Virus record (IMG/VR): IMGVR_UViG_2675903055_000001
Location: 1-64,000 of that record
DNA: 64,000 nt
Strand: one strand, 5' to 3'
Origin: a virus
Lineage: Duplodnaviria; Caudoviricetes
In this document: piece after piece, positions 1 to 64,000 of the stretch
How the letters are laid out: each line of letters begins with the position of its first letter
Numbering within the stretch: position 1 is the stretch's first letter
Notes under the pieces: model-generated
Told to the model about the DNA's origin: nothing
Seen by the model: the letters and a program-made list of their open reading frames with translations, nothing else
Databases searched by the model: none
Made by a program: the position numbers and the translations under genes

Positions 1-1398
1 CTACCCCGACTGCTGGTTGCCGCTCCGGCACGCCCGGCACTGCCGGTACCCGGTCCCCGGAGCGATGTAGGTGTTCTCCGGCGTGTACTCGTGCCCGTGG
101 CGGCAGTGCGTCCGCAGCCGCCGCCCGCCCGGCGACCACTCCACCCGCTCCGCCTCCGCCCGCGGCGCCGGCAGATCCGGCACCCGCGGCTCCGGACTCG
201 CCAGCAGCTCCCCCAGCTTCTCCGACCCGGCCCGAAGGCTGTGCGGGTCGGAGTGCACATACACCCGCTTCGTGAAGCTGAGGTCGGTGTGCCCGGCCCA
301 CGCGGAGACGACGGTGTCGGGCACACCGTTGTTAGCCATCCACGTGAGGACCGCGTGCCGCGCGTCGTACAACCGCACCCGCCGGACGCCGACGGCATCC
401 ATGAGCTTGTACGCCTCGCGCCGCAGCTTGTCCGTCTTGAACGGCCGCCCCAGCTCGTCGACGAGGACATAGCCGCTGTCCTCGTAGCCGCGGCCCGCGT
501 ACTCCTTCTCCTGCGCCTGGACCGTGCGAGCCACGGTCAGAGCCCGGAGCACGGGGATGGGCAGGGGCAGGGCCCGTCGACCGGCATCGGTCTTGGCTGT
601 CTTCTCGACAACCTTGTTGCGCTTGCCCTTCTCCAGGGTGCGGTCGTAGACGATGGTGCGGGTGTTGTCGCCGACGGCGATCGTGCCCGCGTCGAGGTCG
701 ACGTCCTCTGCCCAGCGGGTGCCGCACACCTCGGCCGGGCGCTCCGCGATGAACGCCAGCATCATCGGGCCGCACAGCCGGTGGGTGACGATGCCCGCGA
801 GGAACTTCCTCACCTCGTCCTGATCCCACGGCGCGCCGCGGGTCTTGGCGACAGCCGCGGCCTTGCGCTGCGCCTCCCGGGACACCTTCACGTGCTCGGC
901 CACGTTCCGCACGACGATGCCGCGGCGCACGGCCAGAGTGAGGGCCGACCTCAGCCGGCCGAGGGACAGCCGTGCGGAGCGGACGCTCAGGCCGGTGCCC
1001 GGCGTGCCGCCGCGCTGCCTGCCCTCGGTGACCATCCAGTCGATGAACGCTTCGACGTCTTCCTCGGTGAGTTGCTGTACCCGCATGTGCCCGAGCCTGC
1101 GGCGGATGGGGCGGATGGCGTTGTCGTAGTTGGTGGCCGTTCCCTCCTCGACATCGCGGGTGGCGGTCTTGAGCCAGGTGTCGAGGAGTTCGTCGACGGT
1201 CATCTTCGAGGGGACGACGAGAGTGCCGGCGGTGCGCTGATGGACGATGCGGGCGCGCTCGGCGACGGCTTCGGCTTTCGTGTCCTTCGTGCCGGTGATC
1301 TGCTTGCGTTTTCCCTCCGGCGTTACTCCGGCGTCGACGACGAATCGCCAGCGGGTGCTGCCGTCGCGCAGGGTGATTTTCTTGATCGGGTCGGCCAT
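1..1398 (-). CDS. int: Tyrosine recombinase/integrase with C-terminal Cys/His zinc-finger-like extension
   Basis: N-terminal arm-binding-like region; catalytic-type motifs RLYDARH and AGH...TKRVY; tail [13 protein letters not shown]...RQCRAC. Confidence 0.92.
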
Positions 1399-1644
1399 GG
1401 AGTGCCCTCGTGGTGCGGTGGTGGTGGTAGCGGCTGCGGTCCTCGCGGGGCTTCAACTGCTGGCCACGCGTGCGCAGTCGCCATTCTTTCCGACCCTTCC
1501 GGCCGGGCGCAACGGTCGGGGAACAATCACGGGAGCAAGAATTAGAAAGGCCCAGAAAGATACTGAAAGATTGCGGGTGAATTCCCGTACCGAATTCCGG
1601 CGGAACAGTAGCGGGACATACGCGGGACTGCCACTCTCGAACAC

Positions 1645-1884
1645 ATGACGCCCGCCGAACTCCAGCGGATCACCACCGCCCGCACACTCATCACCAAGGG
1701 CGAAGCGCGGCAGCACCGCGCCGCCCGGCACCTCTCCCTCCAGGACGTCGCCGACTCGATCGGCATCAGCCGCTCCACCATCCACCGCTGGGAGACCGGC
1801 ACCTCGATCCCCAGCGCCGCCAACGCTCTCCGCTGGGCCGACGCCCTCGGCATCACCGAGGAGGACACATGCCAAGCCGAGTGA
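1645..1884 (+). CDS. XRE/Cro-like helix-turn-helix protein
   Basis: LSLQDVADSIGISRSTIHRWETG HTH motif; divergent from int. Confidence 0.85.
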   Translation: MTPAELQRITTARTLITKGEARQHRAARHLSLQDVADSIGISRSTIHRWETGTSIPSAANALRWADALGITEEDTCQAE

Positions 1885-2093
1885 CCCGCCGCCCGACCCT
1901 CCGCGAAGTCGAGCGGTGGCCGGCCACAGTCAGCGTCAGCGAAGCGGCGACGGCGCTCGGGATCTCCGCTTCGCACCTGAGGGCTCAGATCGCGGCGGAC
2001 TCCGCGCCGGTGGAGGTGCTTCGGTTCGGCCGCGCCTACCGGGTGGTGACCGCAAGTCTCGTCGATCTGCTGTCGGGTCGCGCTGCCGCCTGA
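1869..2093 (+). CDS. Excisionase-like HTH DNA-binding protein
   Basis: VSVSEAATALGIS...FGRAYRV pattern; adjacent to integrase. Confidence 0.7.
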   Translation: MPSRVTRRPTLREVERWPATVSVSEAATALGISASHLRAQIAADSAPVEVLRFGRAYRVVTASLVDLLSGRAAA

Positions 2094-2282
2094 TGGGACG
2101 ACGCCCGCCCCGCCCCCTGGCCAAGGGGCGGGGCGGGGCCCCGCCCGCCGAGCTCCACGCCTCCTCTGACGTGAGCCCGGCGGGCAGCTTGCGGTCGGCA
2201 TCCACGGATACCCCGGGGTGCATATGCCAGCAACCCCTGGAACCGAACTATCATTCGTTCGGGTGGCTATCCGTCAACAGCC

Positions 2283-2317
2283 TTGACAAGATCATATAAA
2301 GCATCTGTGCAGATGCT
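2283..2317 (+). promoter_or_regulatory. Promoter -35 (TTGACA) plus palindromic operator AGCATCTG-TG-CAGATGCT upstream of XRE gene
   Basis: TTGACA at 2283-2288; 8-bp perfect inverted repeat at 2300-2317. Confidence 0.55.
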
Positions 2318-2350
2318 GACTAGTGATCATCTTCCGTCAACGCTTGCCGG

Positions 2351-2584
2351 GTGCCCGCCCAGCAACACGACCCGATCCGAGAGCGCCAACGCGCCATCGG
2401 TCGCCGTGTCCAGCACGAACGCATGCGGGCCAACCTCACCCAGCTCGACCTCGTCGACCGCGCCGGAATCGACCGCATCACCCTCCAGCGCATCGAGGCC
2501 GGCACGACCGACGCGCGCCTGTCCTGGCTGCTGCGCATCGCTGGAGCGATCGGCGTACCCCTCGCCGACCTCGTGCGGGAGTAA
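2351..2584 (+). CDS. XRE-family HTH regulator
   Basis: LTQLDLVDRAGIDRITLQRIEAG...LLRIAGAIGV. Confidence 0.85.
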   Translation: MPAQQHDPIRERQRAIGRRVQHERMRANLTQLDLVDRAGIDRITLQRIEAGTTDARLSWLLRIAGAIGVPLADLVRE

Positions 2585-2628
2585 GCCCTGGCCGCCCGCG
2601 ACGGGGGAGGCACGACCGGCCAGGGCAG

Positions 2629-2976
2629 TCATCGGGGCGGATCCGGGCAGCGCTCGCCATCCCGCGGACACGCCAGCGCGCAACGCACCACGATCTGCCC
2701 ACGCGAGTAGTACCCCGCATAGGCGTCAGCCCCCCGGTCCACGCAGTCCCGGAGGTAGCTGAGCTTCCCCTCCACATCCGCAGGCGGAGCGGCGCGCACT
2801 TCCTTGTCCAGCCACGCGACCACCTCGCCCGCGTCGGTGAACGTGTTGGCTCGCATGGACTGCGGCTTCCTGAACCATTGGCTGATCGTGTTCGGCGGCA
2901 CCGCAGCCTGGACGTTACGGGCCTCGCTGTCCTTGGGCCACTGGCCCCCGGTGTAGGTGTAGGCGTGCCAGTGCAT
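2629..2976 (-). CDS. Hypothetical protein
   Basis: ATG start, RBS-like AGGAAGG upstream, GC3-biased codons. Confidence 0.65.
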   Translation of the reverse strand: MHWHAYTYTGGQWPKDSEARNVQAAVPPNTISQWFRKPQSMRANTFTDAGEVVAWLDKEVRAAPPADVEGKLSYLRDCVDRGADAYAGYYSRGQIVVRCALACPRDGERCPDPPR

Positions 2977-3194
2977 GCTGGCCTTCCTGATCGGGCGGGG
3001 CGCCCCGGCGACCAGAGCGCCCCGCGTATCGAGTTGTTACCGGTCGCCGCCGCAGCCTTGGCCGCTGCCGCAGTCGGCGTCTTCGGCCGGTTGGGTAGGC
3101 TCGTCGTCCTCGGGATCGGCGGACAGGATCAGCGCATGCATGGTGCTCCTCCTCCTGCTGGTTTTCTCGGGGACCCGCCTCCGGGCTGCGGTCG

Positions 3195-3527
3195 TCACGC
3201 GATGGAGTGGAAGCCGTGCGTGTCGGCCTGTCCGGTGGCGGGGACTTCCGGCTCCTCTCTCTCGTCGGAACTGGGGCCCCGTCCCGGCCGGTCCGCCACG
3301 GGGTCCGCCCGGGTGATGTCGCTCCGGCCGGGACGGGAGTCAGGTGCGGCGTGGAGCCGCCGCGCACCGGCGTGCTTCTCCTCCCAGTGGAGGTGCAGCA
3401 CCTCGTGCAGCACCGCCTCCAGCGCGGTCTCGCCCTGGTGCTGGGCGCTGGTGATCTGGGCCCGGTACTGCTCGCAGTAGACGCACGGCACGTACTCGCA
3501 GTCCGGGCCGACGCTGGTCACGGTCAT
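3195..3527 (-). CDS. Hypothetical protein (CxxC motif)
   Basis: MTVTSVGPDCEYVPCVYC; start overlaps upstream stop. Confidence 0.5.
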   Translation of the reverse strand: MTVTSVGPDCEYVPCVYCEQYRAQITSAQHQGETALEAVLHEVLHLHWEEKHAGARRLHAAPDSRPGRSDITRADPVADRPGRGPSSDEREEPEVPATGQADTHGFHSIA

Positions 3528-3919
3528 GTGGTGTCTCCCGGCTCGGCGATCTCGACAGGCAGTGCGGCGCGGCGGTCCGGGCACACAGCGAGGAGCACCA
3601 GGGCGGCCTCCATCTGCTGGCCGCAGTCCTCGGGCAGGCTGTCCAGCGGCACCACGAACGCGCCGAGATCGCTGTGGAGTCGGGCGGCCTGCTGCAGGTC
3701 GGCCGCGTAGCGGGTCCCGAGGCTGACCGGCCAGGTCAGCTTCTGGTGCCGGGCGTGCCAGGCAACGCGCCGCAGGCAGTCGGCCCGCGGGCCGGGGCCC
3801 GTCAGGTTCCATAAGGCATTGAGGAACGGCGAGCCGAGGCTGCTGCGGCCGTACCGGTGCAGGTGCTCGCGCAGGTGTCGGCGCAGGGACTGGACGGGAC
3901 TGTCGGGATTCTCAGGCAC
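3524..3919 (-). CDS. Hypothetical protein
   Basis: Translationally coupled chain of small ORFs. Confidence 0.55.
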   Translation of the reverse strand: MPENPDSPVQSLRRHLREHLHRYGRSSLGSPFLNALWNLTGPGPRADCLRRVAWHARHQKLTWPVSLGTRYAADLQQAARLHSDLGAFVVPLDSLPEDCGQQMEAALVLLAVCPDRRAALPVEIAEPGDTT

Positions 3920-4079
3920 GGGGCTTGTCCTTCTGGGAGTCGCACTCGCGGCAGCGGATGCTGACGACGCGGCCCTTCTCGTCGCTGCTGCTGGTCAGAG
4001 TGAGCGGCCGGGTGCAGCGGGGGCAGGTGCCGTACCAGGTGCCGCGGCGGGCCGTGGGCGTCGCGGGATCAGCAGGCAC
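3912..4079 (-). CDS. Small zinc-ribbon-like protein (CPRC...CREC), not in ORF track
   Basis: GTG start at 4079; MPADPATPTARRGTWYGTCPRC...IRCRECDSQ; overlaps neighbours. Confidence 0.5.
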   Translation of the reverse strand: MPADPATPTARRGTWYGTCPRCTRPLTLTSSSDEKGRVVSIRCRECDSQKDKPRA

Positions 4080-4224
4080 TGCGCCCGCCCCCTTGGTTGC
4101 AGCGCGGGCACCGGCAGGGCGGCCACGTCGAGGTGACGGGGCAGCGCTCGGAGCCGCGGAGTGTGCGCTGCCGACTCCAGGTTCGGCCGCCGTCGCGGGA
4201 GACGCGGATCTTCAGGGCGCTCAT
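4069..4224 (-). CDS. Small Cys-containing hypothetical protein
   Basis: MSALKIRVSRDGGRTWS...PPCRCPRC; ATGA overlap with upstream gene. Confidence 0.55.
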   Translation of the reverse strand: MSALKIRVSRDGGRTWSRQRTLRGSERCPVTSTWPPCRCPRCNQGGGRSAC

Positions 4225-4535
4225 GCGCGGCGGCTCCCCGTCAGTCGGAGGCCGAGGTCGCGCAGCCCGCGGAGCCTGCGCTCCAGCGCGGCGTCGTACT
4301 CGGAGCGCTCCTCGACCGTGGCCGGACGCACGTCGCGTGGGTCGGCGCGCCACTCGTAGCCGGTCTCGGTCACCAAGACGTACCGCAGCGGGGGCCCTGT
4401 GGAGACGAGCTGCACCCGTCCCACCCACGCCGGCTCCGACGGCATGGCCTGCCGCGTGGCCTCATCCACCACGTAGTCGCCACGCACATGCGGGTTGCCG
4501 GTGGAGGCCGGTCGTTGCCCTACGGTCTCGGTCAT
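4221..4535 (-). CDS. Hypothetical protein
   Basis: First gene of small operon divergent from XRE-TPR regulator. Confidence 0.55.
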   Translation of the reverse strand: MTETVGQRPASTGNPHVRGDYVVDEATRQAMPSEPAWVGRVQLVSTGPPLRYVLVTETGYEWRADPRDVRPATVEERSEYDAALERRLRGLRDLGLRLTGSRRA

Positions 4536-4549
4536 GACCTTAGGAAACC

Positions 4550-4614
4550 GAAAGTGTCCGGTGAGGCATCAGGACAGTTCGGGGTCACCTACTTCCGGTG
4601 AACCGGACACTTTC
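4550..4614. promoter_or_regulatory. 13-bp inverted repeat pair in divergent promoter region
   Basis: GAAAGTGTCCGGT (4550-4562) ... ACCGGACACTTTC (4602-4614). Confidence 0.5.
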
Positions 4615-4669
4615 TGCTGCGCTGGAAGCCACGCACCGCTAACTTCGAAGCTCAGCGAAAGGGGGCGCC

Positions 4670-5944
4670 ATGCCACGGGAGCGCAACAAGAAGCTCGAAG
4701 ACCTGCTCCTGACCTACGGGTTCACGCATCAGGGGCTTGCCGAGGAGATCAACCGTGTCGCCGAGTACCTCACCGGCGAAACCGCCTCCTGCACGGATCG
4801 ACACGTCCGGCGCTGGATCGCAGGCGACGTGCAGCGGCCATGGTCACGGTACCTTCTTCCCCTCCAGGAAATCTTCGGCTGCTCGCCGGAGGCAATGGGT
4901 TTCATCCCACGCGCCAAACGCCCCCGCCCCCTTCCGCCTCCCCCAGCACGGGCAGCCTCGCATGAGAGGACTCCGCCCGTGCGTCGTAGGGAGTTCATCG
5001 CTGGCGGGCTCGCGGCCACCCTGGGCGTGGACAACATCCCGACCAGCGGCCGGCTCGGCACGAGCGACGCTGACCGGATTCGTTCGCTCGTTCCCGCCCT
5101 GTACGGCCACGACCACGCCCTCGGTGGCGGAGCCCTCCATTCCGTGGCGGGTGAGGCCCTCGCGCGAGTGCACGATGCCCTGAACCGATGCACCTACGGG
5201 CCGCGGGTCGAGAAGATTCTGTACTCGGCCGCTGGAGATCTCGCCGCGTCCGCAGGGTGGTTTGCCTACGACGCCGGTCTCCAGGAAGCCGCCAGCGCCC
5301 TGTATCAGGAGGCGCTCCAGTCGGCGATGCTCGCAGGCGACGGGACCCTCCAAGCCCGGGTGTGGTCGAACCTGGCGATGCAGGCCCGGCTCCAACACCG
5401 GGACCAAGAGGCGCTCCGCATCGGGCGGGCGGCAGTGGAGACACGGCAGGCGAAGGACGATCCCCGGTTGATGGCGCTGCTGCACTGCCGCCAGGCCGTC
5501 GGGCACGCGTGGCTCGGCGAGCGGTCACGAGCGGAGCGGTCGCTGTCGAGGGCGGAAACGGCCTACGGCAAAGCGAGCGGTGAGCCCACGGCGTGGCTGT
5601 CGTTCCTGACCCCCGCCGAGATTCTCGGATTGGCCGGGGCTGCACGGCAGGCACTCGGTCAGCACCGGAGGGCCGACGAACTGACGTCCGCAGCTTTGGT
5701 GCAGCTTGAGCCGCGCTTCGAGAGGAACCGCACCTACTACACCTTGCAGCGTGCCCAGGCTCTGCTGGACGGTGGCGAAGTGGAGGGCGCCGTCCAGCAA
5801 GCTCGGCGGGCGTCGGGCATGGCTGGCCGGGTGCAGAGCGCGCGGCTGGCAGACAAGCTCGCCAAGGTGCGCAGTGGGTTGGGTCGGTACCCCAAGGTGG
5901 CGGCGGCGCGGGAGTTCTGCGAACAGACCAGGCAGGAGGTGTGA
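4670..5944 (+). CDS. XRE-HTH + TPR-like regulator (NsdA-like Streptomyces family)
   Basis: N-terminal HTH (FTHQGLAEEIN...DRHVRRW), VRRREFI linker, helical repeat C-terminus. Confidence 0.8.
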   Translation: MPRERNKKLEDLLLTYGFTHQGLAEEINRVAEYLTGETASCTDRHVRRWIAGDVQRPWSRYLLPLQEIFGCSPEAMGFIPRAKRPRPLPPPPARAASHERTPPVRRREFIAGGLAATLGVDNIPTSGRLGTSDADRIRSLVPALYGHDHALGGGALHSVAGEALARVHDALNRCTYGPRVEKILYSAAGDLAASAGWFAYDAGLQEAASALYQEALQSAMLAGDGTLQARVWSNLAMQARLQHRDQEALRIGRAAVETRQAKDDPRLMALLHCRQAVGHAWLGERSRAERSLSRAETAYGKASGEPTAWLSFLTPAEILGLAGAARQALGQHRRADELTSAALVQLEPRFERNRTYYTLQRAQALLDGGEVEGAVQQARRASGMAGRVQSARLADKLAKVRSGLGRYPKVAAAREFCEQTRQEV

Positions 5945-6480
5945 TGACCGAGCTGGAGATTCAACGACGGGGCGCCGGGGACCTCGACGAGATCCGACTG
6001 CAACTCCTAGCGGTGTACGCCGAGGTATACCGGAACCGGTTGGACGAGGAGTTTCACAGCATCGAGCGGTTCGACGAACGGCTCGGCTGGAACACTGAGG
6101 TTCCCGGGTTCGCCGCCGCTGTCGGCTACCTCGACAAGACACCGGTCGGTTACGCCTTCGGATGCGTGCTCCAACAGGGAACGAACTGGTGGAAAGGTCT
6201 GCGCACTCCTGCGCCGGAGGCTGAGCTCGCTGAGACCGGAGCCCGGACGTTCGCACTGTCGGAGTTGATGGTGGTGGAGTCTGTCAGGGGTACGGGGGCC
6301 GCCCGTCAGATTCATGATGCGCTTGTGCGTGATCGCGCCGAAGAGCGTGTGACGCTACTCGTGGAGCGTGATCACCCGCGCGTGCGTGCCCGGTATGAGG
6401 AGTGGGGATATCGGCAGATCGGGGAAGTGGTGCCCTTCCCCGATGCGCCGGTGTACGACGCGATGCTGCTCAAGCTGTAG
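5941..6480 (+). CDS. GNAT family N-acetyltransferase
   Basis: ELMVVESVRGTGAARQIHD acetyl-CoA motif A; ARARYEEWGY-like motif B. Confidence 0.88.
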   Translation: MMTELEIQRRGAGDLDEIRLQLLAVYAEVYRNRLDEEFHSIERFDERLGWNTEVPGFAAAVGYLDKTPVGYAFGCVLQQGTNWWKGLRTPAPEAELAETGARTFALSELMVVESVRGTGAARQIHDALVRDRAEERVTLLVERDHPRVRARYEEWGYRQIGEVVPFPDAPVYDAMLLKL

Positions 6481-6721
6481 CGCGTCCGCCTCGACGACTC
6501 CGCGCGGGGGCGGGGCGTGGGAGTGGGGGCCGCGCGGGTCGTGACCTCACCGCCACGCTCCGGCCACGTCCATCACCAATCGCACGACAGCGATCAGCAC
6601 TGCCCAGCAGTTCCAGTCCACACCCGTCCGGTCCTCGTCCATGGCTACCTCCTCGTAGGTGGACGAGGACCGTAGGTCGGACGGCGAGCCGCGTGCGGCG
6701 GGTTACCCACAGGTCAGCGCG

Positions 6722-7168
6722 CTAGTCATACCGCCCTTGCCTCCGTCCGAGCGCCGCTCTCTCCTCGGGGGTGAGGTAGGCGTCGCGCAGTTGGGCGCGC
6801 CACGTGAACCACTCCAGCCGGTACGCCGGCCGCACTGCAGGCAACTGGTAGGCGATCCGGGCTCCCCACGGCTGAGGAGGAACGCCCGACGGAAGCACAG
6901 GACCGAGCGGCTCGCCCTCGGCGTCGAAGCCGAACCCACTCTTGTTGTACAGCGGGTTCTCGGCCTGGATGGCACTCAGCTCGGCTTCCTCCGCCTCCGG
7001 CCGGGTGCCGTACCAGGTGAGGTGCTTATCGGTGACTTCTGGCCACCAGAGCATTTCCTTGCGGTGATCCTTCCACCGCTGTTTCGGAGCCCAGGTCACG
7101 CCGACGTACAGCAAGGTGCCTTCGGCGTCATACAGGCGGTACACGGCTGTCGCCCGGGTGTCATCCAC
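6722..7168 (-). CDS. GIY-YIG nuclease domain protein
   Basis: AVYRLYDAEGTLLYVGVT...QRWKDH...E...AI..ENPLYN. Confidence 0.85.
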   Translation of the reverse strand: MDDTRATAVYRLYDAEGTLLYVGVTWAPKQRWKDHRKEMLWWPEVTDKHLTWYGTRPEAEEAELSAIQAENPLYNKSGFGFDAEGEPLGPVLPSGVPPQPWGARIAYQLPAVRPAYRLEWFTWRAQLRDAYLTPEERAALGRRQGRYD

Positions 7169-7474
7169 GCGCGGAGCATGGCACGAGGCACTGACAGTGG
7201 AGCGGGCCGCCGCCGTCAGACCAGCTCCGTAGACTGGCGGGCATGGTGGGGGACGATGTCGGACGTTCGTGTGCGTGTGGTGATGCGGAGGCGTCGGCGA
7301 ACGCCGCGATCCGCCGGTTCGTGGCTGGGCGCACGGTGTGGACTCCGGAGGCGCTCGCCGAACTTGATCAGCTTTGGGCTGCGTGGCGGGCCGCGCAGCG
7401 CAGCAGCAGGGGTCCGCACCGGCACGCAGCGCAGGGCTAGCGACGCGCCCGCAGGAGCGCCACCAAGCGACACC

Positions 7475-7942
7475 TCATGGCCGCCACTCCTCGCGGTAGT
7501 CGGGGTGGTCCGCGTAGGGCAGCGCGAGCGCTTGGAGGGCCGCGCGTAGAGAGTTCATCGCGCCGGTCATGAGGTCGTGCGGCGGCGTGCCGGGCTCTGC
7601 GGCCGCGAGAGTACGGGCCGCATCCTCGTAGTACCTCACGACCCGCCGCTTCGCCTCGATGTCGGCGAGGACCCGGGCCGGGTCGTGGCGAGCGATGTGA
7701 TCGATGCGGTTCTGTGCGTCGCCCTCATCCATGCCTTCGATACTGACTACGACCGGGAAGGCGGAAGACTCGGGATCGGCAATGACAGCTACCCGGTCAG
7801 GGTCCGCCCAGAGCTGCACGTACCACCGGGGGCGTGGCTCTCGGTTCAGCTCCACCCATTTCTCCGGCTCAGCGGCTGCCCGCGCCAGTCGCTCGTCCTC
7901 GTCGAGCCGGGCCCGTAGGAACGCCACCAGGTCGCCGGTCAC
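7475..7942 (-). CDS. DUF6221-like protein
   Basis: DLVAFLRARLDEDE...HIARHDPARVLADIEAKRR...LALPYADHPDYREEWRP. Confidence 0.8.
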   Translation of the reverse strand: MTGDLVAFLRARLDEDERLARAAAEPEKWVELNREPRPRWYVQLWADPDRVAVIADPESSAFPVVVSIEGMDEGDAQNRIDHIARHDPARVLADIEAKRRVVRYYEDAARTLAAAEPGTPPHDLMTGAMNSLRAALQALALPYADHPDYREEWRP

Positions 7943-8193
7943 AGCAGCATGTCCAGGTAGAAGTAGAAGAGGTGCCCGCACGGCAGGAAGTCGATCAGCA
8001 TGGTGCCGTGCAACGTCTGCTCCCCGTTGATCCGCTCCGGGGCCACGTCGCACGTCGGGCAGTGCGGCAGAGGCGGGTAGTCGGGTTGCTGGAACATCCC
8101 GTCCACGATGCTTCTCTCGCGGTTCCGGAGGGCCGTCCGCAAGTTCGCTACCTGTGCCGGGAGCAACAGCTCCCGATTCGCCAGCTTGCCCAC
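7939..8193 (-). CDS. Small Zn-binding hypothetical protein
   Basis: PPLPHCPTC...LPCGHLF; paralogous to 60433-60726. Confidence 0.6.
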   Translation of the reverse strand: MGKLANRELLLPAQVANLRTALRNRERSIVDGMFQQPDYPPLPHCPTCDVAPERINGEQTLHGTMLIDFLPCGHLFYFYLDMLL

Positions 8194-8564
8194 TCTGCTT
8201 CTCCTCTACGGATCCGGCCCCGCTGCGCTGTAGCGGGGCCGTCCGTCCACATGCAGCCAGCATGATGGATGTGATGCACCCAGTGTGACAGGGCCGGGTG
8301 ACAAGCGGCGGGGGCTCGGGATGCGGTGCGGACCCCCGGCGGTTCGTGAACGTGCGAAAGCCTCCGCCTGTGTGGCGGAGGCTTGACGCTAGCCCCGCAG
8401 TGGCGGGGAGCAGGCGCCGGGCACTGTGCGAGAACCGACGCGCACCACGCCTGCGCGTGCAGGTAGGCAACCGCAGCCGCTCAAGGAGTAAAGGGAGCTG
8501 CATGCCTCACACAGGCGGTGACTCGCTGAGTATGACACAGGCAGAGGAGAGTCACGAAGACCCC

Positions 8565-8593
8565 TTGCGCCTTCCAGATTTGGAAGCTACTGT
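8565..8593 (+). promoter_or_regulatory. Sigma70-type promoter with palindromic operator in spacer
   Basis: TTGCGC (8565-70), 17-bp spacer, TACTGT (8588-93); spacer contains CTTCCA-GATT-TGGAAG. Confidence 0.65.
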
Positions 8594-8647
8594 GGTTGTC
8601 ATGAGGTCAGGGGAACAGCCCCAGACCCCGCCGGAAGGAACCGGTCG

Positions 8648-9154
8648 ATGAACACCACCGCCGCCGCCATCGAGGCCAACGTCACCGTCGCCACCATCCG
8701 CACCTGGTGCCGCTACGGAGCCATCAACGCCGTCAAGCAGGCCGGCCGCTGGATCATCGACACCGCCTCCCTCGCCGCCCGCATCGCCATCGGCGCCCTC
8801 AAGCGACCCGCCCGCACAGTCGAGTTCACCATCGACACCATGACCGCCATCGGCGGCAACCGCTGGCAGAAGAACGGCCACGACCGCGTCTACATCAACA
8901 ACTGGGCGCACTTCGCGGGCATCGAGACCAGCCACTACAACACCGGCAACATCTCCTCCGCCAGCTACCAGGGCGCAGGCATCTCCAACAGCCAGGCGAG
9001 CAAGCTCCTCGGCTGCATCGACAAGGTGTGGTTCGACGCCGCCACCGGCAAGATCCACGCCCGCTTCGGCTGGAGCGAGTCCCGCGTCGCCGACCGCGAC
9101 GAGGTCTTCGCCGCCGTCGTCTCCGGCATCCGCGACGCCATCGCCGCCCTCTGA
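8648..9154 (+). CDS. N-terminal HTH (MerR/excisionase-like) protein, unknown C-terminal domain
   Basis: MNTTAAAIEANVTVATIRTWCR...GRWIID. Confidence 0.8.
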   Translation: MNTTAAAIEANVTVATIRTWCRYGAINAVKQAGRWIIDTASLAARIAIGALKRPARTVEFTIDTMTAIGGNRWQKNGHDRVYINNWAHFAGIETSHYNTGNISSASYQGAGISNSQASKLLGCIDKVWFDAATGKIHARFGWSESRVADRDEVFAAVVSGIRDAIAAL

Positions 9155-9195
9155 ACCACCAGCACACACATCCGAACCGAGCAAAGGGGACAGCT

Positions 9196-9534
9196 ATGAC
9201 CACCACCACCGACTACGGCACCTGGTGCAACCACGGCGACCGCTACAACGTGAGCGTCGAGGCCAGCATCCTGGACGCCATCAACGGCGGCGACAGCGAC
9301 TGGCAGCAGCGCATGGAGACGTCCGGCGCACTCGACCGCATCGCCTCCGACTACCGGAAGGCCATCGACAACGTCCTCCCCGAGGGCATCTCCATCGCTG
9401 GGAACGAGTTCATCGGCCTGCACCACACCGACCCCGACTACACCGAGGAGATCGGTGACTTCGACATCGCCGGGGCGATCGAGGACATCGACCTGTTCGC
9501 CATCATCGAGCGCCACGACGTCGACAACGCCTGA
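9196..9534 (+). CDS. Small acidic hypothetical protein (anti-CRISPR/anti-defence candidate)
   Basis: 112 aa, Asp/Glu-rich; RBS AAGGGGA; directly upstream of Aca2-like gene. Confidence 0.75.
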   Translation: MTTTTDYGTWCNHGDRYNVSVEASILDAINGGDSDWQQRMETSGALDRIASDYRKAIDNVLPEGISIAGNEFIGLHHTDPDYTEEIGDFDIAGAIEDIDLFAIIERHDVDNA

Positions 9535-9589
9535 CAGCATCACTCACAGCCCCCGGCCGCCCGGTCGGGGGCCTCACCTTGGAGGCACT

Positions 9590-10015
9590 GTGCCCGACTA
9601 CACCGATCCGCCCGGCATGCCGGAGGACGAGCGTATGGCCCCGGCCGAGTTGCGGGTCGTCCGCGAGTGGCTCGGCTTCACCCCCGAATGGCTCGCCCAG
9701 CACCTCGGCGTCAGCGCCCGCACCGTCCGCCACTGGGAGGCAGGGAAGTACGCCGTCCCCGGCGGCGTCCGGCTGGAGATCGAGGACCTGGAGGAGCGGA
9801 CCGGCGAGTTCGTGTCCGTCTTGATCGGCAAGCTGATGGACATGCCCGAGCCCGGGGTGGTCACCTACCGGGACGACGCCGAGTACCACGCCGCTCACCC
9901 CGAGATCCCGTTCCCCGCCTCCTGGCACCGGGCTGTCATCGCCCGCGTCGCCCAGGAGGTGCCCGGCCTGTCCATCGCCTACGCCGACGCCGTCGAAGCG
10001 CAGGCGATGGCTTGA
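9590..10015 (+). CDS. Aca2/YdiL (DUF1870)-like HTH protein
   Basis: MAPAELRVVREWLGFTPEWLAQHLGVSARTVRHWEAGKYAVP followed by DUF1870-like YRDDAEY region; RBS GGAGG. Confidence 0.7.
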   Translation: MPDYTDPPGMPEDERMAPAELRVVREWLGFTPEWLAQHLGVSARTVRHWEAGKYAVPGGVRLEIEDLEERTGEFVSVLIGKLMDMPEPGVVTYRDDAEYHAAHPEIPFPASWHRAVIARVAQEVPGLSIAYADAVEAQAMA

Positions 10016-10020
10016 GGCCC

Positions 10021-10773
10021 GTGCCGCGCGGGACGCAGCCCGAGGACGCCGCAGGGCGCTTGCAGTGCCTCGAATGCGGCCGGTGGTACCGCAGGCTCGA
10101 CATGCACCTCCACCGCGGCGAGGACATGACTCCGGACGACTACCGCGAACGGCACGGCCTGGCCGCCGGCCACCCGCTCGTGAGCCCGGAGTTGAGTGAC
10201 AGGTGGCGGGAGCAGGCCCGCGCCCGGCACGCTCGCGGTGAACTCGCCTCCATCGCCCAGCGGCAGAGCCCCGAGGAGCGCCGCGCTGCCGGGCGCTCCG
10301 GGAACACCCGCCACGTAGCCACCGCGCCCCGGCCCGAGGTTCGGGCCATCCACCGGGCCACCATCGTCAAGGGCCGCAGCCAGGCCCACGCGAACAAACG
10401 GGCAGCCCTCGAGGCACTGGCCCGCGGCCTCGGCCATTCCGGGTGGGAGAGCTTCATCCGTGACACCGCTCAGCTCAGCCTCCACGAGGTCGGGCGCAGG
10501 GCGGGGCGGGACCCCAGAACGATCGCGTACTGGCGTAGGAAGATCCTCGGCGACGGGTGGGTCACGGCTGGTGCACGGCTCCAGCCCAGGCGAGCCGCCG
10601 CCTTCGCCCGGCTCGACGCCGAATTCGCCGCCCGCGGCTGGGGCGACCTGGCCGCGGCCCGCAGAGCAGTAGGAAGGCGCGGTCTGAAAGGGGTCGCCGC
10701 GGAGGTGGGGAGCACGCCCAGCACGCTGCTGGCCTGGGAGGAGCACCGCCGGCCGGGGCAGGGGTCGGGTTGA
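10021..10773 (+). CDS. Ros/MucR-type zinc-finger domain protein with C-terminal HTH-like segments
   Basis: LQCLECGRWYRRLDMHL...MTPDDYRERHGL. Confidence 0.7.
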   Translation: MPRGTQPEDAAGRLQCLECGRWYRRLDMHLHRGEDMTPDDYRERHGLAAGHPLVSPELSDRWREQARARHARGELASIAQRQSPEERRAAGRSGNTRHVATAPRPEVRAIHRATIVKGRSQAHANKRAALEALARGLGHSGWESFIRDTAQLSLHEVGRRAGRDPRTIAYWRRKILGDGWVTAGARLQPRRAAAFARLDAEFAARGWGDLAAARRAVGRRGLKGVAAEVGSTPSTLLAWEEHRRPGQGSG

Positions 10774-11082
10774 CCCGAGATGCGCCGAGGCTCGCCGTGC
10801 CGCAGGGTGGGTGTATGGCTCCGGTGGTGGTGCATGCTCCGGACGCGGAGGGTGGCGTCGAGGTGCTTGTCCGCGGCCTCCTCCATGGCTGCGAGGACGG
10901 CGAGCGTCGCAGTTGGCGGGGGTGGCGTCCGGCTGACGCGGGACAAGGTCGGTCACCGGGCGGGCTCCTCATTCAGCGCGGGCCTCGCCCTGTTCGTTGA
11001 GGGTCCGCAGAAGGCCGTCGTGCCTCTCGGTGAGGCGCTCAACCTCTGGATGGTCTCTCGGCCGCTCATCCCGTCCACTCCT

Positions 11083-11328
11083 TCACCGGTTCGGTTCCTT
11101 TGCCCCGTAGGGATTTGTCACAGCGGGGGCCAGCTTGGCGCGGATGCGGGCGAGCGCGGCGCGCACCTCTGCCGCGTTCTCGTCGTCACGGTCTTGCCAT
11201 TCAGCCTCAAGGGCGACGCACTCCCAGTGGACGTCCCTCAGGGTACGGAGGGCTAGCAGGGGAGCACCCGCATTAGCTTGCGCTGCTGCCTGCTTGAGGC
11301 GCTGGTAGGCGGGTGATTCGTCGGGCAT
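11083..11328 (-). CDS. Hypothetical protein
   Basis: RBS AGGAG before ATG; codon bias. Confidence 0.55.
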   Translation of the reverse strand: MPDESPAYQRLKQAAAQANAGAPLLALRTLRDVHWECVALEAEWQDRDDENAAEVRAALARIRAKLAPAVTNPYGAKEPNR

Positions 11329-11579
11329 CGGCGGTCTCCTTGTCGGATCTCATCATGTACAGACGACGCAACTCGCGGGTCCTGCCGCGCGGCAAAGCCC
11401 CGCACGGCGGCGGGGCTTGGTGGCGGCCTGCGGTCAAGAAGTAGGGGTCGCGGCGGGGCACTCGACGTGGTGCTCGTCGGTGACCCACTTGATCGACGGT
11501 GAAGCCGCCCGTCGAGGAGTCATCGCACATGACGAAACGCCCCGCCGCCCGAAGGCAGCGGGGCTCAGCGCTGTGAGGC

Positions 11580-13238
11580 TCAGGCGTGAACCCACGGCCA
11601 CGCGGCGGCCCGCCCCGACTCCAACAGCGGGATCATCCGGAACGCCTGATCCGTGAGCCCGCCAAACGTGTGCCGGCCCCTCCCACCCGACTGCGCATGC
11701 CCCACCCGGTAGCCAGCCAGATTCCACGTGTACATCGGCACCGACGACGGAACAGCCCGCATCACGTCGTCCGCGTCATGCCCCGCCTGCTCGTCCGTAA
11801 CGATCACAACCCTGTCGTGACCGGTGAACTCCTGACGGAGAGCCGCCGCTGTGTCGGTACCGCCCCCAAGGAACCAGCCACCGCCCTTCCACCGCTGCAC
11901 CGCCCGCAGCAGCGACTCACCCCTCTGCGCAGGGAACGCCTTCGTCCTCGCCCCCGGGCGGTCGTTCGTGTAGTAACGGGCCGACGAGAACGACACGACA
12001 TCCGCTCGCGCGCACCGCTGCCCCAACGCGATACCGAACAGGGCCGCAGCATCCCACCGCATCAGGCTGCCGTCCCGCGAGAACGGCTCGTTCATCGATG
12101 ACGAGGTGTCGACCAGGACCAGGGTGCGCCCTGCGAGCTGCGGGATGTTCGCGAGTGACGCGGACAGCGCCTTCTCCAGTGCGTAGCCCCAGCGCAGCGA
12201 CGGCGCCGCGTTGTACGCCGAGTAGAACCGCATCGGCAACTGACGTGAGCGTGCCACCTGCTCCGGGTCCGCGAGCTTCGCCGCGACCTGCTCCGCCGCC
12301 GCGTCGGACACGCCGGCCTCGTCGAAGTTGCGGAGGTTCCTGAGCAGCGCCATGTAGCCCATGGACGGGATGACCGCCTCCCACGCCTGCTTGTCCATCG
12401 GCCCCTGGAGCCAGCCGGCCAGCGCCTCCCACGTCATGCCAGCCTGCTGAAGGAGGTCGCCGTGGTTGGCGAGCACGTCCCTGCGCTGGTCAACTGGTGT
12501 GTACGTGAGCCGTTCACGCGCGAGCAGCATGGGGAGCCTGGCGGGGATCTCCTCGTCGCGCTTCATCCTGCGGTCGAGGGCGTGCTTGAACAGGTCGCCC
12601 TGCCACGCCTTGTTATCCGCCGGGCTGGGGTGGACGAGGTTGAGGACGTCGCCGAACCGGTACCCCTTGGATTCGGTGTCGTACTTGAGAAGGCTCCGCT
12701 CGTTGTACAGCCGCTGCACGGCGTCCGCGACCCCTCGCTTGATGGGCTTGGGCAGGCGTCGGCCGTAGCGGCTGGCCCAGTAGCCGAGCATTTCGCCGGG
12801 CTCGTCGGCGCGCTGGAGGACGGAGTCGATGACGCGCCGGTTCCAGCCTCCGCCGCTGGCCGATGCCGTCACCGTGTCGGGCGCCAGGTCACCGGCGGCC
12901 GTGGCGTCGAGGCGGGCCTTGACGAACTCGGCGGCGCCGACCAGCGCGGCGGTGCGCATGTTGGCGTCGCTGCGGAGCCAGCCCAGCAGTTCGACGCACC
13001 AGGCTGGGTCTTCGACGGCGAGCTGCCGTATGAGCTGGGTGTAGCGGTCGTCGCGCTGTCCGCCAGTCTCGTAGAACGTGTCCTGGCCGACCATGTTGGC
13101 GACGGCGAGGAGGAACAGCTCGGACTTGGTGTCGCGGAGGTAGCCGTGGCTGCCCTCGGCGGTGAGCGCACGCTCCCCGGTCGATGTCACGGGCGAGCTG
13201 GCAGACGGGCGGGCTGTGCGGGTGTTGAAGCGGGCCAC
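11580..13238 (-). CDS. rsr: Ro60/Rsr ortholog (TROVE + vWA domain RNA-binding protein)
   Basis: ELFLLAV, MRTAALV, SMGYMALLRNLRN TROVE motifs; vWA MIDAS LVLVDTSSSM, GGTD and IVTDEQ. Confidence 0.92.
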   Translation of the reverse strand: MARFNTRTARPSASSPVTSTGERALTAEGSHGYLRDTKSELFLLAVANMVGQDTFYETGGQRDDRYTQLIRQLAVEDPAWCVELLGWLRSDANMRTAALVGAAEFVKARLDATAAGDLAPDTVTASASGGGWNRRVIDSVLQRADEPGEMLGYWASRYGRRLPKPIKRGVADAVQRLYNERSLLKYDTESKGYRFGDVLNLVHPSPADNKAWQGDLFKHALDRRMKRDEEIPARLPMLLARERLTYTPVDQRRDVLANHGDLLQQAGMTWEALAGWLQGPMDKQAWEAVIPSMGYMALLRNLRNFDEAGVSDAAAEQVAAKLADPEQVARSRQLPMRFYSAYNAAPSLRWGYALEKALSASLANIPQLAGRTLVLVDTSSSMNEPFSRDGSLMRWDAAALFGIALGQRCARADVVSFSSARYYTNDRPGARTKAFPAQRGESLLRAVQRWKGGGWFLGGGTDTAAALRQEFTGHDRVVIVTDEQAGHDADDVMRAVPSSVPMYTWNLAGYRVGHAQSGGRGRHTFGGLTDQAFRMIPLLESGRAAAWPWVHA

Positions 13239-13280
13239 AAGAAGCCCCCTCTCTGAGAGGGGAAGCCCAGCAGTGGGGGT

Positions 13281-13414
13281 GCCCGAGGTCAGAGTCGGTG
13301 ACGGAAACGTAGCGTCCTAGGCCGCTGGACGACACCAGCCATACGACTGGCGGCGGGATTCGAACCCGCGTTGCTCTCTTGAGAGGAGAAGTATCCGTCT
13401 CCTGCGCACCGGGC
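13281..13414 (-). ncRNA. Y RNA-like (YrlA-type) unit with circularly permuted tRNA-Glu(CUC)-like domain
   Basis: 5' GCCCGGUGCGCAGG pairs with 3' CUGACCUCGGGC; inside, in order: UUCUC-CUCUCAA-GAGAG, T arm GCGGG-UUCGAAU-CCCGC, closed 7-bp acceptor hairpin, D arm GUCC-AGCGGCCUA-GGAC. Confidence 0.8.
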
Positions 13415-13430
13415 GCCCCCGGATGCTGTG

Positions 13431-13499
13431 CCTCCCGAGATCAAAGACGGCGGCGGCGCATTCACCCAAAGAAGTAGCCGCAGCCTGCGCACCGGGAGG
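13431..13499 (-). ncRNA. Minimal Y RNA-like unit without tRNA domain
   Basis: Same CCCGGUGCGCAGG..CGG.UACUUC 5' block and UUUGAUCUCGGG 3' block; CCUCCCG/CGGGAGG terminal stem. Confidence 0.7.
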
Positions 13500-13518
13500 T
13501 GCAAATCTGAAGTTGTGG

Positions 13519-13652
13519 GCCCAGAGATCGAAGTCGGTGTCGGAGACGTGGTGCTCTACCTGTTGAGCTACGGACGCCGTGGCGTCCGACGGGACTCGAA
13601 CCCGCAACCGCCCCATTAACAGTGGAAGTATCCGATGCCTGCGCACCTGGGC
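13519..13652 (-). ncRNA. Y RNA-like (YrlA-type) unit with circularly permuted tRNA-Asn(GUU)-like domain
   Basis: GCCCAG/CUGGGC terminal stem; UUCCA-CUGUUAA-UGGGG, T arm GCGGG-UUCGAGU-CCCGU, acceptor hairpin CGGACGC-CACG-GCGUCCG, D arm GCUC-AACAGGUA-GAGC. Confidence 0.8.
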
Positions 13653-13660
13653 TGGTATCC

Positions 13661-13666
13661 AATATA
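13661..13666 (-). promoter_or_regulatory. -10-like hexamer TATATT upstream of the Y RNA array
   Basis: Located about 8 nt upstream of the first unit's 5' stem; no -35 at canonical spacing. Confidence 0.4.
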
Positions 13667-13747
13667 GCCCAACTGTTCGCCAGCCTGGCCAAATTCTTCC
13701 GGGGCCCGGGGCAGCGGTGCTTCCCGCCAAGTCCCGCAGCTCGACTC

Positions 13748-13975
13748 TTACTCGGCGGAGTAGATCTCCGGCATCGGATGTTCCACACCCTCGCGCCACA
13801 TGTGTCGCCGGGCGTTGTACTCCGCGTCAGCCTTGAAGGGGTCGCCGCCACGAGAGTGAGCTCCGCACGGGCAGCGCCAGTGAAAGAGTCTCCACTGGGC
13901 AGGGTCAGTGGAGGTGGTACCCGCCTGGGGATCCCTCTTCAGCGCACGTCGGATCCACCCGGCCATACTGCCCAC
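13748..13975 (-). CDS. Hypothetical protein (CPC...H motif)
   Basis: Short ORF with plausible composition. Confidence 0.5.
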   Translation of the reverse strand: MGSMAGWIRRALKRDPQAGTTSTDPAQWRLFHWRCPCGAHSRGGDPFKADAEYNARRHMWREGVEHPMPEIYSAE

Positions 13976-14199
13976 CCGCTCCCCGGTTGTGCCGTGACGG
14001 ACCCAGAGCCGTCGCGCTCCATCCGTCGAAGGCGAGACCCGCGATCTTGCATGTTATCGGGGGTGAGGCAGCGTCAACCGAGTGTGCGCCCAGCGGTGTT
14101 CGACTCAACCTGCATCACATCGAGCCACGTCACACATCTTGTGCGACGCGAATCCATATGATGCACTGGCTTCCATCACATCCTGTCGAAGGTGGGGGC

Positions 14200-14598
14200 A
14201 TGTCTGATCTTGCAGGTATCCACAAGCAGTGCACCGCCGAGGGCGGCCTCACACGCGTCACGCTCGGCGCGCTCCGCGAGGAGCTGGGCTACCGGAAGTT
14301 GGGTTCCGGTGTCCTCACCGAGATCGCCGACGAACTCGCCGAGACCGACCTCGGCTACTTCCCCCGGGAGACGCTCGACTCGCGCTGCAACACCGTGCCG
14401 CGCAAGGAGCAGGGGGTGTGGGTGTACGTGCGGGACGGTTCCACCCGCGCCGCCGTCCTGGATGCGGTGCTGGACCCGGGGCGAGTCAACGTGCGCCGCA
14501 TCCTCGACGGTCTCGCGGAGGGCAACCTCGGTGCCCTGTCGCCACAGGAGAGGCTCGACCGCATCAGCGCCATCGTCAACGCCAAGGAGGACGCATGA
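14200..14598 (+). CDS. Hypothetical protein (moron gene 1)
   Basis: RBS AAGGTGGGG; opposite strand to flanking operons. Confidence 0.7.
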   Translation: MSDLAGIHKQCTAEGGLTRVTLGALREELGYRKLGSGVLTEIADELAETDLGYFPRETLDSRCNTVPRKEQGVWVYVRDGSTRAAVLDAVLDPGRVNVRRILDGLAEGNLGALSPQERLDRISAIVNAKEDA

Positions 14599-15023
14599 TC
14601 AGCAAGACGGGCCGCTACTGGTCCACCGGCATCACCGTCACATGGTCTGCGCGGGCCCACGTCATCAACGGGGAACGCCAGGAGATTCACTCCGGCTGGA
14701 TGGCCTCGCTCGACTTCCTGGACGACGGCTTCCTGTCCGACTCTCCCGCAGAGGGTTCCATCTCTACGCAGGGCAGCTTGCGCACGCGCTACTTCGTTTG
14801 CGAGGAGAAGGGAGTAGACGCCCTCACGGGCGCCATCGACTCGCTGATCGACGATGCCAAGCGGCTGGGCATCGACTTTCGCATCGGGGACGGCAAGGCG
14901 ATGCTCTACTACCGGGGCGACGGCGAGGACTCCAACTACCCAGCACCCGAGGGCTGGCGCCAGATGCTTCGTGAGCAGGATGACCGAATCGGCTGGGACA
15001 CCTACACCACCGAGACCGTCTGA
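14595..15023 (+). CDS. Hypothetical protein (moron gene 2)
   Basis: RBS AAGGAGG, ATGA overlap with gene 1; MISKTGRYWSTGITVTW. Confidence 0.7.
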   Translation: MISKTGRYWSTGITVTWSARAHVINGERQEIHSGWMASLDFLDDGFLSDSPAEGSISTQGSLRTRYFVCEEKGVDALTGAIDSLIDDAKRLGIDFRIGDGKAMLYYRGDGEDSNYPAPEGWRQMLREQDDRIGWDTYTTETV

Positions 15024-15086
15024 CGACACCGCCCCGGTAGGTCTAGTACCGGGGCGGCTACCCGCATCGTAGCCGCACACGACGAA

Positions 15087-15120
15087 GCGCCCCGCCGCCC
15101 GTAATGGGCGGCGGGGCGTT
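15087..15120. terminator. GC-rich hairpin terminator between convergent operons
   Basis: CCGCCGCCC-GTAAT-GGGCGGCGG; a second hairpin GCCCCGGTA...TACCGGGGC lies at about 15031-15055. Confidence 0.55.
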
Positions 15121-15309
15121 GTCATGCCGCCTCGTCCGGCGGCGGGGGTGCGGGTTCGAGGAACGGGTTCGTGGACGGCGGCGGTGGCGGCTCCGGTGAC
15201 GGTTCGGGCGGCGGCTCCACCCACCCCATGTCCACCTGGCTACCGAGGTCGGCGCCTCCCGGATCCGGAGCCGGCGTCGGCCCCGGCGACTGCAACGGCA
15301 TGCTGCCTC

Positions 15310-15981
15310 CTACGGATACGTGCGGCGGCTCGGGTCGAGCGCCGCAGCTTGCGGTTTCGGCTCATCCGGCCCCGACCCTCCCCCGCCAGACGGCGCACAG
15401 CTATACGAGGTGGAACCGCCAGAGGTAGGGGTGCAGGTGTAGGTGACGCCGTTGTACGTCCACGTCCAGGACGACGGCGCCGGACCCGTCGGCCCCCGCT
15501 CGCCCTGCGGGCCCTGCTCCCCACGCGGTCCTGCCGCACCGGGTTCGCCCCGCGACCCCTGCGGTCCGGGCTCTCCCTGGGCGCCTTCCTGCCCGGTCTC
15601 GCCCTGCTCCCCCTGCGGGCCTTCCTCTCCCGCCTCGCCGCCCTTGCCGTCAGAGCCGTTGTTGCCGTCGGCTCCGGTCTTGCCGGGCGGCCCGGGACTA
15701 CCGCGGTCCCCCTCGGGCCCCTGGGGCCCGCGCGGGCCGACCTGCCCGGCGTCGCCGGCGTCTCCGCGACTACCGGGCGGCCCGGCGACAGGCTTCTCCC
15801 CCAACTGCTGTACCTGCTCGGCGAGCGCGTCCCGCGCGTCGTTGGCGTCGCGGAGTTCCCCGGCGAGACGCTGCATGGTGAGCACGACCCACACGAACGC
15901 AGCCAACGCCATGACGACCGCAGCGGCGAACAGAACGTCGCTGCGGCGGCGCCTCTTGCCGGGATGGTGGTGGGTGCTCAC
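15310..15981 (-). CDS. Membrane-anchored collagen-like protein (lysis cassette, spanin-like position)
   Basis: N-terminal TM helix, coiled coil, Gly-X-Y repeats. Confidence 0.85.
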   Translation of the reverse strand: MSTHHHPGKRRRRSDVLFAAAVVMALAAFVWVVLTMQRLAGELRDANDARDALAEQVQQLGEKPVAGPPGSRGDAGDAGQVGPRGPQGPEGDRGSPGPPGKTGADGNNGSDGKGGEAGEEGPQGEQGETGQEGAQGEPGPQGSRGEPGAAGPRGEQGPQGERGPTGPAPSSWTWTYNGVTYTCTPTSGGSTSYSCAPSGGGGSGPDEPKPQAAALDPSRRTYP

Positions 15982-16325
15982 GTGCCCGCCCCCCTTGCTG
16001 CCAGGTAGGTCTGGAGTAGCAGCAGCGCGATCGGTGCGATGAGTGCGGTGAACACGAGTCGCCTGTCGGCTCGGCGGCGGTCGTCCGCTGTTCGCCGGTC
16101 GGCGTCAGCTTGGCGTGCGTCGGCGTCGCGGGCTTCTTCGATGGCGCGGACGCGTTCGCTCATGCGCCGCAGGTCGTCGTCTCTGGCCCGGTGCTCGTAG
16201 TCGTATCGCTCGATGGACACTTTGCTGTCGAGCCGGGAGCCGAGCTCGCGGACGTCTTCCTTGAGGTCTTGGTGTACGGCTTCGAGTCGTCGCACCACCT
16301 CCCCAAGCGTCGGCTCGTCCGACAT
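15978..16325 (-). CDS. Lysis-cassette membrane protein
   Basis: Coiled coil plus C-terminal TM helix. Confidence 0.7.
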   Translation of the reverse strand: MSDEPTLGEVVRRLEAVHQDLKEDVRELGSRLDSKVSIERYDYEHRARDDDLRRMSERVRAIEEARDADARQADADRRTADDRRRADRRLVFTALIAPIALLLLQTYLAARGAGT

Positions 16326-16338
16326 GACGGCCCCCTGG

Positions 16339-16686
16339 TCAGGCTCCGGCGGCTGGTGCGTTCGGCTTGGACGGCGTCACCTGTCCGCGGGCCAGCAGGG
16401 CGAGGCCGGCAAGTATGAGGCCGTTGACGGCGCCGATCGACTCGGGGGACACCTCGAAGCCGAACGCGGCGACCAGTGCGGCGACGGCGGCGACGAGGCC
16501 GGTGAACGCCTGCGGGGCAATGGGCCGGGTGACGGCAGCGGCCACTGCGGCGAACACGGCGGATACGGCGGCGACGATGGCGCCGGCTTGCGCGGTGGTG
16601 AGGCCGAACTGGAAGGTGACCAGCAGGCTGAGGGCGGCGGACACGGTGTTGATGACGAGCGCTGGCTCGCGGCCGAAGACTCTCAC
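16339..16686 (-). CDS. Holin
   Basis: GREPAL N-terminus and several hydrophobic helices; downstream of endolysin. Confidence 0.8.
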   Translation of the reverse strand: MRVFGREPALVINTVSAALSLLVTFQFGLTTAQAGAIVAAVSAVFAAVAAAVTRPIAPQAFTGLVAAVAALVAAFGFEVSPESIGAVNGLILAGLALLARGQVTPSKPNAPAAGA

Positions 16687-16731
16687 GGCAGGATCCGTTC
16701 TGACGAAGAAATGGGCTGATCGGCTTCCGGT

Positions 16732-17271
16732 TCAGGCCCGTTGCGCGAGCCAGCGCCGGATGATCTGGTTGTGGCGGGCGTCGGCGAGCGCGTTGTGCTC
16801 GCCGCTCTCCTGCTGGGGCAGCTCGTCCCAGGCGATCCCGAGGCGGCGGGCTTCCTGCTGGATGTCGTTGGTGAACATCGGCACACCGTCGGGCAGGGCC
16901 ATCATCGTGCCCCAGAGCTGGGCGAGGCACACGTGGTCGTAGGCGCCGTAGTTCGCCCACAGCTCCACGTCCTCCGTGGCCTGGATGAACGCGGCCACCT
17001 CGTCCGCGATCGTGGCCCGAGACTTGACCCTCGGGTCGCCGTAGTGGAACAGCCAGCGCTTCGACATGCTGTTCCGCAGATCTCCGTGCCCCTTGGGCAG
17101 GTGCGGGACGACGTTCTCCATGAGCCACTGATGCCTGCGGATCTTCCGCACAGGCATGTCCCTGTTGGCGGCGTAGTACTCGCGGCCGTCGTCGCACACC
17201 ATGCCGATGGAGATCAGCTCGATGGTGCGGCCGTCCTCCAGGAACTCCAGGTCGTAATCGATACCGGTCAC
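16732..17271 (-). CDS. DEDD 3'-5' exoribonuclease, RNase AS/Rv2179c-like
   Basis: YDLEFLEDGRTIELISIGMV...ELWANYGAYDHV...EHNALADARH. Confidence 0.85.
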   Translation of the reverse strand: MTGIDYDLEFLEDGRTIELISIGMVCDDGREYYAANRDMPVRKIRRHQWLMENVVPHLPKGHGDLRNSMSKRWLFHYGDPRVKSRATIADEVAAFIQATEDVELWANYGAYDHVCLAQLWGTMMALPDGVPMFTNDIQQEARRLGIAWDELPQQESGEHNALADARHNQIIRRWLAQRA

Positions 17272-18170
17272 GGCTGGCCCTTCGCGAGCGCGTCCGCCAG
17301 CCTGTCCAGGGCGGCCTGCGCCCCGGCGTCGGCAGCGGCCTGGACCTCGGCGGCCGTCAGTCCGCCCCCCTCCGCGAGCTTCGCGAGGACGGCGTCCCGG
17401 GCCGCGCCCTTCGCGGCCAGCTCGGCGACCGCGCTCTCCAGCCCCTTCACCCGGCCCCGGGTCTCCCGTGCGACTTCGCCGACGTGGATGAGCACCGACT
17501 TGGGCTTCCACGTCGGGTTCGTTTCGCTGCCCCAGGGCACGGTCATCTCGCCGTCCAGCTCCCAGGCGCCCTCGTACAGCTCCTTCTGAGTGGGCATGTC
17601 GTCCTCCGGTGTGCTGCCGCTGCCGCTGGTCGCCCACGCCTTCATGGCTGCGCGGTCGGCGAAGCGGGCGAGGTTGGTGTCGATCGGAGTGCTCGTGTAC
17701 TGGTGGATGAGCCACGGGGCTTGGATGCTCGGCGAGCCGGCGTGGCCGTTGTACTGGGCGATCCACAGCCCGTCCCCCGCGAACGAGGACTTGTCGCGGT
17801 TCTTCCAGTAGTCGACGTTGCAGTAGAGCAGGACCCGGTGTCCCGGGGCCTTGCCCTGCACGTACTTGATCCACGCGTCCTTGTCCGCGCTTGAGACCCC
17901 GGGGTCTTCCCAGTCGAGGACGAGGATGTCCCCGGCCCGCAGGTTGATCTTCGAGAGGAAGTAATCCGCCTGCGCCTTCATCGAGCCGGGCCGAACGAAG
18001 TGGTAGAAGCCGGTGACCAGTCCGGCGTCCCGGCCGGTCTGCCGCTGTGCCACCCACTTCGGGTTCGTGTACGACGTCCCCTCGGTGATCTTGATGATGG
18101 CGAAGTCCAGCCCCCGCGTGCCGTACCGCTCGGGCTGGTACGACGAGACGTCGATTCCTTTGATCATCAC
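17268..18170 (-). CDS. Endolysin, GH25 muramidase
   Basis: GIDVSSYQ, KITEG, GFYHF, LDWE, LWIAQY, IHQYT. Confidence 0.92.
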   Translation of the reverse strand: MMIKGIDVSSYQPERYGTRGLDFAIIKITEGTSYTNPKWVAQRQTGRDAGLVTGFYHFVRPGSMKAQADYFLSKINLRAGDILVLDWEDPGVSSADKDAWIKYVQGKAPGHRVLLYCNVDYWKNRDKSSFAGDGLWIAQYNGHAGSPSIQAPWLIHQYTSTPIDTNLARFADRAAMKAWATSGSGSTPEDDMPTQKELYEGAWELDGEMTVPWGSETNPTWKPKSVLIHVGEVARETRGRVKGLESAVAELAAKGAARDAVLAKLAEGGGLTAAEVQAAADAGAQAALDRLADALAKGQP

Positions 18171-18177
18171 GGGCCTC

Positions 18178-18630
18178 TCAGTAGTCCCACGTCATCGCGA
18201 CGAACTGCCCGTGGATGACCGCCACGGGCTCGTGGTGGTCGTGCCACACCCGGATCGCGACCGGCTGCCCCGCGCGGCCCTTGAACGACCACGAGGCGAG
18301 ATGGAACTCCCGCCCCGGCGTGTCGTCGGCGTCGGTGGAGCCGGTGGAATCCCACTGCCCGTAGGGGTCGCGGCAGAACTGCTCCAGGAACTGCCGCGGC
18401 CGGACATCCCCGTCCGGCACGGTGATCGAGTCCCAGTGGATGAACCGGAACCAGATGAAGTCCCCGTCGCGCGGGGGCTGAATGAGCGCCGAGTCGGGGT
18501 CTGCCACGGATCCGGTGCCCTGGTACAGGCCCGCGGTGTCCTTGAGCACCCGGTCGAATCGCACCGTGGTCCAGGTCTGCGGCTGGATGAGCTGATCAGT
18601 GTCCGTGTACAGCTTGCACATGGTGGCCAT
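18178..18630 (-). CDS. Minor tail/structural protein
   Basis: RBS AGGAGG; position at end of tail module. Confidence 0.65.
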   Translation of the reverse strand: MATMCKLYTDTDQLIQPQTWTTVRFDRVLKDTAGLYQGTGSVADPDSALIQPPRDGDFIWFRFIHWDSITVPDGDVRPRQFLEQFCRDPYGQWDSTGSTDADDTPGREFHLASWSFKGRAGQPVAIRVWHDHHEPVAVIHGQFVAMTWDY

Positions 18631-18692
18631 AGGCCCTCCTGGCATGAAAAAGGCCCCGACCATGCGGGGCTGCAGGGAAACGGGGGACGGGG

Positions 18693-19304
18693 TCAGAGGG
18701 AGGCGAAGCAGCCGTTCAGGCTGACCCACGGCGGGTTCTCGGACGTGCTGCCGATGCCGATGAGGACCAGGGTGCCGTCGCTGTTGATGTCGAGCTTCAC
18801 GCTGGAGAGCGTGGTGTCGATTACGGAACAGGCGCAGGAGATGGTCCGCTTGGTGGCCGGCCGAGCGTTGACGGGCAGCGTCGTGGCGTTGATCTGGCTG
18901 CTGTTGGGCGGGGTGCCGCTGCTGTAGGTGATGCCGACCCCGCCCCGGAACATGAGGCTGGTCTCACCGAACAGGTTGACCAGCCGGTATTGCGCCGTGC
19001 CGTTGCTGTTGCCGTCGTGCGCATAGCCGGAGGCCAGGGAGATGGTGGTCCACTGCTGGGAGCCGGCCGCCAGCACCACCCATGCGGTGCCGTCGTAGCC
19101 CGTGAACAACATCTCGGTGTCGAGCCACGCGACCATCCCAGCGACTGGCGACGTGATGGTGGCGTTGCGTTCGGCAGCCGTTGAATACCGCATCATCGAC
19201 CGCGGGGTGAGGGCGTCGGCCAGGCCCTTCGTCCCCGCCCGCAGGTCCGGCTTGTCGGAGTTCTCCAGCCAGGGCACGCCCTGACCGTAGTCGTCGGTGG
19301 GCAC
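18693..19304 (-). CDS. Tail fibre/receptor-binding-type protein
   Basis: MPTDDYGQGV...beta-rich C-terminus WVSLNG. Confidence 0.7.
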   Translation of the reverse strand: MPTDDYGQGVPWLENSDKPDLRAGTKGLADALTPRSMMRYSTAAERNATITSPVAGMVAWLDTEMLFTGYDGTAWVVLAAGSQQWTTISLASGYAHDGNSNGTAQYRLVNLFGETSLMFRGGVGITYSSGTPPNSSQINATTLPVNARPATKRTISCACSVIDTTLSSVKLDINSDGTLVLIGIGSTSENPPWVSLNGCFASL

Positions 19305-19312
19305 AGGGCCTC

Positions 19313-19912
19313 CTAGATGGTCCAGTAGGTGATGCCGTCGAGCGCGATCCAGGAGGGCTGATTCGTCGTCTCGTAGATCCGCAGAATGCCCGCGTCGGTG
19401 ATCTCCGCCCGGACGACCGCGGGGTTGATGCTGGAGTCCCGGGCCACCCCGAAACCGACCTCCACACCGGCCGGCGGGCGGATCGCGGTAGGGATCGTGG
19501 CGATCGTGGAGCCGTTGGCGATGGTTCCGGAGGACGGGCCGACCCGGCCGCGGAACGTCACCTGCCTGCCCTGTACCAGGTAGGCGGGGCTGTAGCCGTG
19601 GCCTGGCCACTGGTAGCCGGATGCGAGCGTGAGGCTGGTCCAGCCCGCCCCGGTGCTCTCCAGCCGGCCGAACGCCATCCAGTTGCCGGAGCTGGAGCGG
19701 GTGACGACGATGACGTCCCCGGTCTGCGGGGCCGGGTAGCTGGGCAGGCGGCGGGCGCGGATCTCGTCGCAGTCGACGGTGCCGTCGGTGTTGACGGTGG
19801 TGACGGTGGCGAGTCGCCAGTCGGCGCCACGCACGACGGGCGCCGTCTGGCCGGCCTCGACCGCGGCGCCGCGGATGGCGGCGGCGAGCTGCTGGGGGCT
19901 GATCCCGGTCAC
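19313..19912 (-). CDS. Minor tail protein
   Basis: WRLATVTTV...; C-terminal WIALDGI similar to neighbour. Confidence 0.7.
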   Translation of the reverse strand: MTGISPQQLAAAIRGAAVEAGQTAPVVRGADWRLATVTTVNTDGTVDCDEIRARRLPSYPAPQTGDVIVVTRSSSGNWMAFGRLESTGAGWTSLTLASGYQWPGHGYSPAYLVQGRQVTFRGRVGPSSGTIANGSTIATIPTAIRPPAGVEVGFGVARDSSINPAVVRAEITDAGILRIYETTNQPSWIALDGITYWTI

Positions 19913-21006
19913 GAGTCCTCCCGTCCACCGATGCAGGCCAGCGTGAAGTCGCCGCCCACCAGGTCGAGGCTGAAGCTCTCGACTTGCAAGAGGTCGCGGT
20001 CGCCGGAGGCGTAGGTGACGCGGAGGACGTCGCCCGGCTCCAGGCACGGGTTCGGCACGCTGGACAGGTCTGCGGTGGCGTTCGGCTTCAGGCTGTCGCG
20101 CAACAGCTTGTTGGCTGCGGCCTGGGCGAGGGTCGTCGTCGTCAACGTCGCCGACGAGTAGAACGTCGGCACCCTGCCGAACGACCCGTACACGTAGGTG
20201 GGGCTGGTCGGGTCCTCGTCGGCGGCCGTCGCGGTCACCGGCGGCGTGTCCTCCTCGGTGTTCTCCCCACGGGCGACGACCCAGTTGTACATGCCGTCCC
20301 GGTTGTATCCGCGGCTGGCGGAGACGAGCGCGCCCCGCTCCCCCGCATCCACCTGCCACGAGATCGGCGCGACCAGCATGTCCGGCAGCTCCGCGATGAC
20401 GAACTGCCCATCGGCGTCGGCGTAGCACTCGGCGCCGATGGCGGTGGCGCACTCCTGCACGGCCGCCCACCGGTCGCCCTCCGCGTCCCACGTGCGCACC
20501 CCGATGACCTGATCGACCGCGTAGCTGGTGACGACGGCGCCGGGGATGGCGTCCTGGATGAGGCCGCGGATGGCGGTCACCGCGGTGACACCGCCGCGGG
20601 TCGAGTAGGCGGACACGAACTTGTCGTCGGCGACGACCGCCTCGAGACCCGAGGCTCTGATGTCGACGGGCCCGTAGTCGGGGTCGCCGTCCACGGCATC
20701 CACGCGCCCGTAGAAGACGGGCACCGTCTCGATGGTGCCGTTGCCGTAGCGGATGCCCCGCTCGATACGCAGCCTGGCCCCGTAGATGGCGAGCTGCTCG
20801 CTTGGGGTTCTGGGGATGAGGCTGGTGTCGGGCACGGTGACGGTGGCGGTGCGGCGCACAGCCTGCGACCTGTCCACCGTCACCGAGCCGGCGGTGTGCT
20901 CCAGCTCCACAACGGTGCCGTCCGCCTTGTGGAGCTGGACGACGGTGACGGGGGTGTGGGCCTCCACCAGCGTCGGCAGGAACCGGCCGGACGGAGGCGG
21001 ATACAC
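19909..21006 (-). CDS. Minor tail protein (DUF5047-like baseplate hub)
   Basis: GSVTVDRSQAVRRTA, YNWVVARGE, NPCLEPGD. Confidence 0.8.
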   Translation of the reverse strand: MYPPPSGRFLPTLVEAHTPVTVVQLHKADGTVVELEHTAGSVTVDRSQAVRRTATVTVPDTSLIPRTPSEQLAIYGARLRIERGIRYGNGTIETVPVFYGRVDAVDGDPDYGPVDIRASGLEAVVADDKFVSAYSTRGGVTAVTAIRGLIQDAIPGAVVTSYAVDQVIGVRTWDAEGDRWAAVQECATAIGAECYADADGQFVIAELPDMLVAPISWQVDAGERGALVSASRGYNRDGMYNWVVARGENTEEDTPPVTATAADEDPTSPTYVYGSFGRVPTFYSSATLTTTTLAQAAANKLLRDSLKPNATADLSSVPNPCLEPGDVLRVTYASGDRDLLQVESFSLDLVGGDFTLACIGGREDS

Positions 21007-21007
21007 G

Positions 21008-23248
21008 TCACGACCTCCTGTCGACAGTGAGGTCGAAAACGGTCTCGTACCGGTCGAGGACGTCGTAGCCACTGTCGTACTCGAGGACCACGTCGTACAC
21101 GGTCCAGGTGGCGCTACCGACCTGGCCGCCGGTGGGCATGTCCACCTCGGTCAGCGGCAGCGTCCACTCCCGCCACTCCTCGCGGGCATACGTCACGATC
21201 CGCGGGTACTGCACCTCGCCGACGACCACGTACACATCGGGTTCGCCCATGCCGGGCGCACACCGCCACAACAGAACGTTCCCGGTCGACAGGAGGAACC
21301 GCAGCGCGTCCCGCTCCTGGTCGGTGCGCGTCCAGCACACGAGGCTGCCCTCGCGGGACTGCCGCACATCCGACAGCACCACCGGCGTCGCCCGGCCACG
21401 CACCCGGTACACGGTCTGCTCGATCGCCTGCTGCCACTCCGGCGCCTGCCGCACCGCCACCCGCAGACCCACACCCGGCCGGGCAGGATCCGTCAACCAG
21501 GCGTAGTTCGGGTCGCCCGCAGTGAGCGTCACGGTGTCCGTGATCTTGTGGCTGTGGGCGCTGTCGTCGACCGCCACCGTCTCGATCACGTAGTACACCG
21601 GCACACCCAGCGGTGCCTCATAGTCCTCGATGACGAGGCTGTCGGCCGGGATCGAGTAGCCGTCGTACAGCCCCTCCGGGCCGCGCACCAGTGTGCGGCC
21701 ACCGTCCGGCGTGACCCGCCACACCGTCATCAGCTGGCCGACGGTCAGCTCCCGCAGGATGAGCTGCACCATCGCCTGCTCGTCGAACGCAGCCACTTCC
21801 TCCCGCGGCAGGGTCTCCCACAGGGCCGGCCGGTCGAGCTGCATGACCGAGCTCGACGACGTCGCGGTGAGCGTGACCTCCAACTGGCCCTGGGTGGCGC
21901 CGGCCGGGGCTATCGCGTCATCGACGAGGAGCCACCAGCCGGGCGTCGGCGCATCGAAAGTGATCGCCGTAGAGCTGGACAGGTAGGTGTCGGTGTCGGT
22001 GTACCAGCGGACGGCGATAGCGATCTGCCACCCACCCGCGCCCACCTTGAACCAGGTCTCGGCGCGCCAGTTGTCGCCCGCCGTCACACCGGGGTAGATG
22101 CCGGACCGCAGGACACTCCCCGCCGCCGTAGCCGACGACACGGTGAGCGCGTAGTAGTCGAAAACGTGCTCCGCACCCCAGGGGCTGCTGCGGGCGATGG
22201 TGGCCGGCCCGGAGGCCACGGTCCACGATCCGACGCCCTCCTCGAAATCCCAGTCCGCCCAGGGCAGCAGGTTGCCGGTGCGGATCGCCGGGTTCGGCAC
22301 CGCGCCCACCGCGCCGATGAACGCGCCCTCAGTCCGCACCACCTCACCGGCGCCGGCCCCGGTGATGCCGACCGCCAGACTGGCGGCGACCGCGCCCGCT
22401 GGGGCTATCCCGGAGGTGATCTGCCGGTACATGCCTGTACCCGGCGGCGCCAGCGTCGACCGGTGCGCCTCCAGTACGGTGTCCGTCTCGTCGTAGAACC
22501 GCAGCTCCACCCACGTCGCCGACCCGGTGGTGGCGGGCCCCAGGTAGGCGAACGCCACATACTCCGTCCCCACCGTCACGGGGGGTCGTTCCACGCACTC
22601 GCCGCTCGCATCACCCGCCGCTGTGGCGGTCACCGCGACCTGCTCGCCGCCCGCGTTGTAGAACGTCGACGACCAGCTCGACACGGGTGCGATCCGGGAA
22701 ACGGTGGCGTTCGTCTCCGCCGCCCACGCTGATGCGTCGACCTCCCCGCCCGCCTCGGCGTTGAAGCTGAGGAGGTTGCCGGGGTAGCGGATTGGCAGGC
22801 CGAGGTAGACGTTCTCCCAGTAGTGCACCACCCCCGCCCCGGCAACGGTCGATGACAGCAGCACCTGCGCTCGCACGGCGCCCGACGGGGCGACCCCGGC
22901 CACCGACACGCGATGCCAGCTCGCCGAAGCAGCGGCCGTCGTCAGCGACCACGTCACCGAGAGTTCGGCGCCCGCCGCGTCCAGCCAGCGGATACCAATC
23001 CGCTCCGGCTGAGCCGACGATGACGCGTCCGCGAACGTCCAGTACAGGGCGCCCGCATCCACCGGCACCGACGAGAACGTGCGCGCCTGCATCTCCCCGG
23101 ACGCCGCCGAGGTGAGCTTCAGGCAGCCGTCACCATTCCGCCCACCCGACGCCAGCGACAGCGAGCAGTTCGCCTTCGCCGCCCAGCCGGACGTGTTCGG
23201 ATCCACCATCTCCGTCGTCGCCGACAGAAGGTTCCCCGGGATCGCCAT
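21008..23248 (-). CDS. Distal tail protein with repeated carbohydrate-binding-like domains
   Basis: Three GNLL-initiated repeats; follows tape measure. Confidence 0.78.
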   Translation of the reverse strand: MAIPGNLLSATTEMVDPNTSGWAAKANCSLSLASGGRNGDGCLKLTSAASGEMQARTFSSVPVDAGALYWTFADASSSAQPERIGIRWLDAAGAELSVTWSLTTAAASASWHRVSVAGVAPSGAVRAQVLLSSTVAGAGVVHYWENVYLGLPIRYPGNLLSFNAEAGGEVDASAWAAETNATVSRIAPVSSWSSTFYNAGGEQVAVTATAAGDASGECVERPPVTVGTEYVAFAYLGPATTGSATWVELRFYDETDTVLEAHRSTLAPPGTGMYRQITSGIAPAGAVAASLAVGITGAGAGEVVRTEGAFIGAVGAVPNPAIRTGNLLPWADWDFEEGVGSWTVASGPATIARSSPWGAEHVFDYYALTVSSATAAGSVLRSGIYPGVTAGDNWRAETWFKVGAGGWQIAIAVRWYTDTDTYLSSSTAITFDAPTPGWWLLVDDAIAPAGATQGQLEVTLTATSSSSVMQLDRPALWETLPREEVAAFDEQAMVQLILRELTVGQLMTVWRVTPDGGRTLVRGPEGLYDGYSIPADSLVIEDYEAPLGVPVYYVIETVAVDDSAHSHKITDTVTLTAGDPNYAWLTDPARPGVGLRVAVRQAPEWQQAIEQTVYRVRGRATPVVLSDVRQSREGSLVCWTRTDQERDALRFLLSTGNVLLWRCAPGMGEPDVYVVVGEVQYPRIVTYAREEWREWTLPLTEVDMPTGGQVGSATWTVYDVVLEYDSGYDVLDRYETVFDLTVDRRS

Positions 23249-23249
23249 G

Positions 23250-26200
23250 TCACCTCCCCGCCCGCGCACCCAGCGCCGTCAAAACCTCGCCATTCGACCG
23301 CCGCACCTCAGCCCGCGCGATATCCGTGATCTCCCGATCACCGACGTACACGGTCACCGAGAGGTCGCCGAGTGCGGGCTCGTCGGTGCCACGTGCTGCA
23401 GCCCCCGTCAGTACCTCCCACTGCCTGCCAGTCAGTACCGGCTCGGGCCGGCCTGTTCCGTTCGCGACGAGGTTGAGGCCGGGCTGGAGCAGACCACCGT
23501 CGTCGTACCAGTGCGGCGACCTTGACTGCCACCTCGCCCAGGCCCTCGCCGGGGTGCCGTAGTCGTAGCGCTTCTTGATGTAGCCCATGCCCCACTTGAT
23601 CTGTGTGGCCGGGTTGGTGCGCCAGTCCGCGCCAGCCGACCGCATTTTGGAAGCCGGGAGCGCCTGCGGAATCCCGTAGGCGCCTGAGCTGGGGTTTTTC
23701 GCGTTCCAGCGCCACCCGGACTCACGGGTCCACAACTTCTTGAGCGGCGGCCACTGCTTTTGCGACCAGCCGAACTCACCCAACATCTGGCGAGCCGTGG
23801 CCTGCGCGGCCTTCGCCGACTTGCCGCCGCCACCACCGATGGCAGGCTTGAACCCGTACCAGTTCTTCCCGAACATCGGGCTGTTGTAGCCGCGGGCCCG
23901 GGAGCCGACGACGACGCCGTCGCCACCGCGCGACTCCACGTTCGTCCCGGCCAAGGTGCCCGCCGTGTGCCCCTTGCCCTTGTTCGTGATGCCGATCTGG
24001 TACGGGCTGCGCTTGTGGTACTCCCACCCAGCCGGAGCTCTCTTCCCGGAGAAGGAGAACGTGGACCACAGGCGCCCCTTGGGCTTCTTGCCCTGGATGA
24101 CCTTCTGGATGCTGCTGAGGAACCCCGAGCAGTCGAAGCTCGGGTTGCCCGCGCCGCCCCACTGGTAGGGCTTCCCTGCCTGCGAGCGCGCCCACTTCAG
24201 CGCACGGGCGACGCCCTGCCCGCCCAGCTCCGAGGTCTCCGACCCCTTGATGGCGGACAGCGCCTCGGTGAGAAGTCCAGAGGGGACGGCCTTGGCTAGC
24301 GAGCCCCAGCCCTTGGTGCCGCCGGGCACCTTGTTGATCAGGGATCGGATGGGCTTGGCCGCCGCCGACGCGGCCTTGTACACGCCGCCCAGGGCCGCGT
24401 CCTTCAGCTTGCCCAGCCCCTTGGAGACGGACCCGGCGACCGCACGAGCACCCCCGGCGAGCCGCTCGCCCGCCCCCTTGAACCAGTCGACGGCACCGCC
24501 GAACGCGTATCCGGGCACACCGCCTGCTGCGGGAGCCGGACCGCTCTGGCCCGCTCCCCCGCGGGCCGCAGCCCGGAGCCCCTCGACGGCACCGTGGCCG
24601 CCTGCGCCCTGCACTTCCTTCGCGGTCCACACGTGCTCGCCGCGGGACAGCCGTGCGGGGATGCTGTCGGACGTCGCCGTACCCGGCCCGTACACGGGCC
24701 CGCCGGTGGCGAACTTGAAGAAGGGCAGCTTCTTGATCGGCAGGACCTTCGCGGCGGTGTTCCAGAGGCCGCGCACGCCCTTGTTGTAGACGAGATCGAT
24801 CACCCATTTGATCGGCTTCCGCGTCAGCGACTTGATCTTCGCCCAGGACTTTCCCAGCGCATCCTTCGCCTTCCGGAAGCTGTCCGCCACCCTCGACACC
24901 GCGGACTTGATCGCGTTGAAGGCGGGCCGGATGCCCTTCTCCCAGGCGACGCGGATCGCCGTCCGGATGCCCGACCACACGGGCTTGATGACGTTCTTCC
25001 ACAGCCACTTGAAGACGCTCGCCATCGTGCGGATCGCCGACTTCACGAAGCCGAAGTAGCGCTTGACGACGTTCTGCCACCACCAGGAGATGACCTTCCC
25101 GATGCCGCGGAACACCGGCGACAAGACGTTCCGCCACAGCCACGTCGCGACCTTCGCCACCAGCCGGAACGCGCCCCGCACCAGCCCGAAGTAGCGGCGC
25201 ACGATGTTCTGCCACCACCAGGTGACCACCACGGCGATCCCGTGGAACACCGGGCTGAGGACGTTGTGCCACAGCCACACGGCGATCTTCGCGACCCAGC
25301 GGATCGCGACAACCAAAGCGTTGAACACCGGCTTCAGCACCACGTTCCACGCCCACAAGGCCGCGGTCTTGATGCCCTCCCACGCCGCCTGCACCGCGGT
25401 CCGGAACCAGCCCCAGCGCTTGTAGGCGTAGATGACGATCGCGACGAGCGCGATGATCCCCAGAATGATCAACGTGATCGGGTTGGCTTGCATGACCGCG
25501 TTGAAGATGACCATGCCGATCGTCCACAGCCGTGTCACGATCAGCGCCAGGTACATGCCCTGGATCAGCCACGGCAGGGTCGTCGCGATCGACGCAATCC
25601 CCCGCGCCAGCGCACCCAGCACGTCCAGGACCGGGCCCTGCAGCGGGATCAGCGCCCGCGACACGTCGAGAAACGCCCGCCCCAGGTCACCCAGAGTGGA
25701 AGCGAGCTTGGGGCCCATGCGGGCCGCGTAGTCCAGGAACCGCTCGAACTCCGGGCTCCCCTTCAGACCGGTGCCCCAGTTCGCGAACCTGCCGGTAGCC
25801 GACTCCATCCGCTTGGCGATCGAATCGATGTGCGGCAGGAACGCTTGGATGATCCCGGCCATGCCCTTGAAGATCCGGCCGAAGCTGACACCGAGGCTGA
25901 CGACCGCAGGCTCGACACTGCCCTGCACGTCCCTCTTGAAGCTCTTCCACCACGGACTCTTGAAGCCGGCCGACACCCGGTCCTGCAACGTCTTGATGCC
26001 GCGGGCCGCCGCCAATACCAGCGGCGTCAACCCCGGCAAGGAGTTCTTCATGCCGTTCAGGGCCCGCGTGAACAGCGGCATCACAGCCGGCTGCAGGCTC
26101 CGCGACCAGGCCGAGAAAGCCTTCCGCAGCGACACGAACGCGTTGAACGTGCCCCGCGTCGCCGGCGTCATCTTCGCCAGCGCAGCCCGGTACTTCGCCT

Positions 26201-28235
26201 GCGCGGCGGCAGCCTGATCCGCGCCACCCGCCGCCGACAGCTCAGCCGACCGGATCTGCCGCTGCGCACTCGACACCGCATCCGCAGCCGACTGCTGCGC
26301 CACCGCCACATTCCGGGTGGCCTCACCCACCCGCTCCTGCGCGGCAGCCACATCCCGCGCCGCCTGCGTCTGCGCGCGGGCCGCCTCCACCTGCGCATCC
26401 CGCACCGCACGCGACCGGTCGGCCACCTGCTGCTGCGCCGACGCCAACCGCTGCTGAGCCGACCGCACCGTGTCGCTACCCGAGACCCCGGCCTTGTTCG
26501 CCGCCGCGGTCTCCGCCTTCAGCCGCTTCGTCTCGACCGTCTGGTCCTTGAGGCGCTGCACCGCCTGGTCGTAGGCGAGCTGCGCACGAGCACGATCCAG
26601 CTCGCTGGACCCCGCATCCTTCATCGTGCGGGCCAGCGAAACCTGCGCCTCCCGCACACTCAGCACCGCATCCCGCTGAGAGAGCTGTGCCCCAGCGAGC
26701 CGGGCGTTCAGATCCTCCAGCTCGCGGGCGGCCTCACGGCGGGCATCCGTCAGATCCTGCTGTGCCTGCCGGGCATCACGCTGAGCCGACGACAATGCCC
26801 GCTCCGCGTCCTGCACCGCCCGGGCAGCAGCCTCCTGCCGCTGCGCCGCGGTCGCCGCCGCCTCCGCGGCAGCCTGCCGGGCCTGACGCACCTGCCGCTG
26901 GGCCTGCGCGATCTGCCGGGCCCCGTTCCGCTCCGCCGCCGCCAGCGCTTGCTGGGCGCTCGCCTGGGTCAGGGCATGCCGGGCCGCCTGCGCAGACGCC
27001 TGACCGCCGGACGCGGTCGCCCGCGACGCCGCCTCCTGCGCCGCCTTCTGCGCCTGCAGCGCACCGGCAATTTCCCGGACTGCGGGGACCGCGACCGCGG
27101 CCAGAGCACCCACACCGGCCGCCGCGACGGTAGCCGCCGCAGTGACCGCGCCGAGGCCCGCCGCCAGGGCAGGCACCGCGGGCAGGACAGCGACGCCACC
27201 CACGGCGATCGACAACTGAATGAGGGCCCGCACCGCGGCGGACGTGTCCACCCGCACCCGCGCCGTCTGGCCGTCGAGCCGGTTCACCATGGCCTGCACG
27301 GCGGCGAGCTGCGTCGCGGCAGCAGCCGCGTCCACCCGCACCGCCACATCCGCGTCCGAGGCGGAAAGCCGCTCCAGTCGCCCCTGCAGTTCGGTGATCT
27401 TCGCCTGGGCGGTGGCCGCGTCGATATCGATGCCGACCCGCACATCCCGCAGCGCCGTCAACTGGGCCCGCAGGCTGGCGATCTCACCCTGTGCGGGGGT
27501 GGTGTCCGCCCCGATGTTGATGTTGGGGAGGGACGATTCTGCCTGCTGCACCGCGGCACGCAACCGCTGCCCGAACGTTCCGTCCGTCTCCAGGCGGATT
27601 GTGGTGCGATCCGCATGGAGACGGTCCAGCTCGGCACGCACCTCGGCGAGCTGCGCCCGCGCCGCGGCCGTGTCGGCCCGCACCGTCGGATTGGGGTGGG
27701 CGGCACCCAGCCGCCGCAGTTGATCCTCCAGCTCTGTGATTTCGGTGCGGGCCTCGCCCGTGTCGATGTCGACGCCGATGCGCTTGCCCGCGAGGGTCTC
27801 CATGCGGGCGCGCAGGGCCTGCAGGTCGGAGTCCGCCTCGGAGGTGTCTGCGCCGACGGTGACGTCGGGCAGCGACCGGAACGCGGCCTCGATGCGGGCG
27901 CGGGCGCTCCTCGCGAACGCCCCGCCCGCCTGCTCGCCCTGCTTCGCCGCCGCCGGGCGGGCAGTCCGCCCGCCCTGGGTGACCCCGTCCCGCAGCGCAC
28001 CGCGGATCTCGGCGGTGATGCGGGCGGCGATCTGCGCGCCGATCTGCTGCCCGATCTGCAGGCCGACCTGACCCACCTCGGACTGCATCGCCGGCCCGAA
28101 GCTACGGCCGGCCGCCTTACCCGCATCCTCTCCGGCCTTCGTCGCTGCGGGCACCAGTGCCGACTTGAGGTGGTTGTAGATCCCCTTGGTGTTGGGGATG
28201 ACATCGACCTCGACGGATCCGACGGAGATGGCCAC
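23250..28235 (-). CDS. Tape measure protein with NlpC/P60-like and lytic transglycosylase-like C-terminal domains
   Basis: 1661 aa, Ala-rich coiled coil and W-repeats; KPYQWGG..FDCSG; LWTRESGW...AYGIPQAL. Confidence 0.93.
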   Translation of the reverse strand: MAISVGSVEVDVIPNTKGIYNHLKSALVPAATKAGEDAGKAAGRSFGPAMQSEVGQVGLQIGQQIGAQIAARITAEIRGALRDGVTQGGRTARPAAAKQGEQAGGAFARSARARIEAAFRSLPDVTVGADTSEADSDLQALRARMETLAGKRIGVDIDTGEARTEITELEDQLRRLGAAHPNPTVRADTAAARAQLAEVRAELDRLHADRTTIRLETDGTFGQRLRAAVQQAESSLPNINIGADTTPAQGEIASLRAQLTALRDVRVGIDIDAATAQAKITELQGRLERLSASDADVAVRVDAAAAATQLAAVQAMVNRLDGQTARVRVDTSAAVRALIQLSIAVGGVAVLPAVPALAAGLGAVTAAATVAAAGVGALAAVAVPAVREIAGALQAQKAAQEAASRATASGGQASAQAARHALTQASAQQALAAAERNGARQIAQAQRQVRQARQAAAEAAATAAQRQEAAARAVQDAERALSSAQRDARQAQQDLTDARREAARELEDLNARLAGAQLSQRDAVLSVREAQVSLARTMKDAGSSELDRARAQLAYDQAVQRLKDQTVETKRLKAETAAANKAGVSGSDTVRSAQQRLASAQQQVADRSRAVRDAQVEAARAQTQAARDVAAAQERVGEATRNVAVAQQSAADAVSSAQRQIRSAELSAAGGADQAAAAQAKYRAALAKMTPATRGTFNAFVSLRKAFSAWSRSLQPAVMPLFTRALNGMKNSLPGLTPLVLAAARGIKTLQDRVSAGFKSPWWKSFKRDVQGSVEPAVVSLGVSFGRIFKGMAGIIQAFLPHIDSIAKRMESATGRFANWGTGLKGSPEFERFLDYAARMGPKLASTLGDLGRAFLDVSRALIPLQGPVLDVLGALARGIASIATTLPWLIQGMYLALIVTRLWTIGMVIFNAVMQANPITLIILGIIALVAIVIYAYKRWGWFRTAVQAAWEGIKTAALWAWNVVLKPVFNALVVAIRWVAKIAVWLWHNVLSPVFHGIAVVVTWWWQNIVRRYFGLVRGAFRLVAKVATWLWRNVLSPVFRGIGKVISWWWQNVVKRYFGFVKSAIRTMASVFKWLWKNVIKPVWSGIRTAIRVAWEKGIRPAFNAIKSAVSRVADSFRKAKDALGKSWAKIKSLTRKPIKWVIDLVYNKGVRGLWNTAAKVLPIKKLPFFKFATGGPVYGPGTATSDSIPARLSRGEHVWTAKEVQGAGGHGAVEGLRAAARGGAGQSGPAPAAGGVPGYAFGGAVDWFKGAGERLAGGARAVAGSVSKGLGKLKDAALGGVYKAASAAAKPIRSLINKVPGGTKGWGSLAKAVPSGLLTEALSAIKGSETSELGGQGVARALKWARSQAGKPYQWGGAGNPSFDCSGFLSSIQKVIQGKKPKGRLWSTFSFSGKRAPAGWEYHKRSPYQIGITNKGKGHTAGTLAGTNVESRGGDGVVVGSRARGYNSPMFGKNWYGFKPAIGGGGGKSAKAAQATARQMLGEFGWSQKQWPPLKKLWTRESGWRWNAKNPSSGAYGIPQALPASKMRSAGADWRTNPATQIKWGMGYIKKRYDYGTPARAWARWQSRSPHWYDDGGLLQPGLNLVANGTGRPEPVLTGRQWEVLTGAAARGTDEPALGDLSVTVYVGDREITDIARAEVRRSNGEVLTALGARAGR

Positions 28236-28256
28236 AGGAGGACTCCCTCCCGCGCG

Positions 28257-28715
28257 TCAGGCCGCGCCTCCGTTGATGAGCTGGAACAGCCGCTCCGCGG
28301 CGGCATCCGACATGGGGGCGGTCTTCCTCTTGCGGGGCTTGGCCCCCGGGCGTCGGATCGGCTCGGGCTGATCCGGCCGCTGCGACTTCTTCTCCGTGTT
28401 GACGCAGATCAGCGTGTACTGGAGCTGCGCCACCCGGTCCGCCAGCAGCGCCAGCAGTTGCTCGGCCTGCGACCAGCGGCCCTTCTCCGGCTCGCCCAGG
28501 TCCGCCTGCTCATCCAACTCGACGTCGGACAGGCTGTTGCGGATGGCGGTCATCGTGTGCGACTCGGGCGGCAGATGCTGGATCAGCACCCGCAGCCACG
28601 CCCACGTCCGCCGCCCGGCCAGCACGTCGGTGATGTCGTAGTGCCGGTCGATGAGGTCAGCTCTTACCGCCTCCGGGTGCTCCTGCCAGACCGAGACGGC
28701 CCACCGGATTTCCCC
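28257..28715 (-). CDS. Tail assembly chaperone, frameshifted (GT) extension
   Basis: Open -1 frame from slippery site: EIRWAVSVWQEHPEAVRADL...IQHLPPES. Confidence 0.75.
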   Translation of the reverse strand, partial: GEIRWAVSVWQEHPEAVRADLIDRHYDITDVLAGRRTWAWLRVLIQHLPPESHTMTAIRNSLSDVELDEQADLGEPEKGRWSQAEQLLALLADRVAQLQYTLICVNTEKKSQRPDQPEPIRRPGAKPRKRKTAPMSDAAAERLFQLINGGAA

Positions 28716-29020
28716 AGGTCCTCACCCCCGGCACGGGCCGCGGCCTCCGCGAACCGGCCGATCGCGTCCATGTCCGGGTCGAGTTCCTCATACACCTCGA
28801 CGTCGTCCTCGTGGAGAACGAGCGCCATGAACGCGTCCATGTCGCCAGAGTTCAGGGCACGGAACGCACTCGCGCGCCAGCGGCCGGCCGGGAGAGCCCG
28901 GACGTCCTTGGTGACGCCGTCGTAGCCGGCGAGGGGCACCGGCACGTAGGGGTCGTTCTCCTGCTCGGCCTCCGCCTCCTGCGCGGCTGCGGCGTCGAGT
29001 TCCTTCTTCGTCGTGGGCAT
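28664..29020 (-). CDS. Tail assembly chaperone (G)
   Basis: Between major tail and tape measure; ends ...EDLGKSGG. Confidence 0.82.
   Translation of the reverse strand: MPTTKKELDAAAAQEAEAEQENDPYVPVPLAGYDGVTKDVRALPAGRWRASAFRALNSGDMDAFMALVLHEDDVEVYEELDPDMDAIGRFAEAAARAGGEDLGKSGGPSRSGRSTRRR
28709..28715 (-). other. -1 programmed ribosomal frameshift site GGGGAAA
   Basis: CTG GGG AAA TCC; the -1 frame reads into the downstream chaperone ORF. Confidence 0.8.
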
Positions 29021-29113
29021 AGCGCGGGCCTCTCTCTTCCGGGCGCGGGCCAAAGGGAAGGTGGCGGGCCGGGCCCGCGCCAGAGGGCGGCCCGCCACCA
29101 GTCATGGGGCCCG

Positions 29114-29701
29114 TCAGGACCCGGTGTACTCGGGCGTCGCAGGCAGACGGTCCGCGTGGTAGACGGTGTTGCCCTCCGTGTCGGGATAGGCGGTGATCGT
29201 CCACTCGTAGCCGGCCGTCTCGTCCTGCTTGTGACTCACGTCCGAGCGCTCCGACACCTCGCCCTCGGGCACGTAGAACCCCTGCATGACGTTGCCGTCG
29301 ATGACGATGAACCACCAAGCGCGGCGGTCCGGCAGCGGCGACGCGGTCTCCGCGTAGGTCGTCAGCCCGTCCTCGTCGGGCGCCAGATCCGCCTCGGCGA
29401 TCCGGTACTGGATGGACTTGACCGTTGTCCGGCTGGTCTCCCACGCCGTCAGGCCGAACGTGCGGACGGACTTGGTGATGGTCGTGCGCCACGGCGACGT
29501 GTAGCCCCAGGGGGTGTACTCCTCCGAGTCCTCGTCGAAGCCCTGCGTCAGGCCGTCCTCCGAGATGCCGCCGATGGGCTGCCACAGCCCTGTCGGTTGG
29601 ATCAGCGGATCGCCAGGGGAGGTGGTTCCGACAGGCGCCGTCCATCCACCTCCGTTCGCACCGATCGCTGACAAGTCCGCAGCGCGGGTGATGTTGACCA
29701 T
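29114..29701 (-). CDS. Major tail protein
   Basis: GGISEDGLT...ITKSVRTFGLTAWET...GYEWTITAYPD. Confidence 0.88.
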   Translation of the reverse strand: MVNITRAADLSAIGANGGGWTAPVGTTSPGDPLIQPTGLWQPIGGISEDGLTQGFDEDSEEYTPWGYTSPWRTTITKSVRTFGLTAWETSRTTVKSIQYRIAEADLAPDEDGLTTYAETASPLPDRRAWWFIVIDGNVMQGFYVPEGEVSERSDVSHKQDETAGYEWTITAYPDTEGNTVYHADRLPATPEYTGS

Positions 29702-29776
29702 CAGGGGGTCTCCCAACATGCGAAAACCCCGCACACGGGCGGGGTTGGGTTACAGGTCCGGCGCGGGCCTGGCCGG

Positions 29777-30178
29777 TCAGGAGACCGGGTGAACGAACAT
29801 CTCGTAGGTGGCCCCACAACGGCGGAGCCCCGTGTTCTGGTAGGGGCGGATCGCGGGCGGCGGATCCGACCTGATGCGGCCCCACGTGGCGTTGCTGGTC
29901 GTGCTGCCCCGCAGCTCACCGAGGAGAGCGCCGCGGATCGTCGCCGACAGGGCGATCGCCTCACCGCGGGTGGCGGCGTACACGTCGATGTCGACGAGCG
30001 CCCGGTCCAGCCGGAACCCGTCATCACCGCCAGCCGGAAGCCGCTGCACCTGCACCGTGGGCAGCTCATCGAGGAGGAGGTTGTCGAGTTCGTCGCGCAC
30101 CACGACGCCGTCGCCGAGGCGCTCCTGCAGCCAGCCGATCAGCTCCAGCTCGACATCCACCGACCCGACCGCCGCCAT
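29777..30178 (-). CDS. Tail terminator protein
   Basis: Position and LPTVQVQRL..GDDG..DRALVDIDVYA. Confidence 0.75.
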   Translation of the reverse strand: MAAVGSVDVELELIGWLQERLGDGVVVRDELDNLLLDELPTVQVQRLPAGGDDGFRLDRALVDIDVYAATRGEAIALSATIRGALLGELRGSTTSNATWGRIRSDPPPAIRPYQNTGLRRCGATYEMFVHPVS

Positions 30179-30507
30179 CACCGGCCACCCGCCTGCGCCG
30201 CCCGCAGCAGCACATGATGCGCGTGGACACGTTCGGTGCCGTACTCCACCCACCGGGCATACGGCGCCGAGTTCCACACGGTGGCCACCGCACGGTCCTT
30301 GCGGCGTCCGCCGCGGCGCGTACTCGTCGAATGCCACGACGCCTTGTACAGACCCGGATGCGGATCCCACGCCGCCGTACCCACCGGGGAGATCGCGACC
30401 GCCGCGTCCTTGATGACGTCGGCGCGGCGCAGCATCTCCGCCTCAACCATCGGAGAGCGCAACAACTGACCGACGCCTTTCCGAGACATGCGGAACTTGG
30501 CTGCCAT
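30178..30507 (-). CDS. HK97 gp10-like neck protein
   Basis: NSAPYARWVEYGT motif. Confidence 0.82.
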   Translation of the reverse strand: MAAKFRMSRKGVGQLLRSPMVEAEMLRRADVIKDAAVAISPVGTAAWDPHPGLYKASWHSTSTRRGGRRKDRAVATVWNSAPYARWVEYGTERVHAHHVLLRAAQAGGR

Positions 30508-30540
30508 ACCCTCACCTCACCGACAACTTGGGGGGCGGGC

Positions 30541-30870
30541 ATGGAAGTCAAGGGCGTACAAGGCACGATCCGCTACGAGGACGGCTGGATCACCATCACC
30601 AAGAAGGAGATCGGCCAGCAGGCCCGGGAGTTCCGCATCCGCGCCGCCGACGTGACCGGCACCCGCCTCAAGCCCGGCACCTGGGCCACCCACGGCTATG
30701 TGCAGTTCGTGCTGCCTGGCTCCGCACCTGCCCCGGAAAAGGGTGGAGCGCTGACCGGCGGCCGACCGCCGCAGTCGGACCCGCACAGCCTGTCCATCCC
30801 CCGCCGCAGCAACGACGCCGCGCAGAAACTCGTGGCCGCCGTCGAGCAGGAACGCGGCATCAGCCCGTAA
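30541..30870 (+). CDS. DUF4429-like (PH-fold) protein, inverted moron
   Basis: MEVKGVQGTIRYEDGWITI...HGYVQF...DPHSLS. Confidence 0.7.
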   Translation: MEVKGVQGTIRYEDGWITITKKEIGQQAREFRIRAADVTGTRLKPGTWATHGYVQFVLPGSAPAPEKGGALTGGRPPQSDPHSLSIPRRSNDAAQKLVAAVEQERGISP

Positions 30871-31222
30871 CCCGATCCGCAGCGAACTGCACCGGCCCGG
30901 ACGTGCCCGTGAACGGAGAACGCCCCCAGTCGCCGGGCCAGCCCGTCACCTCACACACCTCGCCGCGAATACGGAACTGGTCGGTGGTCAGCACATCGGA
31001 ACGGGGCGGAGCATAGACCGTGAAGCCGACGATGACCGTGTCCCGGCCCTGCTGCTCCGCGCCGCCGACCTGCGGCGTCTCCGCCCGCGGGGCCACCACG
31101 CAGCCAGGCATCGGCGTCTCCACGAGCGGGCCCGGAATCGGCTGCCCGCGCTCATCCCGGCCCGGCGACGGGCCGCGACGCAGGCGCACGATGGTCTCCC
31201 CATACAGGTACGGGGCAGGCAT
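30860..31222 (-). CDS. Head closure (head-to-tail stopper) protein
   Basis: Position; DVLTTDQFRIRGEVCEVTG. Confidence 0.78.
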   Translation of the reverse strand: MPAPYLYGETIVRLRRGPSPGRDERGQPIPGPLVETPMPGCVVAPRAETPQVGGAEQQGRDTVIVGFTVYAPPRSDVLTTDQFRIRGEVCEVTGWPGDWGRSPFTGTSGPVQFAADRVTG

Positions 31223-31638
31223 CAGAGCCAGCCCCAGCCCGGCTCGTACTCCGTGGCGATCCCCTCGTCCACATCGACCGGATACGTCGGCGACGGATCG
31301 GCAGTCTCAGGGGTCGGGTCCACCGTGAACGCCCCCCCGCGGCCGGCCAGCGACTTGAGCGCCGCCTTGTCAGCCTTCGTCAGATACAGACCGCCAGAAC
31401 CCTGCGGGCGCTGCACCGACATCGGGCCGATCGTCTCGTAGGAGACCTGCGTAGGGTTGATGTACGCCCGACCAGCCGCCGCCAACACGACCGCATCGGC
31501 CTCGTCGGGCAGCGGTTTGACGACCGTCATGCACAGCCGTGCCGCCGTCGTGAGCAAGAAGTCGGCCCGGGGGCCACTGATCTCGTCCAACTGGAGGTAC
31601 ATCGCAAGTTCCTCCGCCGTGGGAACCGTGAAGGCCAC
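31222..31638 (-). CDS. Head-to-tail adaptor
   Basis: AGRAYINP..V..ETIGP..GGLYLT. Confidence 0.78.
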   Translation of the reverse strand: MAFTVPTAEELAMYLQLDEISGPRADFLLTTAARLCMTVVKPLPDEADAVVLAAAGRAYINPTQVSYETIGPMSVQRPQGSGGLYLTKADKAALKSLAGRGGAFTVDPTPETADPSPTYPVDVDEGIATEYEPGWGWL

Positions 31639-31657
31639 GACGCACACCTCCGCTCCA

Positions 31658-32692
31658 TCACACGAGACCTTCGACAGCACCGCACCAGGCCGTCAGATCG
31701 GCTGCAGGACCCAACTCGCGCGAGCGAGCCCGAGCCCTCTTGGACGCCAACCGGTACTCGGCCGGATCACCGAGCAGCTTGCCCAACACCGCTTCGTAGC
31801 CGTCCACGTCGAAGCGGTCCACGAACACGCCCGCCTCGCCGAGCGACTCGCACAGGCCCGGAGTCGGATGTGCCACCACAGGGATGCCAGACGCCAACGC
31901 CTCAACGCCAGCCCGTCCCCACGACTCGTAGACCGACGGCATCAGCAGCACCTTCGTGCGGGCATACACCCGCTCCCGCATCTCGGAGCCGTCCACGTGC
32001 TCGACGACCTCGACATTCGGCAGGTCCGGAAGGATCTGCTCGCCGTAGGCACCGCGCACGGCCAGGAACTGCTGATCCGGCATGCGCCGGGCCAGCGCCG
32101 CGAGTGTCGTCCCGCCCTTTTCCGCATTGCAGTTGATCAGCGTGATGGCCTTGCCGGGCTTCGTCGCATACTCGTCGGCGAACACCGGAGGCCGCACGAT
32201 CAGCGACCGCTCCGGCCGGACAGCCTTCGGATACTCGGCGAAGAACAACTCCGCCTCCGCCTCCATCCAGCGCGAGTTGTACACCGCCAGCGCCGTCTGC
32301 CCCGCCGCCGCATCCCGGAACGTGGGCCGGTGCGTGTTGTGACACACGACCACCATCGGCTTGCCGTAGCCGCGGGCCAGCGACGCCGTCGACGGAACGC
32401 ACTCCAGATGCGACAGCAGCACATCCGCCCGCCGCACAGCAGAAGGGAAATCCAGGCGCGCCTCCAGCGGCACGACGCGCACGCCCCGGTACTCGTAGAC
32501 CTCGTGTGCCTTCCCGTAACGGGACAACCACACCTCCACCTGATGCCCGCGCTCGACCAGCGGCCGCAGCATCGAGATCAGCATGTGCTCGGCGCCCGCG
32601 TTGTGCTCCGGTGGCGCGGCGTGCACGCGGGCGACGATGGACAGCGGCTTGGCTGCCCCGTCCGGCGCGGAAGCCGGGACAGCCCTGGCCAT
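31658..32692 (-). CDS. Glycosyltransferase family 4 (GT-B fold)
   Basis: NAGAEHML...PSVYESWGRAGVEALASGIPVV. Confidence 0.9.
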   Translation of the reverse strand: MARAVPASAPDGAAKPLSIVARVHAAPPEHNAGAEHMLISMLRPLVERGHQVEVWLSRYGKAHEVYEYRGVRVVPLEARLDFPSAVRRADVLLSHLECVPSTASLARGYGKPMVVVCHNTHRPTFRDAAAGQTALAVYNSRWMEAEAELFFAEYPKAVRPERSLIVRPPVFADEYATKPGKAITLINCNAEKGGTTLAALARRMPDQQFLAVRGAYGEQILPDLPNVEVVEHVDGSEMRERVYARTKVLLMPSVYESWGRAGVEALASGIPVVAHPTPGLCESLGEAGVFVDRFDVDGYEAVLGKLLGDPAEYRLASKRARARSRELGPAADLTAWCGAVEGLV

Positions 32693-33648
32693 CAGGAACC
32701 GCTCGGGGTGCCGGTGAACTTCACGAACGCCTGCGCGTCACCCATGACGAACCCGTAGTACGCCTCCGCCAGGAGCAGCACCAGGTTCTCCTGGAAGGCG
32801 GAGTGGACGCCGCCTTCCTCGTCCACGTAGGTGGCCTCGTTCGACACGCGCACGGTGATGTCCATGCCCACGCCGTAGGCGCACTGCGACCAGTCGCCGC
32901 CCAGCGCCCGCAGGCCGGAATCGACACTGGCGGACTGACGCCGCTGCTTCCCCGACACGCTCCGCGAGTAGGCCAGCGGCTCACCGATCAGCGTCCCCGC
33001 CGCCGCCATGTCCGTACCCGGCGTCTGCGTGTCCACCAGGATCGGCCGGCCGGTGGTGTCCGTGGCCAGCAGCAGCTTCGGCTTCAGCCGGTGATCCGCG
33101 ACGGTACCGGTGTAGTCCCAGTCCGCGTCGATGACCTCCTCCATGCCCGTCACCAGGTCGGCCCAGATGCCGCCGTTGCCCTGCGTCGCAGTGCCCAGCG
33201 TGACGCTGTTCGTCGTGGAGGCCAAGTACTCGGTGAACGGACCCGCAGCGCCCTTCATGGTCTTGCCGTGGATCGCCGCGTGGTCGAACGCGCGGGCGAA
33301 CGCGGTAGGCAGATCCTTCTGCAGTTGGCTGTAGAGACCCGCGGCGTTGGTGTTCGCGACCTCCATCGCCACCGGGATCAGCACCGCCAGCTTCTTCGCC
33401 TGCATCTGCTTCACGTCCACGCCACCGGTCGACAGGGGCTTCTTCGCCGCCTGCCCGACCCAGTCCGCGGTCGGCACGTCCATCGGGATCGGCACGGACG
33501 TGGTGGCGTCCAGCGCCAGCGGCGCCGGACGCGCCAGCGCCATGATCGCCGACTGCTCCACCGACTTCTCGAAGATCGGAGCGGTGATCGTGCGCGGCAG
33601 AAGCGCACCATCGATGCTGGACAGGGTGATAGGGGCCGTAGCCGCCAT
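32692..33648 (-). CDS. Major capsid protein (HK97 fold)
   Basis: KKLAVLIPV..E, AFARAFD, GDWSQ, FQENLV. Confidence 0.92.
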   Translation of the reverse strand: MAATAPITLSSIDGALLPRTITAPIFEKSVEQSAIMALARPAPLALDATTSVPIPMDVPTADWVGQAAKKPLSTGGVDVKQMQAKKLAVLIPVAMEVANTNAAGLYSQLQKDLPTAFARAFDHAAIHGKTMKGAAGPFTEYLASTTNSVTLGTATQGNGGIWADLVTGMEEVIDADWDYTGTVADHRLKPKLLLATDTTGRPILVDTQTPGTDMAAAGTLIGEPLAYSRSVSGKQRRQSASVDSGLRALGGDWSQCAYGVGMDITVRVSNEATYVDEEGGVHSAFQENLVLLLAEAYYGFVMGDAQAFVKFTGTPSGS

Positions 33649-33668
33649 GATCGTCTCTTCTCCCGCAG

Positions 33669-34328
33669 CTACTTCTTAAGCTGCGAACTCAGCCACCCGG
33701 CGAACTCCTCCGCCGGGTCGGGGGCCTTCGTTTTGTTGGCGCCGGACGCCTGAGTGCGATCCGGCGCAGGACGCCGCGGGCCCTCCTGGGGCTGAGGCTG
33801 GGGCTTGGCCCAGTGCGGCTTGCGCTCCAAGAGCGCATCGAGATCGGCCCTGATGGCCGCCTCGTCGATGTCGCCGTCCGAGTCGATGTACGAGTCGAGG
33901 TCCAACGCCCCGACTGCGTCCTCCGGGTCGGCGAACGTGTTCCCAGCGAGCGCCTGCACCTGGCTCTTCACGAGCCGCTGACGGGTCTTGGTGATCTGCT
34001 CGTTGGCCGTAGCGAGCTGGCCGGCGAGGCGCTCGGACTCGGTCTTCTCCGCGTCCTTGATCCGCTGCAGTTCGGCGGCCTTCGGCTCCAGTTCCTTCAG
34101 CCGCTTGCGAAGGTTCTCCGCCTCCGAGTTGGCCTTGCGGATCTTCGCCGCGGCGCGCTTCGCATCGAACGGCTCCGCACCCGACTCGCCCTGCGTACCC
34201 GCCTCCAGGGCGGTCTCACCGGTGTCACCGTCGGGGCTGCTCACTGCGTCGGCTTCCCCGGTGACAGCCGGGTCGGTGGTCTCCTCGACCTCGGCGCCGG
34301 GCTGCTGCTGCTCGGTCTCTTCGGACAT
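33669..34328 (-). CDS. Capsid scaffolding protein
   Basis: Acidic N-terminus, coiled coil EAENLRKRLKE; directly upstream of capsid gene. Confidence 0.85.
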   Translation of the reverse strand: MSEETEQQQPGAEVEETTDPAVTGEADAVSSPDGDTGETALEAGTQGESGAEPFDAKRAAAKIRKANSEAENLRKRLKELEPKAAELQRIKDAEKTESERLAGQLATANEQITKTRQRLVKSQVQALAGNTFADPEDAVGALDLDSYIDSDGDIDEAAIRADLDALLERKPHWAKPQPQPQEGPRRPAPDRTQASGANKTKAPDPAEEFAGWLSSQLKK

Positions 34329-34393
34329 GACGAAACGGCCCTCCTGGGGCATGGATGTGAATGAGAAAGGCCGCCTCCAGGGCGGCCGCGGTG

Positions 34394-35200
34394 TTACTGG
34401 ACGGGCGACGCATCGTGCTCGGCGATCGCCCGACGGAACAGGCGAAGCTGATCGCCCGGATGGCCTTGCGCGTACTCCCGGTAGATGCGGTCCCACCGAG
34501 CCGCCTGCGGAGACAACTCGAACCGCTGCCCCCGGAAGACACTGATGATCTGACAGGAGCAGTGGTCGTGATACTTCGCCACCGACGCATCGCCGGAAAA
34601 CCGGTCGTTGGCATCCCGACCGGCCGTGCCTGCGGACTTGTAGACCATCCCGCGTGAGGCCATCAAGCGGCAGAACGCGCAAGCGCCAAGCGCTGCGGCC
34701 CGCGCGTAACCAACAGCCTCACGGTCCCGCTGCACAGCCTGCCGCGTCGTCTGGCGTCCCTGATCCAAGACGAGCTTTTCCACCACCGCAGCCGTCTTCT
34801 TCTCCGCCGCAGCCAGCCTCACCTCGACTGGCTGTGCCTGCGCCGCCGTGGTACGCGGATCGTCCGGGTCCCGGGGCCACAGGTCCTTGGTGGCCCATCG
34901 CAGTGACGCCTGCGTCTGCTCCTGCGGCGGGCTGTCCGCGAGCGGCACGGTGAACGCACTGGTGACGTCGGCCGCGGCTCGCTGCGCCTCGTACACCTCG
35001 GCAGCCAACTGCGCCGCCAAGTCGCCGTACTGGCGCACCACCGCGTCGACCGCCTCCATCCACGGCGGCAACGTCGCACCCATCCGCGCGGGCACGAGGA
35101 GTCTCCGCAGCCTGCCCAGATCCCTGCGCAGCAGCCGCACCAGCCCGGCAGCAGCCTGACGGTGACGGGCGCCGTCCGCGTCAGAAACTCTCCTCGCCAC
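34394..35200 (-). CDS. Capsid maturation/minor head (MuF-like) protein
   Basis: ACAFCRLMASRG...YHDHCSC. Confidence 0.8.
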   Translation of the reverse strand: MARRVSDADGARHRQAAAGLVRLLRRDLGRLRRLLVPARMGATLPPWMEAVDAVVRQYGDLAAQLAAEVYEAQRAAADVTSAFTVPLADSPPQEQTQASLRWATKDLWPRDPDDPRTTAAQAQPVEVRLAAAEKKTAAVVEKLVLDQGRQTTRQAVQRDREAVGYARAAALGACAFCRLMASRGMVYKSAGTAGRDANDRFSGDASVAKYHDHCSCQIISVFRGQRFELSPQAARWDRIYREYAQGHPGDQLRLFRRAIAEHDASPVQ

Positions 35201-36653
35201 CGGTCACCTCCGGCAGACCTGCGGCCTCCCCCGTCGAGGCCGAACTGTCCTCCCCGCCGCCGAGCCCAGTGAGCCGATCCAGCAACTGGGCCCCGGCAAA
35301 GCGGCGCCGGTCGGCTGCGACACGCTGACGCTGCCCCTCCGACAGGCCCGCCAGCTCCAGCGTCACGTCGGAGTCGGCCGGCAGAATCCCGGCCTGCACC
35401 AACTTGACCGCAGCATCGGTCTGCGCCGCCACGGTCGGTGTCGCTGGGTTCCGCCACACACACTCGATACGCCGCTCACGGGGCGGCGCCTCCCCATCGC
35501 GCACCCACATGGCCAGACGCATCACATCCGCCCACACCGCGCCGAAGCGGCGAATCCGACGCTCGGCCTTCTTCACCAGCATCGCCTCGCTGCTGCGGAT
35601 CGCATCCGCAGAAGCCGGGTTGTCCGAGGTGTAGCCGAGCATGTGCGGCGGTAGCCCCAACTGAGTCGCCATGATCCGCGCATACAAGTCGATGATCTTC
35701 GTCATGCCAGTCGGGTCATGCGCCGCGAACTGGCCCACAGTCGGAAGGTTTCCCTCCTCGTCCCGCTCCAAGGCCAGGACCCGACCGATGTACGTCTCCC
35801 ACGCAGACTTCGCGTTGCCCTCCGCGTCCTGGAACGCAGACTCGGACGCGCCGAGGATGTAGCGCTGCGGAGCACCGAAGAACTCCGCCGCCACCTCCAT
35901 GCCCATCAACCGGCGGCACGCAGCATCCGTGATCGACATGACCTCCGGGGTGATCTCACTACGCCCCACCCGGTCCGCGGTCCGCTGACGATTCGCCATC
36001 CGCAACACCGGAGGCAACCCCAGACCGTGCATGTCCCGGTCGACGACCTCCCAGCCGCCACTGGGCGAAGGCACCGCATACACCGTCTGCTCAGGCCCGT
36101 ACAGCACCGTCAACGGCTCATCGCTGCGCGCCGGATCCAACCGATCCACGGTGCACTCCCGCAGCGCCGACGTCACCATCCGCAGACGGGCATCCCACTC
36201 CACCGTCATATCCAACGGAGACTCGACCGTGATCACAGGCGGGCAATCCCCACCCGGGCCGCACTCACCCGACCCGACCGCGATGTACTCCCGCCCATAG
36301 GTCAGCGCGTCCAAGTGCGCCAGACTCGCCTCGTCGAACAGATCGTTCGCGTCGGCGATCTCCCGCAGACCCTCCGCGTCCCCGCCGTCAGCCCAGCGGA
36401 ACGCCTCCAAGTCGAGACGCTGCTCCAGCGCCTCCACACCGATCCGCGGCCATCCGATGACCGTGTGCAGGCCCTTCAACTGCGGCGGGATGGAGATCCC
36501 CAGGTCCCGCACCAGTTGCTCACCGTTGAAGTAGGCGTCCAACAGTTGCAGATGCCACCGTGCCGACAGCAGGTCCTGCCGGAGAAACTGGATCTGCGCC
36601 AGCTCGTCCTCCGACAACGACACCAGCGGAAGCTCAGGGATCGTAGCGGCCAC
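35181..36653 (-). CDS. Portal protein (SPP1 gp6-like)
   Basis: GWPRIGVEALEQRL, AEFFGAPQRYILG, NPASADAI, WRNPATPT. Confidence 0.92.
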   Translation of the reverse strand: MAATIPELPLVSLSEDELAQIQFLRQDLLSARWHLQLLDAYFNGEQLVRDLGISIPPQLKGLHTVIGWPRIGVEALEQRLDLEAFRWADGGDAEGLREIADANDLFDEASLAHLDALTYGREYIAVGSGECGPGGDCPPVITVESPLDMTVEWDARLRMVTSALRECTVDRLDPARSDEPLTVLYGPEQTVYAVPSPSGGWEVVDRDMHGLGLPPVLRMANRQRTADRVGRSEITPEVMSITDAACRRLMGMEVAAEFFGAPQRYILGASESAFQDAEGNAKSAWETYIGRVLALERDEEGNLPTVGQFAAHDPTGMTKIIDLYARIMATQLGLPPHMLGYTSDNPASADAIRSSEAMLVKKAERRIRRFGAVWADVMRLAMWVRDGEAPPRERRIECVWRNPATPTVAAQTDAAVKLVQAGILPADSDVTLELAGLSEGQRQRVAADRRRFAGAQLLDRLTGLGGGEDSSASTGEAAGLPEVTGGEESF

Positions 36654-36666
36654 AGGTCACCGCCCT

Positions 36667-38406
36667 TCACCTGAGTACGACGACCCGGCCCTTACCGGCC
36701 GACCGCTTCTTGGCCCACGCGGGCGAGTTCATCAACATGCGGCGCAGCATCCGCGCCCCGATCGCACACACCGCGAGATCGATCTTCCGGGCGGACTCGC
36801 GGTGCTCCTTACCGATCGTGTAGCCCCACCTGTTCGTCCGCCGCCGCGCATTCGCGATGTGCTGCCGCAGCACCCGGTGCCCGTCGTGAGGCACCTGCCG
36901 CTCCAGCGCATCCCGGTAGAACCGGTCAACCGCCTCCGTGAACAGCGGCTGATGCTTCGGATCACGCATGTCCCACAGCACCGCGTGCTGCCGCGTACCC
37001 GAGACCACAGCCTTCAGCTTCAGGCGCTTCCCGTACCGCTGTGCCCACGAGTCGATGTAACCGTCCCAGTACCGCTCGCCGTCCGCGTCATCGTGGCCGG
37101 CTCCCGGGTCGGCGAAGAACGCGAGCGGCCGGTAGCGGGCGAAGGTCTGCTCGACCACGCCGTCGACCTCATCCCGCGGCACCCGCCACGGCCGATCATC
37201 CGGCCAGCCCGGCGGCTTCTGCCACACGCCCAGAGCAGTCACGAAACCGTCCGACACCCGACACGCCACCAACCCGGTGGCGTCATCGCTCTTCGACCCG
37301 TCGAAAAACAAGACGATCTCGTCTCGCTCGGCCAGCTCCACGCCGTCGACCTGGCAGGCATCCCACTCGTAGCGGGCCATGTACGCGTCGTCCGCGGCGA
37401 CGATCTGGTTGAACCAGAACCGGCGACTACGCGACGGCGGATTCCGCACATCCAGGATCGACGCCTTCAGCCGGTCGATGTCCAGCCACACGGAATCCCC
37501 ACGCACAGCCTTCAGCGTCGGGACGATCCACTCCTCCGTCAGCTTCGCCTCAGCCGGCGCCTCCAACGAGTCGTAGAACAGACCCGTATCGACCGACCGC
37601 CCGGACTCCGCCGACTCGAACGCCTCCCGAGTGCGCTCCGCCACCGAGTCCTCACCCGGCTCGTAAGCGTTCGTGAGAGCCAGGGTTCGCGACATTCCGT
37701 CCGCGCTCTTGGTCGAGTTGCGCTCGATGACCGCAGCCATCTCGTGCCCCTGATTCGAGTCCACCCAGTGGTGCGTCTCATTCAGCAGGACGAACGTCGG
37801 CCGACCGCCCTCCATCGCTCGCGGCGAAGACGTGACCGCCTCAACTCGAGCGCGTCCCTTGTCCGCATAGATGATCTCCTTGCCGAGATCGATGCGGTAC
37901 TCCTCGATCGCCCGCTTGCTGAACATCCCCGGGAAGAGCGTCATCGTCGAGCGCGTCTGGTCCTGCGACACCGCCGCGATCTGCACCCAGGCCGCCGGAT
38001 GCTGCATTCCGATCGGCTGCCCCGGCGGGATCCCCCACTCGTCTCCCTCATCCGCCACCTGGCCCGACGGCCGGCACGGGCCGACAAACTCGAACCCCGA
38101 CCACGAAGCCCCCAAGGGATCCTTGCCATGACCCTTGAGGCGTTGGATCACGCCGTCCCGGTACTGGAACCGCAACGTCACCGGGTCCAGCGCGTACCAC
38201 CACAGCGTCAGCCGGGCCTGCTCCGCCGTATACCGCCACGGCGCCCCGACATGGTGCTGGAGGTACGTAGCCGTCCACGCCAGCGCATGCCAGCCCAGCG
38301 TGAACTCCGGCAGCACGAACCGGCCGTCCCGGCCACGCCGCCAAGTCGGCCCGAGCGTGAACGGGGTGACGACCTCGGGGACGGCTTCAACTTCCGCGTT
38401 CATCAC
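36667..38406 (-). CDS. Terminase large subunit
   Basis: QRLKGHGKDP Walker A, LLNETHH, FFDGSKSDDATGL, KIDLAV. Confidence 0.93.
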   Translation of the reverse strand: MMNAEVEAVPEVVTPFTLGPTWRRGRDGRFVLPEFTLGWHALAWTATYLQHHVGAPWRYTAEQARLTLWWYALDPVTLRFQYRDGVIQRLKGHGKDPLGASWSGFEFVGPCRPSGQVADEGDEWGIPPGQPIGMQHPAAWVQIAAVSQDQTRSTMTLFPGMFSKRAIEEYRIDLGKEIIYADKGRARVEAVTSSPRAMEGGRPTFVLLNETHHWVDSNQGHEMAAVIERNSTKSADGMSRTLALTNAYEPGEDSVAERTREAFESAESGRSVDTGLFYDSLEAPAEAKLTEEWIVPTLKAVRGDSVWLDIDRLKASILDVRNPPSRSRRFWFNQIVAADDAYMARYEWDACQVDGVELAERDEIVLFFDGSKSDDATGLVACRVSDGFVTALGVWQKPPGWPDDRPWRVPRDEVDGVVEQTFARYRPLAFFADPGAGHDDADGERYWDGYIDSWAQRYGKRLKLKAVVSGTRQHAVLWDMRDPKHQPLFTEAVDRFYRDALERQVPHDGHRVLRQHIANARRRTNRWGYTIGKEHRESARKIDLAVCAIGARMLRRMLMNSPAWAKKRSAGKGRVVVLR

Positions 38407-38638
38407 GACGAACGAGTGGCGACGGCATCTTCATCTCGTTCCGCCGCAGACACGCCTCGATCTCTTCCCGATCCGAACGATCGAAGAAGCCCCGGAGGCG
38501 CACCACCACGAAGTCCCGCACACCCTCGATCACCCGGGTCGAACTCGCATAACGGCACCGCTGCTGCGGGATGTCATGCATGCGGGACCACGCCACCGCC
38601 TCGTCGCGACTGCCCGCACACACCACGTAGACCAGCAC
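38387..38638 (-). CDS. Hypothetical protein between terminase subunits
   Basis: GTG start adjacent to terS stop. Confidence 0.5.
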   Translation of the reverse strand: MLVYVVCAGSRDEAVAWSRMHDIPQQRCRYASSTRVIEGVRDFVVVRLRGFFDRSDREEIEACLRRNEMKMPSPLVRRDERGS

Positions 38639-38639
38639 G

Positions 38640-39077
38640 TCAGCCCCCGATCGCCGCACGGTAGTCCGCGATCGCCGTCACCCCAGCCGGAGCCTGCTGC
38701 ACCGCAGGCTTCCGCTCCAACTCGATACGCGCCCGACGACGATCCCCCTCCGTCGACAGCAACCGCGCCATCACACTGTCCAGCGCCGCAACGAACTGCC
38801 CGTTCGGCGGCCGGTCCGACGACAGACCACGCGACATCAACTCCGCCGCATACCGGGCCACCGCCCAGTCCGACGGCTGATAGAACACGGCCTGCCCCGA
38901 CTCCCGCAGCGACAGATACCAGTCCCGCGCAATCGGATGCCACAGCTCATCCGGCTCCGGCAGATCCGGCAGATCCGTCGGCGGACCCGACGGCGCCTGC
39001 ACCAGACCGGGCCCCTCGTCCTTGTTCCGGCGGCGGCGCTCCTCGCTCCGCTTCGGAATCGGACCATGTGTGCCCAT
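38640..39077 (-). CDS. Terminase small subunit
   Basis: GPIPKRSEERRRRNK...WHPIARDWY.SL.ESGQ...GDRRR. Confidence 0.85.
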   Translation of the reverse strand: MGTHGPIPKRSEERRRRNKDEGPGLVQAPSGPPTDLPDLPEPDELWHPIARDWYLSLRESGQAVFYQPSDWAVARYAAELMSRGLSSDRPPNGQFVAALDSVMARLLSTEGDRRRARIELERKPAVQQAPAGVTAIADYRAAIGG

Positions 39078-39165
39078 GACGACCTCCTGGGTCAAGACCA
39101 CGCGCCACCCAGGGCGCGCAGAGGGCCTGACGTAACGACGCCCCGCGAGGGACGCCGCCAGGGCG

Positions 39166-39804
39166 TCACATCAACGAGGCGAGAACACCGGCCGCATCAG
39201 GCAGCTCGGCAAGCTCAAGAGGAGTGCCCGGAACCCGGTCACCCACGATCATGTAGCGGCGGTCCGAGTACACCTCAACCGCCACCTCACCGCGACGAAT
39301 CCGGCGGCCAGCCGAGACCTGGCCGCGGAACCACAAGTGCAGACCCGTACCAGACCGACCACGCTCCATGTACGTCGCCGGCAGCCGGTCGATGATGGCC
39401 TGCGCCCACGACAGCACCCGGCCCTCCTCGACAGCGTGGTCGAGGTCGACGACGACAATCCCATCGCTGCCCGCCAGGACGAAGCCGACGCCCTCACCAG
39501 CCTGCGCCTGCACCGCAGTCGGAAAGTCCGACCACGACGACGGGTCATCCACTGACGCGAAACGACCATCCACCCGCAGCGGCACCTTCCGAGACGAGTA
39601 CCGCACCCACCGCGGGCGCCCCGTCAACTCGGCTGGCACGCGAGCCACCTGCTCCGCCGCCACCCGCTGCTGCTGTACACGCCGCCGCTCGCGGTATGCG
39701 GCCTGCCTGCACCGCGACGAACAGAACCGCGCATCCGCCCGAGCCGTCAAGGGCATCGGCCCCGCGCAGCGCTCGCACTCGGTGCGGCAGGTCGTCGAGA
39801 TCAT
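39166..39804 (-). CDS. Zn-finger + primase/polymerase-like (Prim-Pol) domain protein
   Basis: CERC...FCSSRCR; GIVVVDLDH, ERGRSGTGLHLW, EVYSDRRY. Confidence 0.75.
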   Translation of the reverse strand: MISTTCRTECERCAGPMPLTARADARFCSSRCRQAAYRERRRVQQQRVAAEQVARVPAELTGRPRWVRYSSRKVPLRVDGRFASVDDPSSWSDFPTAVQAQAGEGVGFVLAGSDGIVVVDLDHAVEEGRVLSWAQAIIDRLPATYMERGRSGTGLHLWFRGQVSAGRRIRRGEVAVEVYSDRRYMIVGDRVPGTPLELAELPDAAGVLASLM

Positions 39805-39976
39805 GACCCAAGCCTAGAGGATGCGCGTTACGGCTGTAGCCCTTTGACCAGCACCGTAACCGTACCGAGACAGATCACACGAGCAGGCGTTGACTAGACC
39901 TGTCAGCCATCCGTGCAGGTCGGCGGCCTAGGGAACCCGTACAGAGAGTCAGGTGCTATACGGCCCCGATGGCAAT

Positions 39977-40190
39977 GATCATGGGACCAAGATCATCCCC
40001 CCAGATGATCTTGAAACGGATGATCTTGGACCAAGATCAAGGATCAAGGAATCTTCTTGATCAACGATCAAGGTCAGGCTTGATCCACTTCGTCAGCAAG
40101 ATCAACCCGCCATCGAAAGCGTCGCTAGCGATCTTCATCGCTTCGCTTTTCGATCTTCTTCAATCGATCTTCGCGAAAGATCAAAAGATC
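39977..40190. repeat. GATC-rich, lower-GC repeat cluster (candidate pac/cos-associated or origin site)
   Basis: 15 GATC tetramers counted in 214 bp, mostly in AAGATC/GATCTT/GATCAA contexts. Confidence 0.7.
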
Positions 40191-40356
40191 TTGTTGCTGC
40201 TCAACGCCTTGCTCGCATGCCCAACGCGTCTGCCTCACCCCTATGCCATGCCCTACCGGTGCCCCACCACCGGAGAGGAGGGGGCCGACGTGGTGGCGCG
40301 CCCAGCCTGCCTTGCCCATGCTCTGAGGGTTGCCTTGTGGTTGCGTCAGCTACCTG

Positions 40357-40866
40357 TCAGCTCGCCTTGGGTTGGACAGCTCGCCTGGCGTTGAGGTTCC
40401 TTCGGGCGGTTCGATAGTTCCGACGCCAGCACTCCCGGCACTGTCGCCGGCCGGACTTGGGCTCGACGTAGTACGCATCGGATCGAGTCAGGTCGTGGCC
40501 GTTCTTGCACCTGCCACCTTGACGAGCGTCGTATCCGCGTTGGATGTTCACGGCCCGTGCGACTGGCTCAAGGTGTCCAGGGTTGACGCATGCCCGATTG
40601 CGGCACAGGTGGTCCAGTTCGGCACCTTCAGGGATGGGGCCACAGTGTTCGGCGTAGAGGACGCGTTGGGCCAATCGCGTCCCGTGGATCTGGCGTGAGG
40701 TCTTGCCGTAGCCGTTGGAGTAGCGCGCGCCTTGCCACTCCCAGCATCCCGTTGGGGCGACGGCGTAGTGCAGGAGGTTGTTCAGGTGCGGGTCGCCTGT
40801 GGTGCCGGTCGTTCTTGCGCGGCGGTAATGGAGTTCGCACATGCCGTTCCTCAGTCGGCCGGGCAC
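40357..40866 (-). CDS. HNH endonuclease with C-terminal zinc finger
   Basis: GCWEWQG...YG..., ELDHLCRNRACVNPGHL, CKNGH...RQCREC. Confidence 0.88.
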   Translation of the reverse strand: MPGRLRNGMCELHYRRARTTGTTGDPHLNNLLHYAVAPTGCWEWQGARYSNGYGKTSRQIHGTRLAQRVLYAEHCGPIPEGAELDHLCRNRACVNPGHLEPVARAVNIQRGYDARQGGRCKNGHDLTRSDAYYVEPKSGRRQCRECWRRNYRTARRNLNARRAVQPKAS

Positions 40867-40954
40867 GCACTCTTCGTTGCCGATCTGGCAGGGGCGCGTG
40901 CGTGTGCCCTGTCCTTGCAGGTCTGTGGCCTGCTGGTCGCCGCAGCGTGGTCGT

Positions 40955-41230
40955 TCAGCGGCGTCGTCGTACTGAAGTGCGGCCGACGTTGCGGCGGTCG
41001 CCAGGCCAGACCCCTGTCATGTCCCGGTGGAGGCGGGCGCAATATCCGGCGGCGCGGCTGCCGAGGTAGCGCCTGAGGTGGCGGTTGCACCGGGTGAAGT
41101 CCGACGGGGTGTTCCAGCGGATCTTGGTGGTCCCGCCCTTGCCGGGGCCCCAGTATTGCTTCAGGGCGGCGGCATTGCCGCGGTTGCCGCGTCCGCTGCG
41201 GCCTCGGCTTCCCCTGCCTTTGCTGGCCAC
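40955..41230 (-). CDS. Basic hypothetical phage protein
   Basis: KIRWNTPSDFTRC.RHL..YLG...GYCARLH. Confidence 0.65.
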   Translation of the reverse strand: MASKGRGSRGRSGRGNRGNAAALKQYWGPGKGGTTKIRWNTPSDFTRCNRHLRRYLGSRAAGYCARLHRDMTGVWPGDRRNVGRTSVRRRR

Positions 41231-41235
41231 GTGGA

Positions 41236-41427
41236 TCACTCCTCGGGCTGCTGGTTCTGGTCGATGCGGGTGATGGTGGCTCCGCTGTGTGCGGGTACGG
41301 CGATGCAGGTGCCGTGTGGGTCGGCGAGTACGGCCCAGCCGTGGTCGATGGTGAGGGTGAGGTGGCTGTCCTCGGCGAGGATGTCCTCGCCCTGCCCCTT
41401 CGGGTAGCGGATCAGGAACGCGGGCAT
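41236..41427 (-). CDS. Hypothetical protein
   Basis: Coupled small ORF. Confidence 0.55.
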   Translation of the reverse strand: MPAFLIRYPKGQGEDILAEDSHLTLTIDHGWAVLADPHGTCIAVPAHSGATITRIDQNQQPEE

Positions 41428-41663
41428 GGCTGGCCCGTCTCGTAGTCGACCTTGTACCAGTCGAGGTTGTGCGTGCGGGGAAGGTCGGCGCTGCCTGTGG
41501 CGGGCCCGTAGACCCTGATGCGTGGGTGCGTGGGGATGTCAGCGAGGGCGGGCAGATCGCGGACACCATTCCGCTGCCACGTCTGGATGAGAGTCTCTGC
41601 CTGGTCGGCGAGTGCGAAGAGCTGGCCCGTGGGGACTGGGATGGCTACGGACAGAATGGCCAT
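41412..41663 (-). CDS. Hypothetical protein
   Basis: Small ORF in operon. Confidence 0.45.
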   Translation of the reverse strand: MAILSVAIPVPTGQLFALADQAETLIQTWQRNGVRDLPALADIPTHPRIRVYGPATGSADLPRTHNLDWYKVDYETGQPCPRS

Positions 41664-41681
41664 GGCGCGGGCCTCTCGGCG

Positions 41682-41927
41682 TCAGGTTGCTGGGCAGGCG
41701 ATGGTGTCGCTCTCGGCGCGGTAGAAGTCGAGGTGCGCGTCCGGGGCAATGCCGAGGATCTCAGCGAGTTGCTGGACGCTTCCTGACATCGGCGTGATCG
41801 TCGGGGTGAGGGGTCGTGCGAGGTGCACCCGTTTGAGGTGGGCCTGGTGGAGGAGCGCTTGGGTGGCGGCGGCTGTGGGGTCTTCGCCGTGGGCCACCCG
41901 GATCATGGCGGTGAGCATCGTCTTCAC
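41682..41927 (-). CDS. Hypothetical protein
   Basis: Overlaps HNH stop. Confidence 0.5.
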   Translation of the reverse strand: MKTMLTAMIRVAHGEDPTAAATQALLHQAHLKRVHLARPLTPTITPMSGSVQQLAEILGIAPDAHLDFYRAESDTIACPAT

Positions 41928-42217
41928 CTGAGTCCGGGGTGTTGTTCGGGTGGGCGCCGTCTGCCGGGCCGCGGGTTGGCGCGTTGTGCGGCGTTGCCCT
42001 CGGCGCTGGACTTGCGGCCGTGGCATTCGGCGCACACGCCCTGCAGTTTCGACGGCTGGTGATCGTCGGTCTTGGCTTTGATGTGGTCGCAGTGGGAGCT
42101 GGGCCGCACGCCGCAGAGGACGCAGATCACGTCCCTGGCGAGAACTTCGGCCCGGATCTTCTTCCAGCCCGGCGGCAGGCGGTCAACGCGGTCCGAGCCC
42201 TGCCAGCCGCCGCTCAT
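41924..42217 (-). CDS. Small packaging-associated HNH endonuclease
   Basis: W..IRAEVLARD..C.LC....CDHI......LQGVCAECH..KS. Confidence 0.85.
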   Translation of the reverse strand: MSGGWQGSDRVDRLPPGWKKIRAEVLARDVICVLCGVRPSSHCDHIKAKTDDHQPSKLQGVCAECHGRKSSAEGNAAQRANPRPGRRRPPEQHPGLR

Positions 42218-42612
42218 AGCCACATCACCGCTGAGGCGTTGATGATGAGGTGCATCGTGTTGTCGGCAATGATCATCAGCCACACGGCCATCCACGGAGG
42301 GCGATCATTGTGGTAACCGGTCCCGGAGCATTCCGACCACGGATGCCGGTAGCTTGCGGGCGCCATCAGGTTCTTCACCCACACCACGTGCCGGGCGAGT
42401 CGGTAGCGGTCTATGACGGCGTGCGTCACGACGATGATGGCGAGCGCGGCGGGTGACTGGGTGACGAGGAGAAACGGCAGCCCGTAGGTGAGGGCGTGTG
42501 CCCAGGCGGGCCACCAGCGTTTCGTCTTCTCGTTCGCCATCCAGTCGGATTGGATGAGGTAGTCCCCGGTGAGATGCGCGAGAAGGATTCCGAATGCCGT
42601 CGCGCCGCTCAC
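42214..42612 (-). CDS. DUF3307-like membrane protein
   Basis: LAHLTGDYLIQSDWMA..K...HA..Y...H..ID...DNTMH. Confidence 0.78.
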   Translation of the reverse strand: MSGATAFGILLAHLTGDYLIQSDWMANEKTKRWWPAWAHALTYGLPFLLVTQSPAALAIIVVTHAVIDRYRLARHVVWVKNLMAPASYRHPWSECSGTGYHNDRPPWMAVWLMIIADNTMHLIINASAVMWL

Positions 42613-42851
42613 GGCTCGTCGTCCTCGTCGGCGAGTGAGTAGCCGCTGTTTTCGACGGCTTGTGCGGCGGTGACCATGCCGAGTGCGGTGATCCAGTCGA
42701 CTGCGTCGGAGCGGCCCTTCACCAGGTGGACGCTGCCGTCGGCTTTGATGACTTTGAGGATGACGATGGCGTCCATGGCCATGTCGCCTTCGTCGAGGTC
42801 GGCGACGAGGCCGATCGCGTCGAGCATCTGCCCGATGTGCTGCTCAGCCAC
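42609..42851 (-). CDS. Hypothetical protein
   Basis: Acidic small ORF coupled to neighbour. Confidence 0.55.
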   Translation of the reverse strand: MAEQHIGQMLDAIGLVADLDEGDMAMDAIVILKVIKADGSVHLVKGRSDAVDWITALGMVTAAQAVENSGYSLADEDDEP

Positions 42852-42973
42852 GGCGGCTCCTGATGTTGGCGTCTCGCACGTCTTTGAGCTGGCCGAGGAG
42901 GCACGTCCACGCCCAGGTCCCGGCCAAGCCGACGCCTGGCAACGCCAGCGCGCCAAGCAGGCTTGGCCACGTC

Positions 42974-43516
42974 TCAGCCACGGCGTGACCACCACCAGAC
43001 GCCGAGCGTGTCGCCACGCATCGACTCGACGCCGCCGCCGAGCTGGGCGAGGACGGTGTCCATGTCGTCGGGGTCCCACTGGTGGACGTGGGCTTCGTGC
43101 GGGTTGCCGTCGACTGTGCCTTGCTGGGAGTCGACGATGGGCACCGAGGCGAGGATGTGCCAGGCGCCGGCGGCCTCGATGCGCTCCAGCAGTGCGACGG
43201 CGTCTTCGCGGGGCATGTGTTCGAGGACGTCGCCGAGGATGACGAGGTCCCGATGGAACAGGTGGCCCGCCGAGTCGCGCACGTCTTCGGTGTGGATCTC
43301 GTCGTACATGGTGCGCGTCTTCGTCGACTTGAGCTTGTACTTGGCCACGTAGGGCTTGTGGATCTCGACTGCGGTCCACCACACGCCCTTGTGCACGGGC
43401 CGGAACAGCTTCGCGTAGGTGCCTTCGCCGGGGCCGACGTCGCACACGGTGTCGGGCAGGTGCTGCTCGAACCTCGCGAGGGACCAGTCCTTGCCCTCGG
43501 CGTCACTCGTCGGCAT
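42974..43516 (-). CDS. Class I SAM-dependent methyltransferase
   Basis: VCDVGPGEG motif I; DLVILGDVLEHM. Confidence 0.88.
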   Translation of the reverse strand: MPTSDAEGKDWSLARFEQHLPDTVCDVGPGEGTYAKLFRPVHKGVWWTAVEIHKPYVAKYKLKSTKTRTMYDEIHTEDVRDSAGHLFHRDLVILGDVLEHMPREDAVALLERIEAAGAWHILASVPIVDSQQGTVDGNPHEAHVHQWDPDDMDTVLAQLGGGVESMRGDTLGVWWWSRRG

Positions 43517-43890
43517 CAGGGGCCTCCTGGTTCACCGACCGCACGTTGAATGGGTGCGGGAATCTTGGGTATCTCGACAGCGCTCTGGATCTTCGCCAGG
43601 GTGTCGGTCACTACGTCGGTCCACGCGGTCATATCCCGCCTGAACTGATCGTCGACCAGGTAGTCGGTCACGTCGTTGGCGGGGATCTCGACCGTTTCCT
43701 CGAAGACGAGGACAGCGCGGGCACCGACTCGTTCAGCGAGGCTTTGCCACTGGTCGTTCCTCGGGTCCAGTTCGCCCTTCATCGCGACGCAATCAAGGGG
43801 CAGGTCGTCTACCACGAGCGCGAACGGCGTCTCGTAGGTGCCGTCCGCGTGCTCAACCTCGGGCAGTTCGAGGATCTGGAGACGGGCCAT
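43516..43890 (-). CDS. Hypothetical protein
   Basis: MARLQILELP...PFALVVD; coupled. Confidence 0.65.
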   Translation of the reverse strand: MARLQILELPEVEHADGTYETPFALVVDDLPLDCVAMKGELDPRNDQWQSLAERVGARAVLVFEETVEIPANDVTDYLVDDQFRRDMTAWTDVVTDTLAKIQSAVEIPKIPAPIQRAVGEPGGP

Positions 43891-44102
43891 CAGCCGTCGC
43901 CTCGCTTGAGTGCCCCGCGGAGGGTGTCGCCGATCTCTAGGAGGGCCTGCGTGGCGGCGACCAGGGCGTAGACCTGGGCTTTCGCGGCGCGGGCTTGGAT
44001 TTCGTGGGCGGAGACGTTGCCTTGCGGCATGGCGTTGAGTTCCTGCGCGGTCTGGTCGAGGGTGCGCTCGGCGAGTTCGCGGTAGCTGGGCACGCCGGCC
44101 AT
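43890..44102 (-). CDS. Hypothetical protein
   Basis: TGATG-coupled ORF. Confidence 0.6.
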   Translation of the reverse strand: MAGVPSYRELAERTLDQTAQELNAMPQGNVSAHEIQARAAKAQVYALVAATQALLEIGDTLRGALKRGDG

Positions 44103-44281
44103 CAGCCGGTCACCGGCTCGTTGTGGCGGTGGATGCTGCGGACGTTGTCGACGGGGGCGAAGGCGACGGCCTCGCTGCCGGTGTAGAAGGTGTAGTCGCG
44201 GGCTTCGTCGTCGTACTTCACTCCGTCGGCTTCGACGGTTTCGGTGTCGCCGGTGAGGTAGTTGATCGTGTAGCGGGCCAT
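44102..44281 (-). CDS. Hypothetical protein (not in ORF track)
   Basis: MARYTINYLTGDTETVEAD...; TGATG coupling at both ends. Confidence 0.65.
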   Translation of the reverse strand: MARYTINYLTGDTETVEADGVKYDDEARDYTFYTGSEAVAFAPVDNVRSIHRHNEPVTG

Positions 44282-44655
44282 CAGCCGGTCACCGCCTTGT
44301 GCTGGCTGGTGTGGATGGTCTCGGGCTCCTCATCGACGAGCGTGTACGTCTTACCGCCGTCGGTCGACATGCTGCGCGAGTCGCGGACGTTCTGCCAGAA
44401 CGGCACGCCGCCCATCTCCTGCGCCCGGTCGATCCATTCGGCGGGGTCGTCGGTGAGCGGGCTGAGCGGCTGGAAGCGGAGCAGCTTTTCCAGGACCAGC
44501 GCGGAGTGCTCGGCGGAGAAGCCGCTGTGGCCCATGGCGGCGAAGGCTTCGATGACCTTGCAGAGGCCGTTCGTGAGCCATTCGTCTTCGCCGATGAGGG
44601 CGAGTTCGCGGCGGGCGTGGGTGACCAGCGGGCTTTCAGTGGCGGTGTGGGCCAT
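44281..44655 (-). CDS. Hypothetical phage protein
   Basis: HARRELALIG...GHSGFSA...PLSPLTDDPAEW. Confidence 0.7.
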   Translation of the reverse strand: MAHTATESPLVTHARRELALIGEDEWLTNGLCKVIEAFAAMGHSGFSAEHSALVLEKLLRFQPLSPLTDDPAEWIDRAQEMGGVPFWQNVRDSRSMSTDGGKTYTLVDEEPETIHTSQHKAVTG

Positions 44656-44671
44656 GGCGCGGGCTCCTGTG

Positions 44672-45055
44672 TCAGTGAGGGTCGGCGGGGAGGTTGACGA
44701 GCCGAAGGGGGTGTTCGTGTTCGTCGAGGGTGGTGAGGGTGTGGGTGAGGAGTCCTCGGAGGATGGAGCGTTCGCGGCGGTTGTCGGGGATGCCGCCGGG
44801 CTGGTCGACGACGCTGAGGGTGTGCCCGTCGGTCCAGGCGTAGGTGAGCGTGGTGGGCTTCTGTTGCAGCTTGGCCATCTGCTCTAGCGCGTATTCGTTG
44901 AGGGTGCGCATGAGGTCTTCGCCGTCGATGGTGTGGCAGAGGGAGCAGATGCGGACTGAGGCGGTGGCGTGGGCGGGCTTGTTGTACTGCCACGCGTGCT
45001 CGCAAAGACTGTCGGCAGCCATCGGCTCGTTGTCGGGCGGGCCGGGAACATTCAT
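44672..45055 (-). CDS. Hypothetical protein
   Basis: CxH...CxxC motif. Confidence 0.55.
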   Translation of the reverse strand: MNVPGPPDNEPMAADSLCEHAWQYNKPAHATASVRICSLCHTIDGEDLMRTLNEYALEQMAKLQQKPTTLTYAWTDGHTLSVVDQPGGIPDNRRERSILRGLLTHTLTTLDEHEHPLRLVNLPADPH

Positions 45056-45128
45056 GGCGCGGGCTCCTTGTGTTGGGAGGGAGCCTGCTGCCCGCACCCT
45101 CCCGACGGCGGGCAGCAGGGGTCTTAGG

Positions 45129-45596
45129 TCAGTTGTCGGCACCCGGGTTGTCGTCTGCGTCGCACGCTTCAAGGACGATGCGGCGGATCTCCGGATCGGC
45201 GAACTCGAAGGCTTCCTGGCGCCTGGCTGCCGTTTCGTCTTCGACGTACCGCTGGTATTCGTCCCAGTGCTGGACGACCAGCCGTTCGGTGGCGGCTTTA
45301 CGAGCTTCGAGGTTGATCTGCCATGAGTCGTAGAGACCCGGGATGTGGTTGCGGCAGACGACGCGGCGCTTCGCCCTGATCTTGGGTCGGCAGCGGTCGT
45401 TGCAGCGGTCGCGCCAGCAGCACTCGCGAACCTCGGTCAGCGTGACTGCGACCGGAGGGCCGCAGGGCGTGCTCTTCGGCTTACACGCCCAAGCGCAGCT
45501 AATGCCATCCCCGGGGGTCCAGGCTCGAATGTGCACCAAATCCCGGCGGTCTCCACTGCCGATCTTCTGGACCGTGTTCGCGGTGAACTCTTCCAT
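45129..45596 (-). CDS. Cys-rich hypothetical protein
   Basis: RBS GGAG; several CxxxC motifs. Confidence 0.55.
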   Translation of the reverse strand: MEEFTANTVQKIGSGDRRDLVHIRAWTPGDGISCAWACKPKSTPCGPPVAVTLTEVRECCWRDRCNDRCRPKIRAKRRVVCRNHIPGLYDSWQINLEARKAATERLVVQHWDEYQRYVEDETAARRQEAFEFADPEIRRIVLEACDADDNPGADN

Positions 45597-45988
45597 GTTC
45601 CACTCCAGGGTGTGGCGGAAGCCCCGGCCCCTGGATGGTCCGGGGCTTCCTTCCCGCCGGGATCAGCGGCGGGCGACTACGGGGATGTTGGTGGCCGCCC
45701 CGTGCCCTCGGCGGGGCGGCCACCATGGGGCTCAACAGCAGGGGGCTGGAGCACCCGGTCTATGCGTGCCGCGGGGCACGTTGGGGTGTGGTCCGCCTGG
45801 CCCTCAGTCAGGCGGACCGCGGCGCCGCACCGTGCCGCTTCGAGGCCGGCACGGTGCGCGTCGGGGTGTGTGGGGTATGGGGCCCGCCCGGTCGTGACGA
45901 AGCGACTCGGGCGGGCCGTGCGGGGGCGCCGCAGCAGCCAGCCCATGGCTGGGGCGCTCGCCCGCGCCTGCCCCGCACGGCAGGCGTC

Positions 45989-46225
45989 TCAGGCCGCGTC
46001 GACGCGAACTCGTCGAACCACGGGTGGTGCAGGGGTAGGGGCGATGACGTTGTTGTCGTCGTCGCGTTGTGCGGGGCTGATCTCCATCAGGTCGTATCGG
46101 GCGCCTTTGCCTTGTCCGTATACGGTGATGCGGCCTTCGGATGCCCATCGCCAGATGGTGCCGACAGGGCGGCCGGTCCAGTAGGCGACGTCGGATGCGG
46201 TAGCGAGCGCGACTCCGGAGGGCAT
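45989..46225 (-). CDS. HTH DNA-binding protein
   Basis: TASDVAYWTGRPVGTIWRWASEGRI. Confidence 0.72.
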   Translation of the reverse strand: MPSGVALATASDVAYWTGRPVGTIWRWASEGRITVYGQGKGARYDLMEISPAQRDDDNNVIAPTPAPPVVRRVRVDAA

Positions 46226-46365
46226 GTTCACCTCCCGGGTACGACGAAAGGCCGCCCTGTGCGGGGCGGCCTTAGCGCGGAAGTCAGTCGATCTAAGCAA
46301 ATAGTCGCTTCGGTCTCAGGGGTTTGTCAACCATTCACCTACGCGCCTGTCAAGGGCTTGGCACG

Positions 46366-46719
46366 TCAAAGGAGGCGAGCAGCGTTCTTTTCGTTCCGGA
46401 CGGTGATCTCGTTGCCGTCCCATATGAGCGTGTCGCCTGGTTTGGTGACGACTGGTTGTTCGCTGCCGCGTTGGATGACGTAGCCGCCGTGCCCGGTGAC
46501 GGTGCGGTAGCCGTGTTGGCGGCACCAGCGCGCTGGGATGTCAACGAGCATGGACCATGTGATGGTGAGTCGGGTTGGGTCGGCGGCTTCCCGGTTGCAG
46601 ACCATGCGCCGCATCAGAGCGGCCGTGTGGCGGAGCTGCCTGCTTCGCCGGGCGCTGATCCACGGGCTGTGAGACTCGCGCTCGTACTGTTCGGCGAGTT
46701 CAGCTAGCGAGCTGGGCAT
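46366..46719 (-). CDS. Hypothetical protein
   Basis: Codon bias; operon context. Confidence 0.6.
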   Translation of the reverse strand: MPSSLAELAEQYERESHSPWISARRSRQLRHTAALMRRMVCNREAADPTRLTITWSMLVDIPARWCRQHGYRTVTGHGGYVIQRGSEQPVVTKPGDTLIWDGNEITVRNEKNAARLL

Positions 46720-46720
46720 C

Positions 46721-47191
46721 CTAGGTCTCCTTGTAGCGGGAGAAGGCGTCGCGGATGGCGGTGTCGTGGGCGAGGCAGCGGACGCAGTCGGTGTGCCAGT
46801 CGTCGTGGCCGTGCTCGTGTTCGTCGGCGAGCTGATCGAGGACGGCTTCGAGTGGGTGCGGGACGCGCCAGCCTCGGCCGGCTCGGCTGCATGCGGGGCA
46901 GATGCCGATGGCCATCTGGACGGGTCCGGTGTGGGTGGGGTCGGGGATGCTGTCGCCCCACTGGTGGCCGCCGGAGTGGCGTCCGCAGAGGATGCACGGC
47001 AGCCAGTACAGCCCGCGTTTGTGGGCGTGCCGTCGGTGGATCCAGGTCCAGGACTGGGGCAGGTGCCGTATCCACTGGCCCCTGGTTGGCGCGCTGGTGG
47101 ACAGGAGCGGGGTCATGCGCAGCCGCCGGTACCAGAGTCGTTCGAGCCAGGTCAGTGGCCGCTGTGTCAGGGTGACGGTGTACCGGGTCAT
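46721..47191 (-). CDS. Hypothetical Zn-binding protein
   Basis: CILC...CPAC...CVRC. Confidence 0.6.
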   Translation of the reverse strand: MTRYTVTLTQRPLTWLERLWYRRLRMTPLLSTSAPTRGQWIRHLPQSWTWIHRRHAHKRGLYWLPCILCGRHSGGHQWGDSIPDPTHTGPVQMAIGICPACSRAGRGWRVPHPLEAVLDQLADEHEHGHDDWHTDCVRCLAHDTAIRDAFSRYKET

Positions 47192-47442
47192 GCTGCCGCC
47201 CTGGGGCTGGTGGTGTGGGCGATGGCGCGGACTTCGAGAGCGTCGGCTTCGAGGTCGAGGATTGCTGCGAGAGTGTCGAGGTCGCAGTCAGGGGCGTCGG
47301 CGAGGTTGCGGCTGCTCGACGCGATGGCCCGTAGGAGGGCGATGACGGTGTCGCAGCCGAGGTAGGGCTGCCCGTCGCTTCCAACTGCGAGGGGTAGTCC
47401 GGTGGCGACCGGGGGCACGGGCCCGTCCTGGTCGTCGTTCAT
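47188..47442 (-). CDS. Hypothetical protein, paralog of 61093-61344
   Basis: Shared LLR.I/VA...ILD..ADALEVRAI. Confidence 0.65.
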   Translation of the reverse strand: MNDDQDGPVPPVATGLPLAVGSDGQPYLGCDTVIALLRAIASSSRNLADAPDCDLDTLAAILDLEADALEVRAIAHTTSPRAAA

Positions 47443-48248
47443 GCCGCTGCCTTTTCGGTCTGCGCCGGGGTGAGCGTGGGCATGGCGGGGATGGTCTGGG
47501 CGAGCCAGCCGTCGGGCGCTGTCGTGAAGTGCGGGGCGGCTGTCGCTCGCCACCAGGAGCGGACCGCGGTGGTGGCGGACGGCTGGCCGGTGCGTCGGTC
47601 GACGTACTCGATGGTGCGCTCACGGCTGTGCCGGGTGACGAGCCGTCCGCGCTTGCAGCCGTCGGGGTATTCGTTCCAGTTGATCCCGGCTTCGGACCAC
47701 AGGAGTTCCTGCATGCTGCCGCTGTTCACGCCGTGCAGGCGTTTGTGGGAGAAGTGGGCCTGCGCCGCCATCGAGATGGAGTTGCGGACGGCGTCGCGCT
47801 GCCGCCACAGGAAGTAGTTCGCCACTTCGACCGGGTCGGGAATGGTGAACACGCGGGCGTCGAACAGTGCCCGCTTGCCAGGGCGCTGTTCGTTGAGGAC
47901 CGCGGTGGCAAGGGCGGCGGCCATGGAGGTCTGCTTGGCAAGGATGCCACCGAACCACGGCTGGGTGGTGGGGGTGGCGAAGTCGGTGTAGAGGACGCTG
48001 ATCTCGTCGGACTGGGTGTAGGCGAACACGCTGCCGGTGATCTCGGTGCAGAGTGCTTCGGCCACGGCGTCCATTGCAGCCATGAACTGGTCGTCGAAGG
48101 GGCGTTGGGCGCCGCGCAGGTAGGTGTGCGCAGCTCGAATGTCGACGCGTAGGAGAGTGTGGGTCCGGCGTGGAAGCACCGCGCGGGTGACGGCCTCGTA
48201 GTCCTTCATCCGGTCCCCGAGAGGGGTGTTGTCCTTCACGGTGCCCAC
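47439..48248 (-). CDS. tRNA(His) guanylyltransferase Thg1-like protein (3'-5' polymerase)
   Basis: RMKDYE, LRVD..A.H, YTQSDEIS, FDAR.F, YFLWRQRD..RNSI. Confidence 0.92.
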   Translation of the reverse strand: MGTVKDNTPLGDRMKDYEAVTRAVLPRRTHTLLRVDIRAAHTYLRGAQRPFDDQFMAAMDAVAEALCTEITGSVFAYTQSDEISVLYTDFATPTTQPWFGGILAKQTSMAAALATAVLNEQRPGKRALFDARVFTIPDPVEVANYFLWRQRDAVRNSISMAAQAHFSHKRLHGVNSGSMQELLWSEAGINWNEYPDGCKRGRLVTRHSRERTIEYVDRRTGQPSATTAVRSWWRATAAPHFTTAPDGWLAQTIPAMPTLTPAQTEKAAA

Positions 48249-48697
48249 TCCTCACCCTTGTGGTCGGGGTGCCTGGCGAATGGACGGGCGAGGATTTCGA
48301 GGCGACGGTCGATGCGGGCGTCGCGTCCGCAGTCACAGGGGCCGCCGAGGCGGCTCTCGTCGCAGGTCTCTCCGCCGTCCCGTTCTTCGGTGGCCGCAGC
48401 ACAGGTGTACCAGCAGTCTTCGACGACTGCGTGCCGTTCGGCGTCGAGGTCGGCTACGAGTGCGAGCTTGGCGTCGAGGTCGGCGATAACGGCGGTGGGA
48501 TCGTGAGCGGCGAGGTGGTCGACGGTAGCCCGCAGTTGCCGGCCGCTGAGTGCGAACCCTTCGGCGACGGTGATGCCGTCGATGGCGATCACTTCGTCGT
48601 GTTCGGCGTTGGGCTGCCACGGTCCGGGGCTGGCGGCTAGAGCGAGCGCCCGCTGTTCGGCGTACCGGGCACGCAGGAAGTCGGCGATGTCGTTCAC
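48236..48697 (-). CDS. DUF6221-like protein
   Basis: DIADFLRAR...ASPGPW...HLAAHDP...LARPFARHPDH. Confidence 0.78.
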   Translation of the reverse strand: MNDIADFLRARYAEQRALALAASPGPWQPNAEHDEVIAIDGITVAEGFALSGRQLRATVDHLAAHDPTAVIADLDAKLALVADLDAERHAVVEDCWYTCAAATEERDGGETCDESRLGGPCDCGRDARIDRRLEILARPFARHPDHKGEEWAP

Positions 48698-49398
48698 GCT
48701 GCTGCCTCCATGTGGTGGTCGCGTGTGGCGGCTTCCTGTGCGAGGCGGAGTTCGCGCCACGCGGCCATGTCGGGCCACTCGCTGCCGCAGTCGCCGCACC
48801 GTATGCGGGGGCTGCCGGTTGAGGCTGTGAGCTGGGCGCCGCACTGGGTTCCGTCGTCGTAGGCGATGGGGCACAGGCCGACTTTGACGCGGCCGGCTCG
48901 TTTCGTGGGGTCGAGGGCGGCGCCCAGTTCGGCGTGGAGTTGGCGGACCTCCTCGACGTCCTGGCCCACCGACTCGTAGGCGTCCACGGCCCACGGCAGG
49001 TTGTTGACGAGGAACCTGACGTGCTCGGGCACGGCCTGCCTCGCGTTGCCGCGCCAGGGTGCCATCGTCCAGCCGAGTGCTTGCCGCCAGGCGTCTTCGA
49101 TGGCGGCGAGTCGTGTGGCAGCACCGCCGGGGGCGACGAGGTTGAGGACGCGCACGTCGGGTGGGATGGGCGGTGTGCGGGAGCCGGAGACGTTGCCTTG
49201 TTTGCCGACGGTGCCGCGCATGAGTGCGGCGGTGGTGTTGGCGTGGGTGAACAGGCCGGGGATGGCGGCGAGTCTGGTGCGGGTCTTGTCTTCGCAGGGG
49301 CGGCAGGCGATGCGGCCGAGTTCTTGTTCCCAGAGGGGGCGGGCGCAGGCGCCGCATGTGGGCCAGTCGTAGCCGTCGTCGGTGGTGTGGGTGTGCAC
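48694..49398 (-). CDS. Zn-binding phage protein (possible late-gene regulator)
   Basis: CxxC...CxxC N-terminus; CP...C...CxxC C-terminus. Confidence 0.65.
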   Translation of the reverse strand: MHTHTTDDGYDWPTCGACARPLWEQELGRIACRPCEDKTRTRLAAIPGLFTHANTTAALMRGTVGKQGNVSGSRTPPIPPDVRVLNLVAPGGAATRLAAIEDAWRQALGWTMAPWRGNARQAVPEHVRFLVNNLPWAVDAYESVGQDVEEVRQLHAELGAALDPTKRAGRVKVGLCPIAYDDGTQCGAQLTASTGSPRIRCGDCGSEWPDMAAWRELRLAQEAATRDHHMEAAA

Positions 49399-49634
49399 GG
49401 CGGGCTCCTCGCGGGCGGAAGAGGGGGCGGTACACGCACTAGTGTGCACAGGTGAAATGACAAGCGTGTCATTTCGGCGGGTGGTGAAGGCCCGGCGGGT
49501 GACAGCGCAACGCCCGGCACGGGGCGGGGCGAAGGCTCCGTCTCGAGGGGCCAGTGCTCGTTGGTTCGCGCAGCCGCCCACGGGCTCGACCTGATCCGCG
49601 GACGCGACGCCCCCCGAGAGTGGGCATGGGCGAC

Positions 49635-50099
49635 TCACTCACCCCAGCCAGGCACGACGGTGGTCGGTATGCCCTCCTCCGCCCATAGCGCGAGGACAGC
49701 CGGGTTGTCGTCCCAAGCGTGCACGGGCCTCCAGCGCTCACGGATGCGGGCGAGGATGCTTCGCTTCACTTCGTAGTCAGGACGCTGGTCGTGGTGAGCG
49801 CGCATCCACATCGCGTCGGACGGCACACCATGCAGGGCCAGCCACATGGCGGTGTGCGGCCGGAAGCGAACGGAGCGGGCCGTGACCACGAGTACGCCGA
49901 GCCCGGCGGCCCGCGCTTCGTGCGCGGCCCCAACGACGTGCGCATGCGGTGGGCAGTCGACGGACGCCGTGTGGAAGGCGTGGAAGCGGCCAGGCTCGTC
50001 GAGGAGATGGCGGATGCCGCGCACGTCGCACAGCGTCCCGTCCACATCGAAGATCACGGCGTCGCGCATAGCTCCATGATGCCCAGCCATGTCAGCCAA
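49635..50099 (-). CDS. HAD phosphatase resembling the 3'-phosphatase domain of polynucleotide kinase
   Basis: AVIFDVDGTL, VVTAR, MR...DQRPD..VK, WDDNP. Confidence 0.85.
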   Translation of the reverse strand: MADMAGHHGAMRDAVIFDVDGTLCDVRGIRHLLDEPGRFHAFHTASVDCPPHAHVVGAAHEARAAGLGVLVVTARSVRFRPHTAMWLALHGVPSDAMWMRAHHDQRPDYEVKRSILARIRERWRPVHAWDDNPAVLALWAEEGIPTTVVPGWGE

Positions 50100-50132
50100 G
50101 TGAACCAGTGCGGAGAGGGCATCGTGGCACGT

Positions 50133-50339
50133 TCAGTTGGCGGTCTCTGCCGGGTCCTGCTTGGCGGTGTCGACGTCGATGGCCAGTGATTGCAGCTTCC
50201 CGCCGAACGAGACGGCGGCGGAGACGACTTCGGTGCCGGCCGCGCCGGAGCGCATGGCGTCCTGTACGAACGCGGCGAGCTCGTCGAGGGTGAGGAACTG
50301 CTTCTTCGGCGCCTTGTGCTCGATTGTGCGAGTGGACAT
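50133..50339 (-). CDS. Hypothetical protein
   Basis: RBS AAGGAG. Confidence 0.65.
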   Translation of the reverse strand: MSTRTIEHKAPKKQFLTLDELAAFVQDAMRSGAAGTEVVSAAVSFGGKLQSLAIDVDTAKQDPAETAN

Positions 50340-50420
50340 GACGGTGCTCCTTTGAGTTCGTGGGACTCAGTGTGCCGGTTTCCCCGCGGACAGCGCCCGG
50401 CAGCGGGCAGACTGCCACCC

Positions 50421-50618
50421 ATGGACCCGACGTTCACGGTGCAGGCCGAGTCTGAGGCTGTGTGTGAGGCCGCGTTGGCGCGGTTGTGTGCTGCGCTGGA
50501 GATCGAGCCGTGTCTGTTGCCGCGTGAGGTGTTGCCGGGGTCGGGGCGGTGGATGGCGCGCGCGAAGCCCCAGCCGTCCGACGAGGTCCAAGGCGTCATT
50601 CAGGCTGAGACCGGGTGA
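50421..50618 (+). CDS. Hypothetical protein (opposite strand)
   Basis: MDPTFTVQAESEAVCEAAL... Confidence 0.45.
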   Translation: MDPTFTVQAESEAVCEAALARLCAALEIEPCLLPREVLPGSGRWMARAKPQPSDEVQGVIQAETG

Positions 50619-50794
50619 AGGGCCTCCTCGGTCACCCACTCCCCGGTGAAGAACGCCAGCGAGTTGTAGTGCCGAATCTTGTAGATCGGGTTCCCCTGCT
50701 CGTCCCAGGAGACCTTGAGTACCTGCATGCGGGGCTGGCTGCCATGGGTCACGATCTGCCACTTCCTGAACCGGGGATCGCGCTTCGCAGGCAT
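50600..50794 (-). CDS. Hypothetical protein (SH3-like pattern)
   Basis: RBS AAGGA; FRKWQIV...MQVLKV. Confidence 0.55.
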   Translation of the reverse strand: MPAKRDPRFRKWQIVTHGSQPRMQVLKVSWDEQGNPIYKIRHYNSLAFFTGEWVTEEALHPVSA

Positions 50795-50796
50795 GG

Positions 50797-51024
50797 TCAG
50801 TCCTTCTTCCGGGTGATGGCGAGGCAGTCGGGGCACCAGCGCTCGCCCGGCTTGTCGAGACGCCGCGGCACCTGGCGCTTCCCGCCCGACATGACGATGC
50901 TGTCTTCGTCGCTGCACGCGATCCGCTGGAACGTGGCGTCGGGGTCCGGGCCGACCGGCTTGTGCCAGATCAACTCCTTCGTGACGCCACCGGGCCCCTT
51001 GATGCGTTCCGACACTGCAAGCAT
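50797..51024 (-). CDS. Hypothetical Zn-binding protein
   Basis: WH...IAC...WCPDC. Confidence 0.6.
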   Translation of the reverse strand: MLAVSERIKGPGGVTKELIWHKPVGPDPDATFQRIACSDEDSIVMSGGKRQVPRRLDKPGERWCPDCLAITRKKD

Positions 51025-51026
51025 GG

Positions 51027-51167
51027 TCAGCTCTCCTTGATCTCGGTGATCTCGAAGGCGAAGGGCACGTCCTCGCAGGCGTCGTAGACGGCGTCGCGGA
51101 TGCCCTGCCCGGTGGGGCCGTACTCGTCGGGCGCGTCGATCTCCATCGTCAGCTTGTACTTCGGCAT
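51027..51167 (-). CDS. Small hypothetical protein (not in ORF track)
   Basis: RBS AGGAG; MPKYKLTMEIDAPDEYG. Confidence 0.55.
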   Translation of the reverse strand: MPKYKLTMEIDAPDEYGPTGQGIRDAVYDACEDVPFAFEITEIKES

Positions 51168-51332
51168 GATCAGTTCTCCTTGTCACTGTGCGCGCGGGAC
51201 AACAGGCCACCCACGAAGCCCCCGCCAACCTGCACGCTGGCCATGGCCCCGCAGCCGATGAGGAGGCGGGTCATGGTCAGGTCAGCGCCGTCGCCGGGGA
51301 GGACGACTGCGGCGAGCAGCGGCCGGGCGACG

Positions 51333-51827
51333 GTGGGTAACGCCACCAAACGGCGGTACAGGCCGAAGCACTCGTCCTGTTATCACGTCGGCTACTCGCT
51401 CACGTGCCGCGAGTACGACGACCTCCTGCGCCTCAGCAGGGGACGGTGCAAGATCTGCAAGGAAGCCGCTTCGCATCTGTGCATCGACCACGATCACAAG
51501 CTGGGAACATGGGCGGTTCGCGGCCTCATATGCAACGCCTGCAATCTGGCCCTCAAGAAAGTCGACGCTGGGTGCGGGGAGAAGAGCCCGGCAGTCGCGA
51601 GGTACCTCGCGAACGCTTGGCACAGAAGGCAAGCGAGTAGTGCAGTCAAGGCCGCTCGTGTCCGGCCAGTCTCCGAATGCCCTGTGTGCGGGAAGCGGTC
51701 GTCGGTGAAGCGTGACGGCCGCCTCTACGAGCACTGGTCCCGTCTCCCAGGGCAGTACGAAACGCGCTGCACTGGCGTCCCTGACGCCAGGCTCCCGCAG
51801 CGTCCCGAACCTACCGAAGGGGCATGA
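51333..51827 (+). CDS. Recombination endonuclease VII-like (HNH) protein; start uncertain
   Basis: YSLT..EY..L...GRCKIC....CIDHDH...VRGLICNACN. Confidence 0.82.
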   Translation: MGNATKRRYRPKHSSCYHVGYSLTCREYDDLLRLSRGRCKICKEAASHLCIDHDHKLGTWAVRGLICNACNLALKKVDAGCGEKSPAVARYLANAWHRRQASSAVKAARVRPVSECPVCGKRSSVKRDGRLYEHWSRLPGQYETRCTGVPDARLPQRPEPTEGA

Positions 51828-52219
51828 GCATGGACCGTGACCTGACCGACTTCTTGTGGCTACGCGTCACCGAAGACCACGAGACCGCCCAGCGCCCGAC
51901 CGACGCCCCGTGGGCCAAGCCAACCTGGGCCCTCCGGCGAGACGACGACGACGACGCTTACGTCGACCTCGGCACCCAGCACCTGGACCGAGAGAGCAGC
52001 CTCAACGAGGACGAGCTGACCCACATCGCGCGGCACGATCCGACGCGGGCTTTCGCCGAGGTTGAGCTGTTGAAGTGGCTGCTCGCCGAGCACGAGCTGC
52101 GTGCCGATGGGGACGGAGGCTATGTGTGCGCGGTGGATGGTGAGGACTGCGGCACGCTGCGCCGCATGGCCGCCCTGTACGCGGATCACGAGGAGTACAG
52201 GCAGGAGTGGCGGCCGTAG
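51824..52219 (+). CDS. DUF6221-like protein
   Basis: DLTDFL..R..ED...HIARHDP.R...YADHEEYRQEWRP. Confidence 0.8.
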   Translation: MSMDRDLTDFLWLRVTEDHETAQRPTDAPWAKPTWALRRDDDDDAYVDLGTQHLDRESSLNEDELTHIARHDPTRAFAEVELLKWLLAEHELRADGDGGYVCAVDGEDCGTLRRMAALYADHEEYRQEWRP

Positions 52220-52281
52220 TTCGCGCAGCATGCCACGGGCACTGCCGTCTCCGAACGACGACAGTGCCCACCTCTTCACAC

Positions 52282-52860
52282 TTACCGCTTCGGGATGCGC
52301 CATTCGGTCGGATAGGCCAACCCTTCTGGTGCGTATTCGACGCGCACAGGCCGTTGGTCCGCCGGCACGGGGAACATGATCCCTCCCCGGGCGCAGCGCC
52401 CAGCTCGGACGACCTTGTCCATGATGGGATACTCCGGCTTCGGGAAGTCCCCGCCGCTGAGGCCGGTGATCTCCGCTTGGCTTCCGTCAGCGAAGGCGAG
52501 CGACCACGGATCTTGCGAGACGCTGTTCTCTCCCTCCGATTTGTCAATGCAGACCTTCACGTCGACGCGCGCCCATACGGCCTTCTCTTGCATCCCAAGG
52601 CTCTCGTCGGGCGGCTCGATGCCTGAGTAGGGCTGCTTGTAGCTGAGGACTGAGGCGGTGCCTTCGTTGCCGTCATCGTCCTTCCAGGGCCACGACTGCC
52701 CCAGTTCGAGACGGTCCGGCTCGTCCTGGGCCTGCTCCTTGTCGGGAGATGCCTTCTCCTCATGTGGGGTCGGCTTGGGTTCATCACCCGGTGCCGCACA
52801 CGCGGTAAGAGCAGCGAGCAGTGCCACGCTGCCTGCCGATGCTGCGAGCGTGATACGCAT
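52282..52860 (-). CDS. Lipoprotein (DUF4352-like Ig fold)
   Basis: Signal peptide with lipobox LTAC; WSLAFADG; GRCARG.I.F.VP. Confidence 0.8.
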   Translation of the reverse strand: MRITLAASAGSVALLAALTACAAPGDEPKPTPHEEKASPDKEQAQDEPDRLELGQSWPWKDDDGNEGTASVLSYKQPYSGIEPPDESLGMQEKAVWARVDVKVCIDKSEGENSVSQDPWSLAFADGSQAEITGLSGGDFPKPEYPIMDKVVRAGRCARGGIMFPVPADQRPVRVEYAPEGLAYPTEWRIPKR

Positions 52861-52937
52861 GTGCCCTCCTTGGGGTCACGTAGAAGTGCGGCCCCGCCGC
52901 ACTGGGGGGTTGGCGGGGCCGCGGTGGGGGGCGGCGG

Positions 52938-53531
52938 TCAGTGCCAGCCGAGCCCGGTGTTGGAGAGCTGCGCGTTGCAGATGTTGTAGCCGCCGGAGGC
53001 GTGGGCCTTCTTCGTTTCGCCGTTGACGGTCACCGAGCAGTTGATGTCGCCGCCGCCTTGGAGTTGGGCGTTGACGTGGTACCACAGGGCGTCGTCGTTG
53101 AACGGGAGTGTCTTCGTCATGGGCAGTCCGGAGCCTTGCCGACTGTCGGTGTCGGTGCCGTAGGTGATGTCGGCGCCGGCGGGGGCGCTGCCCCACACCT
53201 TGATGGTCACCGTCTTCGGCTTCGGCTTGGGCTCGGGCTTGGCGGCCGGCTTGGGCTTGGCGGAGGTCTCCTCGGCCTTCGGTGCTTCGTCGCCCGCGGG
53301 TTCGGCGTTCTCCTTCTCGGGCTTCGGCTTGGCGCTCGGCTCGGACGCGGTGTCCTTCTTGTCGGTGTCGCCGCCTCCGATGGCGGAGCCGATGCCGCCG
53401 AGGACGAGGACGCCGCCGATCACGCTGAGGACGATCAGGCCGGTGCGCTTCTTCTTGGGCGGCGGCTGGGGCTGCCACTGCTGCTGGAACGGGGGCTGCG
53501 GCTGGCCGGGGTACTGCTGGTGCGGGTTCAT
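52938..53531 (-). CDS. Single-pass membrane protein with MmpS-like C-terminal domain
   Basis: PQ-rich N-terminus, TM helix, ADITYG...AQLQGGGDINCSVTVNG. Confidence 0.78.
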   Translation of the reverse strand: MNPHQQYPGQPQPPFQQQWQPQPPPKKKRTGLIVLSVIGGVLVLGGIGSAIGGGDTDKKDTASEPSAKPKPEKENAEPAGDEAPKAEETSAKPKPAAKPEPKPKPKTVTIKVWGSAPAGADITYGTDTDSRQGSGLPMTKTLPFNDDALWYHVNAQLQGGGDINCSVTVNGETKKAHASGGYNICNAQLSNTGLGWH

Positions 53532-53804
53532 GGGTCCCCCTGGGTTGTTGAAGGATGGATCGTACTGGCGTTGTGTCGGGTAGGTGAGGGTCTTGTGGCC
53601 TCTGTGCGGGTCTGGTTGTACTCGTCAGTTCATGTGCGGGCAGGCGCGGACCCACCAGCCGCAGCCGGGGCAGTAGGTGGGCGGGATGAGTCGGGTGGCC
53701 AGCGCGCGGATGGCGTGCATGATGTGGGTCTCCTGTCTCTCGTGTGGGATGGGTGGCCGCAGGGCCGGGATCGTGCAGCCACAGCCGGGCCCGGCCCTGC
53801 GGTG

Positions 53805-54023
53805 TCAGCGGCGGCGGGGCCGGTCGGCTGGGTTGATCTGCATGCCGAGGGCCTCACGCTGGCGCGGCTCCTCGGCGTGGAAGTCGGCCCAGGTGGCGCC
53901 GAGGTCGAATGCCCTCTGCTGCGCCTCTTCGACTGGAGGGTCGGGGAAGATCGTCGGCGGCCTGGTGAGGCTCAGCCGGATGGCCTCGGCGACGGCTTCC
54001 TTCATCTGCTGTTCCTGGTCCAC
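53805..54023 (-). CDS. Hypothetical protein
   Basis: RBS AAGGAG. Confidence 0.5.
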   Translation of the reverse strand: MDQEQQMKEAVAEAIRLSLTRPPTIFPDPPVEEAQQRAFDLGATWADFHAEEPRQREALGMQINPADRPRRR

Positions 54024-54037
54024 GGGTGTCTCCTTCG

Positions 54038-54274
54038 TCAGAGGTGGCGGATGATCCAGTCGAGGACGGCGATCCAGGCGAGGACGGCGAAGCCGCAGCC
54101 GGTGCGCCACGACAGCCGCTGGCGGACGCCTACGGTCTCGATGTGCTCGCCGTCGGGTCTGAGCCCGTGGTGGGCCAGCTGACGGTGACGGCCGCGGACG
54201 GCGCGCAGGGCGACGCGGGAGTGCACCGGTTCGGCGGTGGTGCCGCAGTCGTCGCACCGGTACTGGTAGGCCAT
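54038..54274 (-). CDS. Zn-binding membrane-anchored hypothetical protein
   Basis: YRCDDC...HR..H; C-terminal hydrophobic helix. Confidence 0.6.
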   Translation of the reverse strand: MAYQYRCDDCGTTAEPVHSRVALRAVRGRHRQLAHHGLRPDGEHIETVGVRQRLSWRTGCGFAVLAWIAVLDWIIRHL

Positions 54275-54360
54275 CGGCGGGTCCTCTCGGGGGCGGTAGG
54301 CGGGTAGGTAGGAACGGGGTAGGCGGCGGGTAGGACGTGGGCTGACCTGCGGTTCCTACC
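54265..54360. repeat. GGTAGG/CCTACC repeat cluster
   Basis: GGTAGG at 54265, 54295, 54303, 54307, 54318, 54329; inverted CCTACC at 54355. Confidence 0.6.
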
Positions 54361-54363
54361 GGG

Positions 54364-55086
54364 CTACCGGGCCGGGGGGTGGGGGCTGTTCGGGGTGTGG
54401 GGAGCGGGCGCTGGGCCGGGCTGTGGGTGGGGTGTGACGGGGGTGTAGGCGGGGCCCCGGTCGGGGCTGCCGGGCGGGCCGGGAGCGGGGGTGTCGGGGA
54501 GGTGCCCGAGCCCGTCCGGGAGGTCCCGGAGGAGGACCCCTTGGCGGTTGCGCTGACGGCCCCCCGCCGCCTTCAGGTTGAGTCCTTCGGTGACCGGGAT
54601 GCCGGCCGCGTCGAGGGCCTGGCGGACGGTCTGTTTCGTGGCTCCGGGGAGGGCGTCGGCGATGGTGTCGAGGTGGGCGCCGCGCTGCCCGGTGTCGGCG
54701 GTGATCTCGCGGATGGCGAGGGCGACGATGTGCGCGGCCGGTGGCACGGCCTCGGCCGGCTGCTCCTCCCCCGGCTCGTCTTGATCGTTTCGGGGTGTGG
54801 GGGCGGGGGCCAGCGTCCATGCGGCGACGCACCAGGCCGCGGTCAGCGGCGTCATCATCGGCGGGTGCTGGTCGACCAGGAGCACGATGCCGACCGCGCC
54901 CGCGGCTACCCCACCCAGGCGGGTCACGCTGCCCTGGGTGCCGTCGCCTGCGGCGACCCAGGCCGCGCCCCGTTCGAGCAGGGCGCGGCTGCCGGTGCAC
55001 AGCGACGTAGCGAGGTGCCGGCCGGGGATGAAGGGGCGGGCGGCCTCCCGCGCTCGGGCCACTGGGCGGGGCTTCCGGTCGGGCAC
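54364..55086 (-). CDS. Plasmid/AICE spread-like membrane protein with C-terminal HTH-like domain
   Basis: Two TM helices, Pro/acidic linker, LDTIADAL...TVRQAL. Confidence 0.6.
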   Translation of the reverse strand: MPDRKPRPVARAREAARPFIPGRHLATSLCTGSRALLERGAAWVAAGDGTQGSVTRLGGVAAGAVGIVLLVDQHPPMMTPLTAAWCVAAWTLAPAPTPRNDQDEPGEEQPAEAVPPAAHIVALAIREITADTGQRGAHLDTIADALPGATKQTVRQALDAAGIPVTEGLNLKAAGGRQRNRQGVLLRDLPDGLGHLPDTPAPGPPGSPDRGPAYTPVTPHPQPGPAPAPHTPNSPHPPAR

Positions 55087-55087
55087 G

Positions 55088-55564
55088 TCAGACCCCCAGG
55101 ACCTTCGCGAAGGAGGCGACGACGGAGGCGAGGACGCCCCAGATGCCGCCCGCACGGCCGGCGACGTAGGCCATCACGAAGCCCCAGATCGCGACCTGCT
55201 TCAGCGTGAGCTTCTTCCAGTACAGGACGGCGGCGATGCAGCAGGCCGCGGCGCCCATGCCGACGTTGCCGAGGGGGCCGCCGCTGCCGCCGACGCCGAG
55301 CGCGGCCAGGAGGGTGCCGAGCAGGTCGGCGGGGGTGGACCAGATGCCGCCCGCGGCGGCGTAGAGGGTGGCCGCGAGCGCGCCGAGGAACAGCGCGAGC
55401 GTCCACGGCAACGGCCGGCCCTTGCCCGCGGCCTTGACGCCGAGGACGAGTACGACGGTGACGACCAGGGCGGCGCCGCCGGCGCCGAGATGGCCGAGGA
55501 TCTCGCCCTGGCTGATGCCCGGCGACGGGGGCGCCATCGGCGTGGTGGATACGGCGGTGGACAT
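55088..55564 (-). CDS. Multi-pass membrane protein, spread (Spd)-like
   Basis: Four hydrophobic Gly/Ala-rich helices. Confidence 0.65.
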   Translation of the reverse strand: MSTAVSTTPMAPPSPGISQGEILGHLGAGGAALVVTVVLVLGVKAAGKGRPLPWTLALFLGALAATLYAAAGGIWSTPADLLGTLLAALGVGGSGGPLGNVGMGAAACCIAAVLYWKKLTLKQVAIWGFVMAYVAGRAGGIWGVLASVVASFAKVLGV

Positions 55565-55576
55565 GACTTCTCCTGG

Positions 55577-56230
55577 TCAGAGGGAGGCGGGCGCGTACAG
55601 GCCCAAGGCGAGGACGGCAGAGGCGAGGGGGGCGCGGCAGATCCACGGGAGCGGGCCCCACCAGCCGCGGGTGCGGCGGTCGAGGACCTGGCCGAGGAGG
55701 ACGACGATGCCGCTGCCGAGGAGCAGTGCGGTGGTGACGCTGTAGTCGCGGCCGCAGTCGGTGATCCAGCCTCCGAACAGGTCGACCAGGCCAAAGCTCC
55801 AGCCCAACGTGGCGGCGCTGCCGTTGTAGAGCAGGACCCAGGTGCGGTGCTCGACGTGCAGGTGCTGGCGGACCTGCTCGGCCCGCTGGTCGACGGCGCC
55901 CGTCTTGATGGTGGGCAGCCGCCGCCGGGGCTCGGGCGCCGGCTCCGGGGTGTCGGGGTCGGCCGTCAGCTCCTCGACGGGCTGGGGCTGGGCGCTCGTC
56001 TGCGGGCGCGGCACGGGCAGCTCGGCCTCGGGGGGCTCCGGGGGCCTGGTCCACCAGTCGGCGGCGGGCCCGGTGTCGGTGCCGTCGGCGTACAGCCGGT
56101 CCCACCAGTCGTCGTCGTGGCGGTCGGCTGGCTCGGGGGCGGGCTTGCGCCACGGCGGGAGGTTGTCGGCCCCGGCCGGCGCGGGCGGCATCTCGGGCGC
56201 GAGCGGGGGCTGCTGTCCGTCGCTGCTCAC
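55577..56230 (-). CDS. Membrane protein, Pro-rich N-terminus, spread-like
   Basis: DWWDRLY; three C-terminal hydrophobic segments. Confidence 0.62.
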   Translation of the reverse strand: MSSDGQQPPLAPEMPPAPAGADNLPPWRKPAPEPADRHDDDWWDRLYADGTDTGPAADWWTRPPEPPEAELPVPRPQTSAQPQPVEELTADPDTPEPAPEPRRRLPTIKTGAVDQRAEQVRQHLHVEHRTWVLLYNGSAATLGWSFGLVDLFGGWITDCGRDYSVTTALLLGSGIVVLLGQVLDRRTRGWWGPLPWICRAPLASAVLALGLYAPASL

Positions 56231-56553
56231 GAGTGGTCTCCGCACTGGTGGTCGCGGCCGTCGGCGAGCGCCGCGGCGAAGCCGGATTCGGGCCGGTAGC
56301 CGAGGGCGAGGCGGTGGCAGGGGCAGCGCCAGGCATAGCCGTGCACGGTGTACTCGCCCTGCGGGGACAGCACTTCGTAGTCGGCGCGGTGGACGGTGAC
56401 GCGGGTGTCGGAGCGGCTGGTGACGGTGGTGATGACGCCGGACATGGCCGGCGCTGTCGACGTGCCGGTCGGGGTGGGCTCGGCTGCCTGCGTGGTGCTG
56501 GCCGTGGTCCAGCCCGGGGGCAGCGTGCCGGGGGCGGCGGGGGGGTCGGTCAT
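56227..56553 (-). CDS. Hypothetical protein (CPCH motif)
   Basis: YAWRCPCH...DH.C. Confidence 0.55.
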   Translation of the reverse strand: MTDPPAAPGTLPPGWTTASTTQAAEPTPTGTSTAPAMSGVITTVTSRSDTRVTVHRADYEVLSPQGEYTVHGYAWRCPCHRLALGYRPESGFAAALADGRDHQCGDHS

Positions 56554-56558
56554 GACGA

Positions 56559-58076
56559 TCACTGGGTCTCCTGGGCGTCGAGGTGGCGGCGGATGGCGGA
56601 CGCCTTGGACTGGCCGACACCGAGCCCCGACTTGAGGGCGCGGATGCCCGCGGGCTTGCCGTGGGTACGGCGGTGCTCGGCGTCGAGTACGCGCGCCCGG
56701 TCGAGGAGGGCGTCCGTACCTGGGGGTGTACTCGGCGTACTCGGCTCGGGTACGGGCGCGTACTCGGCGGCCGGAGCCGGGGGCTCGTCGGGGTGCTCCG
56801 CCGGTGCGTCGTGGGTGGTGCTCTCGGGGAGCCGGGCGTGTACCTGGGTACGGGTACGGTCCGCGGCGAGTACGGGCTCCGGGTCCTGTACCTCGGGGTG
56901 TACCTCGGTGTCGGGTACGTCGGCGGGTACGGGTGTCTGTGCTGGTGGGGCCGCGGGTACGGCCTGTACCTCGGGTGCGGGTACGGCCTCGGGTGCGGGC
57001 GGTTCGACCGGGTCGGGTACGGCGGGGGTGGCCGTGTCCAGGCGTGGCGGATTGCCCGCCCGGGTGGCCATCCGCACCAGCGTCTCGGTGACGGGTACGC
57101 CGTACCCGGTGCACAGCGACGCGAGTCCGGCCGGGGTGCGATCCGGGTGCGCGGCGGCCACCCGGCGTACCGCATCGAACCGGTCGAGGCGCTTGAGTTC
57201 GGCCGTGGTGATGCCGTGCGGGGTACGCAGGTACGGGGCGGGTACAGCCTCGACGGTCCACAGCGACGGCAGGGGTACGTCCTTCAGCGCGGCGGCACCG
57301 CGCCGTGCGGCGAGGAGCTGCATGAGCTGGTGCCGCTGCTGACCGTTGACACCGACCTGCGCGCGGGCAACCGCGGCGGCGAGCCGCTTCTTCCCCCACG
57401 GGCCAAGGCGGTCGCGGGAGGCGAGGCGGACGGCGCGGGCGGTGGCACGGTCGCGGGTGATCTGCTCGGCGTCCCGGTCCCGGGTCGCGAGCCCCGCGTA
57501 GGACAGGACCCGCTCGCGCAACTCGCGTCCGACGACGGCCAGCAGCCCGGAGGCGAGGGCCTGCGGGCGGGCGATGCGAATCTCCAGCCCCATGGCGAGG
57601 TGCCACAGGATGCCGGCCATGACGGGCCCGATGACGGCGCGGACCGTGCCGCCGACGAGTCCGGACTCGGTGAGGGCGGGGATGACCTGGACGCCGGTGA
57701 TGACCCACACGAGGACGCCGGGCGTTCCCGAGGTGCCGGCCGTGGTGTCGGTGGTGGTGGCGCGTTTGTGGGCTCGGGCGAGGAGCGCGCAGGCGAGGAG
57801 CGCGATCTCCCCTGCGGCGAAGAAGAACAGCCGCTCGTTCTGGCTGTGCATGCCGAGCCGGTGCGCGGCGAACCGCCAGCTCGTGTCCGCGGTGTAGCCG
57901 GTGCAGGCGGCGGCGCCGATCGACGCGACGACGACGGACGCGGAGGGCCGGGCGGCGGCTCGCAGGCCGCGGACGATGAGCCACCCGGCGAGGACGAGCA
58001 GCCCGCAGACACCGACCGCGAGGACCGCAGCCGGGAGCGGGTTGGCCTGTGCCCAGTGGGCGGCGGGTGCGGTCAT
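56559..58076 (-). CDS. SpdB/DUF2637-like membrane protein with Pro-Val repeat linker and C-terminal HTH
   Basis: Four or five TM helices; GIRALKSGLGVGQSKASAI HTH. Confidence 0.7.
   Translation of the reverse strand: MTAPAAHWAQANPLPAAVLAVGVCGLLVLAGWLIVRGLRAAARPSASVVVASIGAAACTGYTADTSWRFAAHRLGMHSQNERLFFFAAGEIALLACALLARAHKRATTTDTTAGTSGTPGVLVWVITGVQVIPALTESGLVGGTVRAVIGPVMAGILWHLAMGLEIRIARPQALASGLLAVVGRELRERVLSYAGLATRDRDAEQITRDRATARAVRLASRDRLGPWGKKRLAAAVARAQVGVNGQQRHQLMQLLAARRGAAALKDVPLPSLWTVEAVPAPYLRTPHGITTAELKRLDRFDAVRRVAAAHPDRTPAGLASLCTGYGVPVTETLVRMATRAGNPPRLDTATPAVPDPVEPPAPEAVPAPEVQAVPAAPPAQTPVPADVPDTEVHPEVQDPEPVLAADRTRTQVHARLPESTTHDAPAEHPDEPPAPAAEYAPVPEPSTPSTPPGTDALLDRARVLDAEHRRTHGKPAGIRALKSGLGVGQSKASAIRRHLDAQETQ
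56663..57022. repeat. GGGTACGG 8-mer direct repeat cluster within coding sequence
   Basis: Exact copies at 56663, 56748, 56846, 56852, 56925, 56955, 56979, 57015; further GGGTACG copies up to about 57280. Confidence 0.7.
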
Positions 58077-58270
58077 CGTCGTCGTGCTCCCCTGCGGGAT
58101 CGTCGGATGCGGTGGTGGTGTGCGCGCCAGGAGGCGACCGCGGCGGCGCCCATGACGAGGACGCCGGGCCTGAAGTCGCCGAGCGCGGCGAGGAGGGCGA
58201 GGGCGGTGAACGTCCAGCGGGCGAGCGGCCCGCACAGTTCGTCCCGCAGCCGGGGGCGTAGGCGGGTCAC
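58073..58270 (-). CDS. Small membrane protein
   Basis: Two hydrophobic helices; GTGA overlap. Confidence 0.5.
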   Translation of the reverse strand: MTRLRPRLRDELCGPLARWTFTALALLAALGDFRPGVLVMGAAAVASWRAHHHRIRRSRRGARRR

Positions 58271-58419
58271 CGGGGCTCCGTCCGGGTGCCGAGCCGCTCC
58301 AGCATGTGGGCGAGGGCGATGGCGTCGCAGAGGCTGATGAGCGGTCCGTGGAGGCGCCATGTGAGGAGGTGCCACAGGAGTGCGGGGATGGCGGTGGTGG
58401 TGGGGTGTGGAAGGTTCAC
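58267..58419 (-). CDS. Small hypothetical protein
   Basis: MNLPHPTTTAIPALLWHLL... Confidence 0.45.
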   Translation of the reverse strand: MNLPHPTTTAIPALLWHLLTWRLHGPLISLCDAIALAHMLERLGTRTEPR

Positions 58420-58478
58420 GGTCGGCTCCGAGGCCGGGCCCGCCCTAGGGGTGGAGGCGGGCCCGGCCGGTTCGGGGG

Positions 58479-58679
58479 TTAGCTGCGTTGGCTGTTGCGT
58501 CGGATGTCGGCGTGCCGTTGGGCGTCGTCCCAGTCCTGGCCGGCGCGGAGCGCACGGTCCGCGCCGCCACCGGGCTTGCGGTGGTCGGCGCGGCGCCTGG
58601 CGGAGGCCCGGTCGGAGGCGGACTGCTTGCCGCTGTACTTGGTGTCGGCGAGTTCGCGGTCACTGCGGAAGAGAGCCAT
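58479..58679 (-). CDS. Small hypothetical protein
   Basis: MALFRSDRELADTKYSG; TGATG coupling. Confidence 0.6.
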   Translation of the reverse strand: MALFRSDRELADTKYSGKQSASDRASARRRADHRKPGGGADRALRAGQDWDDAQRHADIRRNSQRS

Positions 58680-58852
58680 CAGCCGGCCCGCCCCACGTGC
58701 TGACGCTGCTGCCCGTCGGTGCGGGGGTGGGCGCAGCAGTTGCGCCACGTTTGCCGGACGATGCCGTCTCCGGAGGTGTCCTCGACATAGCCGCCGCTGC
58801 CGTCGCACTGCTGCTCTTGGGTACCGGGCTCGGCCGGCTCGACGGCGGTCAC
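58679..58852 (-). CDS. Small Cys-containing protein
   Basis: CDGSGG...CC.H. Confidence 0.5.
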   Translation of the reverse strand: MTAVEPAEPGTQEQQCDGSGGYVEDTSGDGIVRQTWRNCCAHPRTDGQQRQHVGRAG

Positions 58853-59151
58853 AGCGTCACTCCCTCGTCGAGGGCGATCTGGATGCGGCGGTGGAGCAGG
58901 CGCGGCGGGGTCGGCTCGTGCGGGTTGCCGATCACCTTGAGGGCGGCCTCCACGTCGTCGCTCACGGCGGGCCCGTTGCTGCCGTGGATGCGGCGGGCGT
59001 GGAGGCCGAGGAGCAGCGGCACGTCGAGAACGCCGGGCCCACCGGCGCGGCTGATCGTGCCGTCGAGCCCGGTGAGGGTAGCGGTGAGGAGCTGGACGAC
59101 GCGTTGCGTCGGACTGTCGGGGTCGGCGTGGGTGCCGATAGCATCCGGCAT
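58849..59151 (-). CDS. Hypothetical protein, first gene of spread-like operon
   Basis: RBS AGGAGG at correct spacing. Confidence 0.6.
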   Translation of the reverse strand: MPDAIGTHADPDSPTQRVVQLLTATLTGLDGTISRAGGPGVLDVPLLLGLHARRIHGSNGPAVSDDVEAALKVIGNPHEPTPPRLLHRRIQIALDEGVTL

Positions 59152-59192
59152 GGTCATTCCTCCTGGTAGCGCAGGTAGGGGTGACTCCCGCG

Positions 59193-59297
59193 CCCGTGTG
59201 CGACCACGGGCCGGGGCTTGACGGTGCCCGGTGTGCGACCACCGGGCACCGTCGGTTTGGTGCGGCCCTGGTTCGTGTGCGACCACGAACCAGGGCC
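59193..59297. repeat. Three tandem hairpins with identical GTG-TGCGAC-CAC apex and different stems
   Basis: CCCGTG/CACGGG (59193-59210); ACGGTGCCCGGTG/CACCGGGCACCGT (59221-59252); GGCCCTGGTTCGTG/CACGAACCAGGGCC (59264-59297). Confidence 0.85.
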
Positions 59298-59331
59298 TTG
59301 TGCATTGGCAGCGTGGGCTGCTTGTCACCAA

Positions 59332-59349
59332 TGTATGGGCACCCATACA
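59332..59349. promoter_or_regulatory. Palindromic operator TGTATGGG-CA-CCCATACA in divergent promoter
   Basis: Perfect 8-bp arms between spread-like operon and HTH gene. Confidence 0.6.
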
Positions 59350-59383
59350 ATTAGGCAAGCGGCTCCCGAAGATGAGGAACGGG

Positions 59384-59695
59384 ATGACCGAAGAACCCAT
59401 CGACCAGGAGGCGCAGCGTGTGTTCGACGCTCTCGACGAAGTGGAAGCGATGACCGACCCGCTGGCCCGGGCGCGCGTGATCGGCTTGCTCCTGAAGGAC
59501 CAAGCGAAGCGCAACAAGAAGTTCCACGAGTACCGGCGGCAGGTCGTCCTCGAACTGCGCGAGCAGAAGGTGCCCTACCGCAAGATCGCCGAACAGTTGG
59601 GCGTGTCACTCGGCACGGTCCAAGACATCGAGCGTGGGGCAGGCCGCTGGACACAACGCCCGAGGAAGGACTCGCCGCAGGATGCACCCGAGTAG
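59384..59695 (+). CDS. HTH repressor (Kor-like role inferred)
   Basis: VPYRKIAEQLGVSLGTVQDIERG. Confidence 0.82.
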   Translation: MTEEPIDQEAQRVFDALDEVEAMTDPLARARVIGLLLKDQAKRNKKFHEYRRQVVLELREQKVPYRKIAEQLGVSLGTVQDIERGAGRWTQRPRKDSPQDAPE

Positions 59696-59737
59696 CAGCG
59701 GCCGGTTGGTTCGGCCTCGCCTCCGAGGAGACCACCG

Positions 59738-60274
59738 ATGAGCGCGTCAAGCGACTCCGCCGCCAAGCCCCGCCGTGCCGCTGTGTACCGCCTGTGGGAC
59801 TCCGAGGGCAACCTCTTGTACATCGGCTCGGCCTACGACCCGGACCACCGTTGCCAGGCCCACAGGCAACAACCTTGGTGGCCGGCAGTCACACGCCGCA
59901 CCGAAGAGTGGCACGCGGGGCGCCGCAACGCATACATCGCTGAGCTCGAAGCCATAGCGAAAGAACGTCCCACGCACAACTTGATGGGCACGCTGGAGTA
60001 CCAGACGCCCAGCACCGAAAAGGTTCAGCGCCGGAACGAGCTCGCACCTCTCCGAGGGCGTCTCACCCGAGAAGCTGACCTGCTGGCAGCGAGGGTGACT
60101 CGCGAGTCGCGAGCCGCGGGCGCCTCCAGTTACGAAGCAGAGCGGGCTGGCAAGCTGGCAGCGATCGACTTTCTGGAAGACACGGGCCTATTCGATGGAG
60201 CGGTCAAATGGCGGCGAAGGCAGGTGGCTTACGATGCGCGCCGCCACGAAGAGGAGCAGCGTGATGACAGCTGA
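59738..60274 (+). CDS. GIY-YIG nuclease domain protein (paralog of 6722-7168)
   Basis: AVYRLWDSEGNLLYIGSA...H..QPWW...E..AI..E.P.HN. Confidence 0.85.
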   Translation: MSASSDSAAKPRRAAVYRLWDSEGNLLYIGSAYDPDHRCQAHRQQPWWPAVTRRTEEWHAGRRNAYIAELEAIAKERPTHNLMGTLEYQTPSTEKVQRRNELAPLRGRLTREADLLAARVTRESRAAGASSYEAERAGKLAAIDFLEDTGLFDGAVKWRRRQVAYDARRHEEEQRDDS

Positions 60275-60395
60275 GGAGTCGGAGCCGGTCTACTGGTGGT
60301 GCAACTCGTGCGGCGAGGAGGTCCAGGACGAGACCGTCGAGTGCTGCGGTGACGGCGAGATCGTCCCCTCCTACGACGAGAGCGGTGCCCGATGA
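60264..60395 (+). CDS. Small Zn-ribbon protein
   Basis: WWCNSC...ECC. Confidence 0.5.
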   Translation: MTAEESEPVYWWCNSCGEEVQDETVECCGDGEIVPSYDESGAR

Positions 60396-60436
60396 CGGCG
60401 GACCACCCCGACTACCGCGAGGAGTGGCGGCCGTGA
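60392..60436 (+). pseudogene. 14-codon remnant of DUF6221-like C-terminus (MTADHPDYREEWRP)
   Basis: 35 bp identical (inverted) to 7479-7513; coupled by ATGA/GTGA overlaps. Confidence 0.6.
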
Positions 60437-60726
60437 GCGTGCAGGAGCTGACAGCCGAGCAGATGGCCGAGCTGCGCTGGCAGTTGAACAGCCGCCCCGT
60501 GCGGGCCCTCGGCACCATTGCGCGGGGTGAGCCTCTGCCGCCTCTGCCGCGCTGCCCTGGGTGTGGTGCGGTAGCCGAGCGCGTGGATGAGCGGCTTGAG
60601 GACCCGCAGTTCGGTGTGTATGAGACGGCGCTGCTGGCCCGGTGGCTGCCATGCGGCCACCGGTTCCGTGGGATCGTCGACCCGTTCGCGGAATCGGTGC
60701 GCCCGGGCGGGAGGTGGCGGCCGTGA
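60433..60726 (+). CDS. Small Zn-binding protein, paralog of 7939-8193
   Basis: PPLPRCPGC...LPCGHRF. Confidence 0.6.
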   Translation: MSVQELTAEQMAELRWQLNSRPVRALGTIARGEPLPPLPRCPGCGAVAERVDERLEDPQFGVYETALLARWLPCGHRFRGIVDPFAESVRPGGRWRP

Positions 60727-60986
60727 CTGCCCGGCCGCCGCTGGTCACGGACCACTGGTTCCGTGAAGGCCCGGTCCAGCCCGACGGCTCGGACGGCTAT
60801 TGGATCTGCGGCCGCTGTGGCCAGCACCGGGGCGACCATCTGCAAGTCGAAGGTGACTGGCTGCTGCCCCTGCACGCAGTCGTCCCCATGCGGATTCGGC
60901 CGAGGCACTGCAAGGCATGTGGCAGGGAGCGACGCCATACGACGCACACCCCGTGGAGGTGGGAGTCCTTGGGGGCCGCGGAGTGA
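60723..60986 (+). CDS. Small Zn-binding hypothetical protein
   Basis: CGRC..H..H; CKAC...H. Confidence 0.55.
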   Translation: MTARPPLVTDHWFREGPVQPDGSDGYWICGRCGQHRGDHLQVEGDWLLPLHAVVPMRIRPRHCKACGRERRHTTHTPWRWESLGAAE

Positions 60987-61092
60987 CCGGTCTCGTTCCG
61001 CGCCCGTCGGCGGAGTCGTCGGCCGGCTGGCCCGACCCCGGCGACGTGTGAGCGCCCCGCCCGGTTGGGCGGGGCGTCGTCGTGTGCGGCGG

Positions 61093-61344
61093 TCAGGCCA
61101 TTGGCTCGCCCGCCTGAGTCGTCGCTTCGATGGCGCGGACTTCCAGCGCGTCAGCGTTTCGGTCCAGGATCCGCGCGAACATCCCGATCGACACGTCTGG
61201 GTCGTCTTCGTTTCCGCGCATCACGATCGCCACGGAGCGGAGCAGGTCTACGACTGCCCATGTCGGGAGGAACGTCTCCCCCTGTTCGTTCAGGACGATG
61301 TCCATGTGGCTGGCTGTCGTCTCTGTCTGCTCTCCGTCGTCCAT
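61093..61344 (-). CDS. Hypothetical protein, paralog of 47188-47442
   Basis: ILDRNADALEVRAI. Confidence 0.65.
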   Translation of the reverse strand: MDDGEQTETTASHMDIVLNEQGETFLPTWAVVDLLRSVAIVMRGNEDDPDVSIGMFARILDRNADALEVRAIEATTQAGEPMA

Positions 61345-61444
61345 GTGCGCCCCCCTGTGTTGTGTTGGTACACGGTATGTGCGGTTCGTTGGGTTGGTGC
61401 GGGAGTTGCGCCAGCCCGGCCGGAGGGGGACGGCCGGGCGGGGG

Positions 61445-61639
61445 TCAGTGGTGGCGGCGGATGCGTGCGGCTTTGAGGGCGGCGAGTTCGGCTCGTGCCC
61501 GGTGGCCGGCGGCTTCCCGGTGAGCGGCTTGGGCGCGGCGGGCGTGCCGGCTGGTGTCGACCGCGCACCAGACAGCAGCCGCGGCCAGGGCGAGGGCGAC
61601 GAAGGCGAGAACGATGTCGGTCACGGTGGGGTCGGTCAT
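61445..61639 (-). CDS. Small membrane protein
   Basis: N-terminal TM helix. Confidence 0.55.
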   Translation of the reverse strand: MTDPTVTDIVLAFVALALAAAAVWCAVDTSRHARRAQAAHREAAGHRARAELAALKAARIRRHH

Positions 61640-61833
61640 GGCTGGCTCCTGTCGAGGTGGTGTGCGAGGTGTCCGCCGTACATGGCGAGAGCGGAGGCGA
61701 TCTGCTGGCCCCAGCCGTCGGGGTCGATGGGGCGGCCGGCAGCGTCCCATTCGGCGCCGAGGTCTTGGAGGGTGTTCCAGTAGGCGCGGCAGGAGTCACA
61801 GGCTGTGGTGATCTCCTGCCGCTCCCACGTCAC
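61636..61833 (-). CDS. Hypothetical protein
   Basis: CDSC; coupled. Confidence 0.5.
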   Translation of the reverse strand: MTWERQEITTACDSCRAYWNTLQDLGAEWDAAGRPIDPDGWGQQIASALAMYGGHLAHHLDRSQP

Positions 61834-62225
61834 GGCTGCTCCTGGTTGATGGTGCGGGCGACGGCGAGGGCGTGGGGGCCGCCACCGCCGCGGTGGCCCC
61901 ACTCGGCGAGGGTGTACGCCTCTTGCTGGGCCGCGTGCTCCAGCCAGTCGGCGAGGGCGAGGCCGATGCCGGGGTGCATGGCGGCGATGTAGGCGGCGTC
62001 GGCCCACACGTTGCGGGTCTCGTCCCACGATTCCTGGCTCATCGTCGGCAACCAGGCGCGGAGTTCGGTGTCGTTGCGCTCGCCGGACAGGACGGTCGCG
62101 GTGTGCCCGTACTGGCCGAGGTGGGTGTCGTGCTGGCGCCACGGGCCGGGGGTGGCGGCGGTGGCGAGCGCCCGCAGGCGTGCGGCGGCGGTGCGGAGTT
62201 CGTCGGCGGGGCTGGGGTCGGTCAC
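61830..62225 (-). CDS. Hypothetical protein (ATPGPW, ead/DUF6221-related motif)
   Basis: ELRTAAARLRALATAATPGPW...YIAAMHP. Confidence 0.65.
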   Translation of the reverse strand: MTDPSPADELRTAAARLRALATAATPGPWRQHDTHLGQYGHTATVLSGERNDTELRAWLPTMSQESWDETRNVWADAAYIAAMHPGIGLALADWLEHAAQQEAYTLAEWGHRGGGGPHALAVARTINQEQP

Positions 62226-63202
62226 GGCTGCTCCTCGATGCCGTGGCAGTCGCATCCGCAGGGGACACCGGTGAACTTGTTGTTGCGGCGACACCTGTCG
62301 TGGAGGTGGTCGGCCGCCGCCCGGAGTTCCTCGGCGTGTTCGGTGTGGACGTCGACTACGCGCTCGCACTCGCGGGCCGTCTCACATGCGGTGCTGGTGT
62401 ACGGCGGCACGTCGATCAGGCGGAGCAGGTGGTCGGGGAGCTGCTCGCGGGTGCTGCCGGGCGGGGGCGGGGTGAAGTCGTCGGTCACGGTCAGCTTCTT
62501 GGCGGGCTGGATGACGATGTCTTTGCCGAGGAGGCGGAAGACCTCGCGGATGGTGTCCAGGCTGAGCCCGTTGATCAGTTCGCCGATGGGCGTGGTGAGG
62601 TCGATGGGTACCCACGGGGCGGGTGGGGCTGCGTCGCGCCGCGTGCAGCGGCCGGCTCGGACGTGGCCGTCGGCGCACTCCTCGCCGCAGTGGGCGGCGG
62701 TTCGGGCGCACGGGGTCTGGCGGCAGGAGCAGTTGGCGCAGTGCTCGCAGAACGGCTGGTTCCGGTAGTTGTGGTAGACGATCTCTTCCGAGTCGCAGCC
62801 GACGCAGCGTTCGGCTAGCTGCCAGCGCGTGCCGTGGTCGTTGGCGTGGCTGCCGTAGTGGCCGGGGTGCAGCACGCACTCCTCACGAATGGCGCCGAAC
62901 GGGTCAGTGGGCGACAGATCGCCGCAGCGCTCGGGCGGTGGGTGCTGTTCGCGGGTGTGGCGTTTCAGTTCGGCGTGGCTGGTGGTGCGGAAGTCGGGGC
63001 AGTCCCAGCAGCCGTAGTTGACGGGTGTGGTCATGGTGGTCTCCGGGGTGGTGCGGAAGGTGTCGGGGGCGACAGTCGGTGTGAGGGTTTCGAGAGCCCG
63101 GTCGAGGCTGGCGAGCGTCTCGCGCTGCCGGGCGGGGTCGGTGAGTACTCGGCGGGCAAAGGCCCATCCGCAGCAGTCGGGGCTGGGGTTGGGGTTGGTC
63201 AT
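62222..63202 (-). CDS. Multi-zinc-finger hypothetical protein
   Basis: CxxC..H..H, CxxC repeats; RBS AAGGGA. Confidence 0.6.
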   Translation of the reverse strand: MTNPNPSPDCCGWAFARRVLTDPARQRETLASLDRALETLTPTVAPDTFRTTPETTMTTPVNYGCWDCPDFRTTSHAELKRHTREQHPPPERCGDLSPTDPFGAIREECVLHPGHYGSHANDHGTRWQLAERCVGCDSEEIVYHNYRNQPFCEHCANCSCRQTPCARTAAHCGEECADGHVRAGRCTRRDAAPPAPWVPIDLTTPIGELINGLSLDTIREVFRLLGKDIVIQPAKKLTVTDDFTPPPPGSTREQLPDHLLRLIDVPPYTSTACETARECERVVDVHTEHAEELRAAADHLHDRCRRNNKFTGVPCGCDCHGIEEQP

Positions 63203-63230
63203 CAGGTTCCCTTCAGCGTCGTGTGGGTTG

Positions 63231-63304
63231 TGCCCGAGGCCGGATTCGAACCGGCACTGAGCCGCTTTTAAGGCGGGCGCGTCTACCTGTTGCGCGACTC
63301 GGGC
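63231..63304 (-). tRNA. tRNA with UAA anticodon (Leu, bldA-type decoding), short variable loop
   Basis: GCCCGAG/CUCGGGC acceptor, A73, T arm GCCGG-UUCGAAU-CCGGC, anticodon loop CUUAAAA; no encoded CCA; C-C mismatch at top of anticodon stem. Confidence 0.8.
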
Positions 63305-63312
63305 GAAGGCGG

Positions 63313-64000
63313 TCAGGAGAAGAGGGCGAGTTGTTCGCGCTCGGCGCCCTGCGGAAGCACGACGGGGACCGGGTCCGCCTCCGCGCCCGGCCCGCTGCCG
63401 TCGTCGGCTGGGGTGTCGGTGCCGCCGTCCGTGCCGAGGTTGACGATGCGGGCCTGGGCAGGGCGCAGCCGCGCGTACTCGGCGCGGCTGACCTTCCCCG
63501 CGAGGAGACTGTCGCCGACGCTGATGCGAGGCATCGGCCGGTGCGGTATCGCGTCCAGGCGCAGCGGCCCGGGTAGGGCGCCGGCCTCGTGGAGTAGGTG
63601 GGCGAGGTAGACGGTGACGCGGAGTCGGCACACGGCCTCGGTGACCGGGTCGAGTTCCATGCCGTCGACGCCGGCGAGGATGCGGCGGGCCGCCGCGGCC
63701 GGGGGTATGGGTGTCCAGCCGGTGACGCCGTCCATGTGCATCTGCCGCGGGGCGAGTTGGCCGGTGGTGTACAGCTCCCAGAGCATGTCGATGGCGCGGA
63801 TGAGGAAGTGGCCGGTTCCGCAGGTGGGGTCGATCAGGCGCAGCGTCTCGTTGCGGAACTCCGCGGCGGCGGGGATGAGGGTGCGGTCGAGGATGCCGTC
63901 GGCGAGCCACCAGGGGGATTGGGCGAGGGCGTGGGCGAGGCGGCGTTCGTCGGTGACGAGTTGGAGGAGGTCGCCGAGGATCCAGCCGGTGATCGTGCCC
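63313..64000 (-). CDS. N6-adenine DNA methyltransferase-like protein (5' end outside window); no NPPY-type motif downstream of motif I
   Basis: Open frame from window edge: ...LIDPTCGTGHFL...VDGMELD...VGDSL. Confidence 0.75.
   Translation of the reverse strand, partial: GTITGWILGDLLQLVTDERRLAHALAQSPWWLADGILDRTLIPAAAEFRNETLRLIDPTCGTGHFLIRAIDMLWELYTTGQLAPRQMHMDGVTGWTPIPPAAAARRILAGVDGMELDPVTEAVCRLRVTVYLAHLLHEAGALPGPLRLDAIPHRPMPRISVGDSLLAGKVSRAEYARLRPAQARIVNLGTDGGTDTPADDGSGPGAEADPVPVVLPQGAEREQLALFS

What the first reader, a model, noticed from the sequence alone, without database searches (positions are those of the whole stretch)
13281..13652. Two Y RNAs are complete circularly permuted tRNAs that keep Asn and Glu anticodon loops
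Seen: in both long units the order is anticodon arm, short variable region, T arm, acceptor stem closed by a loop, D arm. The break lies at the D/anticodon junction, where the Ro-binding stem is attached. The loops are CUGUUAA (GUU, Asn) and CUCUCAA (CUC, Glu), and each D arm resembles its cognate tRNA class (UAGCUCAA..GGUAGAGC; GUCCAGCGGCCUAGGAC). Established: described YrlA RNAs mimic the D, T and acceptor arms with a closed acceptor end. Inference: keeping intact, cognate-matched anticodon hairpins on non-chargeable RNAs suggests decoys for host anticodon nucleases or tRNA-modifying enzymes, displayed on Ro60, and two independent tRNA-to-Y RNA conversions.
Basis: partly seen in the sequence, partly recalled or inferred. 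Interest (0 to 1): 0.88.

Follow-up and report, generated by a model that had tools for sequence, protein, structure and literature searches.

The report
Y RNAs built from whole tRNAs
Two small RNAs beside a prophage's Ro60 gene are complete tRNA sequences in rearranged order, anticodon arm included; this suggests that this class of Ro60 partner RNAs arose from back-to-back tRNA genes, but what the retained anticodon arm does is untested.

Summary
Observation confirmed. Three Y RNAs lie on the minus strand upstream of a prophage rsr (Ro60) gene. The two long ones (13652-13519 and 13414-13281) read: Ro-binding stem, 5-bp/7-nt hairpin (loops CUGUUAA, CUCUCAA), 5- or 4-nt variable loop, T arm, 7-bp acceptor stem closed by a loop, D arm. 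Re-joined in silico, ARAGORN calls them tRNA-Asn(gtt) and tRNA-Glu(ctc).

They are the actinobacterial form of YrlA. The hairpin is what Chen et al. 2014 called the 'V' stem-loop. Its geometry, the NGGUY linker after it and model-to-tRNA alignments show it is homologous to the anticodon arm.

In 83 of 113 related units the spacing is exactly tRNA-like, and U33 and A37 are about 90% conserved. The triplet is not fixed: it drifts like other free tRNA positions. It is still cognate with the body more often than chance (13/85 against 5 expected; related sequences are not independent).

A model built from these Y RNAs scores 66-72 bits on chromosomal tandem tRNA-Asn genes. This supports the published 'dimeric tRNA' origin.

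The decoy function is untested, and a competitive-inhibitor idea is already in print (Hughes 2020). Verdict: new variant of a known kind. This scan has noted other tRNA-shaped Y RNAs on other DNA, with different wiring.

The parts
13519..13652 (-). Y RNA unit 1 (YrlA-type, Asn-like permuted tRNA module)
   Evidence: Terminal stem 13652-13647 pairs with 13524-13519. Fold. Model R1 scores 96.2 bits. Rfam YrlA gives a local hit of 40.3 bits.
13611..13627 (-). Unit 1 anticodon-arm homolog: 5-bp stem (two U-G pairs) and loop CUGUUAA; triplet GUU at 13620-13618
   Evidence: It aligns onto the anticodon arm of true tRNA-Asn.
13606..13610 (-). Unit 1 variable loop (positions 44-48); its last U pairs with A15 of the D loop (Levitt pair)
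   Evidence: G46 in 48 of 48. The 15:48 pair is G:C in 50, A:U in 8, with 2 exceptions.
13589..13605 (-). Unit 1 T arm
13571..13588 (-). Unit 1 acceptor stem: 7 bp closed by the loop CACG
   Evidence: All 7 pairs covary among homologs.
13552..13570 (-). Unit 1 positions 8-9, D arm and position 26
13628..13647 (-). Unit 1 5' strand of the Ro-binding and closing stem, with the conserved GUGCGCAGG block and the UAC just before the hairpin. It pairs with 13547-13519.
   Evidence: The block is conserved in all three units and in homologs. The closing helix covaries (helix 1).
13431..13499 (-). Y RNA unit 2: short, Ro-binding stem only (YrlB-like)
   Evidence: Fold z = -2.67. It has the same conserved end blocks.
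13281..13414 (-). Y RNA unit 3 (Glu-like permuted tRNA module)
   Evidence: Fold. R1 scores 60.6 bits. With the hairpin removed, the body best matches the genome's three tRNA-Glu genes.
13374..13390 (-). Unit 3 anticodon-arm homolog: 5-bp stem and loop CUCUCAA; triplet CUC at 13383-13381
   Evidence: It is part of the MFE fold.
13313..13373 (-). Unit 3 4-nt variable loop, T arm, 7-bp acceptor stem closed by a 6-nt loop, positions 8-9 (UC), Glu-type D arm, position 26
   Evidence: A 4-nt variable loop and this D arm are tRNA-Glu traits also seen in the genome's own tRNA-Glu.
13661..13666 (-). TATATT hexamer, a possible -10 element about 7-9 nt before unit 1
   Evidence: Read directly from the sequence. 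The consensus scan found no full sigma-70 site, so this is weak.
13245..13263 (-). 8-bp hairpin between unit 3 and the rsr start; it overlaps the likely ribosome-binding site
11580..13238 (-). rsr (Ro60-like protein with TROVE and vWA domains), 552 aa
   Evidence: Pfam TROVE 9.1e-16. PHROG 850 1e-49. 47-50% identical to the 'Ro-like RNA binding protein' of Streptomyces phages. PDB TROVE protein 9kop, 1.5e-25.

Best explanation
The two long units are actinobacterial YrlA-type Y RNAs. Their effector module is a whole tRNA sequence in rearranged order: anticodon arm, class-I variable loop, T arm, acceptor stem closed by a short loop, D arm. The Ro60-binding stem joins positions 26 and 27. The hairpin that the literature labels the 'V' stem-loop is homologous to the tRNA anticodon arm. 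The modules descend from head-to-tail tRNA gene pairs. They consist of the 3' two-thirds of the upstream tRNA, the spacer, and the 5' third of the downstream tRNA. Unit 1 belongs to a tRNA-Asn-derived line and unit 3 to a tRNA-Glu-like line.

How it most likely works (inferred): the three units are transcribed ahead of rsr and cut apart. Rsr binds the conserved terminal stem. The module folds into a tRNA L-shape that tRNA-handling proteins accept. Precedents in relatives are RNase P, the CCA-adding enzyme, TruB and DusA. The particle therefore either tethers Ro60 to such a protein or competes with tRNAs for it. The anticodon arm is kept mainly as an inherited, generic tRNA feature: a U-turn loop frame and a stacked helix. 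The triplet is only weakly constrained, so specificity for one isoacceptor is unlikely to be the rule.
For: Shown here:
- Re-joined sequences are called tRNA-Asn(gtt) and tRNA-Glu(ctc).
- They align without gaps to the genome's own tRNA-Asn (53/72 identical) and tRNA-Glu (49/72).
- The body of unit 3 alone ranks the three tRNA-Glu genes first.
- 83 of 113 related units have exactly 17+4 or 17+5 nt before the T stem. Among them U33 occurs in 75/83, A37 in 71/83 and A38 in 73/83. Compensatory changes occur at pairs 30:40 and 31:39.
- The linker is N-G-G46-U-Y48, with G46 in 48/48, and the 15:48 pair covaries. That is the class-I variable loop, not the short 3' side of a long variable arm.
- Model R1, built from these Y RNAs, matches true phage tRNAs locally with its hairpin on their anticodon arms. 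Model positions 11-49 fall inside annotated tRNA-Asn and tRNA-Thr genes.
- R1 matches chromosomal tandem tRNA-Asn(gtt) pairs of the same genus full length at 66-72 bits. That is more than unit 3 itself (60.6 bits).
- A Y RNA beside rsr in another family (L141) still has the tRNA-Asn T stem and a UUCG closing loop like the Asn-Asn spacer.
- The Rfam YrlA model also lights up tandem tRNA pairs.
- Parsimony on the Rsr tree: positions 34/35/36 change 9/10/7 times in 40 taxa. The freest tRNA positions change 10-17 times, and positions 32, 33, 37 and 38 fewer than 3 times.

From papers: M. smegmatis YrlA is Rsr-bound, cut by RNase P and CCA-tailed. S. Typhimurium YrlA is modified by TruB and DusA and has a tRNA L-shape (PMC4201824; 10.1101/312249). 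The dimeric-tRNA origin was proposed in 10.1101/312249.
Against: There is no expression, processing or Rsr-binding datum for this locus. Both units score below the Rfam YrlA gathering cut-off (40.3 and 19.1 bits against 69). The hairpin is degraded, replaced by other hairpins or absent in roughly a quarter to a half of related units, so it is dispensable in some lineages. Its stem sequence is far more conserved than structure alone requires (UUCCA/UGGGG or UUCUC/GAGAG), which points to a constraint I cannot name. Sequence cannot tell which helix stacks under the D stem in 3D, the hairpin or the closing stem. The MFE of unit 1 prefers a different local pairing by 2 kcal/mol. The cognate excess hints at some selection on the triplet that a purely 'generic' role does not explain.
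Confidence: 0.72

Rival explanations
1. The retained anticodon hairpins are isoacceptor-specific baits. Displayed on Ro60, they decoy or titrate anticodon nucleases or anticodon-loop modifying enzymes that target tRNA-Asn and tRNA-Glu, which protects the prophage or its host.
For: The locus is in a prophage (integrase, endolysin, tail, capsid, terminase). Ro genes of lytic actinophages sit inside tRNA arrays, one next to an RNA ligase. The loop frame needed for recognition is conserved. Triplets are cognate with the body more often than chance (13/85 against 5.1). The commonest triplets are CUU, GUU and GCU. From my own recall, not tested, Lys and Asn tRNAs are known nuclease targets. A competitive-inhibitor role for YrlA was proposed by Hughes 2020 (PMC7790460).
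Against: The triplet changes among close relatives with otherwise near-identical RNAs. It changes at the pace of other free tRNA positions. Glu-like bodies carry six different triplets. The hairpin is lost in many units. No anticodon nuclease or defence gene was recognised beside the locus. There is no experiment.
Confidence: 0.15
2. The published cloverleaf reading. The closing stem takes the place of the anticodon stem, and the hairpin sticks out as a variable-arm analogue. Its anticodon-like look is a leftover with no structural role as an anticodon arm.
For: Chen 2014 drew YrlA this way (PMC4201824). The S. Typhimurium crystal structure has the 5'/3' stem in the anticodon-stem position (10.1101/312249). 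The closing stem runs straight into the hairpin with no linker. The hairpin is the least conserved arm family-wide and is often lost.
Against: S. Typhimurium YrlA has no such hairpin, so its structure does not decide the matter. In this family 4-6 unpaired bases separate the D stem from the closing stem, where a tRNA has one. A full 44-48 loop follows the hairpin. The 7-nt loop with U33 and A37 is not a variable-arm trait. Homology to the anticodon arm is direct.
Confidence: 0.1
3. Cryptic permuted pre-tRNAs. The Ro-binding stem is excised, positions 26 and 27 are ligated, and RNase P plus CCA addition open the acceptor end. The result is working tRNA-Asn and tRNA-Glu for the phage.
For: The order of parts equals that of permuted tRNA genes of algae (PMC3978253). 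Wang 2018 raised processing as a possibility. Relatives with a 7-bp acceptor stem are RNase P substrates (PMC4201824). rsr is often linked to RNA ligases (PMC7790460).
Against: No bacterial splicing endonuclease is known. In relatives the bodies and triplets are mismatched, which would give useless or miscoding tRNAs. The base after the acceptor 3' strand of unit 1 is C, whereas the genome's tRNA-Asn gene has G there. Pair 1:72 of unit 3 is G-U.
Confidence: 0.03

Closest known systems
YrlA (Y RNA-like A; Rfam RF02553; Chen et al. 2014, PMC4201824; structure in Wang et al. 2018, 10.1101/312249)
   Same: It lies just upstream of rsr on the same strand. It has a terminal Ro-binding stem with a CGAA-type block (CGCA here), conserved T and D arms, an acceptor-like stem closed by a loop, the Levitt-pair covariation, and the conserved YUAY just before the 'V' region.
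   Different: Published descriptions say YrlA lacks the anticodon loop and treat the 5'/3' stem as the anticodon stem. Here a full anticodon-arm homolog plus a canonical 44-48 loop is present, so the Ro stem is an insertion at 26/27. Both units fall below the Rfam cut-off because the model has no place for the hairpin.
Mycobacterium smegmatis YrlA and YrlB (Chen et al. 2014)
   Same: Actinobacterial. Several Y RNAs lie in a row 5' of rsr. The acceptor stem has 7 bp. A 'V' stem-loop is drawn in the published alignment.
   Different: [quoted passage not shown] I could not obtain its sequence to check whether its hairpin has the same anticodon-loop frame.
Closely spaced tandem tRNA genes, e.g. 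tRNA-Asn(gtt) pairs of Streptomyces chromosomes
   Same: From the anticodon arm of gene 1 to the D arm of gene 2, the order, spacing and much of the sequence match. Identity to unit 1 is 57 of 82, and R1 scores 66-72 bits.
   Different: Tandem genes are cut into two tRNAs. In the Y RNA the outer parts are replaced by the two strands of the Ro-binding stem, and the two acceptor strands pair with each other.
Circularly permuted tRNA genes of Cyanidioschyzon merolae and relatives (review PMC3978253)
   Same: The 3' half is encoded before the 5' half. The acceptor end is initially closed by a loop. The two transcript ends pair.
   Different: Those carry a bulge-helix-bulge signal, are circularised and become decoding tRNAs. 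No such signal or enzyme is known in bacteria. Their break points are mostly in the anticodon loop rather than at 26/27 (the last point is from my own recall).
Un-permuted tRNA-shaped Y RNAs beside phage Ro60 genes noted earlier by this scan (e1-5798639, e1-5529253)
   Same: They are Ro60-linked RNAs built on a tRNA body in phages.
   Different: In those notes the Y module replaces the anticodon arm or loop. Here the anticodon arm is kept. I did not test those notes.

Membership tests
YrlA / bacterial Y RNA | Encoded within a few kb of rsr (Ro60) on the same strand | tested here: met
   The units end 43 nt upstream of the rsr start (11580-13238, minus strand). TROVE and PHROG 850 hits.
YrlA / bacterial Y RNA | 5' and 3' ends pair into a stem carrying the GNCGAAN0-1G / CGAA motif thought to bind Rsr | tested here: inconclusive
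   The ends pair. The block is GUGCGCAGG, i.e. CGCA rather than CGAA, in all three units. Relatives have either CGCA or CGAA. Binding was not tested.
YrlA / bacterial Y RNA | Conserved T-arm and D-arm sequences with an acceptor-like stem-loop between them | tested here: met
   Rfam local alignments; parser and covariation.
YrlA / bacterial Y RNA | Score at or above the Rfam gathering cut-off (69 bits) | tested here: not met
   40.3 and 19.1 bits, local matches to model positions 24-84 and 30-81 only. The hairpin interrupts the model.
YrlA / bacterial Y RNA | Bound by Rsr in vivo | not testable with these tools
   No RNA run holds the stretch.
tRNA (RF00005) | Contiguous cloverleaf with free, paired 5' and 3' acceptor ends | tested here: not met
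   ARAGORN and Rfam call no tRNA at this site in the native order. A cloverleaf is called only after in-silico re-joining.
tRNA (RF00005) | All four arms, a 7-nt anticodon loop with U33 and a purine at 37, a variable loop, and tertiary-pair positions | tested here: met
tRNA (RF00005) | CCA end and aminoacylation | not testable with these tools
   The only precedent is in M. smegmatis YrlA, which gains CCA after RNase P cleavage (PMC4201824).
Circularly permuted tRNA genes (algal/archaeal type) | 3' half upstream of 5' half, with the acceptor closed by an intervening loop | tested here: met
Circularly permuted tRNA genes (algal/archaeal type) | Bulge-helix-bulge motif at the leader-trailer helix, and maturation through a circular intermediate to a decoding tRNA | not tested
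   I did not search for the motif. Mismatched bodies and triplets in relatives argue against a decoding role.

The most novel reading that the evidence does not exclude
The triplet in the retained anticodon loop is a specificity determinant. Ro60 would display an isoacceptor-like anticodon stem-loop as bait for tRNA-targeting nucleases in phage-host or phage-phage conflict. The bait would either soak up the nuclease or, once cut, signal tRNA damage to the Ro60/RNA-repair machinery. Turnover of the triplet among close relatives would then reflect changing opponents.
Probability: 0.13. Interest if true: 0.85.

Novelty: new variant of a known kind. Interest (0 to 1): 0.6.

Why it matters
Bacterial Y RNAs are known tRNA mimics, but the accepted picture is a tRNA without an anticodon arm, and their origin is an open guess. 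The evidence here makes three points:
- A large actinobacterial and actinophage branch keeps a full anticodon-arm homolog.
- The Ro60-binding stem is an insertion at the D/anticodon hinge.
- The modules are still recognisably the junctions of tandem tRNA genes, clearest for tRNA-Asn.

This gives the 'dimeric tRNA' hypothesis concrete comparative support, including an intermediate-looking form. It also makes the proposed decoy or competitor role easier to test, because the RNA now offers the part that anticodon nucleases cut.

There is a practical consequence too. tRNA finders mis-call these RNAs, and several phage records carry them as tRNA genes.

Tried and rejected
- **RNA evidence.** No RNA holder is listed for the stretch, so no reads were laid.
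- **Rfam at gathering cut-offs.** It finds nothing here.
- **Phylum-wide scan with Rfam YrlA at E 0.001.** It is not specific. Its full-length hits are tandem tRNA genes, and it rings in E. coli and B. subtilis controls. I used it only as evidence of likeness to tRNA pairs, not for distribution.
- **RNAalifold on a mixed-class MAFFT alignment.** It did not predict the hairpin. The 4-nt and 5-nt variable-loop classes were put out of register. I replaced it with register-true counts.
- **The triplet as hypervariable (diversifying selection).** Rejected. Its parsimony changes are no higher than those of other free positions.
- **ARAGORN calling about 30 Y units as tRNAs in native order.** I considered this as a sign that the 5' Ro strand is a former acceptor plus D arm. 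I set it aside because the drawn acceptor and D stems are poor.
- **PADLOC, NCBIfam and Pfam on neighbouring ORFs.** Nothing was found.
- **Papers not held.** The supplement of Chen 2014 and the reviews Sim & Wolin 2018 and Sim et al. 2020 are not held. I cannot exclude that one of them already calls the hairpin an anticodon arm.
- **M. smegmatis YrlA.** I could not retrieve its sequence by name.
Full report
**What is there.** The feature lies on the minus strand. Immediately upstream of a 552-aa Ro60-like gene (rsr, 11580-13238) lie three Y RNA units in a row. The gene has a TROVE domain (9.1e-16), a weak vWA domain, PHROG 850 (1e-49), 47-50% identity to the 'Ro-like RNA binding protein' of Streptomyces phages, and a PDB TROVE hit at 1.5e-25. 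Unit 1 is 13652-13519, a short unit 2 is 13499-13431, and unit 3 is 13414-13281. All three begin with the same GUGCGCAGG block, and their ends pair.

The window is a prophage. It has an integrase at 1-1398, an endolysin at 17268-18170, tail genes at 19909-23269, a capsid gene at 32692-33648 and a terminase at 36667-38406. This is the only rsr/Y RNA locus of this design in the 7.2-Mb genome.

**Checking the observation.** Both long units read, 5' to 3':
- Ro-binding and closing stem
- a 5-bp stem with a 7-nt loop (CUGUUAA in unit 1, CUCUCAA in unit 3)
- a 5-nt linker (unit 1) or 4-nt linker (unit 3)
- the T arm
- a 7-bp stem closed by 4 or 6 nt
- two bases, the D arm and one base
- the return strand of the closing stem

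I joined the 5' acceptor strand plus D arm to the hairpin plus T arm plus 3' acceptor strand. ARAGORN then draws normal cloverleaves and names them tRNA-Asn(gtt) and tRNA-Glu(ctc) (the ACCA tail was added by me). Against the 83 tRNA genes ARAGORN finds in the same genome, the best full-length partners are tRNA-Asn and tRNA-Glu. The alignments are gapless for unit 3 and have small gaps only at the acceptor ends for unit 1. They show 53/72 and 49/72 identities.

With the hairpin removed, the body of unit 3 still ranks the three tRNA-Glu genes first. It shares their UC at positions 8-9, the Glu-type D arm and the 4-nt variable loop. The body of unit 1 is generic: Trp ranks first and Asn ties for second. 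Rfam's YrlA model matches only the T-acceptor-D core, at 40.3 and 19.1 bits against a cut-off of 69.

**More than chance.** I fetched 76 rsr loci of Streptomycetaceae and neighbours, 27 viral contigs and 5 actinophage records. A parser that asks only for the conserved UAC, a T arm and a closed 7-bp stem finds 113 distinct units. Of these, 83 have exactly 21 or 22 nt between the UAC and the T stem, which equals a 17-nt arm plus a 4- or 5-nt variable loop.

In those 83, without any hairpin having been required:
- 87% of cells pair in the anticodon-stem register, against 50-65% in shifted registers.
- Pairs 30:40 and 31:39 show compensatory changes (C-G, U-A, G-C; A-U, C-G, U-A).
- U33 is present in 75, A37 in 71, A38 in 73 and C32 in 66.

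On a 26-sequence alignment the five-helix structure is 95.3% paired. None of 500 shuffles reaches it, and slid controls give 37-51%. A covariance model built from that alignment (R1) finds 151 matches in the loci, a few of them true tRNAs. Of these, 112 have at least 4 of 5 hairpin pairs, 102 of those have a 7-nt loop, and 100 of the 102 have U33.

**Variable arm or anticodon arm?** Chen et al. [quoted passage not shown] They called it V and equated it with the variable arm, with the conserved YUAY beginning the V region. Wang et al. [quoted passage not shown] Four things make it an anticodon-arm homolog:
- It has 5 bp and a 7-nt loop with U33 and A37.
- It is followed by N-G-G-U-Y. G46 is invariant (48/48), and the last base covaries with D-loop position 15 (G:C 50, A:U 8, 2 exceptions). 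That is the complete class-I variable loop.
- R1 matches genuine phage tRNAs locally, with model positions 11-49 lying on their anticodon arm, variable loop and T arm.
- R1 aligns full length to tandem tRNA-Asn genes with the hairpin on the anticodon arm of the first gene.

Sequence cannot say which helix stacks under the D stem in three dimensions. Four to six unpaired bases separate the D stem from the closing stem, and none separates the closing stem from the hairpin.

**Does the anticodon stay?** The frame stays and the triplet moves. Among 62 strict units I saw 18 triplets: CUU 14, GUU 12, GCU 10, GUC 4 and others. A34 never occurs, G is rare at position 35, and U dominates at position 36. 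RNAs that are otherwise nearly identical differ in the triplet, for example CUU, UUU and GUU in one group.

On a tree of the adjacent Rsr proteins (40 taxa), positions 34, 35 and 36 need 9, 10 and 7 changes. The freest positions need 10-17 (position 44 needs 17). Positions 32, 33, 37 and 38 need fewer than 3. So the triplet behaves like other unconstrained tRNA positions, not like a hypervariable site.

The triplet is not random with respect to the body either:
- The isotype best matching the body without the hairpin equals the isotype of the triplet in 13 of 85 units. Shuffling gives 5.1 expected (p about 0.0004; related sequences are not independent, so this overstates).
- Units with the Asn-type D loop and U48 carry GUU in 7 of 10. 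The others (GCU, GGU) are one change away.
- A Pro-like class in three lineages has the loop UUUGGGA, with the G37 typical of tRNA-Pro, and a Pro-like D loop. It is 50-56 of 73-74 identical to tRNA-Pro(tgg).
- Glu-like bodies carry CUC only in this window. Elsewhere they carry UUU, UCC (twice), GCU, UCG, CAC and a 6-nt loop with UUC.

The hairpin is degraded, replaced (for example by UUCG-type hairpins) or missing in many other units.

**Origin.** Sub-threshold hits of the Rfam YrlA model across Actinomycetota are closely spaced tRNA gene pairs such as Pro-Gly, Asn-Asn and Asp-Phe. My own model does the same. In five genomes of the window's genus, tandem tRNA-Asn(gtt) genes 4-5 nt apart score 66-72 bits, above unit 3 at 60.6 bits.

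In native order, unit 1 is 57/82 identical to the stretch from position 27 of the first tRNA-Asn to position 26 of the second. A Y RNA next to rsr in another family (L141; rsr adjacency) keeps the tRNA-Asn T stem and GUU. Its closing loop is UUCG, like the Asn-Asn spacer. In lytic Streptomyces phages the Ro gene lies inside a tRNA array, right after tRNA-Asn(gtt).

This is what the 'dimeric tRNA' idea of Wang et al. 2018 predicts. [quoted passage not shown] The Glu-like, Pro-like and Gln-type D-arm classes mean one of two things: repeated capture, or exchange of modules with tRNA genes. I cannot tell which.

**How it most likely works.** Three things are shown here: the architecture, its conservation and its kinship with tRNA genes. 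The rest is inferred from relatives. That covers co-transcription with rsr and processing, Rsr binding to the terminal stem, a tRNA L-shape accepted by TruB and DusA, and RNase P cleavage with CCA addition where the acceptor stem has 7 bp, as it does here (PMC4201824; 10.1101/312249).

I therefore read the module as a full-length tRNA mimic. It lets the Ro60 particle engage tRNA-handling proteins, either as a tether or as a competitor. The anticodon arm is kept as a generic tRNA feature.

The isoacceptor-specific decoy reading is possible but weakly supported: the triplets drift, the arm is often lost, and no nuclease was recognised nearby. The competitor idea as such is in print (PMC7790460). 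A cryptic pre-tRNA is unlikely because bodies and triplets are mismatched in relatives.

**Known or new.** YrlA as a tRNA mimic that resembles a permuted tRNA, its V stem-loop and the dimeric-tRNA hypothesis are all published. I did not find the following in the papers I could search:
- the reading of the V stem-loop as an anticodon arm followed by a canonical variable loop
- the placing of the Ro stem at 26/27
- the isotype-like classes
- the direct match to tandem tRNA-Asn genes

Two reviews were not available. I rate it a new variant of a known kind.

No claim here rests on the genomes flagged as unpublished. The genomes used are G024, G039, G054, G255, G276, G288, G223, G196, G284, G277 and G261.

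**Caveats.** There is no transcript, binding or structure datum for this locus. All homolog statistics involve related sequences. My parser and model were built from the pattern they then count, although avoids requiring the hairpin.

Noticed in passing
L077:1769-1843, L079:1704-1775, L080:835-905: Three tRNA genes annotated just upstream of Ro genes in phage records contain the Y RNA UAC-UUC anchor, hairpin and T arm. They are GiJojo tRNA-Arg(cct), VanLee tRNA-Arg(tct) and JustBecause tRNA-Cys. They look like Y RNA parts mis-called as tRNAs. ARAGORN makes the same kind of call, with poor acceptor and D stems, at about 30 Y units in my loci.
   Followed up: partly
L109-L138 and L147-L168 (e.g. 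L112, L114, L115, L147): Both the Rfam YrlA model and my model hit closely spaced tandem tRNA genes in many genomes, including E. coli and B. subtilis controls. YrlA scans below the gathering score therefore report tRNA pairs.
   Followed up: yes
window 13245-13263 (-): An 8-bp hairpin followed by CUUCUUGUG sits between unit 3 and the rsr GTG start. It covers the likely ribosome-binding site. It could be a processing site or a translational gate.
   Followed up: no
window 13748-13975 (-): A 75-aa ORF with a CPCG motif ends about 95 nt upstream of unit 1. It has no family hit.
   Followed up: partly
G000 contig C18, about 532308 (+): Another stretch in the genome has a T-arm-like hairpin followed by a closed 7-bp stem and a D-like hairpin. 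It has no UAC anchor and no rsr. It may be chance or may lie within a coding region.
   Followed up: no
L146 about 1560 (-), L155 about 1529 (+): Y-like units with the UAC-UUC anchor, a hairpin, a T arm, a closed acceptor stem and a D arm sit inside chromosomal tRNA arrays (Thr, Gly, Phe) of other actinobacterial families. No rsr match was found within the 3-kb locus.
   Followed up: partly
L080:1229-1981 and L081:261-995: In Streptomyces phage JustBecause an RNA ligase gene directly precedes the Ro gene. In Gordonia phage Trax a nucleotidyltransferase lies upstream, and in VanLee a HicA-like toxin does. These neighbours are RNA-repair or RNA-toxin genes.
   Followed up: no
L017, L087, L090 (about 30 nt before their T arms): Some units keep the loop letters AGUUAA but have lost the 5' strand of the hairpin. 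This is an anticodon arm caught in decay.
   Followed up: partly

Follow-up and report, generated by a model that had tools for sequence, protein, structure and literature searches.

An array of identical-loop hairpins conserved in Streptomyces prophages is a candidate cis-antisense control cassette

The window, as we call the whole 64,000-nucleotide stretch of DNA analysed here, has a GC content of 69% and carries a tailed prophage, with the tape-measure, terminase, primase and HNH genes on the minus strand. The locus of interest is a 232-bp gap (59153-59384) between the first gene of a leftward operon and a rightward gene for a small helix-turn-helix (HTH) protein (Table 1). The product of the first gene was assigned to no Pfam or PHROG family, and the HTH protein is presumed to be the regulator that binds the palindromic operator within the gap. 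An earlier note on this DNA had described the leftward genes as a spread-like operon; we abandon this label, since the ~20 neighbouring ORFs included no spread, TraB or relaxase family in Pfam and PHROGs.

The wider surroundings hold several genes that deserve mention in their own right. Directly after the HTH gene lies a gene for a GIY-YIG endonuclease (59738-60274, plus strand; PHROG E-value 5e-15) with lower GC3, probably a homing endonuclease insertion. An Ead/Ea22-like protein (61830-62369, minus strand; Pfam E-value 1e-6) heads another leftward gene block, which converges on the short rightward block at 59384-61783. Elsewhere in the window, a 552-aa ORF (11580-13238, minus strand) contains a TROVE domain (Ro60/Rsr-like; Pfam E-value 9e-16). 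Since Y RNAs are the ligands of bacterial Ro proteins, an RNA partner might be encoded close to this ORF. Two further prophage genes on the minus strand (47439-48248 and 49635-50099) encode a Thg1-like tRNA-His guanylyltransferase and a polynucleotide kinase, a combination that suggests an RNA or tRNA repair module.

Table 1. Coordinates of the features in and around the gap, as positions in the window (SD, Shine-Dalgarno sequence).
Feature	Position	Strand	Description
First gene of leftward operon	58849..59151	-	100 aa; ATG at 59151-59149; SD AGGAGG; from GC-frame analysis and ORF reading
Predicted -10 element of P_anti	59139..59144	+	TAGCAT; inside codons 3-5 of the leftward first gene
P0 hairpin	59153..59185	.	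core CCTG..CAGG; buries the first-gene SD in the leftward RNA (folds)
H1, extended form	59186-59216		one bulge
H1	59192-59211	+	7-bp perfect stem; loop TGCGAC at 59199-59204; hairpin scan
H2	59220-59253	+	14-bp perfect stem; loop TGCGAC at 59234-59239; GGTTTGG directly 3'
H3	59264-59297	+	14-bp perfect stem; loop TGCGAC at 59278-59283
T-enriched tail	59298..59307	+	TTGTGCATTG in the window, CTTTGTGCTGA in most relatives; predicted 3' end of the antisense RNA
P_R, promoter for the HTH gene	59322..59351	+	TTGTCA, 18 nt, TACAAT
P_L	59330..59358	-	-35 TTGCCT (59358-59353), 17-nt spacer, -10 TACATT (59335-59330); predicted start ~59323
Operator, palindromic	59332..59349	.	TGTATGGG-CA-CCCATACA; overlaps the -10 of both P_L and P_R
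Small HTH protein gene	59384..59695	+	103 aa; HTH_23 / sigma-70 region 4-like

Three hairpins, H1 to H3, occupy the middle of the gap and all present the loop TGCGAC, closed in each case by GTG/CAC. The sequence and a hairpin scan both confirm these identical loops, which the earlier note had pointed out; the stem lengths given there (6, 13 and 14 bp) were slightly off, the perfect stems measuring 7, 14 and 14 bp. H2 and H3 are, tied at 14 bp, the longest perfect hairpins of the 64-kb window. That no gene explains the array was likewise upheld: with spacings of 35 and 44 nt, the three copies of the 12-mer apex (GTG-TGCGAC-CAC) fall into three different reading frames, and a coding repeat or repeated peptide is therefore rejected. 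The 12-mer occurs four times in the 7.2-Mb genome, three of these copies being those in the array. Across 400 genomes of the genus, the 12-mer and its reversed control are equally frequent, at background level, which rules out a dispersed repeat. When the 7.2-Mb genome was scanned for groups of at least three adjacent hairpins that share a 6-7-nt loop but differ in their stems, H1-H3 was the sole array found. Both strands fold far more stably than their shuffled counterparts, with z-scores of -7.8 and -9.3, the latter for the leftward leader. The array is beyond chance.

How widespread is this arrangement? Pattern and covariance-model searches place the same array in at least 13 Streptomyces prophages (12 loci besides that of the window). 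The pattern search, in which two 12-mer copies had to lie within 15-45 nt, found this arrangement in nine Streptomyces species genomes and in four viral contigs. A triple-motif scan, run on viral and metagenome contigs, added two members (L108 and L137), and the covariance model recovered another (L247) as well as a variant (L245). In the 13 aligned arrays, 96.3% of the cells are standard pairs and 21 of the 32 stem pairs show compensatory changes on both sides; in H2, such changes affect 10 of the 14 pairs across the family. None of 500 shuffles matched the observed values for pairing and covariation, and sliding the partner by 1-3 columns as a control left pairing at only 36-48%. The TGCGAC loop is kept in 38 of 39 hairpins, while the pairs that close it vary with compensation (GTG/CAC, GCG/CGC, CCG/CGG and GAA/TTC). 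This covariation around an invariant loop bears out the earlier proposal that selection acts on structure plus loop. The variant L245 departs from TGCGAC in all three loops at once, which read TGTCGT, TGTCGC or TGTCAT (a class written here as TGTCGY).

One Streptomyces genome (G115) contains two array-bearing prophages (C891:2018-2150 and C419:15944-16086). Both arrays have TGCGAC loops, with closing pairs GTG/CAC as against GTG/TAC and GAA/TTC.

The order of elements is constant in all loci: first-gene start, SD hairpin, H1, H2, H3, CTTTGTGCTGA, promoter/operator and small HTH gene. On the best reading, the hairpins belong to a portable control cassette of ~200 bp in temperate Streptomyces phages. 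The earlier note had made conservation of the motif upstream of homologous operons its test; the motif proved to be conserved, but the operons that follow it are not homologous.

A number of further matches were set aside. Apart from L108 and L137, the triple-motif matches were mostly unrelated tandem repeats, those in giant-virus MAGs included. Tandem repeats of 15-46 bp that contain GTGCGACC occur in Gammaproteobacteria, Stenotrophomonas, Plantactinospora and giant-virus MAGs (L046, L038, L044, L037 and many others); as possible kin of the hairpin array they were rejected, being unrelated to it. A flank-motif scan returned random matches only, a weak plasmid match (L266) proved to be a non-member, and four weak model matches (L246, L267, L268 and L269, the last in genome G426) were single hairpins and were left out. 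The unpublished genomes G130 and G426 underlie none of the claims made here. Arrays with GGTGACAC loops were absent from the matches listed.

A likeness of a different kind was seen in an acidobacterium, a Pyrinomonadaceae MAG (L039:594-685; DASQMB010000064.1). There, two hairpins with unrelated stems carry the apex GTG-TGCGAC-CAC and sit between a promoter-like site and the DDE transposase gene of an IS element. Convergence, chance or a shared partner may underlie this resemblance.

P_L lies to the right of H3, and this places the array within the 5′ leader (~170 nt) of the leftward operon. A minus-strand TTGnnn-16/18-TAnnnT whose -10 ends 28-48 nt from the H3 loop is found in 11 of the 14 loci, and the -10 alone in two more. 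With this conserved promoter, the earlier placement of the array in the leader of the leftward operon, beside an operator and a divergent HTH gene, is borne out. The operator sequence is different in each phage. P_R, in turn, is the only consensus promoter match between 58800 and 59800, where shuffled sequences led us to expect 0.0. At the far end of the leader, CCTG-N6-8-CAGG recurs at the position of the P0 hairpin in 13 of the 14 loci.

Which of the two strands is selected to fold? In the model alignment, G.U pairs number 25 on the plus strand and 4 on the minus strand (binomial p ~1e-4, a value to be read as an indication rather than a probability, as a plus-strand model was used to fit the alignment, whose sequences are related to one another). 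An ungapped, model-free count outward from the loops, which scored single non-Watson-Crick positions flanked by pairs, gave 11 G.T on the plus strand against 2 A.C. Two loops of L247 are closed by a plus-strand G.U, and in 9 of 12 loci the folding energies are better for the plus strand. The wobble bias would, however, also fit plus-strand single-stranded DNA.

The flank of the array carries a further strand-specific feature. In 11 of the 13 array loci, the plus strand has a TAnnnT at 20-25 nt to the left of the SD hairpin, mostly with no other TAnnnT in ~120 nt of flank. The hexamer falls in codons 3-5 of unrelated first genes, with only T1, A2 and T6 invariant and with different residues encoded over it (K-R-T, H-S-T, D-A-I, N-T-I and others). 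A pattern of three fixed bases amid differing residues is, as judged from sequence, the mark of a -10 element. The hexamer of the window, TAGCAT, predicts a transcription start at ~59151, on the complement of the start codon; this putative promoter, P_anti, consists of a -10-like hexamer only, with no recognisable -35.

At the opposite end, T-rich tails follow H2 and H3, and the 9 nt after the hairpins contain on average 2.25 T on the plus strand vs 0.5 on the minus strand. Of H3, a GC hairpin, only the plus strand shows such T enrichment in the tail, and the two together stand ~18 nt short of the predicted P_L start. The tail coincides with the first bases of the leftward leader, and CTTTGTGCTGA is conserved in alignments A1 and A3. 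The U-tracts are weak and a strict consensus terminator scan returned 0 terminators; H3 is predicted to be the terminator hairpin of an antisense RNA.

Three independent observations, the wobble bias, the TAnnnT hexamer and the T content, thus point to the plus strand (loops UGCGAC), antisense to the leader, as the folded one. In view of the G.U bias, the hexamer and the T-rich tails after H2 and H3, a promoter facing P_L most likely makes an antisense RNA of ~155 nt, roughly from 59151 to 59305. According to sequence and folds, this predicted RNA is complementary to the whole leader, the SD and the start codon included, and the complement of P0 forms its 5′ hairpin.

Relatives with a single hairpin (L389-L396 and L518), which were fetched through two HTH protein families, have the same cassette, with one GC-rich hairpin and a T-rich tail at the position of H3. 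The TAnnnT is at the same place in 9/9, the SD hairpin is present in 6/8 of L389-L396 and also in L518, and L518 has the minus-strand -10. G.U pairs again favour the plus strand (13 vs 3). Since these relatives share the hexamer, the T-rich tail and the strand bias, the general element resembles a gene for a small antisense RNA that faces P_L, and the triple array with matched loops looks like a derived form of this element, with H3 as its predicted terminator hairpin. The loops of L389, L391, L393 and L394 often hold TGCGA or its complement TCGCA, in either orientation; the TGCGA core may be favoured for loop-loop pairing.

Does a phage protein travel with the array? The genes flanking the arrays on both sides belong to several unrelated families, and the rightward genes at the other array loci to at least three different HTH families. 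Clustering the ORFs of 12 loci yielded no conserved partner protein. When ORFs were clustered across six records (five whole viral records and the 90 kb around the window), only the tape-measure family was found, in 5/6. Likewise, when every window ORF of at least 45 aa was compared by tblastn with the five whole viral records, only a spurious frame running across the array matched three or more of them. At BLAST sensitivity, the array thus appears to be conserved better than any protein of the phages that carry it.

What could such a cassette do? With moderate confidence, we favour the view that the array is a cis-antisense control cassette whose identical loops act as recognition tags. The operator-controlled P_L would transcribe leftward through the array into the early operon, giving a leader that ends in the hairpin burying the ribosome-binding site. 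P_anti, within the first codons of the first gene, would transcribe rightward and produce an untranslated RNA of ~155 nt, composed in order of the complement of the ribosome-site hairpin, H1, H2 and H3. H3 and its U-rich tail would end this RNA ~18 nt before the start of P_L, and it would be the fold of the antisense RNA strand on which selection acts. Pairing of the antisense RNA with the leader would be initiated by the hexaloops, which are complementary (UGCGAC in the former, GUCGCA in the latter); the three loops being identical, any hairpin could dock on any other. As pairing spreads over the ribosome-binding site and the start codon, it may prevent translation or make the leader liable to double-strand-specific cleavage, and the leftward early transcript would be silenced or destabilised. 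An RNA layer would in this way be added to the repressor/operator control of the early operon.

Kissing between the loops of a cis-encoded pair is, however, insufficient to account for all of these features. Both strands of such a pair keep their complementarity after any loop mutation, and kissing alone can therefore not explain the invariance of TGCGAC; it also fails to predict the concerted change of all three loops in L245. Besides, the YUNR U-turn motif is absent from the loops. That TGCGAC is invariant despite diverged stems and proteins argues for a further partner, be it a host factor or, by action in trans, other phages. More tentatively, and at a probability that we would call low though appreciable, the hexaloops might be a portable tag on a cassette that moves between unrelated Streptomyces phages, read by a conserved host RNA-binding factor or used by the antisense RNA of a resident prophage to dock in trans on incoming leaders. 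If true, trans docking would join that RNA, through three loop-loop contacts, to the early leader of every incoming phage that bears the tag. It would amount to a class of RNA-based cross-immunity that does not depend on the protein repressor, and the TGTCGY variant would be its escape class. Among host tRNAs, only tRNA-fMet and tRNA-Arg contain a complement of the loops, a 6-mer match in the variable-loop/T-stem region that we ascribe to chance (rRNA genes are absent from the assembly). To our knowledge, the array fits none of the DnaA box, CRP, DasR, WhiA or LexA sites.

Several alternatives to the cis-antisense cassette need to be weighed against these data. Foremost among them, though in our judgement unlikely, the loops might be where a conserved factor of the host docks, for instance RNA polymerase, a ribonuclease or some RNA-binding protein. 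Such a factor could bind the plus-strand RNA, with effects on stability or termination or with the RNA as a sponge, or else the leader, and the antisense layout would then be secondary. A host partner would agree with a loop that is invariant while its closing pairs and the stems vary, with the lack of a phage protein common to the carriers (only the array matches at least three of the five records), with the same loop in the two array-bearing prophages of G115, and with the acidobacterial IS element, whose two hairpins upstream of the transposase have the same 12-nt apex. Against it, no candidate presents itself, Actinobacteria are not known to possess CsrA or Hfq, the three-loop change in L245 sits less easily with a host partner common to all, and the single-hairpin relatives display many different loops.

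Alternatively, the array could work in cis on the leftward leader, its loops there reading GUCGCA, either as an antitermination site of the nut/boxB or put kind or in translational control of the first gene. Its situation would suit this role: a conserved promoter lies immediately upstream, the array heads a ~40-kb co-oriented block that continues through hairpin clusters as far as the structural genes, and its position is that of nutL and putL; the leader also folds very stably (z -9.3), with the SD sequestered. Yet the wobbles are biased toward the other strand in both counts (25 vs 4 and 11 vs 2), an N-like protein is not conserved and the first genes belong to several unrelated families, the other operons have no second copy, and the plus-strand TAnnnT and T tails would be left unexplained. 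We consider this reading improbable. The boxB-like protein binding in the leftward transcript that the earlier note had entertained is not supported: the wobbles favour the opposite strand, and no N-like or other protein is shared by the phages that carry the array.

That the hairpins are merely three tandem intrinsic terminators, or an insulator, stopping rightward transcription short of the operator and promoter region, with no recognition role for the apex, we hold to be very unlikely. They are GC-rich and have T-enriched tails on the plus strand only, and the relatives show a single hairpin of this sort in the same position; this reading would, however, lead one to expect neither an invariant hexaloop in 13 diverged arrays nor a concerted variant, and the strict terminator scan retrieved no terminator.

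Least probable, to the point that we give it hardly any weight, are DNA-level hairpins or cruciforms between divergent promoters that serve as an origin, priming or nicking site: the G.T bias also suits single-stranded DNA, three hairpins resemble G4-type priming signals, the phage encodes a primase-polymerase and divergent promoters would give negative supercoiling, but the replication genes are ~20 kb away, the primase is not common to the other carriers, the single-strand-origin CS-6 sequence (TAGCGT) is absent from the region, and the nick, transfer or priming sites suggested earlier lose their footing because the ~20 neighbouring ORFs encode no Rep, relaxase or TraB (Pfam and PHROGs) and the promoter-like hexamer and T-rich tails, U-rich in a transcript, suit RNA better.

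How does the favoured cis-antisense cassette compare with known systems? Comparison with existing collections gave no assignment: searched with Rfam 15 (E-values up to 10), the array reached the gathering threshold of no family (the best match was VA, with 25.9 bits against a threshold of 62), it had no blastn match among the sequenced phages of INPHARED, and in the literature we found no description of it. Its architecture recalls two RNA classes in which tandem hairpins with identical, conserved loops stand on free stems, namely the actinobacterial 6C RNA (Rfam RF01066) and the guanidine-II riboswitch (mini-ykkC). The array loops are, however, neither C-rich, as in 6C, nor ACGR tetraloops, as in guanidine-II, and the array differs in having three hairpins and another genomic setting. 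The 6C model scored a non-significant 21.9 bits on the array (E-value 1.7; threshold 47), and guanidine-II gave no match.

The lambda nut and HK022 put sites likewise comprise hairpins just downstream of an operator-controlled early promoter, at the head of a long operon, with a conserved loop and a variable stem. The array departs from both in its antisense strand bias, in lacking a conserved N-like protein and in being present once per phage. It also has a hexaloop in place of the GNRA-like pentaloop of lambda nut, and we saw no boxA. For HK022 put, the position of the array fits, whereas the strand bias argues against the parallel.

Comparable, too, are the antisense RNAs of P22 (sar RNA, directed against ant) and IS10 (RNA-OUT, directed against RNA-IN), each of ~69 nt with one hairpin. 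As proposed for the array, these small RNAs arise from a promoter that faces the phage or transposon operon and overlie the start codon and ribosome-binding site of its first gene; both are shorter, have no array of matched loops and bear no sequence relation to it.

The nearest parallel may be drawn to the countertranscripts that control plasmids, often together with a repressor: RNA I/RNA II of ColE1, where RNA I has three stem-loops, CopA/CopT of R1 with CopB, and RNAII of pMV158 with CopG. The RNA predicted here would share with them a short untranslated transcript, a facing promoter and full complementarity to the leader, and the mechanism that we propose would add stem-loops whose loops start the pairing, a terminator end and a repressor acting on the target promoter. 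Two differences stand out. First, the array resides in a tailed prophage and not in a plasmid replicon, and it has no Rop-like protein. Second, the plasmid loops differ within one RNA and define incompatibility, whereas the array loops are identical to one another and conserved across unrelated phages. The array is a candidate for an undescribed RNA family within cis-antisense regulation, and one that could be used in annotating actinobacterial prophages. If our reading is true, the early operon of many temperate Streptomyces phages is protected, beyond repressor and operator, by a second layer made of RNA and encoded in a small, self-contained cassette. This cassette could become a compact regulatory part for Streptomyces engineering. 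The matched, invariant loops fall outside the ordinary logic of cis-antisense control and pose a testable question, namely whether their reader is a host factor, a sister RNA or the RNAs of other phages.

Follow-up and report, generated by a model that had tools for sequence, protein, structure and literature searches.

We found that a Streptomyces prophage carries a tRNA gene with the UAA anticodon of bldA and a short variable loop in place of the long variable arm, and we put at roughly 75% the probability that it encodes a functional phage-borne type I (short variable loop) tRNA-Leu(UAA), that is, a tRNA that lost the arm, kept its leucine core and, charged with leucine, decodes UUA. Most likely it is an ordinary “spare” tRNA of a phage, and not a recoding device or a new mechanism. 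The bldA tRNA and the rare TTA codon together are a textbook case of translational control of development and antibiotic production. Below we describe the prophage and the tRNA gene, the family to which the tRNA belongs, its expected charging by the host leucyl-tRNA synthetase (LeuRS) and the demand for its codon.

The prophage and its landmarks

The window, by which we mean the whole 64,000-nt stretch of DNA that was analysed (C31:219941-283940 of genome G000), holds only the left 64 kb of a longer integrated element, and the tRNA gene lies ~63 kb from attL. The last 46 nt at the 3′ end of the host tRNA-Pro(GGG) gene, which ends 110 nt before the window starts, are repeated exactly to form the direct repeats attL and attR (Table 1). 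This exact repeat brackets the element at both ends, and the element is a prophage of ~89 kb that is integrated at tRNA-Pro(GGG) of a Streptomyces host.

Table 1. Features of the prophage; positions are window coordinates unless a contig is named.
Feature	Position	Strand	Remarks
attL	C31:219784-219829		just left of the window; 46-bp direct repeat of the tRNA-Pro(GGG) 3′ end
Tyrosine integrase	1-1398	-	
TTA-bearing gene, 131 aa	3524-3919	-	TTA is codon 35; no family match
Small paralogous gene	6722-7144	-	
Ro60/TROVE-type protein gene	11580-13238	-	
YrlA match	13550-13612	-	sub-threshold
Tape-measure-like gene, 1661 aa	23250-28235	-	
Major capsid	32692-33648	-	
SPP1-type portal	35181-36623	-	
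Large terminase	36667-38406	-	
TTA-bearing gene, 59 aa	51170-51349	-	TTA is codon 3, start may be miscalled; no family match
Small paralogous gene	59783-60274	+	
Gene downstream of the tRNA, 326 aa	62222-63202	-	no family match
Type I tRNA-Leu(UAA), 74 nt	63231-63304	-	found by ARAGORN, Rfam and fold
Gene upstream of the tRNA, 371 aa	63313-64000 in the window, on to 64428	-	weak MmeI_Mtase match
LuxR/GerE-type regulator, 149 aa	64425-64874		upstream of the 371-aa gene
Small paralogous gene	74373-74828	+	
attR	88905-88950 (C31:308845)		right of the window; 46-bp direct repeat

Several other features of the prophage are recorded here in their own right. Over its last ~40 residues, at the C-terminus, the open frame of the integrase matches HNH endonuclease PHROGs (phrog_1492, 1.6e-12); such an extension is unusual for a tyrosine integrase. 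The prophage also encodes a Ro60/TROVE-type RNA-binding protein (Pfam TROVE, 9e-16; phrog_850, 1e-49), and just upstream of its gene, on the same strand and within a 961-nt stretch without a called gene, there is a match to the Y-RNA-like family YrlA (RF02553) that stays below threshold (40.3 bits, E 1.4e-6; gathering score 69); gene and match together look like a phage Rsr/Y-RNA module. Three small paralogous genes match the same places in several related loci (L048, L109 and L130), and are possibly repeated regulators.

Structure of the tRNA gene

ARAGORN reported a single tRNA in the 64-kb window (63230-63304, minus strand, anticodon taa), and the Rfam tRNA model RF00005 matched positions 63231-63304 of the same strand over its full length, scoring 53.9 bits (E 8e-9; gathering score 29). 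The single-sequence fold was a cloverleaf of -33 kcal/mol. On the minus strand, the acceptor stem GCCCGAG/CUCGGGC is followed by U8, and the D-arm GCGC-AACAGGUAG-ACGC, which is of the leucine type, by G26. The anticodon loop CUUAAAA is carried by a stem of four standard pairs, with a C.C mismatch between positions 27 and 43 (C27.C43); the variable loop UCAGU has 5 nt, includes U48 and forms no hairpin; the T-arm reads GCCGG-UUCGAAU-CCGGC, and the discriminator is A73.

The initial annotation had read from this locus a 74-nt cloverleaf with the loop CUUAAAA, discriminator A, a GCCCG acceptor start and a 5-nt variable region, and it had placed the gene on a prophage; ARAGORN, RF00005 and the fold confirmed the former, and the 46-bp att repeat together with the integrase, large terminase, portal and major capsid genes confirmed the latter. 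The combination at the centre of that annotation, a bldA-type anticodon without a long arm on a prophage, also held, and the host has a separate canonical bldA on contig C9. Absent from it were the minus-strand orientation, the C27.C43 mismatch and the fact that the gene does not encode its CCA end. Only 11 of the 61 host tRNA genes encode CCA, so the missing CCA is normal here.

Compared with bldA, the window tRNA has the same anticodon and codon, a similar acceptor start (GCCCG; GCCCGGA in host bldA) and a nearly identical T-arm, and presumably the same LeuRS serves both. The host bldA differs in being 87 nt long, with a long variable arm (in canonical bldA a hairpin of ~17 nt), an encoded CCA and a conserved chromosomal locus (C9:95639-95725; canonical bldA is present once per genome), whereas the window tRNA has a 5-nt loop, lies on a prophage and is of a short form that we found in only 6 of 400 other genomes of the genus. 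Nor is it an ortholog of bldA, its nearest long-armed relatives being tRNAs of a distinct mobile-element type (L043 and L081, described below). The host has no type I tRNA-Leu(CAA): its CAA tRNA measures 87 nt, and all its other leucine tRNAs are long-armed.

Gene neighbourhood

The tRNA gene lies within an extended run of minus-strand phage genes of early type, all in the same direction. Its 5′ end follows the stop codon of the 371-aa upstream gene by 8 nt, and the ATG of the 326-aa downstream gene, on the same strand, follows its 3′ end by 28 nt; given this spacing, co-transcription and processing is the simplest reading. A scan of positions 62000-64000 for promoters and terminators returned no site, using a sigma-70 consensus that is weak for Streptomyces and has little power in G+C-rich DNA.

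The 371-aa gene contains a SAM-methyltransferase-like motif (DPTCGTGHFL), and its match to MmeI_Mtase is weak (E 0.04). Homologs of this gene adjoin a family tRNA in L040 (87%), L068 (49%) and L041/L063 (27%). Among the remaining neighbours of the tRNA are a gene without recognised function and an Ead/Ea22-like gene. Pfam and PHROG searches with both flanking genes and both TTA-bearing genes yielded no usable function, and no synthetase domain was found among the neighbours of the tRNA. The same gene-tRNA-gene order is present in L040, a 78-kb IMG/VR viral genome that is the closest relative among the matches listed, and whose flanking genes share 84-91% amino-acid identity with those of the prophage.

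A family of short-armed tRNA-Leu(UAA)

When we compared the window tRNA with the tRNAs of its host, its D-arm layout equalled that of class II leucine tRNAs and its T-arm was nearly that of bldA, while its anticodon stem-loop was identical to that of host tRNA-Phe(GAA) except at position 34. BLAST retrieved full-length short-loop UAA homologs from two Streptomyces plasmids (NZ_CP108868 and NZ_CP134214) and from three other genomes of the genus, and a scan with the core of the tRNA, from D-arm to anticodon arm, matched 13 IMG/VR viral contigs and at least 120 genome contigs, 80 of which were taken. BLAST and core scan together yielded at least 38 distinct short sequences of 73-76 nt (counted up to position 73), which come from viral contigs as well as from Streptomyces and Kitasatospora; the short family, of at least 36 distinct sequences, is carried by predicted viral contigs, plasmids and genomes. 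When 50,697 cultured-phage records were searched with blastn, there was one weak unrelated match and no family member at that sensitivity; the sources of the family are prophage-type IMG/VR contigs, plasmids and genomes, and not sequenced Streptomyces phage isolates at the blastn sensitivity used.

Two carriers deserve separate mention. One of the plasmid records (L002; NZ_CP134214.1, S. janthinus, annotated as a linear “plasmid” of 90,031 bp) has its family tRNA at 58-132, 58 nt from the end of the record; its size is near that of the prophage, and it may be a phage or phage-plasmid genome. The other is a 254-kb Streptomyces contig (L005; G089:C2), which may be a plasmid and which carries an 84-nt, bldA-like long-armed tRNA-Leu(UAA) at 277-360 as well as a short-armed UAA tRNA at 1501-1576, so that two extra UUA decoders lie 1.2 kb apart.

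Among the matches listed from the core scan were two 84-nt long-armed tRNA-Leu(UAA), one on a viral contig (L043) and one from S. desertarenae (L081). The acceptor, D, anticodon and T arms of both match the short consensus, and outside the variable region they differ from it essentially at position 13 only, which is C in all short-armed members and G in these long-armed siblings as well as in class II tRNAs of Gaiellales. The change to C13 that accompanies the loss of the arm is possibly an adjustment of tertiary structure. Chromosomal class II tRNA-Leu(UAA) of Gaiellales, moreover, have the same D and anticodon arms as the short family. Since the long-armed siblings differ from the short consensus almost only in the arm, these comparisons indicate that the short family arose from a class II tRNA-Leu(UAA) by loss of the arm, with its leucine-type core kept.

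We also considered an origin from tRNA-Phe and discarded it, because genuine class II tRNA-Leu(UAA) have this anticodon arm too and the D-arm is of the leucine type.

The likeness of the anticodon stem-loop to tRNA-Phe(GAA) also bears on a proposal of the initial annotation, that the tRNA might mis-decode UUA by inserting some residue in place of leucine. There is a precedent for such an arrangement in the same genera, the tRNAProX/ProRSx mistranslation pairs of Streptomyces and Kitasatospora, in which a proline tRNA body bears an AUU or AGU anticodon next to a ProRSx gene, so that anticodon and body are possibly at odds (Schuntermann et al., 2023; PMC10404621). We nevertheless regard deliberate mis-decoding as very improbable, given the leucine-type body of the window tRNA and the lack of a synthetase domain among its neighbours. 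In addition, long-armed leucine siblings exist, the same anticodon arm is found in the ordinary class II tRNA-Leu(UAA) of Gaiellales, and the anticodon is invariant in the family; the only ArgRS-family gene of the host is on contig C14 and its only ProRS on contig C20, while the prophage is on C31. The proposal is thus poorly supported, lacking among other things a synthetase-like partner nearby. Two specific candidates were rejected along with it: an Arg-derived tRNA with an ArgRS-like partner, since the only ArgRS-family gene is on C14 and the body is of the leucine type, and a tRNAProX/ProRSx pair, since there is no proline body, no AUU or AGU anticodon and no adjacent ProRSx, the one ProRS of the host genome being on another contig.

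Conservation of the family

The family alignment was built from 36 distinct short sequences. We excluded L068 (Wenjunlia) for its aberrant 3′ half and L104, from a betaproteobacterial MAG, for its different acceptor stem. In this alignment, 99.9% of the pair cells were standard pairs, and eight pairs showed compensatory changes. These eight all lie in stems that the search pattern had left free, namely the acceptor and T stems. Not one of 500 shuffled controls reached any of the measures, and sliding the pairing partners destroyed the signal. Because the search pattern fixed the D and anticodon stems in most members, the invariance of these two stems carries no weight; one member found with a looser pattern (G245) has compensatory changes in the anticodon stem as well. 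U8, A14, G18 and G19 are invariant across the family, and the T-loop is UUCGAAU. This covariation points to a short family that is conserved under selection.

The anticodon is equally constant. All homologs found by a BLAST search that was independent of the anticodon had UAA, and a short-loop pattern open to either UAA or CAA matched in 6 of 400 other genomes of the genus, in each case with UAA. The initial annotation had named an anticodon not conserved in homologs as evidence against its reading; that every homolog has UAA favours a decoding function. We then built a covariance model of the short family and searched it against 151 genomes of the genus. Its top tier, at 94-100 bits, came from four genomes including the host of the prophage, all with UAA; no match fell between 76 and 94 bits in these 151 genomes, and a second tier at 67-76 bits contained only type I tRNA-Leu(CAA) of 74-76 nt with the loops ACAGC, CCAGC or ACAGU. 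Generic tRNAs start at ~65 bits.

These data speak to whether the gene could be a decaying relic, i.e., a damaged copy of a leucine tRNA without function, as the deletion of the arm, the C27.C43 mismatch and the absence of an encoded CCA might suggest. We judge this to be exceedingly improbable: the family is conserved with compensatory changes and the position of the gene is syntenic in the related phage L040, the 27-43 mismatch is present in the long-armed siblings too, and a missing CCA is the rule in this host.

Predicted leucine charging by the host LeuRS

The initial annotation had set the missing arm against the premise that leucine tRNAs are normally long-armed. Taken as a requirement, this premise is outdated, and Streptomyces is an established exception to it: the one LeuRS of S. 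coelicolor (ScoLeuRS) leucylates the naturally occurring type I (short-loop) tRNA-Leu(CAA) with a kcat/Km of 6.25, compared with 14.2 for the bldA tRNA, and when the bldA tRNA was fitted with a 5-nt loop, 14% of its kcat/Km remained (Fan et al., 2019, NAR 47:6369; PMC6614811). According to the same study, the minimum for charging is 5 loop nucleotides including nucleotide 48, U8:A14 is required, A73 is dispensable and the elbow pairs matter, and the ability to charge type I tRNA-Leu resides in the leucine-specific domain together with a Leu-Gly linker that precedes the KMSKS loop (PMC6614811). Some pairs of LeuRS and tRNA fail, in that neither E. coli LeuRS nor S. purpurogeneiscleroticus LeuRS is able to charge type I tRNA-Leu and ScoLeuRS does not charge human mitochondrial type I tRNA-Leu(UUR) (PMC6614811), so not every leucine-like tRNA of type I can be assumed to be charged.

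The window tRNA has the features named above, namely a loop of at least 5 nt with nucleotide 48 (UCAGU, with U48), U8:A14 and the elbow nucleotides G18, G19, U54, U55, C56 and A58, and it shares with all family members the leucine anticodon UAA. Its host encodes a single LeuRS, of the long form, in an open frame of 995 aa, for which the likely starts give 957-978 aa, with LLG directly before KMGKS. Likened by description only, this enzyme fits ScoLeuRS (967 aa; L732, G733) as characterized by Fan et al. (2019; PMC6614811). From these features, we infer that the host LeuRS would leucylate the window tRNA.

The closest known counterpart in this respect is the type I tRNA-Leu(CAA) of S. coelicolor. 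It has a 5-nt loop (ACAGC, compared with UCAGU here), U8:A14, G18G19 and a standard T-loop, it belongs to the next-best class in our covariance-model search (67-76 bits), some members of which share the T-arm of the window tRNA, and it combines a leucine anticodon with experimentally shown leucylation by the single Streptomyces LeuRS (PMC6614811). It differs in its anticodon, CAA, and in having a class I D-arm (GCCC-AGCGGUAG-AGGC), in contrast to the leucine class II D-arm of the window tRNA. Furthermore, it is chromosomal and the main reader of UUG where it is present, whereas the family described here resides on prophages and plasmids and duplicates the codon of bldA.

TTA codon demand

The initial annotation had proposed a count of TTA codons in the phage genes. 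With genes called by third-position G+C bias over the whole genome, the 154 genes of the prophage contained 2 TTA codons, a rate of 0.076 per 1000 (the two genes are listed in Table 1), and the 6081 genes of the host contained 97, a rate of 0.048 per 1000 (about 94 genes carry TTA). The rates did not differ significantly (p = 0.36), and hence TTA is not enriched in the prophage. TTG was enriched 2.4-fold in the prophage, as were all A/T-richer codons. In the flanks of 39 family members, TTA reached 0.131 per 1000 codons, with 12 codons observed versus 4.4 expected (2.7-fold, p = 0.002 per codon), and the share of genes with TTA was not higher (1.9% vs 1.5%).

Phage tRNAs are usually explained by a phage that uses the cognate codon more than its host does. 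Like other phage tRNAs for codons rare in the host, the window tRNA is found in a phage genome, is co-oriented with phage genes and reads the rarest sense codon of its host; unlike them, it is accompanied by no significantly higher use of its codon in the prophage, and around its relatives by a weakly higher one. We therefore rejected codon demand as a sufficient explanation. As TTA is not enriched in the prophage and is very rare around the relatives, demand does not obviously explain why the gene has been retained.

The low TTA demand leaves room for a role other than decoding, such as that of a decoy or replacement which counters a tRNA-cleaving host defence, or some other form of tRNA mimicry. 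Phage tRNAs have been proposed to replace host tRNAs that are cut by anticodon nucleases, and the altered shape of the window tRNA could let it escape an enzyme that recognises class II leucine tRNAs. What the family strictly keeps, however, is UAA in the context of U33 and A37 together with the tertiary nucleotides of a translating tRNA, which is more than a decoy needs, and we know of no nuclease in Streptomyces that targets tRNA-Leu(UAA). A role outside decoding consequently strikes us as highly unlikely, and the decoy that the initial annotation had put forward finds little support next to an invariant anticodon, a leucine-type body and long-armed leucine siblings.

A further reading, the first of those that the initial annotation proposed, concerns the host, in which ~97 TTA codons in ~94 genes depend on one bldA gene. 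If the tRNA were made from the resident prophage, it would act as a mobile second UUA decoder that is independent of bldA and loosens the bldA/TTA checkpoint on development and antibiotic genes, a form of lysogenic conversion. The tRNA looks chargeable with leucine and has the anticodon for the bldA codon, members of its family occur repeatedly in plasmids and temperate elements, which persist in cells, and complementation of a bldA mutant by engineered tRNAs has been demonstrated (Fan et al., 2019; PMC6614811). The gene, however, is embedded in an early-type phage block and has no promoter-like site of its own, as far as a sigma-70 scan, weak for Streptomyces, can tell. Gene blocks of this kind tend to stay silent in lysogens. 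Since the gene seems to belong to a lytic early operon, we rate expression in the lysogen, and with it a loosened checkpoint, as unlikely. A bypass of bldA in the lysogen would be mechanistically plausible and compatible with the spare-tRNA reading, as an added consequence of it.

Discussion

Our preferred reading remains that of a leucine-charged spare tRNA of the phage. We suggest that the tRNA would be transcribed together with the flanking early genes, excised by the tRNA-processing enzymes of the host, completed by the host CCA-adding enzyme and charged with leucine by the Streptomyces-type LeuRS of the host. The charged tRNA would then read UUA, and probably UUG by wobble. In S. coelicolor, the bldA tRNA is reported to accumulate late in development. 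The window tRNA would make the phage self-sufficient in a decoder for which the host has one gene only, bldA. Insurance would be the most parsimonious explanation of the benefit: as phage or plasmid genes drift toward A/T-richer codons, a private copy would end their reliance on the developmentally regulated bldA. Both the expression of the tRNA and its benefit to the phage are inferred here.

A natural UAA anticodon with a short variable loop is also found in animal mitochondrial tRNA-Leu(UUR), which is charged by a LeuRS of bacterial type. Those tRNAs are organellar, A/U-rich and structurally fragile, and they have the anticodon and the short loop in common with the family described here but no evolutionary link to it. 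Within Streptomyces, a short-loop tRNA-Leu that is charged by LeuRS is a structural type that has already been published for the CAA isoacceptor (PMC6614811). The mobile-element UAA family is a distinct lineage, with the class II D-arm of leucine tRNAs and an origin in long-armed tRNA-Leu(UAA). The literature that we searched describes neither a short-armed tRNA-Leu(UAA) on a phage or plasmid nor a second bldA, which is not proof of absence.

A second leucine tRNA that reads UUA, borne on temperate phages and plasmids, offers a simple and testable route to bldA bypass in some strains. It could explain differences between strains in their dependence on bldA, and it might serve as a tool for expressing gene clusters that contain TTA. 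Should the tRNA be expressed in lysogens, acquisition of such a prophage or plasmid, carried by ~1.5% of the Streptomyces species genomes searched, would rewire the bldA/TTA checkpoint; TTA genes such as adpA and pathway regulators, for instance, might be translated earlier or without bldA. The main value of the short UAA family lies in the ready-made test of bldA bypass that it provides.
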